Shown: positions 1 to 44,038 of the stretch, in pieces
Layout of the letters: each line of letters starts with the position of its first letter
How positions within the stretch are numbered: position 1 is the first letter of the stretch
Assembly (NCBI GenBank): GCA_001780895.1
Contig: MFJJ01000033.1
Location: forward strand, 1 to 44,038
Direction: 5' to 3'
DNA length: 44,038 nucleotides
Source of the DNA: Candidatus Gottesmanbacteria bacterium RIFCSPHIGHO2_01_FULL_46_14
GTDB taxonomy: Bacteria; Patescibacteriota; Microgenomatia; UBA10105; UBA927
Made by a program: the position numbers and the translations under genes
The notes under the pieces: generated by a model
Told to the model about the DNA's origin: nothing
Seen by the model: the letters and a program-made list of their open reading frames with translations, nothing else
The model's database searches: none

Positions 1-1157
1 CAACACGCATTCCCGGGTTGCTATTATCTTGTCCCAGTCAGAGGGCAATGCCTTGGTATTGCCAATATCTGCAAAACGACGAAACCGTTCGTCAAATCAC
101 ATCATACGCATCAGTTTCGTCGAGAAATCTCGCAATTTCCACTGTGCTATTTGTCACTACGGTTCTCTCGTTTTTCTACTTTCGACTGAACAGACGAATT
201 TTTTTTATCTCAGTTACCGGCCTTATGATTCTCTGGGTGAGTTACTATGCCAATAAACTACTTTACTTTTCCGATAGAGCAAACGAGTATCCGGCGATTC
301 CGGTTATTACCAGGCTAAAAGAACTCGCTGGTATAGACCGTGTCTGGAGTTATGGAGATGCACACATCATACGGAATATTCCTTCCGAATTTGGTCTATA
401 CTCCCCAGAGGGTTATGAAGCGCTCTTTTCACACCGCTACAATATGCTTCTTAATACTATTAGAACGAGGGGAGCGTTGTCATCTGATATTGCCCGTACC
501 GATGCAACGCTTTCCGAAACAGGACAGTTTGAGATCATGCCAAGCCATCCCTGGAGGCAGAGACTGCTGTCGCTTTTAGGAGTTAAGTATATATTGGAAT
601 ACAAAGGCAACAGTAACCCGGACCGTCCGGCAAGTGAACGATTTCCATCGAAAGTTTATTCTATATCCTGGGAAGATGATACCTGGAGAATTTGGGAATA
701 CAAAAAAGTGCTCCCAAGGGCATTTTTTGTGACTCATTATATCGTTGAGAACGATGATCAGAAAATTATTGACGCGCTCTACAGTCCCTCAGTCGACCTT
801 AGAAAAACGGTGGTTCTCGAGGAAACACCGCCTGGCTTTGCGGGTAATGTAGCAGACGATGCAACTGTTTCCATCACGAACTATGAACCGGAAAAGGTTG
901 AGCTGTCTGTTGAAGCTCAACGTGATGGGCTCGTATTTCTCTCCGATACGTATGATCCTGGATGGAAAGCGATGGTCGATGGGAAGGAAACAAAAATTTT
1001 CCGCGCAAACTTTACTTTCCGCGCCGTCGTTGTGCCGCGGGGTTCTCACCAGATACTGTTTACTTACGATCCACTCTCGTTTCGGATTGGTCTATGGACA
1101 AGCATTGTTTCGGTCATTATAGTTTGTATTGTAATAATCCGTAAGCATGAAGCGTAA
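1..1157 (+). CDS. YfhO-family membrane protein (putative GT-C glycosyltransferase), C-terminal part; 5' end outside window
   Basis: Frame is open from the window edge. It has GLYSPEGY and LLSLLGVKYI, an LPRAF motif, LSDTYDPGWKAMVDG...RANFTFRAVVVPRG.H.I.F.Y.P, and a terminal TM helix. It is paralogous to 7359..9497. Confidence 0.8.
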   Translation, partial: TRIPGLLLSCPSQRAMPWYCQYLQNDETVRQITSYASVSSRNLAISTVLFVTTVLSFFYFRLNRRIFFISVTGLMILWVSYYANKLLYFSDRANEYPAIPVITRLKELAGIDRVWSYGDAHIIRNIPSEFGLYSPEGYEALFSHRYNMLLNTIRTRGALSSDIARTDATLSETGQFEIMPSHPWRQRLLSLLGVKYILEYKGNSNPDRPASERFPSKVYSISWEDDTWRIWEYKKVLPRAFFVTHYIVENDDQKIIDALYSPSVDLRKTVVLEETPPGFAGNVADDATVSITNYEPEKVELSVEAQRDGLVFLSDTYDPGWKAMVDGKETKIFRANFTFRAVVVPRGSHQILFTYDPLSFRIGLWTSIVSVIIVCIVIIRKHEA

Positions 1158-2760
1158 TCTGTTGCTTGTCCTGATCGTTTTTGTTGGATTGTTTTTGCGA
1201 CTTTACAACCTGTCTGAGATTCCTGTTGGCCTTCATGGTGATGAGGTAAGCATAGGCTATAATGCGTATTCGCTTCTTAAAACCGCCCGGGACCAGGATG
1301 GTAATTTCCTCCCGCTTTCATTTGATCAGTTCGGAAATTTCAGAGCTCCGGGCTACGAGTATATAGATATTCCCTTTGTGGCCATTTTAGGGCTCAACGC
1401 ATTGGCTGTACGATTGCCTGCCGCGATTTTCGGATCATTAACAGTTTTAATTTTTTACTATTTTTTGCTTGAATTTTTTGGAAAAAAATCAAGTGCATTG
1501 CTGGGATCGTTTCTTCTGGCAATCTTGCCATGGCATATTAATATCTCGCGTGCAAGCTCTGAAGCGGTAATCGCCTCGTTTTTTGTAATTTTTGGCATAT
1601 ACCTTGTTTATAGGGATAAGTATATTTGGGGTTTTGCTTCGTTTCTCATAAGTTTTTTCTTTTATCATGCCGCAGGACCTTTTGTTTTGGTATTTTTACC
1701 CTTTCTGTTTGTATTATCAAAACGTAATCGTTGGAGATCTTGGATCGTTTATGCGGTACTCATTATTGGATTTGTGGTTTTTTTGACAGCTGGAAGCGGA
1801 AAGGGGCGCGTATCGCAAGTCAGTCTCCTCAATATTCCGGGAGGAACACGGGATCTCATTCAGTCAATGGACGAAGATGGATCTCAAAACCCGCTGCTTA
1901 CTCGCTTTTATCATAATAAACTTTATTTTTACGGCAGATTATTTACGACATTCTTCTCTCAACATATTTCACCGGATTTTTTGTTTGTTAATAACGGTAA
2001 ACCGGAACGGTATCGATTATATTGGGTAGGCAATTTATATTTTATTGAGGCGCCATTTCTTGTCTTTGGGTTTGCCGTGTTGCTGGTCGAAGGAATAAAA
2101 AAGAAAAAGTATCCTTGGTTACTGCCGCTTGTATGGCTTATCGCTGGTATTGTCCCGGCAGCGCTTACCTGGGAAGATATCCCAAACGTATTGCGCGCTA
2201 ACCTCATGATTCCGGCGCTTGTCATGATCATAGCATTTGGATTCTTTGAAGCATTAACACTGACGAGAGGATTCGTAAAAACCCTCTTTATCGGCATCTG
2301 TGCGTTTCTGCTTTTCCAAAATACTTCCGTATTTTTGCACAACTATTTTTACCATTCCAAAATCCATGAACCCTGGTTTCGGAGTGCGAGCGAGGAAGAT
2401 GTTGTGTTTACGGCGGATGAGTTATCCAGGCAATATCAGGAAGTAGTGATGAGCACTGAAAGAAATAATAATCTCATATTTCACCTTTTTTATCTTAAGT
2501 TTGACCCACTAGAGTTTCAACGCTTGGGTTCACCCAAAGAAGAGGATGGTCTCAGATTTAGCAAGCTCGTTTTTCGCTACGGACCGTGCCCCATTGAGCA
2601 GTTTAAGCTTGAAAGTGAAGAGCGCTTATTAAAAGCCGTTTTTATTGTTAAATCAAGCGAATGCGAGATTAATCCCCTCAAGTGGGAGACAATCAAAACG
2701 ATTTCGACTCCGGACGGTCTTCCTGCATTTTACGTTGTTCGTCGATTATCACAAGTTTGA
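1147..2760 (+). CDS. GT-C glycosyltransferase, ArnT/PMT_2-like (GT83/GT39-like), GYNAYS subfamily
   Basis: TM1 followed by LHGDEVSIGYNAYSLLKTARD; AVRLPAA; PWHINISR; many TM helices; soluble C-terminal domain with a Cys pair. Confidence 0.85.
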   Translation: MKRNLLLVLIVFVGLFLRLYNLSEIPVGLHGDEVSIGYNAYSLLKTARDQDGNFLPLSFDQFGNFRAPGYEYIDIPFVAILGLNALAVRLPAAIFGSLTVLIFYYFLLEFFGKKSSALLGSFLLAILPWHINISRASSEAVIASFFVIFGIYLVYRDKYIWGFASFLISFFFYHAAGPFVLVFLPFLFVLSKRNRWRSWIVYAVLIIGFVVFLTAGSGKGRVSQVSLLNIPGGTRDLIQSMDEDGSQNPLLTRFYHNKLYFYGRLFTTFFSQHISPDFLFVNNGKPERYRLYWVGNLYFIEAPFLVFGFAVLLVEGIKKKKYPWLLPLVWLIAGIVPAALTWEDIPNVLRANLMIPALVMIIAFGFFEALTLTRGFVKTLFIGICAFLLFQNTSVFLHNYFYHSKIHEPWFRSASEEDVVFTADELSRQYQEVVMSTERNNNLIFHLFYLKFDPLEFQRLGSPKEEDGLRFSKLVFRYGPCPIEQFKLESEERLLKAVFIVKSSECEINPLKWETIKTISTPDGLPAFYVVRRLSQV

Positions 2761-4312
2761 ACACGGCAGAACTATCTCCTCGTTTGACTGTCGAGAGGGT
2801 AATAGCGCCTGGTACATCTTCACAGGTTCCAAAGTTGGCATAGAGCGTGCCTGGACTGCCGGTGATTGTTTGTATACCGTCTTTTTTTACTAGTCGGATC
2901 GGGCATTCTTCGGTAGTAAAGACATAGTTATCAAACGATGTCCTGTCGCGATCATCACCGGGAAGTTCACGCGTTTCGGCAATAAATTTAGCCGGATCGT
3001 ACTTGTTGTAAAAGAGGAAAAAAACTGTGGGAGCCGTTTCTCGGTTGGTAATAACGAAGCTGGTAAATTGATTTTTCCGTTTCTGTACTTGCGCAACTAA
3101 CTCTTTATATCCCTCATGACGATACAAGGTACGATGAACTGGTAGATGGATATAGTAAGCATGAAGAAAAGCTATAAGGCTCACACAATAGCTTATTGTC
3201 ACGAAGTTTCGGAACTTCAATATTTTTTCTAAACCGATGGCGGCAATGATTGAAAGGGCGGGAAATGCCAATAGCGTCCGCTGAAGGTTTGGAACATCGT
3301 CAAAAGCCAAGCTGCTTCCGACGGGCGCGATGAGTATCCACCCGAGTAAAAGTTTTGATTCCCACGATCTCTTGTTGATAAGTGTGACAGCGCCGATTAT
3401 AAGTAGTGGAAGTTCAATAAGATAAATGAGTGGAGCACCGGGGATGCGGTAGCGTTCAGGAAGACCTTTATCGGTAAATAAAAACGCATATGAAAAATGC
3501 GAGAAGTAATTTTCTAAGAACTGCCCGGCAAATCCCAGTGGTTTGTTATGGAATATACGAGAGAAAATCGGTTTTACGCCACGAACACCATCCTCACGGA
3601 TCGCTTCTTCGGCGGTAAGCTGCACATTGCCGCTGGCTGGGATTCCAACGGTACGAAGTCGTAAGGATAATGCTGGCGAAGCGAGTATAAACGCGATTGG
3701 CAGGATAATGAAGATAAGAAAACGCACAATGTTTGTTCGAATATGCGATTTAGCTCCCAGGAAGATAAGAAGCGGGACAAAGAACGGCAAGAACGCTCGT
3801 GGTGCTTGATACAGGAGCATTGAAATACTAAAAGACATAAATGCAAGAATAAAACGCTTGCGCAAGAAGAGGAGACAGCCGACTGTAATAAGGAAAACGA
3901 CTACAACGTTTTCAATTGCGGTCCTCGAGAGATTAATATGCCAGGGAGAGATAGCAAGAAGAAAAGATGAGATAAGCGCCAATCGGTAGGATTTGAATAG
4001 TTCGAAGACAAGAAAATACGTTACCAAGATAGTGGCGATGCCGAACACAGCCGACGGAAGGCGGACCGAAAATTCATTAAGACCAAACATTGCGACAGGT
4101 GGAATCGCTAAGTACGAGTAGCCTGCAGGACTATTTATAAATGATCGCAAATGGAGAGGGAGGAAATTTCCATTCATGTCCCGGCCAGTCTTGAGGATCG
4201 AGTAGGCGTTATAGCCCAAGAATGCCTCATCTCGATGAAACCCAGCAGGAAGGGAGCCCAACAGGTATAATCGAAGTACAGTGGCCAAAAGCAATATAAG
4301 AAATAATTTCAC
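2693..4312 (-). CDS. GT-C glycosyltransferase, ArnT/PMT_2-like, GYNAYS subfamily
   Basis: FHRDEAFLGYNAYSILKTGRD, SVRLPSA, PWHINLSR. Start moved from 4480 to GTG 4312 (4315 also possible) because paralogs begin just before TM1 and TATAAT lies 7 nt upstream. Confidence 0.85.
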   Translation of the reverse strand: MKLFLILLLATVLRLYLLGSLPAGFHRDEAFLGYNAYSILKTGRDMNGNFLPLHLRSFINSPAGYSYLAIPPVAMFGLNEFSVRLPSAVFGIATILVTYFLVFELFKSYRLALISSFLLAISPWHINLSRTAIENVVVVFLITVGCLLFLRKRFILAFMSFSISMLLYQAPRAFLPFFVPLLIFLGAKSHIRTNIVRFLIFIILPIAFILASPALSLRLRTVGIPASGNVQLTAEEAIREDGVRGVKPIFSRIFHNKPLGFAGQFLENYFSHFSYAFLFTDKGLPERYRIPGAPLIYLIELPLLIIGAVTLINKRSWESKLLLGWILIAPVGSSLAFDDVPNLQRTLLAFPALSIIAAIGLEKILKFRNFVTISYCVSLIAFLHAYYIHLPVHRTLYRHEGYKELVAQVQKRKNQFTSFVITNRETAPTVFFLFYNKYDPAKFIAETRELPGDDRDRTSFDNYVFTTEECPIRLVKKDGIQTITGSPGTLYANFGTCEDVPGAITLSTVKRGDSSAVFKLVIIDEQRKMQEDRPESKSF

Positions 4313-4325
4313 CACTCTTATTATA
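4266..4325. promoter_or_regulatory. Pair of putative -10 boxes for overlapping divergent genes
   Basis: Plus-strand TATAAT at 4266-4271 is 9 nt before GTG 4281. Minus-strand TATAAT at 4325-4320 is 7 nt before GTG 4312. Confidence 0.55.
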
Positions 4326-5795
4326 GTCTTTCTTGTAGCTATTAATATCTTCCTTTCCTCTTGGAGTGTCCTCCACGGTGACATTAATTTCATTTCGGAT
4401 GTTGCCCGCGATATGTTTTTGCTTGATGAAATACGACAAAAAACATTCGTTCTCATCGGGCCCAGAGCAAGCGGACTCATGTTTCATGGGCCGCTTTGGT
4501 CGTACCTCAACTATCCCGGATTTGTTATTGGCGGCGGTAATCCTGTTTTCGTAGGTTGGTACTGGATATTTCTCATCATTGTATTTCTGGTAGCCGGTTA
4601 TGTCATCGCCAAGCGTTTGTTTAATAAAATTACAGCGACGCTGTTTGTACTCATGGCGTCCTTGTACCTGGCGTTTCATGCAAATTCGCTGTCAAATCCA
4701 AACGGAGGCATGTTTGCCATTCCGTTCTTTTTCTTTTTTTTCATTCGATACATACAAACTTTAAGAATCCGATTTCTCATTTTTCATATAGTGACGGCCG
4801 CAGCAATGGTTCAGTTCCAGATTGCTATGGGAGTGCCCTTTCTTTTTCTCTCTGTTCTGTTTACAACAGTGTTTGTCATAAAAAAACGAAAAGCAAACCA
4901 TATTTTGGCATATGCGCTTGTTCCTCTGTTGCTTGGTAATTTTATTGTGTTTGACATAAGGCATGAATTTCTCATTGCAAAAAATGCATTTCGTCATCTG
5001 GGGACTATTGATTCAAACGTGACCATGTGGGACCTTGTTGTTGATCGCGCGAGGAATATTCTGACCGGAATGGAATTTTTGCGATTTGGGCCACCGAATG
5101 GCCAAACGTACGCAATTATCATATTTTTTGTTTTTATAACTATCCAAATTAAAAACAATATTCATCGCGGTATTTATCTTGTATTTCTCTATTTTTTCTT
5201 TGGGTTTTTCGTCTTGAGCCTTGCAAACAGATTTCCGCTTCTTTCCTTTTACGTTTTTCCGCTCCACCCATTTGTGTTTCTCATGTTTGCTTCTTTTATT
5301 ACGTCTCCTCATAAACGGGTGTTTGTCTGTATTTTTACGGTTATATATGTCCTCAATCTCGTTGGTATCTACAACTACATAAATGATTTGAATCATTTTA
5401 TTGGGAAGAATCAGTATTCATGGAAAGCAGTTTTTACTGCCGCAAGCACTATCTACCAAGACGACGAGAAAGAATTTGGGTATTTTATCTATTCCCCGGA
5501 TATTTTAGGATATGGTCCGCGATATGCTATGGAGTATGCAAAAAAAGTCTATGACAAAAACGGATTTGGATATCAGAAAAAACCGATTACATACCTGTTG
5601 ATTGAACCACCGGCTCGAGACAACCCTTTCACTTCAGAGGAGAAGTGGAAGCTCTACCAAATACATATCTATTCAACTCCCGTTATGGTAAAAACGTTTG
5701 ATAACGGATACAAAGTAGAAAAGCACCTCCTAAATGCCGGAGAAATAGTAGTTCCATTTGATCCGGGAATTAACCCCGGTCTTCATTATAGATAA
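4281..5795 (+). CDS. GT-C glycosyltransferase-like membrane protein, DxxRD/LIGP subfamily
   Basis: TM1 then FISDVARD...LIGPRASG..FHGPLWSY, FDIRHEF, polytopic, C-terminal TYLLIEP shared with 19305..20696. Confidence 0.75.
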   Translation: MAKSNIRNNFTTLIIVFLVAINIFLSSWSVLHGDINFISDVARDMFLLDEIRQKTFVLIGPRASGLMFHGPLWSYLNYPGFVIGGGNPVFVGWYWIFLIIVFLVAGYVIAKRLFNKITATLFVLMASLYLAFHANSLSNPNGGMFAIPFFFFFFIRYIQTLRIRFLIFHIVTAAAMVQFQIAMGVPFLFLSVLFTTVFVIKKRKANHILAYALVPLLLGNFIVFDIRHEFLIAKNAFRHLGTIDSNVTMWDLVVDRARNILTGMEFLRFGPPNGQTYAIIIFFVFITIQIKNNIHRGIYLVFLYFFFGFFVLSLANRFPLLSFYVFPLHPFVFLMFASFITSPHKRVFVCIFTVIYVLNLVGIYNYINDLNHFIGKNQYSWKAVFTAASTIYQDDEKEFGYFIYSPDILGYGPRYAMEYAKKVYDKNGFGYQKKPITYLLIEPPARDNPFTSEEKWKLYQIHIYSTPVMVKTFDNGYKVEKHLLNAGEIVVPFDPGINPGLHYR

Positions 5796-7372
5796 GAAGG
5801 AATCACGCCAAATTGTGCTACGCGAAGCATACGCGATTTATACTGATCAGGAATTCTTTCCGGGTAATCTACGAGAAGCGCATTCGGATAAAAAATATCC
5901 CGCTCCCAGTCTATCTGTCTGAATTGATAGCGACCAAACACACGGACGTGACAGAAGCCGTCGGGCGTGGGATCGTACCGTTCGACTTTTTTCTGAAAGA
6001 GCGCTGGGTTTTCTTTTCCGTAAAAAGCAAGAAAAATATACGGTGACGTTTCGGGATTGGCTATGATGATCGTTTTTGGTTGTTGTAGAGGAAGGTTAAT
6101 ATAGTGTAACAATTCTTTATATCCCACTCCCCACGCTGCTACCTCTGTTTTTGGAAAATGAACATAGTATCGATCGAGATAGAGAGCGATGTTGATTGAG
6201 TACAGGAACACTATAAGGATTAGGACAGTTCGTCGACGAAGAAGAATTTCTAATCCCATTGCGACAACGATGGGAAGAGCTGGGAAAATTGCGAACATTC
6301 GATTTGTATGCGGCGCATCTTTTGTGATACTTGCTGCGATGGGAGAAATCGCGATCCACCACAAGAGAAAAAGGTAGGATCGTTTTTTTCTGTTTATAAG
6401 ACATACAAAAAGTCCGATCAGGAGAAATGGTGCTTCGACGAGATACATGTTGCCGAAGTTTGGAATGTTGTGCGCTCCGTTTGTGCCCCCTGATATAAAG
6501 AGAAACTGTGGTGAAAAGGACCTGATGTAATTATCGGAAATTGTTTCTATCGAGTAAAAAAGACGGTTATGGAAAACAACGGCCAATAGCCCGGGAGTGG
6601 AATGTTCGGATCGGGGTAGTTCAATGCGCTCGTGAACAACAAACGGGTCTCCGAGCAGCCCAATGCCGGACAATTTCGTTGTGTCAGCCCCCAGCAGTGT
6701 GTGATAGAGAATAAATCCAACGAGAACAATAAATAGAAGAGCACCCATTATGGAGAATTTAGTTTTGTTAATCTGGGACCAATAGAGAGCAACAAATCCG
6801 ACGATAAGGAGTGTTGTTGATATATGGTTTCCGTGATAGGTGTAATAGGTAAGCGCGAGCAACACGGCTGCCGGTATAACAAGAAATTGTTTGCGAAAAC
6901 TTTTAAAAAGCAGGAAGAATCCAGTCGCCGTTAGCAGGACGGCGACGTTCGACTCGGATTCAACCCGCGAGAGATGAAGATCCCATGGCGCTATGGCAAC
7001 GAGAAAAGTTGAAAGAAGGGCTAATCGTTCTGATTTAAAAAGCTCCCGTACCAGGTAAAACGTTACAAGTACGGTGAGTATTCCGGCGATCGCCGAAGGC
7101 AAACGCACAGCTACTTCCGTCATTCCCAACGTAGCGACGAAAGGGACAGTAATATAGATATAGAGAGGGAGTTTCCAGTCCCCAAACGATTGAAAAGAAA
7201 TGGGCAAAAACTTTCCGTACTCGTCGCGTCCGGTTTGAAGAAGGCTATATGCTGTAAATCCTATGCTTGCCTCATCGCGGTTTACTCCGGGGGGAACTTG
7301 ATCCAACCGAAAGAAGCGAAGAAAAAGAGCAAGAGCCGTGATTATCAGGAGAATAATGCTATTTCTTTTCAT
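5786..7372 (-). CDS. GT-C glycosyltransferase, ArnT/PMT_2-like, GYNAYS subfamily
   Basis: VNRDEASIGFTAYSLLQTGRDEYG...FGDWKLP, AVRLPSA, PWDLHLSR, APHTNR. Confidence 0.85.
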   Translation of the reverse strand: MKRNSIILLIITALALFLRFFRLDQVPPGVNRDEASIGFTAYSLLQTGRDEYGKFLPISFQSFGDWKLPLYIYITVPFVATLGMTEVAVRLPSAIAGILTVLVTFYLVRELFKSERLALLSTFLVAIAPWDLHLSRVESESNVAVLLTATGFFLLFKSFRKQFLVIPAAVLLALTYYTYHGNHISTTLLIVGFVALYWSQINKTKFSIMGALLFIVLVGFILYHTLLGADTTKLSGIGLLGDPFVVHERIELPRSEHSTPGLLAVVFHNRLFYSIETISDNYIRSFSPQFLFISGGTNGAHNIPNFGNMYLVEAPFLLIGLFVCLINRKKRSYLFLLWWIAISPIAASITKDAPHTNRMFAIFPALPIVVAMGLEILLRRRTVLILIVFLYSINIALYLDRYYVHFPKTEVAAWGVGYKELLHYINLPLQQPKTIIIANPETSPYIFLAFYGKENPALFQKKVERYDPTPDGFCHVRVFGRYQFRQIDWERDIFYPNALLVDYPERIPDQYKSRMLRVAQFGVIPSYL

Positions 7373-9497
7373 ATCTCCATAATAAGGCAGCCAGAGTCAG
7401 AATGGAAATGATCGTTATCATAATTCCTAATCGAACGGATTGTGGTTCGTAGGAAAACATTACTTCATGACTGCCGGCAGGAATGACGACCGCGCGCATT
7501 GTGTGATTGGCCCTCCGAACCTCGGTTTTTTTGCCGTCGATTCTGGCAATCCAGCCGGGATAGTAGGTATCGGAGAGTACGAGCGTATCTGGCGCATTCG
7601 TACTTACGGTAAGATCGACACGATTTGGTGTATATGAATCTATATGCACGATACCAGTACGCGATTCAAGTACCGCACGAGGTACTGCGTCTTTATTTTC
7701 ATATACGATCCAGCCGTCGCTATCATAAATCTTGGTCAAACTTGCAGGAGCTACTGTCTGATTTTCCACTCGGTCAAGGATGTATTTGACACCCAAGTTG
7801 TTAAGTAGGGTAAGCCGATCGGTGTTGTTGATCAAATCTCGTGACCCATAGCCTGGTGTAACCTGTGCGTCTGATCGAGACGTTTTACCTCCTTTACTTG
7901 ACGTTAAATATTCGCCGTACCATGCCGGATAGAGAGGATCATACCCTTCAGGAGAATAGAGTCCGAGTTGGGTAGCAAAATTTGCTTCGATTGCCGCTGT
8001 TCCGAATCCCCAAATTCGATTAGTCTCGGCCCTATCTTTGAGGAACGTGACGATAGCGGTTGTTGGATAGAAGAGATCAGCCGGAACAAAAGGATTGAAT
8101 TTTTGAAATGCATAGAAGAGATCGGCTGTATGAATAAATAAGAGTATGGTGAGGGCCAGTACCATATACTTTTTTTTGCCAACTCCGATAAAAAACAGTG
8201 CGAGCGCGGCGGCAGAAAAAATTGCTCCGTAAATCAGTGATCTTGTTCCATACCCCAGAAGTCTTGTCATGAGAAAACCCAGTCCCAAAAGAATGATGAC
8301 TAGGAGAGATCGCTTCATAAGCTTTTTTATGGTATGTGGTTCCCGTAAAAAGAGATCAAGGCCAATGCCTGTTAAAATCGCGAGACACAATTGAAAAAGA
8401 AATATAAAAAGCGTAGGACTACTAGTTCTCAACTGAGGAATCCGGTAGAGGAGAATGGTGAGCGGGTTTTTTGTTGCCAGTAGGAGAATAACGCCAGCGG
8501 TGATCATAAATATATGTTTTAATTTATTTTTAGATCGGAGAATGGCCGGAAGGAAAAATAAAGGTACGAGTCCGATCGAGAGCACTTTTCCGATATAAGT
8601 GTCAGTGAGTATATAGTTGCGTGTTGCCGGGTTTCCAAAAAAGTCAGGAAAAACCAGCATGATAAGTTGTTGAGGTTGGATAAGGACATTGTTCACAAAA
8701 AACTCGTATGGATGCGCGTTTCGAGCAGAGTTAAGCGCCAGTTCGATGCCCGGAATAAGTTGAACAGCACTAATGCCAAGAGGAATCAGAATGACTGAAA
8801 TTTGTAGTCGACCGGTTCTAACTCTGAGGTATATGAGGGAAAATAAGTAGACCATTGTTGCAATCTGTGGATGTCCTGCAAAAAAAGGGAGAGACAGAGA
8901 AAGAATGAGTATAAGAGTCCAGCGATTTTCAATGGCTAAAAGTGCTAAGGGCAACCATACTATGACGTGGCCGATCGTATTATACTCAAGCCAGACAGTC
9001 ATGAATGAGCCATAGGAAAAGCTTATGGAAGCAAGAGCCGAGGCCATTGGGTGAAGACCGATTTTCCGGCAATACCAGTAGGAGAAAAAACTCGATAACG
9101 CCGGCTGCAAGAATACGAGAATGCTCCATGCCAGTGGCTGCGAAAAAAGAAAATAGAGTAGCGAAAGGGGGTAGAGTGCCGAGGACTGGAAGTTTGCCAG
9201 CAGCGGCGCGCCAGAAAAATTATGAGGATTCCACAAAGGAAGATTTCCAGATTTGAGTTGTTCGATGACTTGTGTTTTCCATGGATAGAGTTGCTTGAAG
9301 GTGTCCGGATACTGCGCTTTGTTGGGGTAACTTCCTGGATTGTATCCGAGGATTGAATATGAGCGCCACGGCTTGTATTCAGCAATGAGGAGGTCTCCGG
9401 GGAAGGGAAGTTGACCCAAAAGAAAAAACTTATAAAAAAATACTCCGGCAACGAGAGTGCTCGTGATTAATGATAGAAATATTTCTTTTTTACCCAT
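7359..9497 (-). CDS. YfhO-family membrane protein (putative GT-C glycosyltransferase)
   Basis: D...QLYPWK, G.LPLWNPHNFSGAPLLANFQSSALYP, AGHPQ, GYDPL, LGVKYI, LSDTYYPGW...RANHTMRAV.IPAG.H, terminal TM helix. Confidence 0.85.
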   Translation of the reverse strand: MGKKEIFLSLITSTLVAGVFFYKFFLLGQLPFPGDLLIAEYKPWRSYSILGYNPGSYPNKAQYPDTFKQLYPWKTQVIEQLKSGNLPLWNPHNFSGAPLLANFQSSALYPLSLLYFLFSQPLAWSILVFLQPALSSFFSYWYCRKIGLHPMASALASISFSYGSFMTVWLEYNTIGHVIVWLPLALLAIENRWTLILILSLSLPFFAGHPQIATMVYLFSLIYLRVRTGRLQISVILIPLGISAVQLIPGIELALNSARNAHPYEFFVNNVLIQPQQLIMLVFPDFFGNPATRNYILTDTYIGKVLSIGLVPLFFLPAILRSKNKLKHIFMITAGVILLLATKNPLTILLYRIPQLRTSSPTLFIFLFQLCLAILTGIGLDLFLREPHTIKKLMKRSLLVIILLGLGFLMTRLLGYGTRSLIYGAIFSAAALALFFIGVGKKKYMVLALTILLFIHTADLFYAFQKFNPFVPADLFYPTTAIVTFLKDRAETNRIWGFGTAAIEANFATQLGLYSPEGYDPLYPAWYGEYLTSSKGGKTSRSDAQVTPGYGSRDLINNTDRLTLLNNLGVKYILDRVENQTVAPASLTKIYDSDGWIVYENKDAVPRAVLESRTGIVHIDSYTPNRVDLTVSTNAPDTLVLSDTYYPGWIARIDGKKTEVRRANHTMRAVVIPAGSHEVMFSYEPQSVRLGIMITIISILTLAALLWRYEKK

Positions 9498-11050
9498 ATA
9501 AGTAATAAGAAGAGCAGTGTGCTGACACTTACTACGTTAGCAATCAAACGTACCGGCGTGTGACCAAAGGCAACGCGTACCGAATGTTGACCCGGGGGTA
9601 CTGAGAAGGTAATGAGACCGCGCCAATTAATATCCTGAAACTCTATAGGAACTTGCGTGCCATCGACGTATGCCCGCCAACCCGGAAAATACTGGGTATT
9701 ATCGACAATCGTGCTTTCCGTGGTTGATGAAACTTGAAACGTATGTTGTGTTGAACGCTTTTCAATATTCGTCACTATCGTATCTCCTGATGCAACTTGG
9801 ATTGGTGAGGGTGGGTAAGACTGGTGAGGACCAGCAGACCAAACCACGTCCGTTTCACCATAATACGTCGTATTTAAAGGATAGTTCCAGTAAAATCCTT
9901 CATCGCTGACGGTATCAAATCCAAGAGGCGGATTCCAAAAATAGAGCGTGGAGACAATAACCAACGCGAGAGTTCCACAATACATAAGAGGTTTTTGGAA
10001 TACGCGCATCCGCATAAGCAGTCCCGATGCGAGTGTCGTCATGATGACAAATATCGAGAGGAATCGCCAGGGGAATTGAAATTGGCGTAAGATCGGAAAA
10101 TATCTCCAGAGGAATGAAGAGATCGGTTGCATAAAAAATAAAGCAATGAGTGACCATAGAATTATGTAACGCCATAGGGTTTTGTCGCGGGCAAAAAAGA
10201 GAGCGATAACGTGGAAGATGCCAATTTGAACAGAAATGCCTTCTGTTAAAAAAGTTGGAGCGTTTGTAAAATTAGGGATAAAGAGTTGATAAAGTTGCGG
10301 AAAATGCATCTGAAATACGTCTTTCATAAATAAATCACCATAGGTGAATTTTCGCTCGACGATCGCCGGGAGCCAGTACGTCGCGGAAAGTGCAAGTGCC
10401 CCGGCGAGTGCTCCGGCTTGGTAAACCCGAACACGCCACGTCTTACTTGTCACAAATGCAAACGTAGCTGCGAGTGCAAAAAATAGGAGGCTCACCGAGT
10501 TATGGCTCAGGATAAGGAAAGCTCCAGCGACAGCAGTTATAAAAATATTTTTCCGAACTATGCCGTACAAGACAAATGGGAACGCCGCGTATGTGTACGC
10601 TTCACCAAAACTTCCCCGAACGTGCGTTTCCACGAGCCGAAACGGCGCAAACTGATAAAATACAGTGGCGAAAAATGCGATTCGGTCATTGCGCCAAAAC
10701 TCCCGCGAAAACATAAACATTCCAATTCCTGAAAAAACAAAGCTTAGAGCCAAAACAACTTTGAATGTATTGACGAGTCCTAAACCGAGAGAAATAAACG
10801 GCACAGAAACCAAATACGGCGTGTGGTAAATAAAGTTAAATAGCGGCATGCCATAACCATAATTGAGATCTGATGCCCACCTGGGGAGGATTTGACCACC
10901 GGTTATCGCTTTATAATAGGCAGCCATTCTGGCCAAATGTACGGGGCCATCGTGGGTATGAGGAATGTCATTTGTAGTGAAAAAAGGAATAAACGGGAGC
11001 AGTGAGATTGCAACAATGAGCAAATACTGATGTAATACTGATAATCTCAT
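9467..11050 (-). CDS. GT-C-type membrane protein, THDG subfamily ('6-pyruvoyl-tetrahydropterin synthase-related membrane protein' / YfhO-like)
   Basis: THDGPVHLAR, PRWASDLNYGYGMPLFNF, RGSFGE, LSHN, QFPWRF, YFPGW, terminal TM helix. Confidence 0.8.
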   Translation of the reverse strand: MRLSVLHQYLLIVAISLLPFIPFFTTNDIPHTHDGPVHLARMAAYYKAITGGQILPRWASDLNYGYGMPLFNFIYHTPYLVSVPFISLGLGLVNTFKVVLALSFVFSGIGMFMFSREFWRNDRIAFFATVFYQFAPFRLVETHVRGSFGEAYTYAAFPFVLYGIVRKNIFITAVAGAFLILSHNSVSLLFFALAATFAFVTSKTWRVRVYQAGALAGALALSATYWLPAIVERKFTYGDLFMKDVFQMHFPQLYQLFIPNFTNAPTFLTEGISVQIGIFHVIALFFARDKTLWRYIILWSLIALFFMQPISSFLWRYFPILRQFQFPWRFLSIFVIMTTLASGLLMRMRVFQKPLMYCGTLALVIVSTLYFWNPPLGFDTVSDEGFYWNYPLNTTYYGETDVVWSAGPHQSYPPSPIQVASGDTIVTNIEKRSTQHTFQVSSTTESTIVDNTQYFPGWRAYVDGTQVPIEFQDINWRGLITFSVPPGQHSVRVAFGHTPVRLIANVVSVSTLLFLLLIWVKKKYFYH

Positions 11051-11066
11051 TATGAGAATTATAGCA
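11040..11066. promoter_or_regulatory. Back-to-back start codons (CAT-T-ATG) with putative -10 boxes inside each partner CDS
   Basis: Minus-strand TGcTATAAT (TATAAT 11063-11058) is 7 nt before ATG 11050. Plus-strand GATAAT 11040-11045 is 6 nt before ATG 11052. TCTCAT-T-ATGAGA is an inverted repeat. Confidence 0.55.
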
Positions 11067-12464
11067 AAGATAGCACCATTTTTTATTGTACTGCTATCCT
11101 TGATTCTAAGACTCTATAACATAGAGCAGTTTGCGGAATTTTTGGGAGATCAGGGAAGGACCGGTATCATCGTCTATGAAGCCTGGCGCGACCGGACAAT
11201 TCCCCTTATCGGACCGACGGTGTTAACCGGTCAGCATTTGGGTCCGGCTTGGTATTACCTCATCGGCCCGTTTTATATCCTTTCGAGATTTAATCCTCTC
11301 GGACCGGCAGTTGGAATGGCACTTTATGGCGCTTTGGCTACACTTACACTCTACCTTCTCACAAAAAAATTGTATGGCCCTTTTATCGGATCACTCGTTG
11401 CACTTCTTTGGTCAGTATCGCCTTTAATAGTGCGACAGGATCAAACTATTTGGGAACCGAATCTCGTACCATTATTTGTTCTCGTGTTTCTTCTGGGTCT
11501 CAAAAATCGCAATTACCTTCTTCTTTGGGGAGCGTGTGGAGTACTTGTTCAACTCCATATACCCAATATTATTTTCATCCCGATTGCGATAGTCGTTTCG
11601 CGAAGATGGAAGCCTGCGTTTGCAGGCGTTCTGTTGTTTTTGCTCATTCAAGTGCCGTTTTTTGTGTATGAGACGCAACACGGATTTAGAGATATTGTCG
11701 GAGTTATGAATGTCATGAGTCAGCCGAGCGCGTTTTCAAAGACCCAGTTTCTTATGTCTTTTATTGACTACACATCTCGAGTGTTTTTTCGGGCAATACC
11801 TACGGGAAATCAAGTTGCCATGATCGTTATTCAGCTGATGTTGGGACTCCTCCTTCTGGTCAGCAAAAGTCGTTGGAATATTTTTTTATTGGCAATCTAT
11901 GTATTCGGAATTGCTGCAATGGCAAGATACCAGGGGCTCGTTCACGATCACTATCTTAATTTCCTACTGCCGTTTCCCTTTCTCTTTATTGCCAATGGGC
12001 TCCGCATCGTTCATAAATACTCGAAATTGGGAACAGTTCTTGTGGGGAGCATTCTTATTATCTGGCAAATAACAAAGCCCGGGTATTTTCCCCAACCCAG
12101 AGGCGATATTGATCGGGTTGGGGAGGGAGCAAGTGCCATTGTTCAAGATGCGCAGGGGTTTTCATATTCATTTACCGTGATCGGCTCGCCGTCATTTAAC
12201 GATCTTCACTACCGGTATTTTTTCTTACTCAACCATTCCGTTCCCGCTGACATTCGTACACATAATGTAGACAAACTTTATGTTATTTGTGAAATAGGGA
12301 ATATGTGCCCAAATCTCGACCAGCATGCAGTGATTAATGTGATGTGTTTTGATGCCCACTGTGAGGGCGAGTACCCAAAGCTCAACTTGTGGGAATGGAA
12401 TTATGAAAAAACTATTCCTGTTGGAAGTAGTTTTATCTTCGTCTTTGGTACAATAAAAGCATGA
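11052..12464 (+). CDS. GT-C glycosyltransferase-like membrane protein, DQGR/LIGP subfamily
   Basis: FLGDQGRT...PLIGP...HLGPAWYY, WEPN, QLH, polytopic; four Cys in the C-terminal soluble domain. Confidence 0.8.
   Translation: MRIIAKIAPFFIVLLSLILRLYNIEQFAEFLGDQGRTGIIVYEAWRDRTIPLIGPTVLTGQHLGPAWYYLIGPFYILSRFNPLGPAVGMALYGALATLTLYLLTKKLYGPFIGSLVALLWSVSPLIVRQDQTIWEPNLVPLFVLVFLLGLKNRNYLLLWGACGVLVQLHIPNIIFIPIAIVVSRRWKPAFAGVLLFLLIQVPFFVYETQHGFRDIVGVMNVMSQPSAFSKTQFLMSFIDYTSRVFFRAIPTGNQVAMIVIQLMLGLLLLVSKSRWNIFLLAIYVFGIAAMARYQGLVHDHYLNFLLPFPFLFIANGLRIVHKYSKLGTVLVGSILIIWQITKPGYFPQPRGDIDRVGEGASAIVQDAQGFSYSFTVIGSPSFNDLHYRYFFLLNHSVPADIRTHNVDKLYVICEIGNMCPNLDQHAVINVMCFDAHCEGEYPKLNLWEWNYEKTIPVGSSFIFVFGTIKA
12446..12454 (+). 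promoter_or_regulatory. Putative extended -10 box (TGgTACAAT) 6 nt before ATG 12461
   Basis: TGG TACAAT aaaagc ATG; lies in the last codons of the upstream CDS. Confidence 0.45.
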
Positions 12465-13678
12465 ACCTTGCCGCAATCAATGCCATTGTCCTGTTTGTCT
12501 TGGCTATTCCTATGGTCATGAAGTATCGCATCCTGCCGATTGAAGGAACACCATATTGGCTATTTGGTATCTTGTTTATCCTTCTTGTTGCTAATGTCGT
12601 TGTATCACTTTTTTCAAAAGAGAGGAGGCTTTCCTATATTTGTATATTTACGAGCATTGCAATTTCCCTTGGGGGTGTGCTTTGGACTTCTATGGTTGAT
12701 CGAAGCAGAACCGCACCTGCCTTGGGAGTTCACGACATTATTCTTCAGCAGGAGGCGGCGATGCGCTATGTAATTGAAGGAAAAAATCCGTATAAAGAAA
12801 CGTATTTCGGTACACCGGTTGAATCCTTTCATTATGCCGATAGTACGGGTAAATCGGCGATCAATCCGGCTCTTTACCATTTTGTGATGCCGCCGTGGTA
12901 TCTCATACTCCCTTTCCTCTTTTATTTTCCGGCAACTTCAATCCTCGGGTTTTTTGACGGACGGATGGTGTTGGGTGCCGGCATGATCGTGACGGTAATT
13001 CTCCTCTGGCGATGGTTTCGCGATAAAGAATTGGGAATTCTCACGATCCTTATTACCGCGTTGTCTCCGGCAACCGTTGATTATTTCATCGAGGGAAGAA
13101 GTGATGGATTTGTGCTCCCGTGGCTTGTCGGTGCATTGTTTGCACTTGACCGTAGAAAGTGGTTCGTGAGCGCGGTTCTTATGGGGTTTTCCCTTATGAG
13201 TAAACAAACGACGTGGATCCTCTTGCCCTATTTTGTTGGTTTTCTGTGGATGAAGCGAAAACGTATGCCGTTACTCGTTACAGCGAGCGTCGTTGCCTTA
13301 CTCTCTCTCCCGTTTTTTTTATGGGACGCAGGCGCATTTATCGAAAGCACGATCTTGTATCTAAGTGGCAACAGTGCTACCAGCTATCCAGTTTCAGGAT
13401 ACGGATTGGGAATGGTGTTATATGAACTGGGTTTCATAAAAGATCTCCACGCCTACTATCCATTTCTATTCTGGCAGATGCTCGTAACGATTCCAGCCTT
13501 AGTTTTGGGATTTCGATGGCTTAAAAAAACGATGAAAATATCCTCTCTCATTCTCGTGTATGCATTGACACTATTTCTCTTCTGGTACACGAGCCGGTAT
13601 TTTAATAATAGTCATGCAGGTTTTTTGTCTTGGATTTTTGTTCTTGGAACAATGAGGTATATCGATGAAAAATCTTAA
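12461..13678 (+). CDS. GT87-like (PimE/MptC-type GT-C) membrane glycosyltransferase
   Basis: HD...QE A...GKNPY, (Y/F)xxPP-like FVMPP, FFDGR, EGRSD, SKQ, LPFFLWD; polytopic with no soluble C-terminal domain. Confidence 0.65.
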   Translation: MNLAAINAIVLFVLAIPMVMKYRILPIEGTPYWLFGILFILLVANVVVSLFSKERRLSYICIFTSIAISLGGVLWTSMVDRSRTAPALGVHDIILQQEAAMRYVIEGKNPYKETYFGTPVESFHYADSTGKSAINPALYHFVMPPWYLILPFLFYFPATSILGFFDGRMVLGAGMIVTVILLWRWFRDKELGILTILITALSPATVDYFIEGRSDGFVLPWLVGALFALDRRKWFVSAVLMGFSLMSKQTTWILLPYFVGFLWMKRKRMPLLVTASVVALLSLPFFLWDAGAFIESTILYLSGNSATSYPVSGYGLGMVLYELGFIKDLHAYYPFLFWQMLVTIPALVLGFRWLKKTMKISSLILVYALTLFLFWYTSRYFNNSHAGFLSWIFVLGTMRYIDEKS

Positions 13679-15230
13679 ATACGTTGCCCTTTTAGGAATT
13701 GTCCTGTTCGGATTCGTTTTACGAATCTATAAGGTTTCATCCATACCACCTTCCTTGACGTGGGACGAGGTGTCTATCGGATACAATGCCTATTCGATCC
13801 TCAAAACCGGACACGACGAGCACGGAAGGTATTTCCCTTTTGACACATTCGCGGCCTACGGTGACTACAAACCGCCAATTCCCATTTATCTCACTGTCCC
13901 GTTTGTTGCAGTATTTGGGCTCAATGAACTGGCGGTTCGATTGCCTTCGGTGCTGGCCGGGACGTTCACTATTTTATTCGTGTATTTTTTTGTCAAAGAA
14001 CTCTTTGGTAACGAGGAGGTATCAATGCTCACGTCGCTGCTTCTAACGATTTCTCCTTGGCACATTCAACTCTCACGGGCGGGGTTTGAAGCAAATATCG
14101 CGTTATTTTTTGTGGTTTTGGGTTCGTATCTCATTCTCAAGAAGAAGTTTTTAATCTGTTGGACTGGGTACGTCGCGGCGATTTATACGTTTAATAGCGC
14201 CAGATACGTCGTGCCGTTTTTGTCTATTATTTTCTTCGTCTACGTAAGAAAAGATCTTCTTGCCTATAAAGGAAAAATAGCCAAGGGTTTATTGATTGCA
14301 TTCATTTTAATTCTTCCCATAGTGCCGCACTTACTGTCGAAGGAGGCGAGGATTCGGTTTTCAGAAGTAAATATTTTTTCTGATCCAGGGCTAGTGCTAA
14401 CGGCAAATGACCGTATGGCCCTTGATGGTGGTCTATGGGCGAATATTTTTCATAATCGTCGGATAGGATATATGCGTTCCTATCTTTTGCATTTTTTTGA
14501 TAACCTCGAACCACGCTTTTTATTCACCCGGGGTGACGGCAATCCTAAATTCTCTCTCCAGGATGTTGGCGAGTTTTATCTCGTTGAGGTACCATTTTTT
14601 ATTTTGGGCTTTATTTGGTTATTTCGTAACCAGCGTCGTATCGTCTGGGTGCTTGTGGGATGGATCATTGCATCAATTATTCCGGCAGCCACAGCACGCG
14701 AAACACCGCACGCACTGCGCATTGAAAACACCTTACCTGCGTTTCTTATCGTCATCTCCTACGCAATTTCACAAATGACACGCAAGCGAATTTTTACCAT
14801 CGGTATTGTCGTCCTGTATGCAGCCAATTTTTCCTTTTTTTGGCACAACTACATGAATCACTACGCAACAGAATTTTCCGGCGAATGGCAGTATGGGTAT
14901 AAACAAGCACTTGTTGCGATTAGGCCCTACCGTGATCAATATAAACAAATAGTAATAACAGAAAGCATTGGAAGGCCGTATATGTATGTCTTGTTTTATG
15001 AAAAAATCGACCCTTCGACGATAAAAGATTTACTGTCATCGTATTTTGACGCAGATGGGTTTTATCATGTTACCCGCGTAGGCAAATATGCGTTTGTCAA
15101 AGAAGTGATCGGTTTTGAAAAAGATACACTGTATGTCTTGACGCCTCGTGAGGTCCACCCGAAGGCACAAATTCTCGGTGAAATTCAGCTTCTCAATGGT
15201 ACAAAATATCTCAGTATTTTTGATATATGA
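13665..15230 (+). CDS. GT-C glycosyltransferase, ArnT/PMT_2-like, GYNAYS subfamily
   Basis: LTWDEVSIGYNAYSILKTGHDEHG...YGDYKPP, AVRLPS, PWHIQLSRAGFEAN, PHALR, WQYGY. Confidence 0.85.
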   Translation: MKNLKYVALLGIVLFGFVLRIYKVSSIPPSLTWDEVSIGYNAYSILKTGHDEHGRYFPFDTFAAYGDYKPPIPIYLTVPFVAVFGLNELAVRLPSVLAGTFTILFVYFFVKELFGNEEVSMLTSLLLTISPWHIQLSRAGFEANIALFFVVLGSYLILKKKFLICWTGYVAAIYTFNSARYVVPFLSIIFFVYVRKDLLAYKGKIAKGLLIAFILILPIVPHLLSKEARIRFSEVNIFSDPGLVLTANDRMALDGGLWANIFHNRRIGYMRSYLLHFFDNLEPRFLFTRGDGNPKFSLQDVGEFYLVEVPFFILGFIWLFRNQRRIVWVLVGWIIASIIPAATARETPHALRIENTLPAFLIVISYAISQMTRKRIFTIGIVVLYAANFSFFWHNYMNHYATEFSGEWQYGYKQALVAIRPYRDQYKQIVITESIGRPYMYVLFYEKIDPSTIKDLLSSYFDADGFYHVTRVGKYAFVKEVIGFEKDTLYVLTPREVHPKAQILGEIQLLNGTKYLSIFDI

Positions 15231-16801
15231 AAAAATATTTGTTTTTTGGAATTATTATGATTGCAGCCGCTTTGCGGCTTTGGCAGATTGGACAAGTGCC
15301 CGCAAGTCCGGACTGGGATGAAGCAGCGTTAGGCTACAATGCCTATTCCGTTCTTAAGACCGGTCGGGATGAGTATGGGACGTGGTTTCCCATGGTGCTT
15401 CGCTCCTTCGACGATTATAAACCGCCTTTATATATGTATTTGACTATTCCATCTGTTGCAATTTTTGGTCTCGAAACGTGGGCAGTGAGATTACCATCGG
15501 CGATAGCAGGGGTTTTGGCAGTGGTTGGTACGTATTGTTTGGTACTGGAGCTTTTTAAATCCCGGCGATTGGCTCTAATCGCCTCATTTCTGTTAGCGAT
15601 TTCTCCGTGGCATATCCAGTTTTCCCGGATTGCGTTTGAGGCAAACATTGGCGTGACCATTAATATCTGGGCCGTTTATTTGTTTCTCAAGGGTCTGCAA
15701 AAAGAAAAACTACTAATGATTTCAGCCTTTTTATTTGGTTTAGGTTTTTACGCGTATCATAGCGAACGTATATTTCTTCCGCTTCTCGTGGTGATATTAT
15801 CCTTGATATTTCGACAAGAGCTTGCCAAAAGGCGCCGAGAGGTATTGGTTGCGGCAATCATTGGGTTTATTACGATTGCTCCGATACTCTTTACATTTTT
15901 GGATCCGGCGACACTCTCGCGTCTTCGAGGAACGAGTTCATTTGCCGATCAAACACCACTTCTTTCTCGAAGCGTTGCAAAGCTCGAACAGGATCAAAGA
16001 ACCGGAAATCCGTGGGGAGTGATTTTTGATAATCGCCGTCTCGTATGGATGAGTACTGTAGTGGAAGGATATCTATCTCATTTTTCTCTCAAATGGATAT
16101 TTTTAACGGGTGATAATCCAAGGCATCACGCGCCAGATACCGGCCTCCTGTATCTTGTCGAGCTTCCGTTTGTTTTGTGGGGTTTGTATCATCTTGTTAT
16201 TGACTGGAAAGAAAAATCGTCTCGACTTATTCTCTTTTGGTTTTTAGCAGCTCCGATTGCAGCAGCCCCAACGACAGGGCTTCCCCATGCCATTCGGACT
16301 CTGGTATTTCTGCCGACGTTTCAGATCATGACGGCTATCGGAATCAAAAAACTTCCTTCTCGTTTTTTTCCGTTTTTCGTTTTGGTGTTTGTCCTCAATG
16401 TTATCTTCTATCTTCATATGTACTTTGGACATATGAATCGTGAATACTCACAGTTCTGGCAATACGGATATAAACAGGCGGTAGATTATGTTAAAGCCAA
16501 CAATAGAAAATATAAAAAAATTGTCGTCTCGATCCAGCTTGAGCAACCATACATATTTTTCCTCTATTATCTTGCATACGACCCCGCCAAATACTTGGCT
16601 CAAGGTGGTACAAAGTCAGGAGGATTTGAAGAAGTGCGAAACAAATTTGATATTTTTGAATTCCGTCCGATCGACTGGGACCGCGAAAAGCGAAACCGTG
16701 ATGAGCTTTACATCGGGACTCCAAAAGAAATCCGCGGGTCTGTTTTGCAGTCGATTCTGTATCTGGATGGAAGTGAAGCGATCCGTATTGCCCAGCAGTA
16801 A
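15227..16801 (+). CDS. GT-C glycosyltransferase, ArnT/PMT_2-like, GYNAYS subfamily
   Basis: PDWDEAALGYNAYSVLKTGRDEYG...FDDYKPP, AVRLPSA, PWHIQFSRIAFEAN, PHAIR, WQYGY. Confidence 0.85.
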   Translation: MKKYLFFGIIMIAAALRLWQIGQVPASPDWDEAALGYNAYSVLKTGRDEYGTWFPMVLRSFDDYKPPLYMYLTIPSVAIFGLETWAVRLPSAIAGVLAVVGTYCLVLELFKSRRLALIASFLLAISPWHIQFSRIAFEANIGVTINIWAVYLFLKGLQKEKLLMISAFLFGLGFYAYHSERIFLPLLVVILSLIFRQELAKRRREVLVAAIIGFITIAPILFTFLDPATLSRLRGTSSFADQTPLLSRSVAKLEQDQRTGNPWGVIFDNRRLVWMSTVVEGYLSHFSLKWIFLTGDNPRHHAPDTGLLYLVELPFVLWGLYHLVIDWKEKSSRLILFWFLAAPIAAAPTTGLPHAIRTLVFLPTFQIMTAIGIKKLPSRFFPFFVLVFVLNVIFYLHMYFGHMNREYSQFWQYGYKQAVDYVKANNRKYKKIVVSIQLEQPYIFFLYYLAYDPAKYLAQGGTKSGGFEEVRNKFDIFEFRPIDWDREKRNRDELYIGTPKEIRGSVLQSILYLDGSEAIRIAQQ

Positions 16802-16804
16802 TAT

Positions 16805-17824
16805 ATGAAGATACTTATCACCGGAGGACAGGGATTTTTAGGTAGCTACCTCGTCGATTATCTAGCCAATAAAGGTCAGGAAGTGATTGTTTTCGACAAG
16901 CTCGCCCACGACGTTTCTGGGGATATTACGTCTCGAAAAGATGTACGCACAGTGTTTGAGAAATACGGCCCGTTTGATACTGTGTATCATTTGGCCTCTG
17001 CGATGCCTGACAAAGTGGTTAGTAACGACGTGACATGGAAAACAAATGTACATGGAACAATCAATGTGGTCTCTGAGGCTGTCAAAAACAAAGCGAAGTC
17101 ATTTGTGTTTACCTCAAGCAATGTGACATACGGTATTCCCAAAGAGCTTCCCGTAACAGAAGAAACACAACTCCATCCACTTGAGGTGTACGGGAAAAGC
17201 AAGGCACAAGCCGAAGCGGAGCTTGCAAAATTTGCGGGTCAGATCAATATTCAAATCTTTCGTTGTCCGGTCATCACCGGCGTCGGCAGATTGGGTCTGC
17301 AGGCAATTCTTTTTGAGTTTATTTCTGAGAACAGAAACGTCTACACACTGGGAGACGGATCAAATAAATATCAGTTTGTTGACGCGCAGGACGTGTGCCA
17401 GGCATTAGAAAAGGCGAGTCACATGCTTGGATTTGACATCTATACTATCGGGGGCGACGGTGTTATGACAATCAAGGAGGTTTACAAAAAGCTTATAGAA
17501 GCAGCGGGGAGCCGGTCAAAGGTAATACCTCTTCCCGCATTTTTGACACTTGGTGTTCTGGCGTTCCTCGACAGGTTTAATATTTCGCCCCTTGGTGTAT
17601 ATCAGTATTCAATGCTGGGTAGATCCCTTTATATGGATACGACAAAAATTAAGAAAAAGCTTAAATGGAAACCCAAAAAAACCAATGCACAGTCTTTTAT
17701 AGAAAATTATGAGTGGTATGTAAAACATAAAGGAACATTTACAGAAGTAGGATCCGGAAAAGCATCAAATAACAAAAGTCTTCCTAAGATGAAAATTTTT
17801 AAATTGTTAAAATTTCTCTCGTGA
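16805..17824 (+). CDS. NAD-dependent epimerase/dehydratase (extended SDR)
   Basis: ITGGQGFLG Rossmann motif, HLAS, TSS, YGKSK (YxxxK), GDGSNKYQFV. Confidence 0.9.
   Translation: MKILITGGQGFLGSYLVDYLANKGQEVIVFDKLAHDVSGDITSRKDVRTVFEKYGPFDTVYHLASAMPDKVVSNDVTWKTNVHGTINVVSEAVKNKAKSFVFTSSNVTYGIPKELPVTEETQLHPLEVYGKSKAQAEAELAKFAGQINIQIFRCPVITGVGRLGLQAILFEFISENRNVYTLGDGSNKYQFVDAQDVCQALEKASHMLGFDIYTIGGDGVMTIKEVYKKLIEAAGSRSKVIPLPAFLTLGVLAFLDRFNISPLGVYQYSMLGRSLYMDTTKIKKKLKWKPKKTNAQSFIENYEWYVKHKGTFTEVGSGKASNNKSLPKMKIFKLLKFLS
17805..17813 (+). promoter_or_regulatory. Putative extended -10 box (TGtTAAAAT) 7 nt before GTG 17821
   Basis: TGT TAAAAT ttctctc GTG; no Shine-Dalgarno sequence visible. Confidence 0.4.
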
Positions 17825-19305
17825 ATAGATATCTTATTGCAATTCTCATTCTGGCTGCTTTTTTGCGTCTTTGGAAGTTAGGAAGCGTTCCGCCGAGTGC
17901 AAGCATGGACGAAGCTTCTGTTGGATGGAACGCATACTCTGTATTAAAAACCGGCGTTGATGAGTACGGAGAATTTCCGCTCATATCGCAGCGTGGGTAC
18001 GACGATTGGAGAAGATCAACATATCTGTTCCTTACGATCCCGTTTATAGCTTTTTTTGATTTACAGGTAATTTCAATACGTCTTCCGGCGGTAATTCTTT
18101 CTTTGTTTACTATTTGGGCAACGTACCATATTGTGTTGCGTTTGTTTTCAAAAGATAGAATTGCAATACTTTCCGCACTACTCCTTGCCATAAGTCCATG
18201 GCATATCTACATTTCCCGCCTTGGGCACGAGTCCAATGCGTATTTGTCATTTTTTGTTTTCGGGGTCCTGTTTTTTCTGGAAAGTCGATGGTTCGTGGCC
18301 ATCGTATTTTTTACTCTATCGATGATGAGTTACTATGCAGGGCAAGTATTGGTGCCGCTCTTTGGCTTAGGGCTTCTTATAATTTATCGCGATTCATTTA
18401 AGAAGTTTGTCGTTCCGATTATGGTATCTGTTCCATTTCTCGTTCCAATTTTTTGGACTATTTTTTCGCCAAGTGCAATGGTGCGTTTCCAAGGAACGAG
18501 TGCCTTTGATTTTACACAGAAGAAGATAACCAATGGAAAAATACTTATGAATAATTATCTGTCTCATTTTAGGCCTACATGGCTGTTTACGAATTCCGGA
18601 AGTGAGTCATTTAAAGTGCCGAATCTGGGACTTCTTTATGTGTGGGAACTGCCATTTATTGTCATCGGAATTATTTCATTGCTGCGTCGTCGTGATGTGG
18701 ATCACCGTGCAAAAAAACTAATATTTCTTTGGTTTTTTCTTGCTCCGCTACCGGCGTCGATTGCGACACAGGCGCCTCATGCAATGCGTTCATATGCATC
18801 TGTAGTTCCCTGGCAAATAATAACCGCCCTTGGACTTTATTGGACCGTATCAAATCTTAAAATTCCTTCGTTTATTATTGCGTTGACATTGCTCCTGGTC
18901 AGTTTGCGTTTGTTTTATCCGAATTATTTTATTGTTTTTCCAAGAGAACAGTCTGATTCATTTCATTTCGCACTATCCAAAGCACTTCCGAATATTTTTT
19001 CTAGAGAACAAGGGGTTAATAAAATCGTTTTTTCCAATAAAGACAATTTGTATCAATCATATATGTTGTATTTATACTATCGTCATTTTGATCCGTTCAC
19101 GTATCAGCGAATGGGCGGGACAAAATCAGGTGGGTTTGCCGAAACGCATGCAATCGGCAAATATGAATTTCGTCCGATTAATTGGAGCAATGAAGAACCG
19201 GGATTGTATGTTGGCAATGTATCCGAGTTTCCCGACGGGGTAACTGGTATCGGAATGACAAATAAAACAGGAAAAGAAGTGATTAAAATAGTAGAACGGA
19301 AATAA
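17821..19305 (+). CDS. GT-C glycosyltransferase, ArnT/PMT_2-like, GYNAYS subfamily
   Basis: ASMDEASVGWNAYSVLKTGVDEYG...YDDWR, IRLPA, PWHIYISRLGHESN, PHAMR, GGTKSGGF shared with 15227..16801. Confidence 0.85.
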   Translation: MNRYLIAILILAAFLRLWKLGSVPPSASMDEASVGWNAYSVLKTGVDEYGEFPLISQRGYDDWRRSTYLFLTIPFIAFFDLQVISIRLPAVILSLFTIWATYHIVLRLFSKDRIAILSALLLAISPWHIYISRLGHESNAYLSFFVFGVLFFLESRWFVAIVFFTLSMMSYYAGQVLVPLFGLGLLIIYRDSFKKFVVPIMVSVPFLVPIFWTIFSPSAMVRFQGTSAFDFTQKKITNGKILMNNYLSHFRPTWLFTNSGSESFKVPNLGLLYVWELPFIVIGIISLLRRRDVDHRAKKLIFLWFFLAPLPASIATQAPHAMRSYASVVPWQIITALGLYWTVSNLKIPSFIIALTLLLVSLRLFYPNYFIVFPREQSDSFHFALSKALPNIFSREQGVNKIVFSNKDNLYQSYMLYLYYRHFDPFTYQRMGGTKSGGFAETHAIGKYEFRPINWSNEEPGLYVGNVSEFPDGVTGIGMTNKTGKEVIKIVERK

Positions 19306-20696
19306 TGGTGAAATGGACTCTTATCGCACTGCTGGTTTTAGGATTTTTTCTTCGCGGACAGGAATTATTAAGCGGCAACTTTCTATTCCTCAAAGATCAG
19401 GGCCGCGATATGCTTGCGGTCAAATCCATTGTTGTTGATAAAAAACTAACACTCATTGGCCCCTATACCGGACTTCAAGCTGTGTTTCAAGGTCCCCTCT
19501 ACTACTATCTTCTCGCCATACCGTTTGCCATATTCAGAGGAGATCCATGGGGCGTCATGCTCCTTTTGATGATCACAAGTCTTGCTTCGATCAGTATGGG
19601 ATTTTCTATTGGAGGAATTCTTACTGCTTTTCTTTTTGCAACGTCGCCTGCGCTAGGAGCAGCAGCAACATTTTTTTGGAGTCCGTTTTTTGTGATTCCT
19701 ATTATGTGTGGATATGTGTATTTTTTTATGCGGTGGGTCAAAAAAGGGGATAAGCATTCATTCGTATGGTTATCAATAACCCTTGCCCTTTTGTATCATT
19801 TTGAGCTTGCGTTTGCAGTGCCGTGGACGATAGTGAGTATTTTACTGTTTTTCCATGCTGGTGTTCGTTGGTATCCAAGAATACTATTCTTCCTGATTTT
19901 ATTTTCAATTTTTCCGCTTATTCTATTTGACGTTCGTCACGATTTTCTTACCACTCGATCAATTTTTGCTCTTGTAGGAGGATCAGCGCAGGGACTTACG
20001 TCAAGCTTCGAGCCGTATGACAAAATAATCCGTGATCATATCGTTAGTTTCGTCAGTAGTATTAATGCATCGTTTTTTATAAACGCGTCGATTGCTGGGC
20101 TTACGTCTGTCACCCTAATCGTAGGAGGAATTTGGTATCTCGCGTTCGGGAAAAGAGTTGAAATAAAGCTTCTGTTTGTGATGCCAGTCCTTTTGTGGTT
20201 TGTCTATCTTCTTTATCCTTTTCAGCTCTACAGCTGGTACCTCGTCGGGCTTTTTCCTGTCTATATGATTCTTTTGGGATATGGATTATCGAAACACAAA
20301 AATATTGCAGTTGGATGCATGATTCTCATATCGATATTTACCGTTCAAAAACTCCTAAAACTTTACACGGCAACAGATTGGGGTGGAACGGCAAAAATAC
20401 GGGGGAAACTTGCTGCGATTGACACAATTATCAAGGATTCACAAGGCAAGCTGTTTAATGTACTCGTTTTTACTCCTGTCGTCTTAACTGATGCCTATGA
20501 TTATCTGTTTTGGTGGAAGTATGGATCAATTCCTTCAAAAGAAAAACAAGATTTAACATATTTGCTCATTGAGCCGGATCCCTCAAAGCCGTGGTCGCAC
20601 GAGGGGTGGCTCGAGACGGTCGTCTCTGGCGGTGGTATCATTGAAACCAGGACCTTACCTTCCGGATTTATTATTCAAAAGCGATTGTATGACTAG
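19305..20696 (+). CDS. GT-C glycosyltransferase-like membrane protein, DQGRD/LIGP subfamily
   Basis: FLKDQGRD...TLIGP.TG...FQGPLYYY, WSP, HFE, FDVRHDF, TYLLIEP. Confidence 0.8.
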   Translation: MVKWTLIALLVLGFFLRGQELLSGNFLFLKDQGRDMLAVKSIVVDKKLTLIGPYTGLQAVFQGPLYYYLLAIPFAIFRGDPWGVMLLLMITSLASISMGFSIGGILTAFLFATSPALGAAATFFWSPFFVIPIMCGYVYFFMRWVKKGDKHSFVWLSITLALLYHFELAFAVPWTIVSILLFFHAGVRWYPRILFFLILFSIFPLILFDVRHDFLTTRSIFALVGGSAQGLTSSFEPYDKIIRDHIVSFVSSINASFFINASIAGLTSVTLIVGGIWYLAFGKRVEIKLLFVMPVLLWFVYLLYPFQLYSWYLVGLFPVYMILLGYGLSKHKNIAVGCMILISIFTVQKLLKLYTATDWGGTAKIRGKLAAIDTIIKDSQGKLFNVLVFTPVVLTDAYDYLFWWKYGSIPSKEKQDLTYLLIEPDPSKPWSHEGWLETVVSGGGIIETRTLPSGFIIQKRLYD

Positions 20697-22206
20697 TTTT
20701 ATTTTATTGATATTTTCACTTATTCCCCTCTTCGATTTACTCCACCCCGGATTGCCGATAACCCATGATGGACAGGATCATGTGGCCAGAATTGCCAATT
20801 TTTACCAGTCTCTCACGGAGGGAAACATTATTCCAAGATGGGCGGGGAATCTTAATTGGGGCTATGGTCATCCCATTCTCATGTTTCTCTATCCGTTGCC
20901 CTCATACGTTGCGTCGCTGTTTCACTTTATAGGATTTTCCTTCGTTGACAGTACAAAGCTGGTGTTTGCAGTCGCCTATATTGCCAGTATTTTTGCGATG
21001 TATCTATGGAGTAAATCTCAATGGGGAGAACGAGCTGGTTTCGCCGCAGCGCTGCTGTATGGTTTTGCGCCGTATAGATTCGTCGACCTGTATGTTCGTG
21101 GCGCGATAGGCGAACACGTAGCATTCATTTTCCCACCGCTCATCCTCTGGGCGACTGATCGCAAACGATGGCTCATCGGAACACTCGCGGTAGCAGGACT
21201 TTTGTTATCTCACAACGCAGTCAGTCTTATGTTCGCACCGGTAATTATTTTGTATATTCTATACCATCGTCGATCCTTTTTACCTATCGTTTTGGGACTT
21301 TTGATATCTGCATTTTTCTGGATACCAGCGCTCTATGAGGGGAGATATACGCTTCGTGATATCGTGACCAATGAAGATTTTGCTGGTAGATTTGTACATT
21401 TTAGTCAATTTTTTTATACGAGGGGCAATGAGCTATCAAAAGAAATCGGTATTGTTGGGTTTCTCATTATAGTTTCTGCTATTGTTTTGTTTTTTCGGCG
21501 AAGAGAAAAATTTCTTGGTGGAGTACTTATTGTTCTCGGAATATCAATATTCTTGATGTTACCAACGTCTCAACCAATATGGCAAACAGTAACGATTCTG
21601 CAGAAGTTCCAGTTTCCGTGGCGTTTCTTACATCTGGTTGTATTTTGTGTCGCGGTTTTGGGTGGACTTGTCATGAGTAAAGTCAAAAATCAGTTGCCGG
21701 TAGCAATGTTTGTAGCGATTGGACTTTTAATACCTACATATTCTATGTGGAACGCTCAATATTATCGGGAGTATCCGGAGTCGTTCTTTACCTCGGTGTA
21801 TAAGGGGACAACCGATACCGGTGAAAGCAGCCCGATCTGGTCCGTGCGTTTCATGGAGCACGAGCCTTCTGTGCCAATCGAGGTTATAGATGGGAATGCA
21901 CAAGTCGAGTTTGGTTTGCGAAACACCACAAAACGGGAATATAAGGTCAATGCACAAGATAAAACGCGACTACTTGAAAATACACTCTATTTTCCGGGAT
22001 GGCAGGTATTGGTGGACGGTCAACAAGTCCCCATCGAATTCCAAGATCCAAATCACCGTGGCCTCATGACATTTGCCGTAGATTCAGGTGTACATATGAT
22101 ACTTGTACGGTTCACTCGGACAAAACTTCGTCTTTATGCTGAACTTGTGAGTTTGGGCGCTTTCGTATTATTAGGAGGCATGCTCATCTATAATAGGAAG
22201 TTATGA
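20689..22206 (+). CDS. GT-C-type membrane protein, THDG subfamily
   Basis: THDGQDHVAR, PRWAGNLNWGYGHP, RGAIGE, LSHN, QFPWRF, YFPGW. Start placed at ATG 20689, overlapping the upstream stop, rather than 20569. Confidence 0.8.
   Translation: MTSFILLIFSLIPLFDLLHPGLPITHDGQDHVARIANFYQSLTEGNIIPRWAGNLNWGYGHPILMFLYPLPSYVASLFHFIGFSFVDSTKLVFAVAYIASIFAMYLWSKSQWGERAGFAAALLYGFAPYRFVDLYVRGAIGEHVAFIFPPLILWATDRKRWLIGTLAVAGLLLSHNAVSLMFAPVIILYILYHRRSFLPIVLGLLISAFFWIPALYEGRYTLRDIVTNEDFAGRFVHFSQFFYTRGNELSKEIGIVGFLIIVSAIVLFFRRREKFLGGVLIVLGISIFLMLPTSQPIWQTVTILQKFQFPWRFLHLVVFCVAVLGGLVMSKVKNQLPVAMFVAIGLLIPTYSMWNAQYYREYPESFFTSVYKGTTDTGESSPIWSVRFMEHEPSVPIEVIDGNAQVEFGLRNTTKREYKVNAQDKTRLLENTLYFPGWQVLVDGQQVPIEFQDPNHRGLMTFAVDSGVHMILVRFTRTKLRLYAELVSLGAFVLLGGMLIYNRKL
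22189..22194 (+). promoter_or_regulatory. Putative -10 box TATAAT 8 nt before ATG 22203
   Basis: TATAAT aggaagtt ATG; the AGGAAG could alternatively act as a ribosome-binding site. Confidence 0.4.
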
Positions 22207-23024
22207 AGCTTTCCGTAGTTCTGGCAGTCTTTAACGAGGAGGATGTGTTGGCGACGTGTCTTGAGTCAATCAAAGGTCTTGCTGATGAGATTATTATTGT
22301 GGATGGGGGATCAACGGATAAGACAGTGGAGATTGCCAAAAAATACGGTGCCAAAGTGTTTGTGACGGATAATCCGCCGATTTTTCATATCAATAAGCAA
22401 CGTGCGGTGGACAGGGCAAAAGGTGATTGGATCTTGCAGTTAGATGCAGATGAGGTTGTGCCGGAGGCACTGAGTATCGAAATTCGGACTGTCATCCCGG
22501 CCATCGAGCCGGGATCCAGGCAAGAAAAAGACTGGATTCCGGGTCAAGCCCGGAATGACAATGGATTTAATGGATATTATGTTTCAAGGAAAAATTATTT
22601 TCTCTGGTACTGGATGAGAAAAGGCGGGCAGTATCCGGATTATGTTGTGAGATTGTTCAAACGTGGAAAAGGAAGCTTTCCACAAAAAAGCGTCCATGAG
22701 CAAATTGTTGTGGATGGACCTATCGGATATTTAAAAACGCCGCTGGAGCACAGACCGTATACGTCGTTTGCCGAATATTGGCAAAAAGCACATACCTATG
22801 CAATGCTGCGGGCCAGAGAAATGGCAGGAGTGAAGCTTGAGGTTACTCCTGAGACATTCGTACAATACTATTTCCTGCGTCCGACGAAAACTTTTTTGAA
22901 TCTTTACGTACGCCATAAGGGATTTGTCGATGGTATATTTGGATTCCTTTTCGCATTATTTTCTGCATATCAAGAACCATTGGCGTTTAGGAAATACATA
23001 CAGTATGGAAAAAACTTCAACTAA
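22203..23024 (+). CDS. GT2 glycosyltransferase, WaaE/KdtX/LgtF-like, carrying an in-frame palindromic insertion
   Basis: SVVLAVFNEE, VDGGSTD, LDADE (DxD), YPDY..RLF, VHE, GFVDG..GF. Confidence 0.9.
   Translation: MKLSVVLAVFNEEDVLATCLESIKGLADEIIIVDGGSTDKTVEIAKKYGAKVFVTDNPPIFHINKQRAVDRAKGDWILQLDADEVVPEALSIEIRTVIPAIEPGSRQEKDWIPGQARNDNGFNGYYVSRKNYFLWYWMRKGGQYPDYVVRLFKRGKGSFPQKSVHEQIVVDGPIGYLKTPLEHRPYTSFAEYWQKAHTYAMLRAREMAGVKLEVTPETFVQYYFLRPTKTFLNLYVRHKGFVDGIFGFLFALFSAYQEPLAFRKYIQYGKNFN
22490..22560. repeat. 71-bp double-hairpin palindromic element (REP/RPE/dRS3-like) within the GT2 CDS
   Basis: TGTC-ATCCCGGC-catcga-GCCGGGAT-CCAG, a 12-nt spacer, then CTGG-ATTCCGGG-tcaag-CCCGGAAT-GACA. Each arm is an 8-bp hairpin and the arms are imperfect inverted copies. 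Confidence 0.85.
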
Positions 23025-23712
23025 ACAACATTGGCAATCCTATTGGAAAACGCCCGACCATCAACCACCGGTAGTGCACGAAGAAATGCTTTCAGAGTTG
23101 CAACACATTACAAATATAAAGGGCAAGAAAATACTTGAAGTCGGAGCTGGAATGGGAGGAGATAGTGTTCGATTGGCGGAATTTGGTGCCTCGGTAACAG
23201 CTGTTGATTATACCCAGGAGTCTCTTGATGAAATTGATGAGTTTGCCAAAAAACATAACGTGAGTGTTGACACCGTCAGGGGAGATGCGCGAGAGCTTCC
23301 GTTCAAAGACGAAGTCTTTGATATCGTTTTCCATCAAGGACTTCTCGAGCATTTTAAAGATCCTTCGGTAATTCTCAGCGAACACGTTCGAGTACTAAAA
23401 AAGAGAGGCTATCTCGTTGTTGATGTTCCTCAAGCATTCACAACCTATACGATAAAAAAGAAAATTGCTATTGCACGGGGAGCATGGTTTGCCGGTTGGG
23501 AGCGGTCGTTTTCCATTGGGCAATTAGAGCATCTCATGAGAGAGGCGGGTCTTTCGATAGTGAGGGCATACGGGTGGGGTTACTACGGAAAACTCCATGC
23601 GATACGAAATCTAAATCTGGGGAAATGGTATGAACAACTTTGGGGTATTATCGAGAAATCCAGAATGAAACTGTATCTCAATTGGTGTATTGGAGTTATC
23701 GCACAGAAATGA
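23005..23712 (+). CDS. Class I SAM-dependent methyltransferase
   Basis: ILEVGAGMG motif I, GDARELPF.D..FD, LEH, RVLKKRG. Start placed at ATG 23005. Confidence 0.9.
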   Translation: MEKTSTKQHWQSYWKTPDHQPPVVHEEMLSELQHITNIKGKKILEVGAGMGGDSVRLAEFGASVTAVDYTQESLDEIDEFAKKHNVSVDTVRGDARELPFKDEVFDIVFHQGLLEHFKDPSVILSEHVRVLKKRGYLVVDVPQAFTTYTIKKKIAIARGAWFAGWERSFSIGQLEHLMREAGLSIVRAYGWGYYGKLHAIRNLNLGKWYEQLWGIIEKSRMKLYLNWCIGVIAQK

Positions 23713-24152
23713 AACGATTTTTTATTATTCTTCTATTGCTCTTGACTGTGCGTGTGCCTGTATACGCAAATTATGTGCTTCCGTACCCTTCCTACATGCC
23801 CGGGCATACGCTATATAAGATTTCGCGAGTTCTTGACGACCTTAAGCGGTATTGGTATTGGGGCACGATTGCCCAGGCAAAATACCATCAAGGTCTTTCA
23901 GATAAATACCTCGTTGAGGCAAAAACGCTTTTTGAATATAAACAGTACCTGCTTGCGCTTGAGGCGCTCGTGCGATCTGACCAGCATTTTCCAAAAGGAA
24001 TACGAGAGTCGCGTGACGAGCATATTTCAGTCTTAACCAAGCTCAAGACCGAACTTCCGGAAGCGTTCGTCTGGCAGGATGAACATCAAGAACCACGTTC
24101 ATTAAACATTCATGAAGCACTTAACCGGTCCATGGGGATCCGCAATCAATAA
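23709..24152 (+). CDS. Secreted helical protein, DUF5667-like
   Basis: Signal peptide MKRFFIILLLLLTVRVPVYA, then YVLPYPSYMPGHTLYKI...AKY...LSDKYLVEA. Similar to 41367..41918. ATGA overlap with the upstream stop. Confidence 0.65.
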   Translation: MKRFFIILLLLLTVRVPVYANYVLPYPSYMPGHTLYKISRVLDDLKRYWYWGTIAQAKYHQGLSDKYLVEAKTLFEYKQYLLALEALVRSDQHFPKGIRESRDEHISVLTKLKTELPEAFVWQDEHQEPRSLNIHEALNRSMGIRNQ

Positions 24153-25263
24153 ACTATTTATTATTCTCCTTTTGTGTGTACCCATTCTTAGTGTGGGAAG
24201 GGTAGTCGTGACTTCGTCTGGTGGATATTTTCGGCCGTATTATAACGATGGAATATACACACAGTTGGAAAACTTATTTAACAATTCACAATACCGACTA
24301 AAAAATCCAACTTCGATTATCGCCGATGAAATTGTATTTCGTTATGCTGCAGGAGCCTACATGCGTGGCGTTGACCCAATTCTTATTAACTCTGAACACA
24401 CGCCTCTGGGGAAATATATGATAGGAGCTTCGTATGTATTATTTAAAACAGATACACCGCTCATTCTGCTTTCCGGTGTGGCAGTCCTTGCGGCAATCTG
24501 GTGGCTTGGCCGATTAGTTCTTGGTAATACTACACAGGCGCTTGTCCCCGTAGCATTATTTTCTGTTGAACCATTATTTGTCAATCAATTTCGTTTCGTA
24601 CCGCTCCTCGATATTATTCAATTACCGTTTATTCTGTTGTCCTTAGTCGTTTTTTACCTGGAAACTAAAAAGAAGTATTTTTGGGCCACGATGATACTTG
24701 TAGGTCTGGTAGCTGCGACGAAATCGATTGTCCCTGCGGTTTTACTGTCTATTTGTTTTTTGTTCTATTTACTCCTTGCGAGAGACTATAAGCGCATCAA
24801 GATATTTATTGTAATGAGTCCATTGTCTGTTGGAGTTTTTACTCTCTCTTATCTTCGAACTTTTTTGAATGGATATTCGCTCAGTGACTTCGTTGGATTT
24901 CAAAAATGGATATTTCTGTATCAGCAAAGTAAATTGATACTTCCATTATCGTTCTGGCGACTCGTGATGTTAAATGAATGGCAGACGTGGTGGGGAGACC
25001 AGTCACTTCAGACCTCTAATGACTGGACAATCGTATGGCCACTCCTTATGATTCTCCCTTTTGTTTTTGTAATACTTTCGTACTTTCGCAAATTTACAAT
25101 GCCGGGCTTAGTTCGACTTCTTCTGTTGTGGATCCTTGTGTATGAGGCATTTTTATCAGTCGGTGCTGTAGTAACGAGATTTCTCTTGCCGCTCCTTCCT
25201 ATCCTCTATATTGTAGGAATCTATACGGTTCGGGAAATGTTTTTATCTAGAAAGCGTCTATGA
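24112..25263 (+). CDS. PMT/GT39-like GT-C membrane protein, no C-terminal soluble domain
   Basis: IIADE followed by NSEHTPLGK (HPPLGK-like), LLD, ATK; polytopic. Confidence 0.65.
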   Translation: MKHLTGPWGSAINKLFIILLLCVPILSVGRVVVTSSGGYFRPYYNDGIYTQLENLFNNSQYRLKNPTSIIADEIVFRYAAGAYMRGVDPILINSEHTPLGKYMIGASYVLFKTDTPLILLSGVAVLAAIWWLGRLVLGNTTQALVPVALFSVEPLFVNQFRFVPLLDIIQLPFILLSLVVFYLETKKKYFWATMILVGLVAATKSIVPAVLLSICFLFYLLLARDYKRIKIFIVMSPLSVGVFTLSYLRTFLNGYSLSDFVGFQKWIFLYQQSKLILPLSFWRLVMLNEWQTWWGDQSLQTSNDWTIVWPLLMILPFVFVILSYFRKFTMPGLVRLLLLWILVYEAFLSVGAVVTRFLLPLLPILYIVGIYTVREMFLSRKRL

Positions 25264-26333
25264 AATTTATTTACATGTGTGCGCTCGTTGCCGTGGTGGT
25301 ATTAAGCTTCGGTTTTATAGATCCCAATTTTCCTTATCAACCGTTTCCGGAGTACTTTACCTATCTTCATTCACAAAGATTAGTCTCAACGACTATCTAC
25401 GTTGCCACTATTTGTGTCATGTTCGGATTTTATCTCAAGGTGTTGGTAGACGTCAGGCGGAATCGAATAAAACCATCTCAAGTTTGGCAATTGATTCTAT
25501 TGTCGGTTGTTATTCTGTTTTTTTCGTATCCTGCCGCGTTTACCTATGATATTTTTAATTACATAGCAACCGCTAAAGTAACATATTTGTACCACCAAAA
25601 CCCGTATCTCGTCATGCCGATTGAGATTCCCAACGAACCGATGCTTGCCTATATGCATGCGGCCAATAAAGTCGCTCTCTACGGAGGGTTCTGGATTTTT
25701 TTAACAGCAATTCCTCACGTTTTAGGATTGGGCAATATAATTCTCACTCTTGCCACATTTAAATTATTTATCGTTCTTTTTTACTTTTTGCTCCTTAAGC
25801 AATTAATTAATCTTTCTGACAACAAGATATGGACGCTTGCGTTTTTTGGACTCAATCCGCTCATTCTTCTTGAAACTGTGGTTAGTGCTCATAACGACGT
25901 TGTCATGATGTTTTTTGCCGTTTTTAGTTTTGCGCTTCTTCGGAAAAAACGATATTTTTTGTCGATTATTTTTTTCGTTCTTTCTATATGTATCAAGTAT
26001 TCGACAATACTGCTTCTACCGCTTATCCTCAAAAAATCTATGAATTGGCGATACGCCGCCATATTCATGTATATCGCGTTTTTACTCTCGCCGCTTCGGG
26101 AAGAGCTGTATGCGTGGTATTTTATTTGGGTATTGCCGTTTGTTGCCTTGATACCTGAGAGTCAACTTCTTGTCAATATCTCGCTCGCATTTTCATTTGG
26201 TCTCATGTTTCGGATTGCGCCGTATCTCTATACCTGGCGATGGGATGGGATAACGCCGATAATCAAACGGATCGTGTCATTTGTTCCACCGGCATTTGTT
26301 GCACTCTGGTATGGTTTCAGAAAAAAGAATTAA
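25260..26333 (+). CDS. MptA/MptB-like GT-C glycosyltransferase (alpha-1,6-mannosyltransferase family-like)
   Basis: FTYDIFNY, NPY...P, YGGFW, LNPL..LE, AHNDVVM, IKY. Confidence 0.65.
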   Translation: MKFIYMCALVAVVVLSFGFIDPNFPYQPFPEYFTYLHSQRLVSTTIYVATICVMFGFYLKVLVDVRRNRIKPSQVWQLILLSVVILFFSYPAAFTYDIFNYIATAKVTYLYHQNPYLVMPIEIPNEPMLAYMHAANKVALYGGFWIFLTAIPHVLGLGNIILTLATFKLFIVLFYFLLLKQLINLSDNKIWTLAFFGLNPLILLETVVSAHNDVVMMFFAVFSFALLRKKRYFLSIIFFVLSICIKYSTILLLPLILKKSMNWRYAAIFMYIAFLLSPLREELYAWYFIWVLPFVALIPESQLLVNISLAFSFGLMFRIAPYLYTWRWDGITPIIKRIVSFVPPAFVALWYGFRKKN

Positions 26334-27747
26334 TATTTTTATCGTTACGTGCTGCTTTATTTTTTCCTGGTGGTTATTCGGGAAATCATTTGGATATGAT
26401 AATGTCAAGCATGCCTTTAGGATAGCCCGCAACGAGGTTGGCGATTTTGGGCTTCACCTGTCGATCATTCGCTCAATCTCATTAGGCAATAATTTTCCTC
26501 CCCAGTCTCCGTTTTTTCCGGGTAGACCATTGTCATATCACTGGGGGACTGATGTTTTTATCGGTATCCTTGAGAGGATTGGTGTTCCGATCGACTGGGC
26601 GATCAATGGAGTCAGTGCTGTCGGAATGACTATTCTTCTCTGGCAAATTTACGTTTTTTCGCAAATACTTTTTCGCCGTAAGCTCATAGGCTTAGCGTCA
26701 ATAGTGTTATTTCTTTTCCCCAGTACCCTTACGATCGTCAACTATCTTAGAGCACCAAGTAATATCTGGAGGCTCCCTGACTATATCGATAAGGGCCCCT
26801 TCGACGGTTCTTCTATTTCGATTTATCAGACCCTCAATCCGTATCTTAATCAAAGACATTTAGTTGTAGGACTGGCTATTGGTCTTTTTGTCATCAATTA
26901 TTTTCTGAGGAAAAAACCTATTTCGTCTCCCAAACTCATACTGCTTGGACTTCTCGTCGGTATGCTCTATAAAGTTCATAGTCTTATCGCTATTTCTACC
27001 GCCTCAATTATCTTTTTCCAGTGGTTGGTATTTCGGAAACAGTGGATAGTATTTTTTGTAATGACCTTATTGGTTTGGGTAACAATTGCCCTTTTCGAAG
27101 GCTTGCCAAAACCTCTGATTTCATTCTATTTTGGTTATCTCTCGACCGGCAACATACTTGCGTACTGGTGGATGAATATGGGATTAAGCCTCCCCTTTTT
27201 ACTTTTGGGTTTTTACATGGTTCCGAAAAAAGCAAGGCTGGTGTTTTTATCTTTCCTTCCTTTATTTATCATCGCCAATACCATACAACTGAGTTTTCGA
27301 ATAGAACACAATCACTCACTCATTAATTTTTTCTGGATTGTGGTTTCGACTATTGTCGCTTTTGTGTTAGTCAAAATTTTTGATCGATCGAAACTTGTTG
27401 CGGTTGTCCTTTTTGGATTTTTAATATCATCAGGGATTTTAAACCTCATGGCGGTTAAAAACGATTATCAGGCCTACTTTGACGATGGGCCACAACGGAT
27501 CAAAAAAAATACTGCGCCTAATGCTATATTTTTAACGACTCGCTCACTTTATGACCCCGCAGCTTTGGCGGGGCGGTTCACGTATGTTGGTCCGTCGTAT
27601 TACCTTGAGGTTATGGGCATAGATTACCAGGAACGTGCGCAATTTGCCGCTGATTTTTATAAGAATTCCCAGTTGTTCGCCCAAGAAGCCAGGGAGCGAG
27701 GGATTGATTATTATATATTGCCAGACGGCTCGATTCACGCGTTATGA
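26311..27747 (+). CDS. Polytopic membrane protein, probable GT-C glycosyltransferase (GDxxxH type)
   Basis: TM1, then GDFGLHLSIIRS...NFPPQSPFFPG.PLSYHW, NQR, many TM helices, C-terminal NT.PNA.F...LAGR...IDYYI domain. Start placed at ATG 26311. Confidence 0.6.
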   Translation: MVSEKRINIFIVTCCFIFSWWLFGKSFGYDNVKHAFRIARNEVGDFGLHLSIIRSISLGNNFPPQSPFFPGRPLSYHWGTDVFIGILERIGVPIDWAINGVSAVGMTILLWQIYVFSQILFRRKLIGLASIVLFLFPSTLTIVNYLRAPSNIWRLPDYIDKGPFDGSSISIYQTLNPYLNQRHLVVGLAIGLFVINYFLRKKPISSPKLILLGLLVGMLYKVHSLIAISTASIIFFQWLVFRKQWIVFFVMTLLVWVTIALFEGLPKPLISFYFGYLSTGNILAYWWMNMGLSLPFLLLGFYMVPKKARLVFLSFLPLFIIANTIQLSFRIEHNHSLINFFWIVVSTIVAFVLVKIFDRSKLVAVVLFGFLISSGILNLMAVKNDYQAYFDDGPQRIKKNTAPNAIFLTTRSLYDPAALAGRFTYVGPSYYLEVMGIDYQERAQFAADFYKNSQLFAQEARERGIDYYILPDGSIHAL

Positions 27748-29189
27748 AATTACTAATTCTTCTTATCATCTCTATCTTCGCGGTACGCTACCTTTTGTTA
27801 CCTGGATTTATTCCTACTCACGATGGAGAATATCACATCATTCGATTTTGGCAGTTTGAAAATGAGATCCGTGCCGGGGATTATTTTCCCATCTGGGCTC
27901 CGGATCTTAACTCCGGATACGGATTGCCTCTGTTTTATTATCATTACCCGATGCCAAATTATTTTGGTGTTCTATTTCACCAGTTTGGTTTTTCGTATAC
28001 GGATTCCTTCAAGCTCGTACTTGCGACATTTTATATACTAGCGGTCCTCTTTTTTTACTTGTGGTCACGCAGTTTTTGGGGCACTATTCTATTTGCCTGG
28101 ACGCCCTACTGGTTTGTTAATCTTTTTGTCCGGGGATCAATCGGCGAAGTTATGGCAAGTGCGGGTTTTGCGTTTGTCCTTTGGACAAACGCTTCTCGCC
28201 GCAATATCCTTATCTCGCTGGGTGTTGCTTTTATTATCCTCTCGCACAACATTGCTGCGATGCTATTTGTCCCTATTGTTCTTTTATTAAATTTTCGATC
28301 AACGATTGTTGGAATACTACTGGCTGCGTATTTTTGGTTACCTGCAATTTTTTCCCGAGACTTCGTTTTGGGTCTAACAAGCGTTAATCTTTATGATCAT
28401 TTTTCCGAAATTTCCCAGCTGCTCATTCCATCATGGGGAACTGGATTTTCCCAACCTGGTGCTCCGTATAATGAAATGTCCCAACAGCTCGGATTAGGTT
28501 CAATCCTCGTTGGATTTGCCACAATACCGCGGTCGTTTATTCTCGTTCTTATAGCGTTCATGACTACAGCTGGTTCTCGGTTCATATGGAACACGTTACC
28601 ATTTCTGCAATTGGTTCAATATCCGTGGAGAATTTTGATGTTAGTTCCCTTTGTCGTTGGATACCTTGCCAGAAAAATGTCTGGGCGATTTGCAATGATC
28701 GTTGCCGCCATTTCCGTTCTTGCGGCTTTGCCCTATACAAAACCAGTCGTTTATGAACCGAGGGATGATCAATATTATTTATCCCGCAGGGAATTTACCG
28801 ACGGCACCTCGTCTTTGGGTAATAGCATGTCGACAGTTTGGTCACCATGGAAACAGGAGCGTACGAAAGAAAAAATTGAGATAGTCAGTGGCGAAGGAAA
28901 ACTTGAGATGCATGAACTCCTCCCAACGCGTTTGAGTTTCGCGGTCAATGCATCAACTCCCGTCACAGTAAGGATAAATACCGTGTACTTTCCGGGATGG
29001 GAAATCCAGCAACGTGGCCATTGGAGTCCGCTCGTCCCAGATCAAAATGGTCTCATGAGCGTAGAACTTTCGGCTGGAACAAGCCAAATACGAGTCGAAC
29101 TTCATAACACAGCGCTTCGAAAGGGAGCACTCATCGTCTCTCTTATTAGCTTCATTTGGGTGCTCGGATCAGGTATACTCAAGAGATGA
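27744..29189 (+). CDS. GT-C-type membrane protein, THDG subfamily
   Basis: THDGEYHIIR, PIWAPDLNSGYGLPLF, RGSIGE, LSHN, QYPWR, YFPGW. Confidence 0.8.
   Translation: MKLLILLIISIFAVRYLLLPGFIPTHDGEYHIIRFWQFENEIRAGDYFPIWAPDLNSGYGLPLFYYHYPMPNYFGVLFHQFGFSYTDSFKLVLATFYILAVLFFYLWSRSFWGTILFAWTPYWFVNLFVRGSIGEVMASAGFAFVLWTNASRRNILISLGVAFIILSHNIAAMLFVPIVLLLNFRSTIVGILLAAYFWLPAIFSRDFVLGLTSVNLYDHFSEISQLLIPSWGTGFSQPGAPYNEMSQQLGLGSILVGFATIPRSFILVLIAFMTTAGSRFIWNTLPFLQLVQYPWRILMLVPFVVGYLARKMSGRFAMIVAAISVLAALPYTKPVVYEPRDDQYYLSRREFTDGTSSLGNSMSTVWSPWKQERTKEKIEIVSGEGKLEMHELLPTRLSFAVNASTPVTVRINTVYFPGWEIQQRGHWSPLVPDQNGLMSVELSAGTSQIRVELHNTALRKGALIVSLISFIWVLGSGILKR
29174..29179 (+). promoter_or_regulatory. Putative -10 box TATACT 6 nt before ATG 29186
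   Basis: ggTATACT caagag ATG at the head of the soluble-GT/flippase block. Confidence 0.45.
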
Positions 29190-30196
29190 ATATCGCCATA
29201 GATACGTCGCCACTCAATTCCGGTCATAAAGTCCGGGGAGTCGGAAAATACACAAAGCTCCTTATTGAGTCGTTAAAAAAGTACGAATCACAACATTCGT
29301 ATACTTTAATTGAACGAGGGCAAAAAGTACCCAATAATGTTGATTTAGTTCACTATCCTTATTTCGACCCATTTTTTTTGACGTTGCCCCTCATTACGGC
29401 TAAACCAACTGTGATTACAGTTCACGATCTGATACCTCTTGTATTTCCTGACAAATTTCCCAGAGGCCTCCGGGGAGAATTAAAATGGAATATTCAGCGA
29501 CTTGCTTTACGAAATGCCAAAAAAATCATTACAGATTCCCAAAATTCAAAGCGGGATATAGTAAAAATCGTTGGGACTCCCGAGCGAAAAATTTCTGTCG
29601 TTCATTTAGCTCCCGATCCGGCAATTATTGCTGGATCAGCCAAAAGTAGCAAACCAGAGCGATTCTTTATCTATGTTGGGGATCTCAATTGGAACAAAAA
29701 TATACATGGGCTATTGGAGGGTTTTTCTCGGGTACAGACTGGAATAAAATTGATGATTGTAGGTCAGGCGTTTCTTAATAAGAATCTGTCTGAAGCAATC
29801 GCCGTTCGCGAGTACGTAATAAAACTTGGTATTGATGATAGGGTTAGGTTTTTTGGTTACGTTTCAGATGAAAAACTTGGCGTGTTATATGCGTCGTCTC
29901 TGGGGTGCATGCTGCCTTCGTTTTATGAAGGATTTGGACTCCCGGTTCTTGAGGCAATGGCCTGTGGAACGCCGGTTATTGTGAGTCACGGATCCAGTCT
30001 TGATGAGATTGCGGGGCCAGCCTTCCGTGTGGATCCCGCCAATCCCGATACGATAACCGATGCATGTACAAAATTAGCCAATGTATCTCGTCAGGAGAGA
30101 AGTACTATCGTTGAAAAAGGGCGTGTTTGGTCGGCAGAATTTACCTGGGAAAAAGTTGCGCAAAATACTGTACGCGTGTATGAATCGTGTATATGA
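29186..30196 (+). CDS. GT4 glycosyltransferase (MtfB/WbaZ-like)
   Basis: RGVGKY, TVHDLIP, YVG...KN, PSFYEGFGLPVLEAMACGTPVI (EX7E). Start placed at ATG 29186. Confidence 0.92.
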   Translation: MNIAIDTSPLNSGHKVRGVGKYTKLLIESLKKYESQHSYTLIERGQKVPNNVDLVHYPYFDPFFLTLPLITAKPTVITVHDLIPLVFPDKFPRGLRGELKWNIQRLALRNAKKIITDSQNSKRDIVKIVGTPERKISVVHLAPDPAIIAGSAKSSKPERFFIYVGDLNWNKNIHGLLEGFSRVQTGIKLMIVGQAFLNKNLSEAIAVREYVIKLGIDDRVRFFGYVSDEKLGVLYASSLGCMLPSFYEGFGLPVLEAMACGTPVIVSHGSSLDEIAGPAFRVDPANPDTITDACTKLANVSRQERSTIVEKGRVWSAEFTWEKVAQNTVRVYESCI

Positions 30197-30879
30197 AGAA
30201 AGTTTCTATTATCATTCCGGTATACAACGAAGCTCGTACTATAGATCTCATCATACCCAAAGTGCTCGCCGCTCATATTTCGGGTTGGACAAAGGAAGTT
30301 ATCGTTATCGATGATGGGTCTACCGACGGAACTGCCGATAAACTTGGGCGTTGGAAACGACAGTGCCGAATTTTTTTTGAGAGGCCAAATAGAGGAAAGG
30401 GAGCAGCTGTTACTGTTGGGTTAAAACACGCAACGGGAGATGTGATTCTTATTCAAGACGCTGATTTAGAATATGATCCGGCAGATTACCCCAAGTTATT
30501 GTCTCCATTTGATAATGCGCATGTGAATGTTGTCTATGGTTCTCGGTTTCTTGGTCCGCACTTATCAACCATGCTTGTCTACGAATTGGGAAATAAGTTT
30601 GTTACGCTTATGACGAATATTTTATTTAATACCAATATTACAGATATGGAAACCGGATATAAGGCATTCCGCCGGAGTGTGTTGGGTGGTCTCTTGCCGC
30701 TTCGGGCAAAGCGGTTCGATTTGGAGCCAGAGTTGTCAGCAAAGTTTTTAAAACTAGGGCTTCAAATATATGAAGTCCCCATTTCGTATTTCGGTCGTAA
30801 ATTTTCAGAGGGAAAAAAACTTACGTGGCGCGATGGAGTCATTGCGCTCTGGACACTTTTGTGGCTTAGATTCTTTTAG
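30193..30879 (+). CDS. GT2, polyprenol-phosphate mannose synthase (DPM1/Ppm1)-like
   Basis: SIIIPVYNE, IDDGSTDGT, NRGKGAAV, QDADLEYDP, VYGSRF, TDMETGYK, EVPISY.GR...EGKK..W.DG. Confidence 0.9.
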   Translation: MKKVSIIIPVYNEARTIDLIIPKVLAAHISGWTKEVIVIDDGSTDGTADKLGRWKRQCRIFFERPNRGKGAAVTVGLKHATGDVILIQDADLEYDPADYPKLLSPFDNAHVNVVYGSRFLGPHLSTMLVYELGNKFVTLMTNILFNTNITDMETGYKAFRRSVLGGLLPLRAKRFDLEPELSAKFLKLGLQIYEVPISYFGRKFSEGKKLTWRDGVIALWTLLWLRFF

Positions 30880-30881
30880 TT

Positions 30882-31586
30882 ATGGACTTTACCCTTATCC
30901 TTCCTTGTTATAATGAATCAGAGCATCTGGTTGCAAGTATTGAATTTATATTCCGGGTGCTTCGCCTGAGCCGTTTTACGTATGAAGTTCTGCTTATAGA
31001 TGATGCGAGTACCGACGGAACGCAAAAAATTATCGCAAAAGTCATACGGCGATATCAAAACGTTCGAGCCTTCTATCATAAACAAAACATGGGAAGAGGT
31101 TTCACCGTTAGCGAAGGCATTCGATTAGCGCGATCGAAGATAGTTGGATATATTGATGTAGACTGTGAGGTGTCACCTGTATATATTCCATTATTTGTTG
31201 ATACAATAATGCAAAACCACGCAGATATTGTTGTTGCCCATCGCTTTTATCTTTTTCATATTAATTTTCGAAGTATTATACGAACGATCTCGAGCAGGCT
31301 TTATGCCTGGCTTGTAGATTTGTTGCTTCCCATGCCTATTGGTGATACGGAGGCTGGATATAAATTTTTTAACCGTAGGAAAATAATAGGGATTTTAGAT
31401 ATAACGGAAGATCGCCGGTGGTTTTGGGACACAGAAATTTTGGCAAGGAGTAAAGGGCGTCTTATTGTACAAGAAATACCTGTGTTCTATTCCCGAAATC
31501 TTAATAAAACGTCCACCGTACACTTGGTACGTGACAGTATAAAACATCTTGTTTCATTGATTGCCTACAGAATGAAGTTTATATGA
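30882..31586 (+). CDS. GT2, polyprenol-phosphate glucose synthase (Alg5/DPG)-like
   Basis: LILPCYNE, IDDASTDGT, NMGRG, DVD, DTEAGYKFF, WFWDTEIL. Confidence 0.85.
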   Translation: MDFTLILPCYNESEHLVASIEFIFRVLRLSRFTYEVLLIDDASTDGTQKIIAKVIRRYQNVRAFYHKQNMGRGFTVSEGIRLARSKIVGYIDVDCEVSPVYIPLFVDTIMQNHADIVVAHRFYLFHINFRSIIRTISSRLYAWLVDLLLPMPIGDTEAGYKFFNRRKIIGILDITEDRRWFWDTEILARSKGRLIVQEIPVFYSRNLNKTSTVHLVRDSIKHLVSLIAYRMKFI

Positions 31587-32833
31587 AAAGAATTTTTTCG
31601 TATTTCAAAAATGACCGAACGGTAAAATCAGCGACACTCATGGTCGGTGGACACGGACTGGCTAACATCGGAGCCTATTTGTATCACCTCTTTATGGGTC
31701 GCCTCCTTGTGCCGAATGACTACGGGGCACTTCAGAGTCTTATTTCGCTTTCAAATTTATTAAACGTCCCCATAGCTTCCATGAATACGGTTGTAGCCAA
31801 GTTCGTGTCGAGATATGTGGGTCGCGACGAACCGCAAAAAATCGCCTCCCTGTATTATCAGTTGAGAAAACTATTTTTTATATTTTTGATTATCGGAGGA
31901 ACGGTGTTCCTTCTTTTTTCAGATATGATCATGAATTTTCTCCATCTGGATTCGTGGGTAAATGTACTCATTTTAGATATCGCTCTTTTTTTTGGTCTTG
32001 TTAATTTTCTTAACCGGGGAGTGCTTCAGGGGTTATCGCTTTTTGTTCCTCTCACGATCACTCAGTTTATCGAAGCCTTTGGAAAATTCTTTTTTGGTGT
32101 TGTGGCGGTCGTATTGGGTTTGCGTATACCGGGGGCGTTCGGAGCATTTGTACTTGTGATGTTTATTTCCTACGCATATATGATCCGTGTTCTTCATGGA
32201 AAATTAGGTACATTCACTCCACAATCCCTGCCCCTCCGGGAAATGGGTAGATACGCAATTCCCTCTGGTCTTATGACGATTGGGATTACTGCTCTTTACA
32301 ATACAGATGTAGTGTTGGTTCGTCATTTTATGACGGGGTATGAAGCGGGCCTCTATGCTGGGCTGTCGGTTTTAGGTAAAATCATTTTTTTCGGTACGGC
32401 TCCGGTGACAACAGTTATGTTTCCGCTTGTTTCTGAAGCGCACGCGAGAGGAGAGGCATTTCATAGGATATTCCTGTTGAGTTTGTTTTTTCTTTTGGGA
32501 ATTGCAGGAACTACAACACTGATTTTTGCTTTGGTTCCGACGTTGGCTATGAAGGCGCTCATAGGAGCCCAGTATTTAGATGCAGTTCCGTATCTTACTA
32601 CATTCAGTATTTTTATATCATTATGCGCCGTTATTTATCTTTTTGTTAATTTTTTTCTTTCGATCCATAAAACGCGATCAGTGTATGTTGTGCTTCTGGC
32701 AGCATTAATTCAGGCAGTTGCAATTTGGTTTTTTCATCCCACTATATGGGCAGTTATTTCTATTTCTCTTACCGTAACCACGATATGCGCAGTTCTTTTG
32801 ACGCTTTATTATATCTATGTCGCGCGTTCCTAA
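31583..32833 (+). CDS. Wzx/MOP-superfamily oligosaccharide flippase
   Basis: About 12 TM helices, RLL.P.DYG, LQG, NTDVVLVRHF, AGLYA, FP.VS. Confidence 0.85.
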   Translation: MKRIFSYFKNDRTVKSATLMVGGHGLANIGAYLYHLFMGRLLVPNDYGALQSLISLSNLLNVPIASMNTVVAKFVSRYVGRDEPQKIASLYYQLRKLFFIFLIIGGTVFLLFSDMIMNFLHLDSWVNVLILDIALFFGLVNFLNRGVLQGLSLFVPLTITQFIEAFGKFFFGVVAVVLGLRIPGAFGAFVLVMFISYAYMIRVLHGKLGTFTPQSLPLREMGRYAIPSGLMTIGITALYNTDVVLVRHFMTGYEAGLYAGLSVLGKIIFFGTAPVTTVMFPLVSEAHARGEAFHRIFLLSLFFLLGIAGTTTLIFALVPTLAMKALIGAQYLDAVPYLTTFSIFISLCAVIYLFVNFFLSIHKTRSVYVVLLAALIQAVAIWFFHPTIWAVISISLTVTTICAVLLTLYYIYVARS

Positions 32834-33623
32834 ACTATTATCGGTTATTATCCCGGCCTATCATCAGGAAAAAACAATTAAAGAGGATATCACCGAGATA
32901 CTGATTGCACTTTCCCATTTGGAGGATATTTCTTTTGAAATAATTGTGGTTGTTGATGGAATGATGCAGGATAAAACATTTGAAAGAGCAAAAGAAATCC
33001 GTAAGGAAAACCTTCGGATCGTGGGATATGAGCACAATCGTGGCAAAGGATACGCGGTTCGGTATGGGATGGCACGGAGTAAAGGTGACCTTATCGCGTT
33101 TATCGATGCAGGAAGCGACATTAAGCCCGAGGGGATTTCAATGATGATATCTCATTTTCGGTGGTATAACGCTGACATTGTTATTGGAAGCAAGCGTCAT
33201 CCCGTGTCTAAGGTAAACTATCCTTGGTACAGGAAAATTATTTCTTTTGTGTATCAGTTGATTGTAAAGGTCCTCTTTGGTCTATCGATTCGTGATTCTC
33301 AAGTCGGTCTTAAGTTATTTCGAAGACAAGTTCTTGAGGATGTATTACCGAGACTCCTCGTGAAACGATTTGCTTTTGACATCGAAATGCTAGCAGTAGC
33401 TCGTTCACTTGGATATTCAAGGATTTTTGAAGCTCCTGTTGAGTTGGATTTTTCAGCACAGAGTTCCCTAACGTCAGTTAAACTATGGCGAGAAATTGCA
33501 AGTGTCCTGTGGGATACGGTTGCAGTGTTTTACCGTCTCCGAATTTTACGATATTACGATGCGACCAACAAAAGACGGTGGCGATATGATCCAGAACTTA
33601 ATTTCCGTATAAACTTGCCATAA
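32817..33623 (+). CDS. GT2, polyprenol-phosphate glucose synthase (Alg5/DPG)-like
   Basis: SVIIPAY, VVVDG, NRGKGYAVRYG, DAG (variant DxD), GSKRHP, DSQVGLKLF, FAFDIEML. Confidence 0.85.
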   Translation: MSRVPKLLSVIIPAYHQEKTIKEDITEILIALSHLEDISFEIIVVVDGMMQDKTFERAKEIRKENLRIVGYEHNRGKGYAVRYGMARSKGDLIAFIDAGSDIKPEGISMMISHFRWYNADIVIGSKRHPVSKVNYPWYRKIISFVYQLIVKVLFGLSIRDSQVGLKLFRRQVLEDVLPRLLVKRFAFDIEMLAVARSLGYSRIFEAPVELDFSAQSSLTSVKLWREIASVLWDTVAVFYRLRILRYYDATNKRRWRYDPELNFRINLP

Positions 33624-34735
33624 TGAGAATTCTTATCCTCAATTGGCGTGATATTAATAATCCCGAGCATGGTGGGGCGGAGATTCTTACTCATGAAATA
33701 GCAAAGCGCTGGGTTGTTTGGGGACACGAAGTGACGCAGTTTTCGTCTTTCTTTGCAGGAGGGGTAAAGACAGAAAATCTTGACGGTGTACACGTAATAC
33801 GCCGGGGATCGAGCATGATCCGTTCATTTCATGTTCCTGTGCACGTCGCTGCATGGTATTGGTACCGTTTGCATAGCCGTGAATTTGATGTTGTAATCGA
33901 CGAAATTCACGGTATACCTTTTTTTTCGACTCTCTATGTGCGCCAGCCCGTGATTGCACTTATTTGTGAAGTTGCAGGCGACCTTTGGAATATTACTTTT
34001 TCCTGGCCCCTGAATCTCATAGGTGCCTTCATTGAACGCAATTATTTTCGTTACTATCAAACCACCCCGTTTATGACAATCTCGAAATCTTCAAAAAATG
34101 AACTCGTACAAAGAGGCGTTCGTGAGTCCCGCATAACGGTGCTTCCTATGGGGGTTACCGTTCCTCCGTTTGCAGGGCAAAAAAGAAAAGAGGAAGTCCC
34201 CACGCTTATATATGTGGGAAGATTGACTAAGGCAAAAGGAATTGAAGATGCAATAAACGTAGCTGGTCGCCTTAAAAATTCTCTCCCAAACATAAAACTT
34301 TGGGTTGTAGGTTCCGGAGATTCCGATTATATGTCGACGCTGACTAAGAAGATAAAATCGCAAGGCCTTTGGCCCAATATCCAGTTATTCGGATATATAA
34401 GCGAACATAAAAAGTATGATTTAATGGCTAGCGCTCATATTTTGATCGCCCCTTCGAGTAAAGAAGGATGGGGACTAACGCCAATTGAGGCAGGCTGTGT
34501 CGGAACACCATCCGTTGCATATAATGTTGATGGACTCAGGGACTCTGTGCTTCACAACAAAACCGGGCTTCTCACAGTGCCTTCGGTTTCTTCCATGGAG
34601 CAGGGAGTACGGAAGCTATTGGGTGACCAAATTTTATATAAAAAGTTAATGACTGGTGGGCAAATGCGTGCAAAAGAGTATTCCTGGGACAATACAGCCA
34701 AAGTTGCCATCGATGTTCTTACAAGGGTTGCATGA
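33623..34735 (+). CDS. GT4 glycosyltransferase
   Basis: NWRD..NP..GGAE, YVGRL...KG, PSSKEGWGLTPIEA. Confidence 0.92.
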   Translation: MRILILNWRDINNPEHGGAEILTHEIAKRWVVWGHEVTQFSSFFAGGVKTENLDGVHVIRRGSSMIRSFHVPVHVAAWYWYRLHSREFDVVIDEIHGIPFFSTLYVRQPVIALICEVAGDLWNITFSWPLNLIGAFIERNYFRYYQTTPFMTISKSSKNELVQRGVRESRITVLPMGVTVPPFAGQKRKEEVPTLIYVGRLTKAKGIEDAINVAGRLKNSLPNIKLWVVGSGDSDYMSTLTKKIKSQGLWPNIQLFGYISEHKKYDLMASAHILIAPSSKEGWGLTPIEAGCVGTPSVAYNVDGLRDSVLHNKTGLLTVPSVSSMEQGVRKLLGDQILYKKLMTGGQMRAKEYSWDNTAKVAIDVLTRVA

Positions 34736-35958
34736 AGGTTTTATTTATTACCTCCACATTTCCAAGAAGCGATTCTGATACACAGGTCCCGTGGTTATCT
34801 CATCTTATCTTGGAGCTTTGCAAACGAGGAATTGCCCCTCTGGTGTTTGCGCCATCGTACAAAGGTCTCCCGTCACACACCTATCGTGGCATTCCCGTCG
34901 TTCGTTTTCGCTACGCTCCGGCGCCCCTTGAGATACTCACCCACGAGGAAGGTGCGGTGTTTAAACTTCGGCAGCGTCCGTGGTTATCTGTGCTTTCCAT
35001 TTTTTACCTTTGCGCGGGACTTATGGGGCTAATTAGGCTGCGGAAAAAACAATTTGATATTGTCCATGTGCAATGGCCATTTCCCAATGGCATTCTTGGA
35101 CTTTTTGCTAAGTTGGTTTTTGGCGCAAAACTTATTCTTACATTCCATGGGGCGGAGTTTACCCTGATTCGGAAAGTTCCACTGGGAAATTCGATTCTGC
35201 GATATATACTCTCCAAAGCCGATCAGGTAATTGCCAACTCCACCTTTACGCGCGACTTAATTCATCAAATTTTGAGGATTCCGGTATATATTATCCCTTT
35301 CGCATCTACTGTTTCGGTTGGCCAAAGAGCAACGTTCAAACGAATTTTATCCAAGAAAACATTCAACATACTTTTCGTTGGTCGACTCATTGAGCGAAAG
35401 GGCGTGCAATACCTCATTTGGGCATTTGAACGCCTCCACAAAAAAAATAGTAACGTCAGACTGGATGTAGTCGGAAATGGCCCGTTACTAACCCAGATCA
35501 AAGAGCAAGTGGATGCATGCGGATTGCATGGGGTAGTCAGGCTATATGAGAATATTGGCGAGAAGGAGTTGGTCCGATTTTACCAAAAGAGCGACCTATT
35601 TGTTCTTCCCTCCATTGTCGACCGGTGGAAGGACACGGAAGGGCTTGGCGTCGTCCTTATTGAAGCCATGAGTTTCGGTATACCAGTCATAGCTTCCAAT
35701 GTGGGAGGAATACCCAGCGTGGTGAAGCATTATGAAAATGGATTATTAGTTCCGCAAAAAGATCCAGTAGCACTTGCCAATGCAATCGACGAACTTATTC
35801 GCAACCCAAACCTTGCGAAGAGATTGGGGGAAAATGGCGTATCTTTTGTGAGAAAAAATTATAACTGGGAGTCGATAGTGGGCAAAACTATCCGTCTTTA
35901 TAACAATCCGTACGATAATATTACAGGAAGCTATGGTAAAAGGCGTCGCGCCACTTAA
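34732..35958 (+). CDS. GT4 glycosyltransferase
   Basis: TFHG, FVGRLIERKG, LPS...TEGLGVVLIEAM, GGIP, NG.LVP. Confidence 0.92.
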   Translation: MKVLFITSTFPRSDSDTQVPWLSHLILELCKRGIAPLVFAPSYKGLPSHTYRGIPVVRFRYAPAPLEILTHEEGAVFKLRQRPWLSVLSIFYLCAGLMGLIRLRKKQFDIVHVQWPFPNGILGLFAKLVFGAKLILTFHGAEFTLIRKVPLGNSILRYILSKADQVIANSTFTRDLIHQILRIPVYIIPFASTVSVGQRATFKRILSKKTFNILFVGRLIERKGVQYLIWAFERLHKKNSNVRLDVVGNGPLLTQIKEQVDACGLHGVVRLYENIGEKELVRFYQKSDLFVLPSIVDRWKDTEGLGVVLIEAMSFGIPVIASNVGGIPSVVKHYENGLLVPQKDPVALANAIDELIRNPNLAKRLGENGVSFVRKNYNWESIVGKTIRLYNNPYDNITGSYGKRRRAT

Positions 35959-38140
35959 TGGGGGATCGATATTCAGGTAGCTCTGGTAGCGCCTCGGGAG
36001 CAGGAGTCGATTCGAACACTTCCACGTTATCAATGTAGCTTGTGTACGGGTAAGCAGGGTTTTTACGCTGAAAACTCACCGTCATAAAGCGAGCGTTTTG
36101 GGGTGCTTTAGCGCTGACCTCTACCTTGTCCCACTGGCCGGAAGCGGTCGCTCTTTGAGAAATGGCTACATCCATGCTCATGAGTGAAAGAGTTTTGGCT
36201 GACGCATCGGGATAAAAATCGATGCGCAGGAACCCGTCTTCCTGTTCAGGCTGGCTCGTGACATTTTTTATCCATCCGGAAGCTGTATAGTGTTTGTCGG
36301 CAGTGACAGCAAGGGGATCAGAAACCACTTTGGTTGTTGCGTCGCCTCCTCCCGGGGGGACTTGCATGGAGCCGGTATCGTTTTTGCCCGTTGTAGTCCA
36401 CTGGGGGGTCATGGGTGATAGTTGAAACGGGTCTACCGGATGCCAGAGAGTCATTGCGTTCTCAAAGCGAAAACGACTTACCATAGCGTCAAGCGAAATG
36501 GGCGGGCGCGGAATTTTAAATACCAGATATCCAAATTCACGTCCTTGCCACGGTTTGTAAAATTCAGCGACAGTATGAGGGATGAGTTCCCGTAACGTCA
36601 ACCCGTAAAAGCTTTCGAGAATATAATCATAGGGTACTTCTCCATACTTGAGAAGCCAGGTTTGTCTCGGAAATTGCCTCCACCAGTAAGTGACACTCTG
36701 AAATTGTTGTATGAGAAGTATGGCAAAATCAGTTCTCTCCTTTGAAAATTCAGCTAACGAATTTGGGCCTTTGGAGTAGTCCCACTCCGAAACGTTTATG
36801 TTTTTGTTTTTGATCGCGTCCTGGCCCTTGAAGTTCATAAAAAAGAACAATTGATACGTTCGGACGTTGCTGTTCGCCGGTAATTTTTCAATAAACCAAT
36901 TGGCCAGATCGTTTATGTTCCAGTCCTTACGAAAGCTTTTGTCAAGGAGGATGACATTTTTGATAGGCTGCACATTAACCAACACTAAAAGTAATGCGAT
37001 GATGATCACAGAGATTTGTGACGATTTCAAAATCGGTTTAACGAGAGAATAAAATCCGTACGCCGCCAACAGCATAATATATGGCATTGGAGTAATAAAA
37101 TTTCTTGAAAATATGCCGCCATTACTAAAGTACGTCATAAAAACAATGAAAGAGCCGGCAAATGCCAGGATAAGAAAAAGTTTCAGTTTTTCTTTGAAAA
37201 ATAGGAAGATGGTACCTATCACGACGAGAACTGACGGCAATCGATCAACTCCCCAATGAAACAGGTAAAAATAGTGATACATGCGAAATCCGAGCGCTCC
37301 TATTTGATAGCGTCCCACGTCCTGCCGATTTCGAAAAAAGGCGTTTTCAATATTGGGAAAATAATACGGATTGATGATGACAAACGTAGCAAGCGCGGCA
37401 GCTACCGCCAACCAGGCATTTTTTCCTATAATATAGAAGAAATTTTTTTTTCGAATGGCCCATACGATATGCACAAGAAGTACCGGTAGGGCCGCAAATG
37501 GTTGGTATTTTAGTGAAAAGGTCAACGCAACAGCCATGCCAGCAAAGACGTATCGTTTGGCCTTATTTTTTTCCAGGAGGAGCACAGACGCATAAAGGGT
37601 CAAAAGTGCAGCAAACGCGTTAATTATATCGGGTAAACCAAAGAGACTGCCTAAGACATGCCTGTGGTTGATTGCTAGAAAAAATGCCGCAAACAGGCCA
37701 ACGGATGTATTAAATAATTTTTTCCCAACGACATAAAGAAGGATAATCGTCGCTGATCCGATGAAAGCAGAGATATATCGGGACCAATACATAGCGTATA
37801 CCATGCGCAAACCAAAAATAGATTTTTCATATATCTCAAAAACCCTGGGGTTGAGCGTAATAAAATTCCATAGACTATTGGGCTCTGTGACAAACAGATG
37901 CAATAAACTGATTGGAATGAAAATATTGCGATACACAAGTGCGTGAATGAGAGCCATGCCCGCCGGATAGTCGAATCGGTCGGGCTTCCAGTTATTGAGA
38001 TTCATGTAAATTGCAGTGACAAAACTCGTCGGCTCGTCTGGATGGTAGGGGTTATAGCCGGGATACACTGCGGCAAATCGCACCGCAAAGCCGATCATAA
38101 TGACGGCAACTACTAAAAGCACATTTTTTTTAAACCTCAT
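35921..38140 (-). CDS. GT-C glycosyltransferase (ArnT/PMT_2-like) with C-terminal CBM4/9-like beta-sandwich
   Basis: YHPDEP, FDYP, SR, LPD, LKY. The C-terminus FEN...W...HYTASGWIK...GQW..V....AP.NAR...YIDNV is typical of galactose-binding-like CBMs. Confidence 0.8.
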   Translation of the reverse strand: MRFKKNVLLVVAVIMIGFAVRFAAVYPGYNPYHPDEPTSFVTAIYMNLNNWKPDRFDYPAGMALIHALVYRNIFIPISLLHLFVTEPNSLWNFITLNPRVFEIYEKSIFGLRMVYAMYWSRYISAFIGSATIILLYVVGKKLFNTSVGLFAAFFLAINHRHVLGSLFGLPDIINAFAALLTLYASVLLLEKNKAKRYVFAGMAVALTFSLKYQPFAALPVLLVHIVWAIRKKNFFYIIGKNAWLAVAAALATFVIINPYYFPNIENAFFRNRQDVGRYQIGALGFRMYHYFYLFHWGVDRLPSVLVVIGTIFLFFKEKLKLFLILAFAGSFIVFMTYFSNGGIFSRNFITPMPYIMLLAAYGFYSLVKPILKSSQISVIIIALLLVLVNVQPIKNVILLDKSFRKDWNINDLANWFIEKLPANSNVRTYQLFFFMNFKGQDAIKNKNINVSEWDYSKGPNSLAEFSKERTDFAILLIQQFQSVTYWWRQFPRQTWLLKYGEVPYDYILESFYGLTLRELIPHTVAEFYKPWQGREFGYLVFKIPRPPISLDAMVSRFRFENAMTLWHPVDPFQLSPMTPQWTTTGKNDTGSMQVPPGGGDATTKVVSDPLAVTADKHYTASGWIKNVTSQPEQEDGFLRIDFYPDASAKTLSLMSMDVAISQRATASGQWDKVEVSAKAPQNARFMTVSFQRKNPAYPYTSYIDNVEVFESTPAPEALPELPEYRSPIKWRDAFYHSFL

Positions 38141-40203
38141 AGTGGATTATTTTTCAGCCGATATACCCTTATGTCTTGGATTGCCGCTAAACAATCGTCG
38201 GATACATATGAATTTAGAGTAATTGACTTGGCCTCTTCTGCCGCTAGTAGGTAGAACGGCTTTGGGTAGAGAAATTCTTCAAATATTTTATACCTTCTCG
38301 CTGGAATAACAATAGGGCTCTTTTTATTATTTCCGGTTTGGAAGGTAAAGCTTCCAACTATAGTGTCTTCTCTGCTGCATGAATTTGGCAGGTCAAGTTC
38401 TAACCTCGTGACAAAACTTTGCTCCGGTAAGTTTACCTGCGCCCCATAGAGATTTGACGTAAAGGTTATTCCGGCGACGGCCTCTTCCTCTTGGAGATAC
38501 CCCTTTTTCGTATGCTCTTTGTCATTTTTCCATATTTTCATAAGCGGAATGCCGTCTTCAGTTATGATGTAGACAGGATTTAGAAAATTTTCAACATACC
38601 GCATCGGGTACCACATGAGCCTGTCTTCAATTTGGGCTGTACTAATAATGTATTCCCCTTTCCGAAGCGTCCCGCTTACCGGATCATCGGTATAGGCGAT
38701 ATCGTTTCGTACCCAAACTCTCGGTAAATTAGAGTTTAATTCATAGCCTAAGACTAATGTGGCGTTGGGTTCGGCATATCTATTTAGCCAAAGGACCGCT
38801 TGTCTATACTCGTTGCCTAAACTTTCGCCCGCACCCGGTATACTTTTTTCTTCCGCGCCTTTAAGACCACCGATCAGCGGATTGAAGTAGAGACTCTCGT
38901 TGGGGTGCATGGAGATCATCTTGAGGGTGATGGGGATAAACGAAAGAAAAATGAGGATCTGAAGTAAAAAACTATAATCTTTATACTGTTTATAACGAGT
39001 ATAGTTTTTATATATTTTTATCAAAAATCCTGCTCCTATCCCCGCGAGGATGGCCATGGGGGGGATGTACTCCATAATCTGTCGGACGCCGCTGTAGATA
39101 ACGGCTCGTGGAAACATGACACGAATTATTGGAACCAAGAACCAAAAGAGAACGAGGAAAAAGGCGTTTTTAGCTATTCCTTTGAGCTTAAATCCGAAAA
39201 TAATACCAAGGAGCCAATAAAGGAGAATTATCAAGGGTGTTGCAAACAGGACATAGTAGAGCGGGTATACCTTAAGTCCAGCGCTTGCAGATGTTCCGAT
39301 TTTTTTATAATACGCAATTGACGCCAACAGAAGTTTTGGTTCAAACCAACTTGCAGGATAGCTACCCACCCAAACGAGTACAAATATCAGCGGAATGAAC
39401 AAACACCATACAATGAATAGACGATTGTTACGTATAAATTCATGGATTTTGACCATACCGGTTTTACGAAACGCAGGGATGATCATGGTCGATATCCAAG
39501 GCAAAAATATAAAAATACTGAAAAGGAAATTAAATTTTGTCGCAAACGCCATAGCGCCTACGAGAGAGAATGCTATGAGATACTTGAGGCTCATTTTAGT
39601 TACTGCAAAAAAGAAGAGGTAGATACTTAAGCTGAAATAAACCGTTTCCGGAATATCTTTCACATTAAAATGCAGCTCTCCCCAATAGAGGGGAAACAAC
39701 GCAAGAGAGAGGGAGGCAATGAGACCGGAAAACCAGCCGAATATTTTCTCGACCCAAAGAAATGTGGCTAAAACCAACAATGCTCCGAGAAGCACCGAAT
39801 AGAAATTATACGAATAGACATCAGAAGCTATCCCGAGTTTTTGGAAAAAAATGTAATTGCTTACGGCGGCTATCATATCGCTAAATACCGGGTGATTGCC
39901 TCGATTTTCGATATCGTCTATGTAGAAAGAAAATGGCATGAACTGATACATGCTTCGGCGGATAACGGTGTGTGTTTTTTCGTCTTTGAACACATACCCA
40001 AAGTCTTGGACATAGCTTCCCCCCTCCAGGTCAGGTAAGTTAGAAAAATCCTTTTTACCCGTTAAAACATAGTTGAGAAACGTCTGTCCCCTGATAAAGT
40101 GGGCACCTTCATCCCAGTTGACTCCGTAGTTAGGAAGGGTTGCAATTGCTAGTATCAAGTAAAGAACGCAAAAGACGTATGGAAGCAGTCTAGATAATTT
40201 CAT
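38137..40203 (-). CDS. GT-C glycosyltransferase (ArnT/PMT_2-like, NWDE subfamily) with C-terminal beta domain
   Basis: YGVNWDE..HF.RGQ, HP, FNVKDIPE, ATKFN, IY.GVRQIME, YFNPL.GG. Paralog of 41921..43966. Confidence 0.85.
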   Translation of the reverse strand: MKLSRLLPYVFCVLYLILAIATLPNYGVNWDEGAHFIRGQTFLNYVLTGKKDFSNLPDLEGGSYVQDFGYVFKDEKTHTVIRRSMYQFMPFSFYIDDIENRGNHPVFSDMIAAVSNYIFFQKLGIASDVYSYNFYSVLLGALLVLATFLWVEKIFGWFSGLIASLSLALFPLYWGELHFNVKDIPETVYFSLSIYLFFFAVTKMSLKYLIAFSLVGAMAFATKFNFLFSIFIFLPWISTMIIPAFRKTGMVKIHEFIRNNRLFIVWCLFIPLIFVLVWVGSYPASWFEPKLLLASIAYYKKIGTSASAGLKVYPLYYVLFATPLIILLYWLLGIIFGFKLKGIAKNAFFLVLFWFLVPIIRVMFPRAVIYSGVRQIMEYIPPMAILAGIGAGFLIKIYKNYTRYKQYKDYSFLLQILIFLSFIPITLKMISMHPNESLYFNPLIGGLKGAEEKSIPGAGESLGNEYRQAVLWLNRYAEPNATLVLGYELNSNLPRVWVRNDIAYTDDPVSGTLRKGEYIISTAQIEDRLMWYPMRYVENFLNPVYIITEDGIPLMKIWKNDKEHTKKGYLQEEEAVAGITFTSNLYGAQVNLPEQSFVTRLELDLPNSCSREDTIVGSFTFQTGNNKKSPIVIPARRYKIFEEFLYPKPFYLLAAEEAKSITLNSYVSDDCLAAIQDIRVYRLKNNPL
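38893..39099 (-). repeat. Copy 1 of a near-identical intragenic tract (inverted partner at 43034..43213), with a 27-nt insertion
   Basis: Manual alignment: 12 mismatches in 180 aligned nt, plus a 27-nt insert at 38974-39000. Confidence 0.9.
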
Positions 40204-40221
40204 TGTTGGTAAGCGATGATT

Positions 40222-40231
40222 ATTGTATCAT
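40222..40231. promoter_or_regulatory. Overlapping divergent -10-like boxes
   Basis: Plus-strand TATCAT 40226-40231 is 6 nt before ATG 40238. Minus-strand TGaTACAAT (40227-40222) is 18 nt before ATG 40203. Confidence 0.45.
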
Positions 40232-40237
40232 GGACGT

Positions 40238-41401
40238 ATGAAAAAATTGTTAATAACAGCATTTATTGGTTCTGCAAATCTTGGGGACAATGCTATTTTT
40301 GTGGCTATATCCCAACATTTATTGAGTAATAAAACTATCAGCCTTTCAGCATTTACTTCAAATATACGAAGACATACTCATATGGAGCCTGTCCGTTTCA
40401 TTCAAACTATCAATCCTATAAGAATCATATCAGAGATCGCGCGTTGTGACCTGTTGGTTATCGGCGGTGGAGGTATCATTCAAGATGAAACAACAGCATA
40501 CAATCTCATTCGCCATACCTATAAAGCATTGATTGCAATACTCCTTCGAAAGAAATTCATGTTTTACGCAGTTGGCGTAAGCCGGCTTAGGTCTTTGGTT
40601 AATCGCATGCTCGCGCGTTTTGTCCTTGAGAGAGCTGTTGCCGTCACCGTGAGGGATGAAGAATCAAAAAATATTATTCGATCATTAGGAGTAGACCGAG
40701 AAGTATTCGTCACAGCCGATCCCGTAGTGAATTTACGCATCAACAAGCTCGCTCCGTTCCCAAAATCACCGAAGAGGTACATCGTCGTTTGTCTGCGGCA
40801 CTGGTTTGACATCAACCGGTATATCCCGGTGGCTGTGGTAAACAAAATACACTATAGATCCCAAACGAATAAAAAGAAATATGAAGCGTTTCTTGCGGTG
40901 ATCGCTCCATTTTTTGACTGGCTCGTGAGCCGGTATAACTATACCATTATGTTTATGCCTTTCTTCGATCAGCGGGATGACGTGGTGCACGCAGACGTTA
41001 TGAAACACATGAAGCAGCCAGACAGCTGTATAAACATAGGCAGACAGCCGTCGCTTGAAGAAGTGTATACTCGTATCGCCGGCGCCAGTTTTGTTTTAGG
41101 CATGCGTCTTCATTCGTTGATAATCTCCTCGACCCAAAATACGCCGTTTATCGCTCTGACGTACGCACGGAAAGTTTCTAGCTTTGTCGATGAACTATCG
41201 CTTTCAACGTATAGTCTAGGACTTGAAAAGCTTACGGTGTCAGAGCTTGAGGATGTGTGCATCAAGCTCCACTCTGAAAGGACTCATATACAATCTACGC
41301 TCAAACGCAGGTTCGCTGTTTTACAAAGGAGAGAGAAGAGCAATGTCAGAATTTTACGAAAAGTGCTTACTGCAGCGAGTATTCTGCCTCAAGAATGTTA
41401 A
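40238..41401 (+). CDS. Polysaccharide pyruvyl transferase (CsaB/WcaK family)
   Basis: G..NLGDNAI, IGGGGIIQDET, VRDEES, TADP, GMRLHSLI, Y..KV. Start placed at ATG 40238. Confidence 0.9.
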   Translation: MKKLLITAFIGSANLGDNAIFVAISQHLLSNKTISLSAFTSNIRRHTHMEPVRFIQTINPIRIISEIARCDLLVIGGGGIIQDETTAYNLIRHTYKALIAILLRKKFMFYAVGVSRLRSLVNRMLARFVLERAVAVTVRDEESKNIIRSLGVDREVFVTADPVVNLRINKLAPFPKSPKRYIVVCLRHWFDINRYIPVAVVNKIHYRSQTNKKKYEAFLAVIAPFFDWLVSRYNYTIMFMPFFDQRDDVVHADVMKHMKQPDSCINIGRQPSLEEVYTRIAGASFVLGMRLHSLIISSTQNTPFIALTYARKVSSFVDELSLSTYSLGLEKLTVSELEDVCIKLHSERTHIQSTLKRRFAVLQRREKSNVRILRKVLTAASILPQEC

Positions 41402-41918
41402 GCTCGTTCTCATTTCTTTGCGAAAATTCCAGAATTTTTTGTAGCTCTTGTTGGATGTCGCCGGAGGATTTATCGATCATTGATTGGATGACTTGGAGAT
41501 GATATGGATATGCGTCGTGTGCAAGCTTCGTTATGTTTAGATCCAGGGAGTCAGTGGAATCGGCCACGACCTTGAGTGTGTTGACAAATAAGGTCATGTA
41601 GTTCTCTCCCCGAAATGCGGTGTGAAGTGCAAGCGGACCGTTACCCTTCTCCAGCACTTTCACAGCAGTTGTCAGTTCCCGATCAGCCAATGCAACGTAT
41701 TTGCGTGCTTTGGTATACGGATTGGGTGATAAAATGAGTGAAATCCTGTCCAGAGCTAGTCTGATTTTATAAAGCGGGCTATCGGGTAAAAGGTTTGTTT
41801 CTGGTGCTTGGTAAACAACCTGCGGTTGCACCGAAGGAACAGGTGAGGGAGAAATCTGTGCGTTGGCCTGGGATGAAACCGTCAGAAGAATGAAAAAAGC
41901 AGCAAATAATCGTTTCAT
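41367..41918 (-). CDS. Secreted helical protein, DUF5667-like, with Pro/Ser-rich N-terminal linker
   Basis: Signal peptide ending ANA, QISPSPVPSVQP, LLPDSPLYKI...D.I.L.L...KA.....ADREL. Confidence 0.75.
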   Translation of the reverse strand: MKRLFAAFFILLTVSSQANAQISPSPVPSVQPQVVYQAPETNLLPDSPLYKIRLALDRISLILSPNPYTKARKYVALADRELTTAVKVLEKGNGPLALHTAFRGENYMTLFVNTLKVVADSTDSLDLNITKLAHDAYPYHLQVIQSMIDKSSGDIQQELQKILEFSQRNENELNILEAEYSLQ

Positions 41919-41920
41919 AG

Positions 41921-43966
41921 ATGAACACTATCACAAAAATATTCTATAATCAAGCACCAGTTGGGTATATCCTTTCCCAAATATACATGAAAAGCAACCG
42001 AATGACACTATCTATACTTTTGGCGGTGGTATTTTTTGGAATTGGGCTCTCTAGTTTGCCCCACTATGGAGTGAATTGGGATGAACCGGTGCATTTTGGT
42101 CGAGGACAAGCGATACTTCATTATTTTTTTACCGGGAAAAAAGACTATGCTGATTTGGAAAAATTCCAGCCGGCGAGGAGAAGTTTTTATCAGAGCGAGG
42201 CATATACGTTTAACTTTTTTGAAAAAAAATTTACAGCCGCTGACCCTTTGACCGTTGGCGGCCACCCACCCTTGAGTGGTTTTTTGGCAACAATATCGAA
42301 TGTAATTTTTTACCAAAAATTGGGAATTTTGGGAGATATCGAAGCATATCATTTGTATGGTGTATTTGTTTCAGCGGTGTTTATTGGAATTATCTTTTAT
42401 TTTGTTCACGATATTTATGGGCCTTTCATAGCAATGGTTGCTACAATTTCTTTGATGACGTATCCGCTTTTTTTGGGAGAAAGCCGTTTTAATATCAAAG
42501 ATCCACCAGAGGCATGTTATTTCGGTATCACGTTAATTTGTTTTTACTATACTGTCGTGAGAAACAGACCGGGATGGATACTTTTCACAGCTATCTTTTT
42601 TGGATTAGGATTGGCGACTAAGCTCAATATTGTGTTTGCGTTACCCATTATGTTTTTTTGGGCCGTCGTCGTGGGTAGAAGAATATTACCCCGTTGGATT
42701 TTTGTAGTTCCTTTGATTGGAGCAGTAATTTTTTTCGTCGCTTGGCCGATGTTGTGGATGGATCCAGTGAGCCGAATCCTAAAAGTATTTGAGTACTATA
42801 CATCAATTGGGACTAATGCTGGTTTTGATCCGCGGTATTTGACCATTTTCCGTTTTAATACGTACGCGTTGCAATGGATTCTCTATACGACACCCGTAGG
42901 CACATTATTTTTTAGTTTCTTGGGTATATTTTATGCAGTACGAAGCGTAAAAAAAGATAAAAATAAACTTTCGCTCCTACTTCTCTTGTGGTTTTTCGTT
43001 CCGCTCGCAAGAGTTACCGTTCCTAACGCCAATATCTACGGCGGCGTCCGGCAGATCATGGAGTACATCCCCCCCATGGCTATCCTTGCGGGGATAGGAG
43101 CAGGATTTTTGATAAAAATATATAAAAATTATAGTTTTTTACTTCAAATCCTCATTCTTCTCTCGTTTGTCCCCATCACCCTCAAGATGATCTCCATGTA
43201 TCCCAACGAGAGTGTATACTTTAATCCATTAATAGGTGGGCTGAAGGGAGCTAAAGAGCGCAACATTCCTGGTTGGGGCAATTCTCTCGGGAGCACGTAC
43301 CGGCAGGGAATCAGATGGATCAATACCTACGCCCAGCGGGAGGCGAAGATTGCTACTCTTTTTGGCCTTCGTAGTAATATTGCTCTTACTGACATCCGAG
43401 CAGATATCGAGTTTGAAAGTCAATTTCGTAGCGGAATCATGCGTCAAGGAGAATACATCATTGGACCCACACATGAAGGAAGTCAAGAAGACTCATATCT
43501 GTATAAATATCTTGAACGCTTTCTTGAACCTGCCTATCAACTTAAGGCACAAGGGGTGCCTATTCTCAAGGTGTGGAAAAATGATCTCGCGCATACCAAA
43601 GAGGATTACCAAAATGAAAAAAAAATCATAGGGGCACCATCGTATTCCCAAAACGGGAAAACACTCATTGTTGATGCAGGCAGTTTGGTTAAGTTTACCA
43701 AAGTAGATATACGATACCCTCCCTCCTCTTGCTTACCGCCGAGAGAGGGTTATATTGAATATTCGACTGATGGAGAGCGCTGGTCGCGAGAAGGAAATGA
43801 TCTGGCCCACCGCCCCATCCCTTTTTGGTTTCAAACCGAACCCGATCCTGGGACGTTTCAGTTTTTGTTTGCAGCGGAACCCGCCCGTTATATCCAATTT
43901 GTTAACATAGATCCAAGCTCGTGTTTGTTTAAAAAACCGTTGCATGTGACTATCTCATATTTATGA
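41921..43966 (+). CDS. GT-C glycosyltransferase (NWDE subfamily) with C-terminal discoidin/F5-8-like domain
   Basis: YGVNWDEPVHF.RGQ, GHPPL, FNIKDPPE, ATKLN; C-terminal IEYSTDGERW...PARYIQF. The true start may be ATG 41987. Confidence 0.85.
   Translation: MNTITKIFYNQAPVGYILSQIYMKSNRMTLSILLAVVFFGIGLSSLPHYGVNWDEPVHFGRGQAILHYFFTGKKDYADLEKFQPARRSFYQSEAYTFNFFEKKFTAADPLTVGGHPPLSGFLATISNVIFYQKLGILGDIEAYHLYGVFVSAVFIGIIFYFVHDIYGPFIAMVATISLMTYPLFLGESRFNIKDPPEACYFGITLICFYYTVVRNRPGWILFTAIFFGLGLATKLNIVFALPIMFFWAVVVGRRILPRWIFVVPLIGAVIFFVAWPMLWMDPVSRILKVFEYYTSIGTNAGFDPRYLTIFRFNTYALQWILYTTPVGTLFFSFLGIFYAVRSVKKDKNKLSLLLLLWFFVPLARVTVPNANIYGGVRQIMEYIPPMAILAGIGAGFLIKIYKNYSFLLQILILLSFVPITLKMISMYPNESVYFNPLIGGLKGAKERNIPGWGNSLGSTYRQGIRWINTYAQREAKIATLFGLRSNIALTDIRADIEFESQFRSGIMRQGEYIIGPTHEGSQEDSYLYKYLERFLEPAYQLKAQGVPILKVWKNDLAHTKEDYQNEKKIIGAPSYSQNGKTLIVDAGSLVKFTKVDIRYPPSSCLPPREGYIEYSTDGERWSREGNDLAHRPIPFWFQTEPDPGTFQFLFAAEPARYIQFVNIDPSSCLFKKPLHVTISYL
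43034..43213 (+). repeat. Copy 2 of the near-identical intragenic tract (inverted partner at 38893..39099)
   Basis: Includes perfect matches of 41, 29 and 23 nt to the reverse complement of copy 1. Confidence 0.9.
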
Positions 43967-44038
43967 AACGTTGGTGTCTGTTTTTAGGAATTATATTTAT
44001 GGGGGCGTACTGCTTGATAAATGTTCGCTCGCTATCTG
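43963..44038 (+). CDS. Start of next membrane protein (truncated by window)
   Basis: ATGA overlap with the previous stop; MKRWCLFLGIIFMGAYCLINVRSLS resembles the TM1 of the other genes. Confidence 0.55.
   Translation, partial: MKRWCLFLGIIFMGAYCLINVRSLS

Follow-up and report, generated by a model that had tools for sequence, protein, structure and literature searches.

Four paralogous genes predicted to encode GT-C glycosyltransferases share a short coding tract which, with a probability that we put at about 85%, was homogenised among them by RecA-type gene conversion, as a by-product of recombination between paralogs and not as part of a programmed switch. The window, the whole stretch of 44,038 nucleotides analysed here, is a single contig that holds two of these genes in full (A and B) and the beginning of a third (B2); the fourth (gene 3) lies past its end. 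Gene A is on the minus strand and B, B2 and gene 3 follow in tandem on the plus strand, each coding for a protein of ~680 residues, and overall the four are 30–55% identical to one another. Genes A and B point away from each other with a polysaccharide pyruvyl transferase gene and a DUF5667 gene in between, an arrangement proposed in the initial annotation with which the open reading frames and Pfam assignments agree (Table 1). The true start of B probably lies at 41987, since homologs align only from this position on. In a relative (G018) with three tandem genes, the first is the ortholog of A, and a DUF5667 gene 50% identical to the one described here occupies the same position upstream of the B-type gene. 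The source is a groundwater bacterium of the Candidate Phyla Radiation (CPR) with a genome of ~1 Mb, and the MAG comprises 63 contigs.

Table 1. Features of the glycosyltransferase locus and of the shared tract (window coordinates).
Feature	Coordinates	Strand	Basis or remark
Gene A, 688-aa GT-C (PMT_2/ArnT-like) glycosyltransferase (predicted), 'A type'	38137..40203	-	ORF, Pfam, grouping of the two halves
Tract copy in A	38893..39099	-	207 nt; 168/180 nt to B, 193/207 nt to gene 3
Loop segment YTRYKQYKD, 27 nt	38977..39003	-	Present in A and gene 3, not in B
41-nt perfect A/B run	A 39005-39045 = B 43088-43128		Codon alignment
Polysaccharide pyruvyl transferase gene	40223..41401	+	PF04230, E = 1e-34
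DUF5667 gene	41367..41918	-	PF18915
Gene B, 681-aa GT-C glycosyltransferase (predicted), 'B type'	41921..43966	+	ORF; 61% identical to second gene of G018
Tract copy in B	43034..43213	+	180 nt; codon alignment
Third paralog B2, start only	43963..44038	+	ATG overlaps stop codon of B; contig ends 75 nt in

The inverted, near-identical pair that the initial annotation had recorded in A and B is confirmed by the codon alignment, including the perfect run of 41 nucleotides and a single indel of 27 nucleotides. The 12 mismatches among the 180 aligned positions are all transitions, involve all four bases and are spread along the tract. A repeat search returned the region as inverted pair I2 (39000–39105 and 43028–43133, 92%), lengthened by I1. 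Beyond the tract A and B are 40–55% identical, with nucleotide identities of 27–66% in 30-codon windows. Sliding-window identity and dS, a check that had been recommended, set the tract apart from its surroundings: over its 60 codons dS is 0.24 and dN is 0.03 (Nei-Gojobori), against saturated flanks with pS of 0.78 (336 codons) and 0.86 (242 codons). The sharp fall in identity at the borders, said to involve other codons for the same protein, is evident in the first 30 codons 3' of the tract (YFNPLIGGLKGA...), where pS is 0.97 although the protein is conserved. Identical degenerate residues use the same codon in 45 of 52 cases within the tract versus 71 of 197 elsewhere (Fisher p = 5e-11).

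Within the MAG the tract occurs only in these two copies; the initial annotation overlooked two others, in B2 and gene 3, just past the contig end. The 25 residues encoded by 43963–44037 are the first 25 of a full-length database protein, P0134, whose last 109 residues are encoded by positions 2–331 of a metagenome contig (L045) and lead directly into gene 3 (L045:328-2355). B, B2 and gene 3 are linked in this order by these 25 and 109 identical residues of a single protein, P0134, and not by a continuous contig; the B2 tract is accordingly known from the protein level and from contig ends. L045 was obtained in a metagenome search for related loci, in which the closest match to B was 59% identical and no near-identical strain appeared. 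The DNA of gene 3 contains the tract with the same borders, at 90.6–93.2% identity to A and B (163 of 180 nucleotides to B). The start (ATC TAC GGC) and end (AAC GAG AG) of the tract are equal in A, B and gene 3, with flanks at 25–69%. At the 180 positions common to these three copies, four differences are private to A, eight to B and nine to gene 3, with no three-way conflicts, a star-like pattern. B2 and gene 3 share a run of 118 identical residues, seen at the protein level only, and the length of this run suggests a more recent exchange between them. Downstream on L045 are Arn-like donor genes (Ugd, epimerase/dehydratase, DegT aminotransferase and GT2), which give context for a predicted transfer of sugar from a polyprenyl-phosphate carrier. 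A reading in which the third tract variant came from another organism, and recorded exchange between lineages, was dropped because the contig end encodes the start of B2; GC content and tetranucleotide composition fit the same-genome and other-organism readings alike.

All four proteins are predicted to be ArnT-like GT-C glycosyltransferases. Against the curated cut-off of 26.1 bits for PMT_2 (PF13231), B scores above at 40.1 and A just under at 26.0, and PF13231 is precomputed in the database for the clusters of both. In an AlphaFold2 model of B (pLDDT 90.9, pTM 0.92) a membrane domain of GT-C fold precedes a soluble outer domain. In Foldseek the model matches ArnT best (5EZM and 5F15, E = 1e-8), then OST/STT3, PglB and AglB, each with a probability of 1.00, and a sequence profile search of the PDB gave no matches to any solved chain. 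GT-C enzymes carry one or more conserved acidic residues in the first outer loop, where the family has an NWDE motif; across 63 sequences the D32 of this motif never varies, and N30 and W31 are conserved in at least 90%. The product of the tract in A reads IYSGVRQIMEYIPP...KMISMHPNES and comprises the last two membrane helices with the loop between them; in the B model these are helices 358–378 and 380–403, immediately ahead of the soluble C-terminal domain, which places the tract at the boundary of membrane and outer domains as had been proposed. The 27-nucleotide indel falls in the loop. The segment is bordered by TATA microhomology, which points to slippage as the most likely cause of its loss from B, and a gene-3-type ortholog (P0012) has a similar loop, YIRYKHYKDYS.

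Trees of the tract and of the remainder of the genes conflict. With both the N-terminal and the C-terminal half, A groups with A-type orthologs such as P0013, B with the second gene of G018 and P0006, and gene 3 with P0011, P0012 and the third gene of G018. The tract tree unites all four genes in a single close cluster within the B and gene-3 types; these are FastTree topologies from 80 to about 445 columns, without support values. The tract of A contains HPNES, and all ten A-type orthologs have G at the corresponding position. Since the tracts all lie within the B/gene-3 type while the flanks of A are A-type, A was probably the recipient and gene 3 or the B type the donor, a direction read from a handful of diagnostic residues together with a single loop insert. 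A search of the tract DNA against 81 family genomes gave matches at the level of the motif only, with a nucleotide match in four of the 80 other family genomes, the best (86% over 69 nt, to G061) covering the 5' border motif, which is conserved in DNA across genera. An exact 34-mer from the tract had no matches among the genome contigs searched. Seven within-genome paralog pairs from five other genomes or contigs peak at identities of 0.64–0.80 per 40-codon window and reach only 0.47–0.64 across the tract, which argues that it is not a property of the family.

These observations bear out the proposal that the tract records gene conversion: synonymous sites are shared and the borders are sharp, tract dS is far under that of the flanks, the tract tree conflicts with the flank trees, and donor and recipient occur in one genome, with A and B on one contig, B2 beginning there and gene 3 joined through P0134 and L045. 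The event was said to be recent, but a tract dS of 0.24 indicates that it is not very recent. In the mechanism that we envisage, RecA-type conversion would have copied the segment for the last two helices and their loop among A, B, B2 and gene 3, with the family-wide motif stretches IYGGVRQIMEYIP (5') and HPNES (3') supplying the homology in which exchange starts and ends; such anchoring would account for the equal borders in every pair. Gene 3 or the B type would have donated the segment, A would have received it and B would later have lost 27 nucleotides, the A, B and gene-3 copies presumably diverging afterwards in a star-like manner. RecA is found in the MAG. No match to MutS domain V was obtained in this 90%-complete MAG, and a genuine absence would allow exchange between diverged repeats; the ComEC 'Competence' family likewise had no match there.

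The initial annotation had inferred a recombinase-free, invertible domain-swap cassette. In a wider form of this idea the tract is a working recombination linker at which crossovers put N-terminal membrane (donor/catalytic) modules onto different C-terminal outer domains, through inversion where A takes part and through deletion or duplication among B, B2 and gene 3, so that surface glycans would vary across a population without a dedicated recombinase. We regard this as unlikely, and as equally doubtful the related view that the tract has been retained as a common joint at the domain boundary, where crossovers re-pair catalytic and acceptor-binding modules, with two database proteins, P0003 and P0004, as the first recombinants. 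The geometry originally described is correct in coordinates and in frame: inverted repeats bracket a segment (39100–43033, including the pyruvyl transferase gene) that an A/B crossover would invert, with an in-frame exchange of the N- and C-halves. The tract is also precisely at the domain boundary and common to four paralogs. There is also precedent, as PMC6620402 reports that inversion on 85-bp and 333-bp repeats at the S. pneumoniae spnIII hsdS locus persists without CreX and without RecA. P0003 and P0004, from different assemblies and representing different alleles, fuse the N-half of B2 to the C-half of gene 3 exactly where the identical run ends, and the reciprocal form is absent among three full-length gene-3 proteins, the outcome expected of unequal crossover between tandem copies. 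Contig depth over the B2/gene-3 tract (1.94, 1.63, 1.26 and 1.26 times the A flank in four runs) lies between one and two copies, a weak hint in the same direction. If they are not recombinants formed by deletion, these fusions are assembly errors, and mis-joins over a repeat of at least 354 nt in short-read assemblies would explain them equally well. The remaining evidence speaks against a linker. The copies in A and B are 7% apart and differ by the 27-nt indel, which argues against upkeep of identity by frequent exchange; A matches a single ortholog type with both of its halves, and B likewise matches another; and the related genomes searched are without the tract. Its presence in two tandem, same-strand paralogs shows further that the tract does not depend on the inverted layout. 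Chimeric alleles, which the cassette would predict across strains, did not emerge: all 14 full-length proteins from other assemblies (nine of nine for B and five of five for A) are collinear, and the 120 tract matches listed, out of 448, include no A/B, A/B2 or A/gene-3 chimera, bearing in mind that assemblies report the majority form only. Seven matches to short protein fragments across the tract, none above 67% identity, included no chimera. No recombinase was found in the 30 of 33 picked window ORFs that were scanned, and the sole resolvase-like and integrase-like genes are on other contigs (C52, C28 and C58). With diverged repeats, collinear proteins and no chimeras listed, the cassette finds no support. 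Three joints considered as deletions (39096>39636, 42352>43029 and 42084>42329) were rejected, their short sides spanning only 20–30 letters at a likeness of 90; they are taken to be flanks of B2 and gene 3 aligning by chance or homology.

Sharp borders, the same in all copies, might also suit a tract whose nucleotides are conserved because they conceal a further element, for instance a recombinase site, an internal promoter or a structured RNA. This is very improbable, as there is no Rfam match at E <= 0.1 within 37500–44038, the nucleotide tract is missing from the orthologs in the 80 other family genomes beyond the four motif-level matches, the A/B differences are scattered across it and neither a reverse transcriptase nor a recombinase is among the 30 ORFs scanned. 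A diversity-generating retroelement is likewise not indicated, with no reverse transcriptase in these ORFs and transitions that are not adenine-specific. Least probable of all is an origin of the tract in assembly, through a chimeric MAG contig or through consensus sequence bleeding from one paralog into another. A 63-contig MAG whose contig stops 75 nt into the next paralog invites this suspicion, and repeats do break such assemblies, but each copy carries private differences, and Logan contigs from four runs in four studies match flank-plus-tract pieces of both A and B (X2 records 10, 11, 15 and 16, with 0 differences). In addition, ten B-cluster and seven A-cluster proteins, encoded on separate contigs that reach 114 kb in length, have the same tract residues save for F393S in P0140.

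Gene conversion among the four paralogs is therefore the best explanation, and makes the locus a clear example, with well-defined limits, of concerted evolution acting on a gene segment in a reduced CPR genome. It suggests that exchange between highly diverged paralogs, probably RecA-type, occurs in such a genome. In Logan contigs from four runs every piece over the region ends within the 41-nt shared run, and assemblies of the glycosylation island break here because of the shared tract; the present value of the finding is as a useful annotation and a warning on chimeric contigs, with no new mechanism. If the B2/gene-3 fusion is real, shuffling of GT-C modules would offer these organisms one way of diversifying their surface glycans, and were the tract a retained joint, new catalytic and acceptor-binding pairings would be arising in natural populations of an episymbiont-like bacterium. 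Literature searches turned up nothing about this locus, nor about conversion of GT-C paralogs in these bacteria.

Like ArnT (GT83) and other GT-C lipid-carrier enzymes, the proteins of the locus combine a GT-C fold, a PMT_2 domain and an acidic first-loop motif with Arn-like donor genes, whereas B has an additional C-terminal discoidin/CBM32-like beta-sandwich and the locus proteins are without sequence-level matches to solved chains. As in the hsdS loci, inverted repeats are located within paralogous coding sequences such that inversion would swap domains in frame. In those loci, however, both orientations occur within clonal populations and only one copy is expressed, whereas A and B are both intact, their repeats match at 93%, chimeras did not turn up in the searches and the scanned ORFs of the contig include no recombinase. 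The Neisseria lgt locus is said to form hybrid genes through unequal crossover. Tandem glycosyltransferase paralogs with common stretches can there delete an interval, a form that P0003 and P0004 share, although the B2/gene-3 fusion may be an assembly error. PMC2192810 describes a strain with two lgt genes in place of five. The locus described here has much in common with ectopic conversion. Gene conversion between paralogs and concerted evolution are textbook phenomena in bacterial multigene families, and the hallmarks are the same: a short near-identical tract that includes synonymous sites, diverged paralogs, conflicting trees and RecA. What differs from the usual case is that the exchanged unit is a single membrane hairpin where two domains meet, with the same borders in four genes of a ~1-Mb CPR genome.

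Codon alignment of genes A and B, the divergent GT-C paralogs, pairs A 38893-39099 with B 43034-43213 at 168 of 180 identical bases. One 27-nt indel interrupts the alignment at A 38977-39003, and A 39005-39045 matches B 43088-43128 without a difference over 41 nt. This inverted repeat pair was also recovered by a repeat search of the window. The rest of the two genes is 27–66% identical at the nucleotide level in 30-codon windows. The sliding-window and dS comparison proposed in the initial annotation gave, by the Nei-Gojobori method, a dS of 0.24 and a dN of 0.03 for the 60 codons of the tract, whereas the flanks are saturated (pS 0.78 over 336 codons on the N side and 0.86 over 242 codons on the C side); pS reaches 0.97 in the 30 codons directly 3' of the tract, where the conserved YFNPLIGGLKGA block is encoded. 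At identical residues the same codon is used in 45 of 52 cases within the tract versus 71 of 197 outside it (Fisher p = 5e-11). All 12 mismatches in the tract are transitions; the flanks carry 339 transitions and 574 transversions. The saturated flanks set against a low tract dS, together with the contrast in codon use, confirm that the identity is far above chance and that the tract lies where it was first annotated. The start of the long B ORF and that of DUF5667 are 2 nt apart (window 41921-41987); since alignments to homologs begin no earlier than the ATG at 41987, that ATG is probably the true start, which would give a 68-nt divergent intergenic region.

Features of the locus, its database counterparts and the parts of the tract in the model of B (L045, metagenome locus with gene 3; P-numbers, database proteins)
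Feature	Position	Strand	Description
Gene A	38137-40203	minus	688 aa ORF, PMT_2-type GT-C glycosyltransferase
Pyruvyl transferase gene, between A and B	40223-41401	plus	
DUF5667 gene, between A and B	41367-41918	minus	
Gene B	41921-43966	plus	681 aa ORF, PMT_2-type GT-C glycosyltransferase
B2			full-length 683-aa protein P0134, member of P0004 cluster
Gene 3	L045:328-2355		P0002, members P0130 and P0132
L045 segment relevant to the B2-N/gene-3-C proteins	L045:1390-1596		with P0003, P0004; two assemblies
P0003			673 aa, sole member of its cluster, on a contig of 3 kb; B2 N-half, tract, gene 3 C-half
P0004			485 aa, ends at contig end; B2 N-half, tract, gene 3 C-half
Tract parts in B model, in order			IYGGVRQIMEY conserved loop; helix 358-378; short loop with indel; helix 380-403; HPNES turn

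The window is the entire contig C33 of a 90%-complete MAG (943 kb, 63 contigs), in which A and B are the only tract copies. Contigs of all four public sequencing runs contain a third tract version, whose flanks resemble neither A nor B. A tract-restricted protein search gave 448 matches at E <= 1e-5 among 741 candidates; among the 120 matches listed, five clusters contain the tract (B, P0001; A, P0005; P0002; P0003; P0004), and the next-best tract matches have 73% identity or less. The check for more copies suggested in the initial annotation thereby located two, B2 and gene 3, past the contig end, replacing its two-copy view with one of four (A, B, B2 and gene 3). The last 75 window bases (43963-44037) encode the first 25 residues of P0134 exactly; the ATG of B2 overlaps the stop codon of B, and the window ends 75 nt into B2 (43963-44038). 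In turn, L045:2-331 encodes the last 109 residues of P0134 exactly and has a 4-nt overlap with gene 3. Because the window ends in the B2 N-terminus and L045 starts with its C-terminus followed by gene 3, the locus order is A (minus), pyruvyl transferase, DUF5667 (minus), B, B2, gene 3. Among the contigs that encode these proteins, one of 114 kb carries A and B, and one of 54 kb is recorded for B2 as well as for gene 3. An assignment of the extra copies to another organism was withdrawn, as the window end encodes the start of B2. In the series B, B2, gene 3, each gene overlaps the next by 4 nt, and on that account the three are probably co-transcribed. After gene 3, L045 carries two GT4 genes, a methyltransferase, a DegT aminotransferase, a GT2, an epimerase/dehydratase, a UDP-glucose dehydrogenase and a second GT2, a set that resembles an Arn-type donor pathway. 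The MAG has no close orthologs of the L045 genes; with its contig ending inside B2, it lacks the rest of the locus, Arn-like donor genes included.

An AlphaFold2 model of B, built from residue 23 with an alignment of 63 homologs, has a mean pLDDT of 90.9 and a pTM of 0.92. Foldseek places ArnT first (5EZM, 5F15; E about 1e-8), then oligosaccharyltransferase catalytic subunits, and the far C-terminus resembles discoidin/CBM32 beta-sandwiches; no solved relative was found by sequence profile. The tract spans residues 350-409 of the model, with the HPNES turn opening the soluble domain. The predicted fold agrees with the initial placement of the tract at the last membrane helices, on the domain boundary.

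The tracts of A, B and gene 3 begin alike (ATC TAC GGC) and end alike (AAC GAG AG), with 193/207 identities between A and gene 3 and 163/180 between B and gene 3 beside the 168/180 of A and B; outside the tract these pairs drop to 25–69% identity. The 180 shared positions hold four A-only, eight B-only and nine gene-3-only differences and no three-way conflicts, a star-like pattern. At the protein level, B2 residues 363-480 are identical to gene 3; with these 118 residues the pair has a longer common tract, probably homogenised more recently. Outside the tract, the closest sequences to A, in its N-half as in its C-half, are A-type orthologs (P0013 with 68% and 59%; G018_1 of the closed relative genome G018); for B they are G018_2 and P0006, again in both halves, and gene 3 falls with P0011, P0012 and G018_3. 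In the tract tree (trees were built with FastTree and read without support values), A, B, B2 and gene 3 instead form one tight group among B-type and gene-3-type sequences. The residue after HPNE is G in 10 of 10 A-type orthologs and A in G018_1; gene A has S, as do the B and gene-3 types. A and gene 3 also share a 9-residue loop insert, with a counterpart (YIRYKHYKDYS) in the gene-3-type ortholog P0012. Taken together, the disagreement between tract tree and flank grouping, the HPNES residue and the loop insert point to A as the recipient from a donor of gene-3 or B type. After conversion, the B copy was most likely shortened by 27 nt; the segment has TATA on both sides.

These data are best read as gene conversion of the RecA type between diverged paralogs, a mechanism that we infer. 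Identity at synonymous sites and the conflict between tract and flanks bear out the minimum claim of the initial annotation, that conversion took place, and every feature of interparalog gene conversion that could be tested was found. Both tract borders fall on motif-coding stretches that are conserved family-wide; over 69 nt, the 5' stretch still shares 86% identity with a gene from another genus (G061). Such homology islands may have been the start and end points of exchange, and repeated events would share borders through them. RecA is present in the MAG (C20). Neither MutS domain V nor the ComEC 'Competence' family was found in the 90%-complete MAG, and a true absence of MutS would ease exchange between repeats that have diverged. 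Seven within-genome paralog pairs from five other genomes or contigs peak at 0.64–0.80 identity per 40-codon window and show 0.47–0.64 in the tract columns. The tract had a DNA match in 4 of 80 other family genomes, all at motif level, and an exact 34-mer of it had none in species-representative genomes. Homogenisation of the tract is specific to this lineage.

It had also been proposed that A and B form a recombinase-free invertible cassette. The geometry holds: the A copy is inverted relative to B, and the outcome of a crossover would be an inversion of 39100-43033 with the halves exchanged in frame. Nothing beyond this geometry supports a cassette, and we consider one unlikely. The repeats now differ at 7% of positions and by the indel (dS 0.24), a state not expected under frequent exchange. 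All full-length members of the B cluster (9 of 9; cluster of 10) and the A cluster (5 of 5; cluster of 7), from contigs of up to 114 kb, are collinear, and the sole tract difference in the two clusters is F393S in one partial A member. The strain comparison suggested for chimeric alleles yielded none: no A half is joined to a B, B2 or gene-3 half among the matches listed or in seven short fragments. Contigs of all four runs end inside the 41-nt shared run, so that a minority orientation may exist; as assemblies report the majority form only, these negatives are of moderate and not decisive weight. A programmed element would have a nearby recombinase and repeats kept identical, and both are missing: no recombinase was found among 30 contig ORFs scanned, and the sole resolvase-like and integrase-like genes of the MAG sit on other contigs. 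Nor is the tract a diversity-generating retroelement, since these ORFs include no reverse transcriptase and the mismatches are not adenine-specific.

Exchange between B2 and gene 3 may have left products in the database. P0003 and P0004 switch at the exact end of the 118-residue identical run; they are different alleles, both with V261I, I264L and A302T relative to P0134 and otherwise distinct, and the C-half of P0003 is one residue off full-length gene-3 proteins. The reciprocal gene-3-N/B2-C form is absent from the three full-length gene-3 proteins. Their form is the expected product of unequal crossover between tandem copies, a deletion recombinant, an origin to which we give somewhat less than an even chance. 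A mis-join by a short-read assembler can also explain them, the repeat being at least about 354 nt long. In the four runs, the B2/gene-3 tract contig has 1.94, 1.63, 1.26 and 1.26 times the depth of the A flank. Such values would match a population in which some genomes have two copies and others one, but contig depth is too coarse for a firm reading. Interest in the locus would rise if this fusion or any inverted form proved real.

B appears more polymorphic than A. Its N-half and C-half (42320-43540) carry several fixed differences across the four runs, for example 9 in 795 nt (run X4, record 23), and A with the intergenic genes (37800-41443) has none over 3.6 kb in X4. The B allele P0129, from another assembly, has 20 substitutions against 2–8 sites in other B alleles; ten are packed into a 16-residue part of the first outer loop (residues 70-85, ~42128-42175), a cluster that looks like a second, separate recombination patch.

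The whole 44-kb contig reads as a glycosylation island. Of 24 further ORFs scanned (three small ORFs of 97-127 aa aside), 16 have Pfam matches at E <= 1e-5, all to PMT, PMT_2, YfhO, GT2, GT4 or epimerase families, and eight (170-527 aa) have none; no recombinase, integrase or reverse transcriptase was found among the 24. At least ten further ORFs with PMT, PMT_2 or YfhO membrane glycosyltransferase families lie in 1-35958. Window 1-58 is the exact reverse complement of positions 1-58 of C15, another contig of the MAG, and from these ends the two contigs probably abut. The G018 locus (L038) has the order GT4+, C+, two genes, 1+, DUF5667-, 2+, 3+. Compared with it, C and A lie on the other strand in this genome (window 35921-40203), a pyruvyl transferase gene is inserted and there is one B-type paralog more, a rearrangement that is not a simple block inversion.

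Conversion of this tract adds a case to a process already known; our literature search found nothing on this locus or on GT-C paralog conversion in these bacteria. Hybrid genes occur at the Neisseria lgt locus. That locus is the closest glycosyltransferase analogy to the B2/gene-3 case (PMC2192810). For the A/B pair, work on the pneumococcal spnIII hsdS locus describes inversion on 85-bp and 333-bp repeats that persists in creX and recA mutants (PMC6620402), a precedent for domain-swapping inversion without a known recombinase; the difference is that both forms are seen there (PMC6620402).
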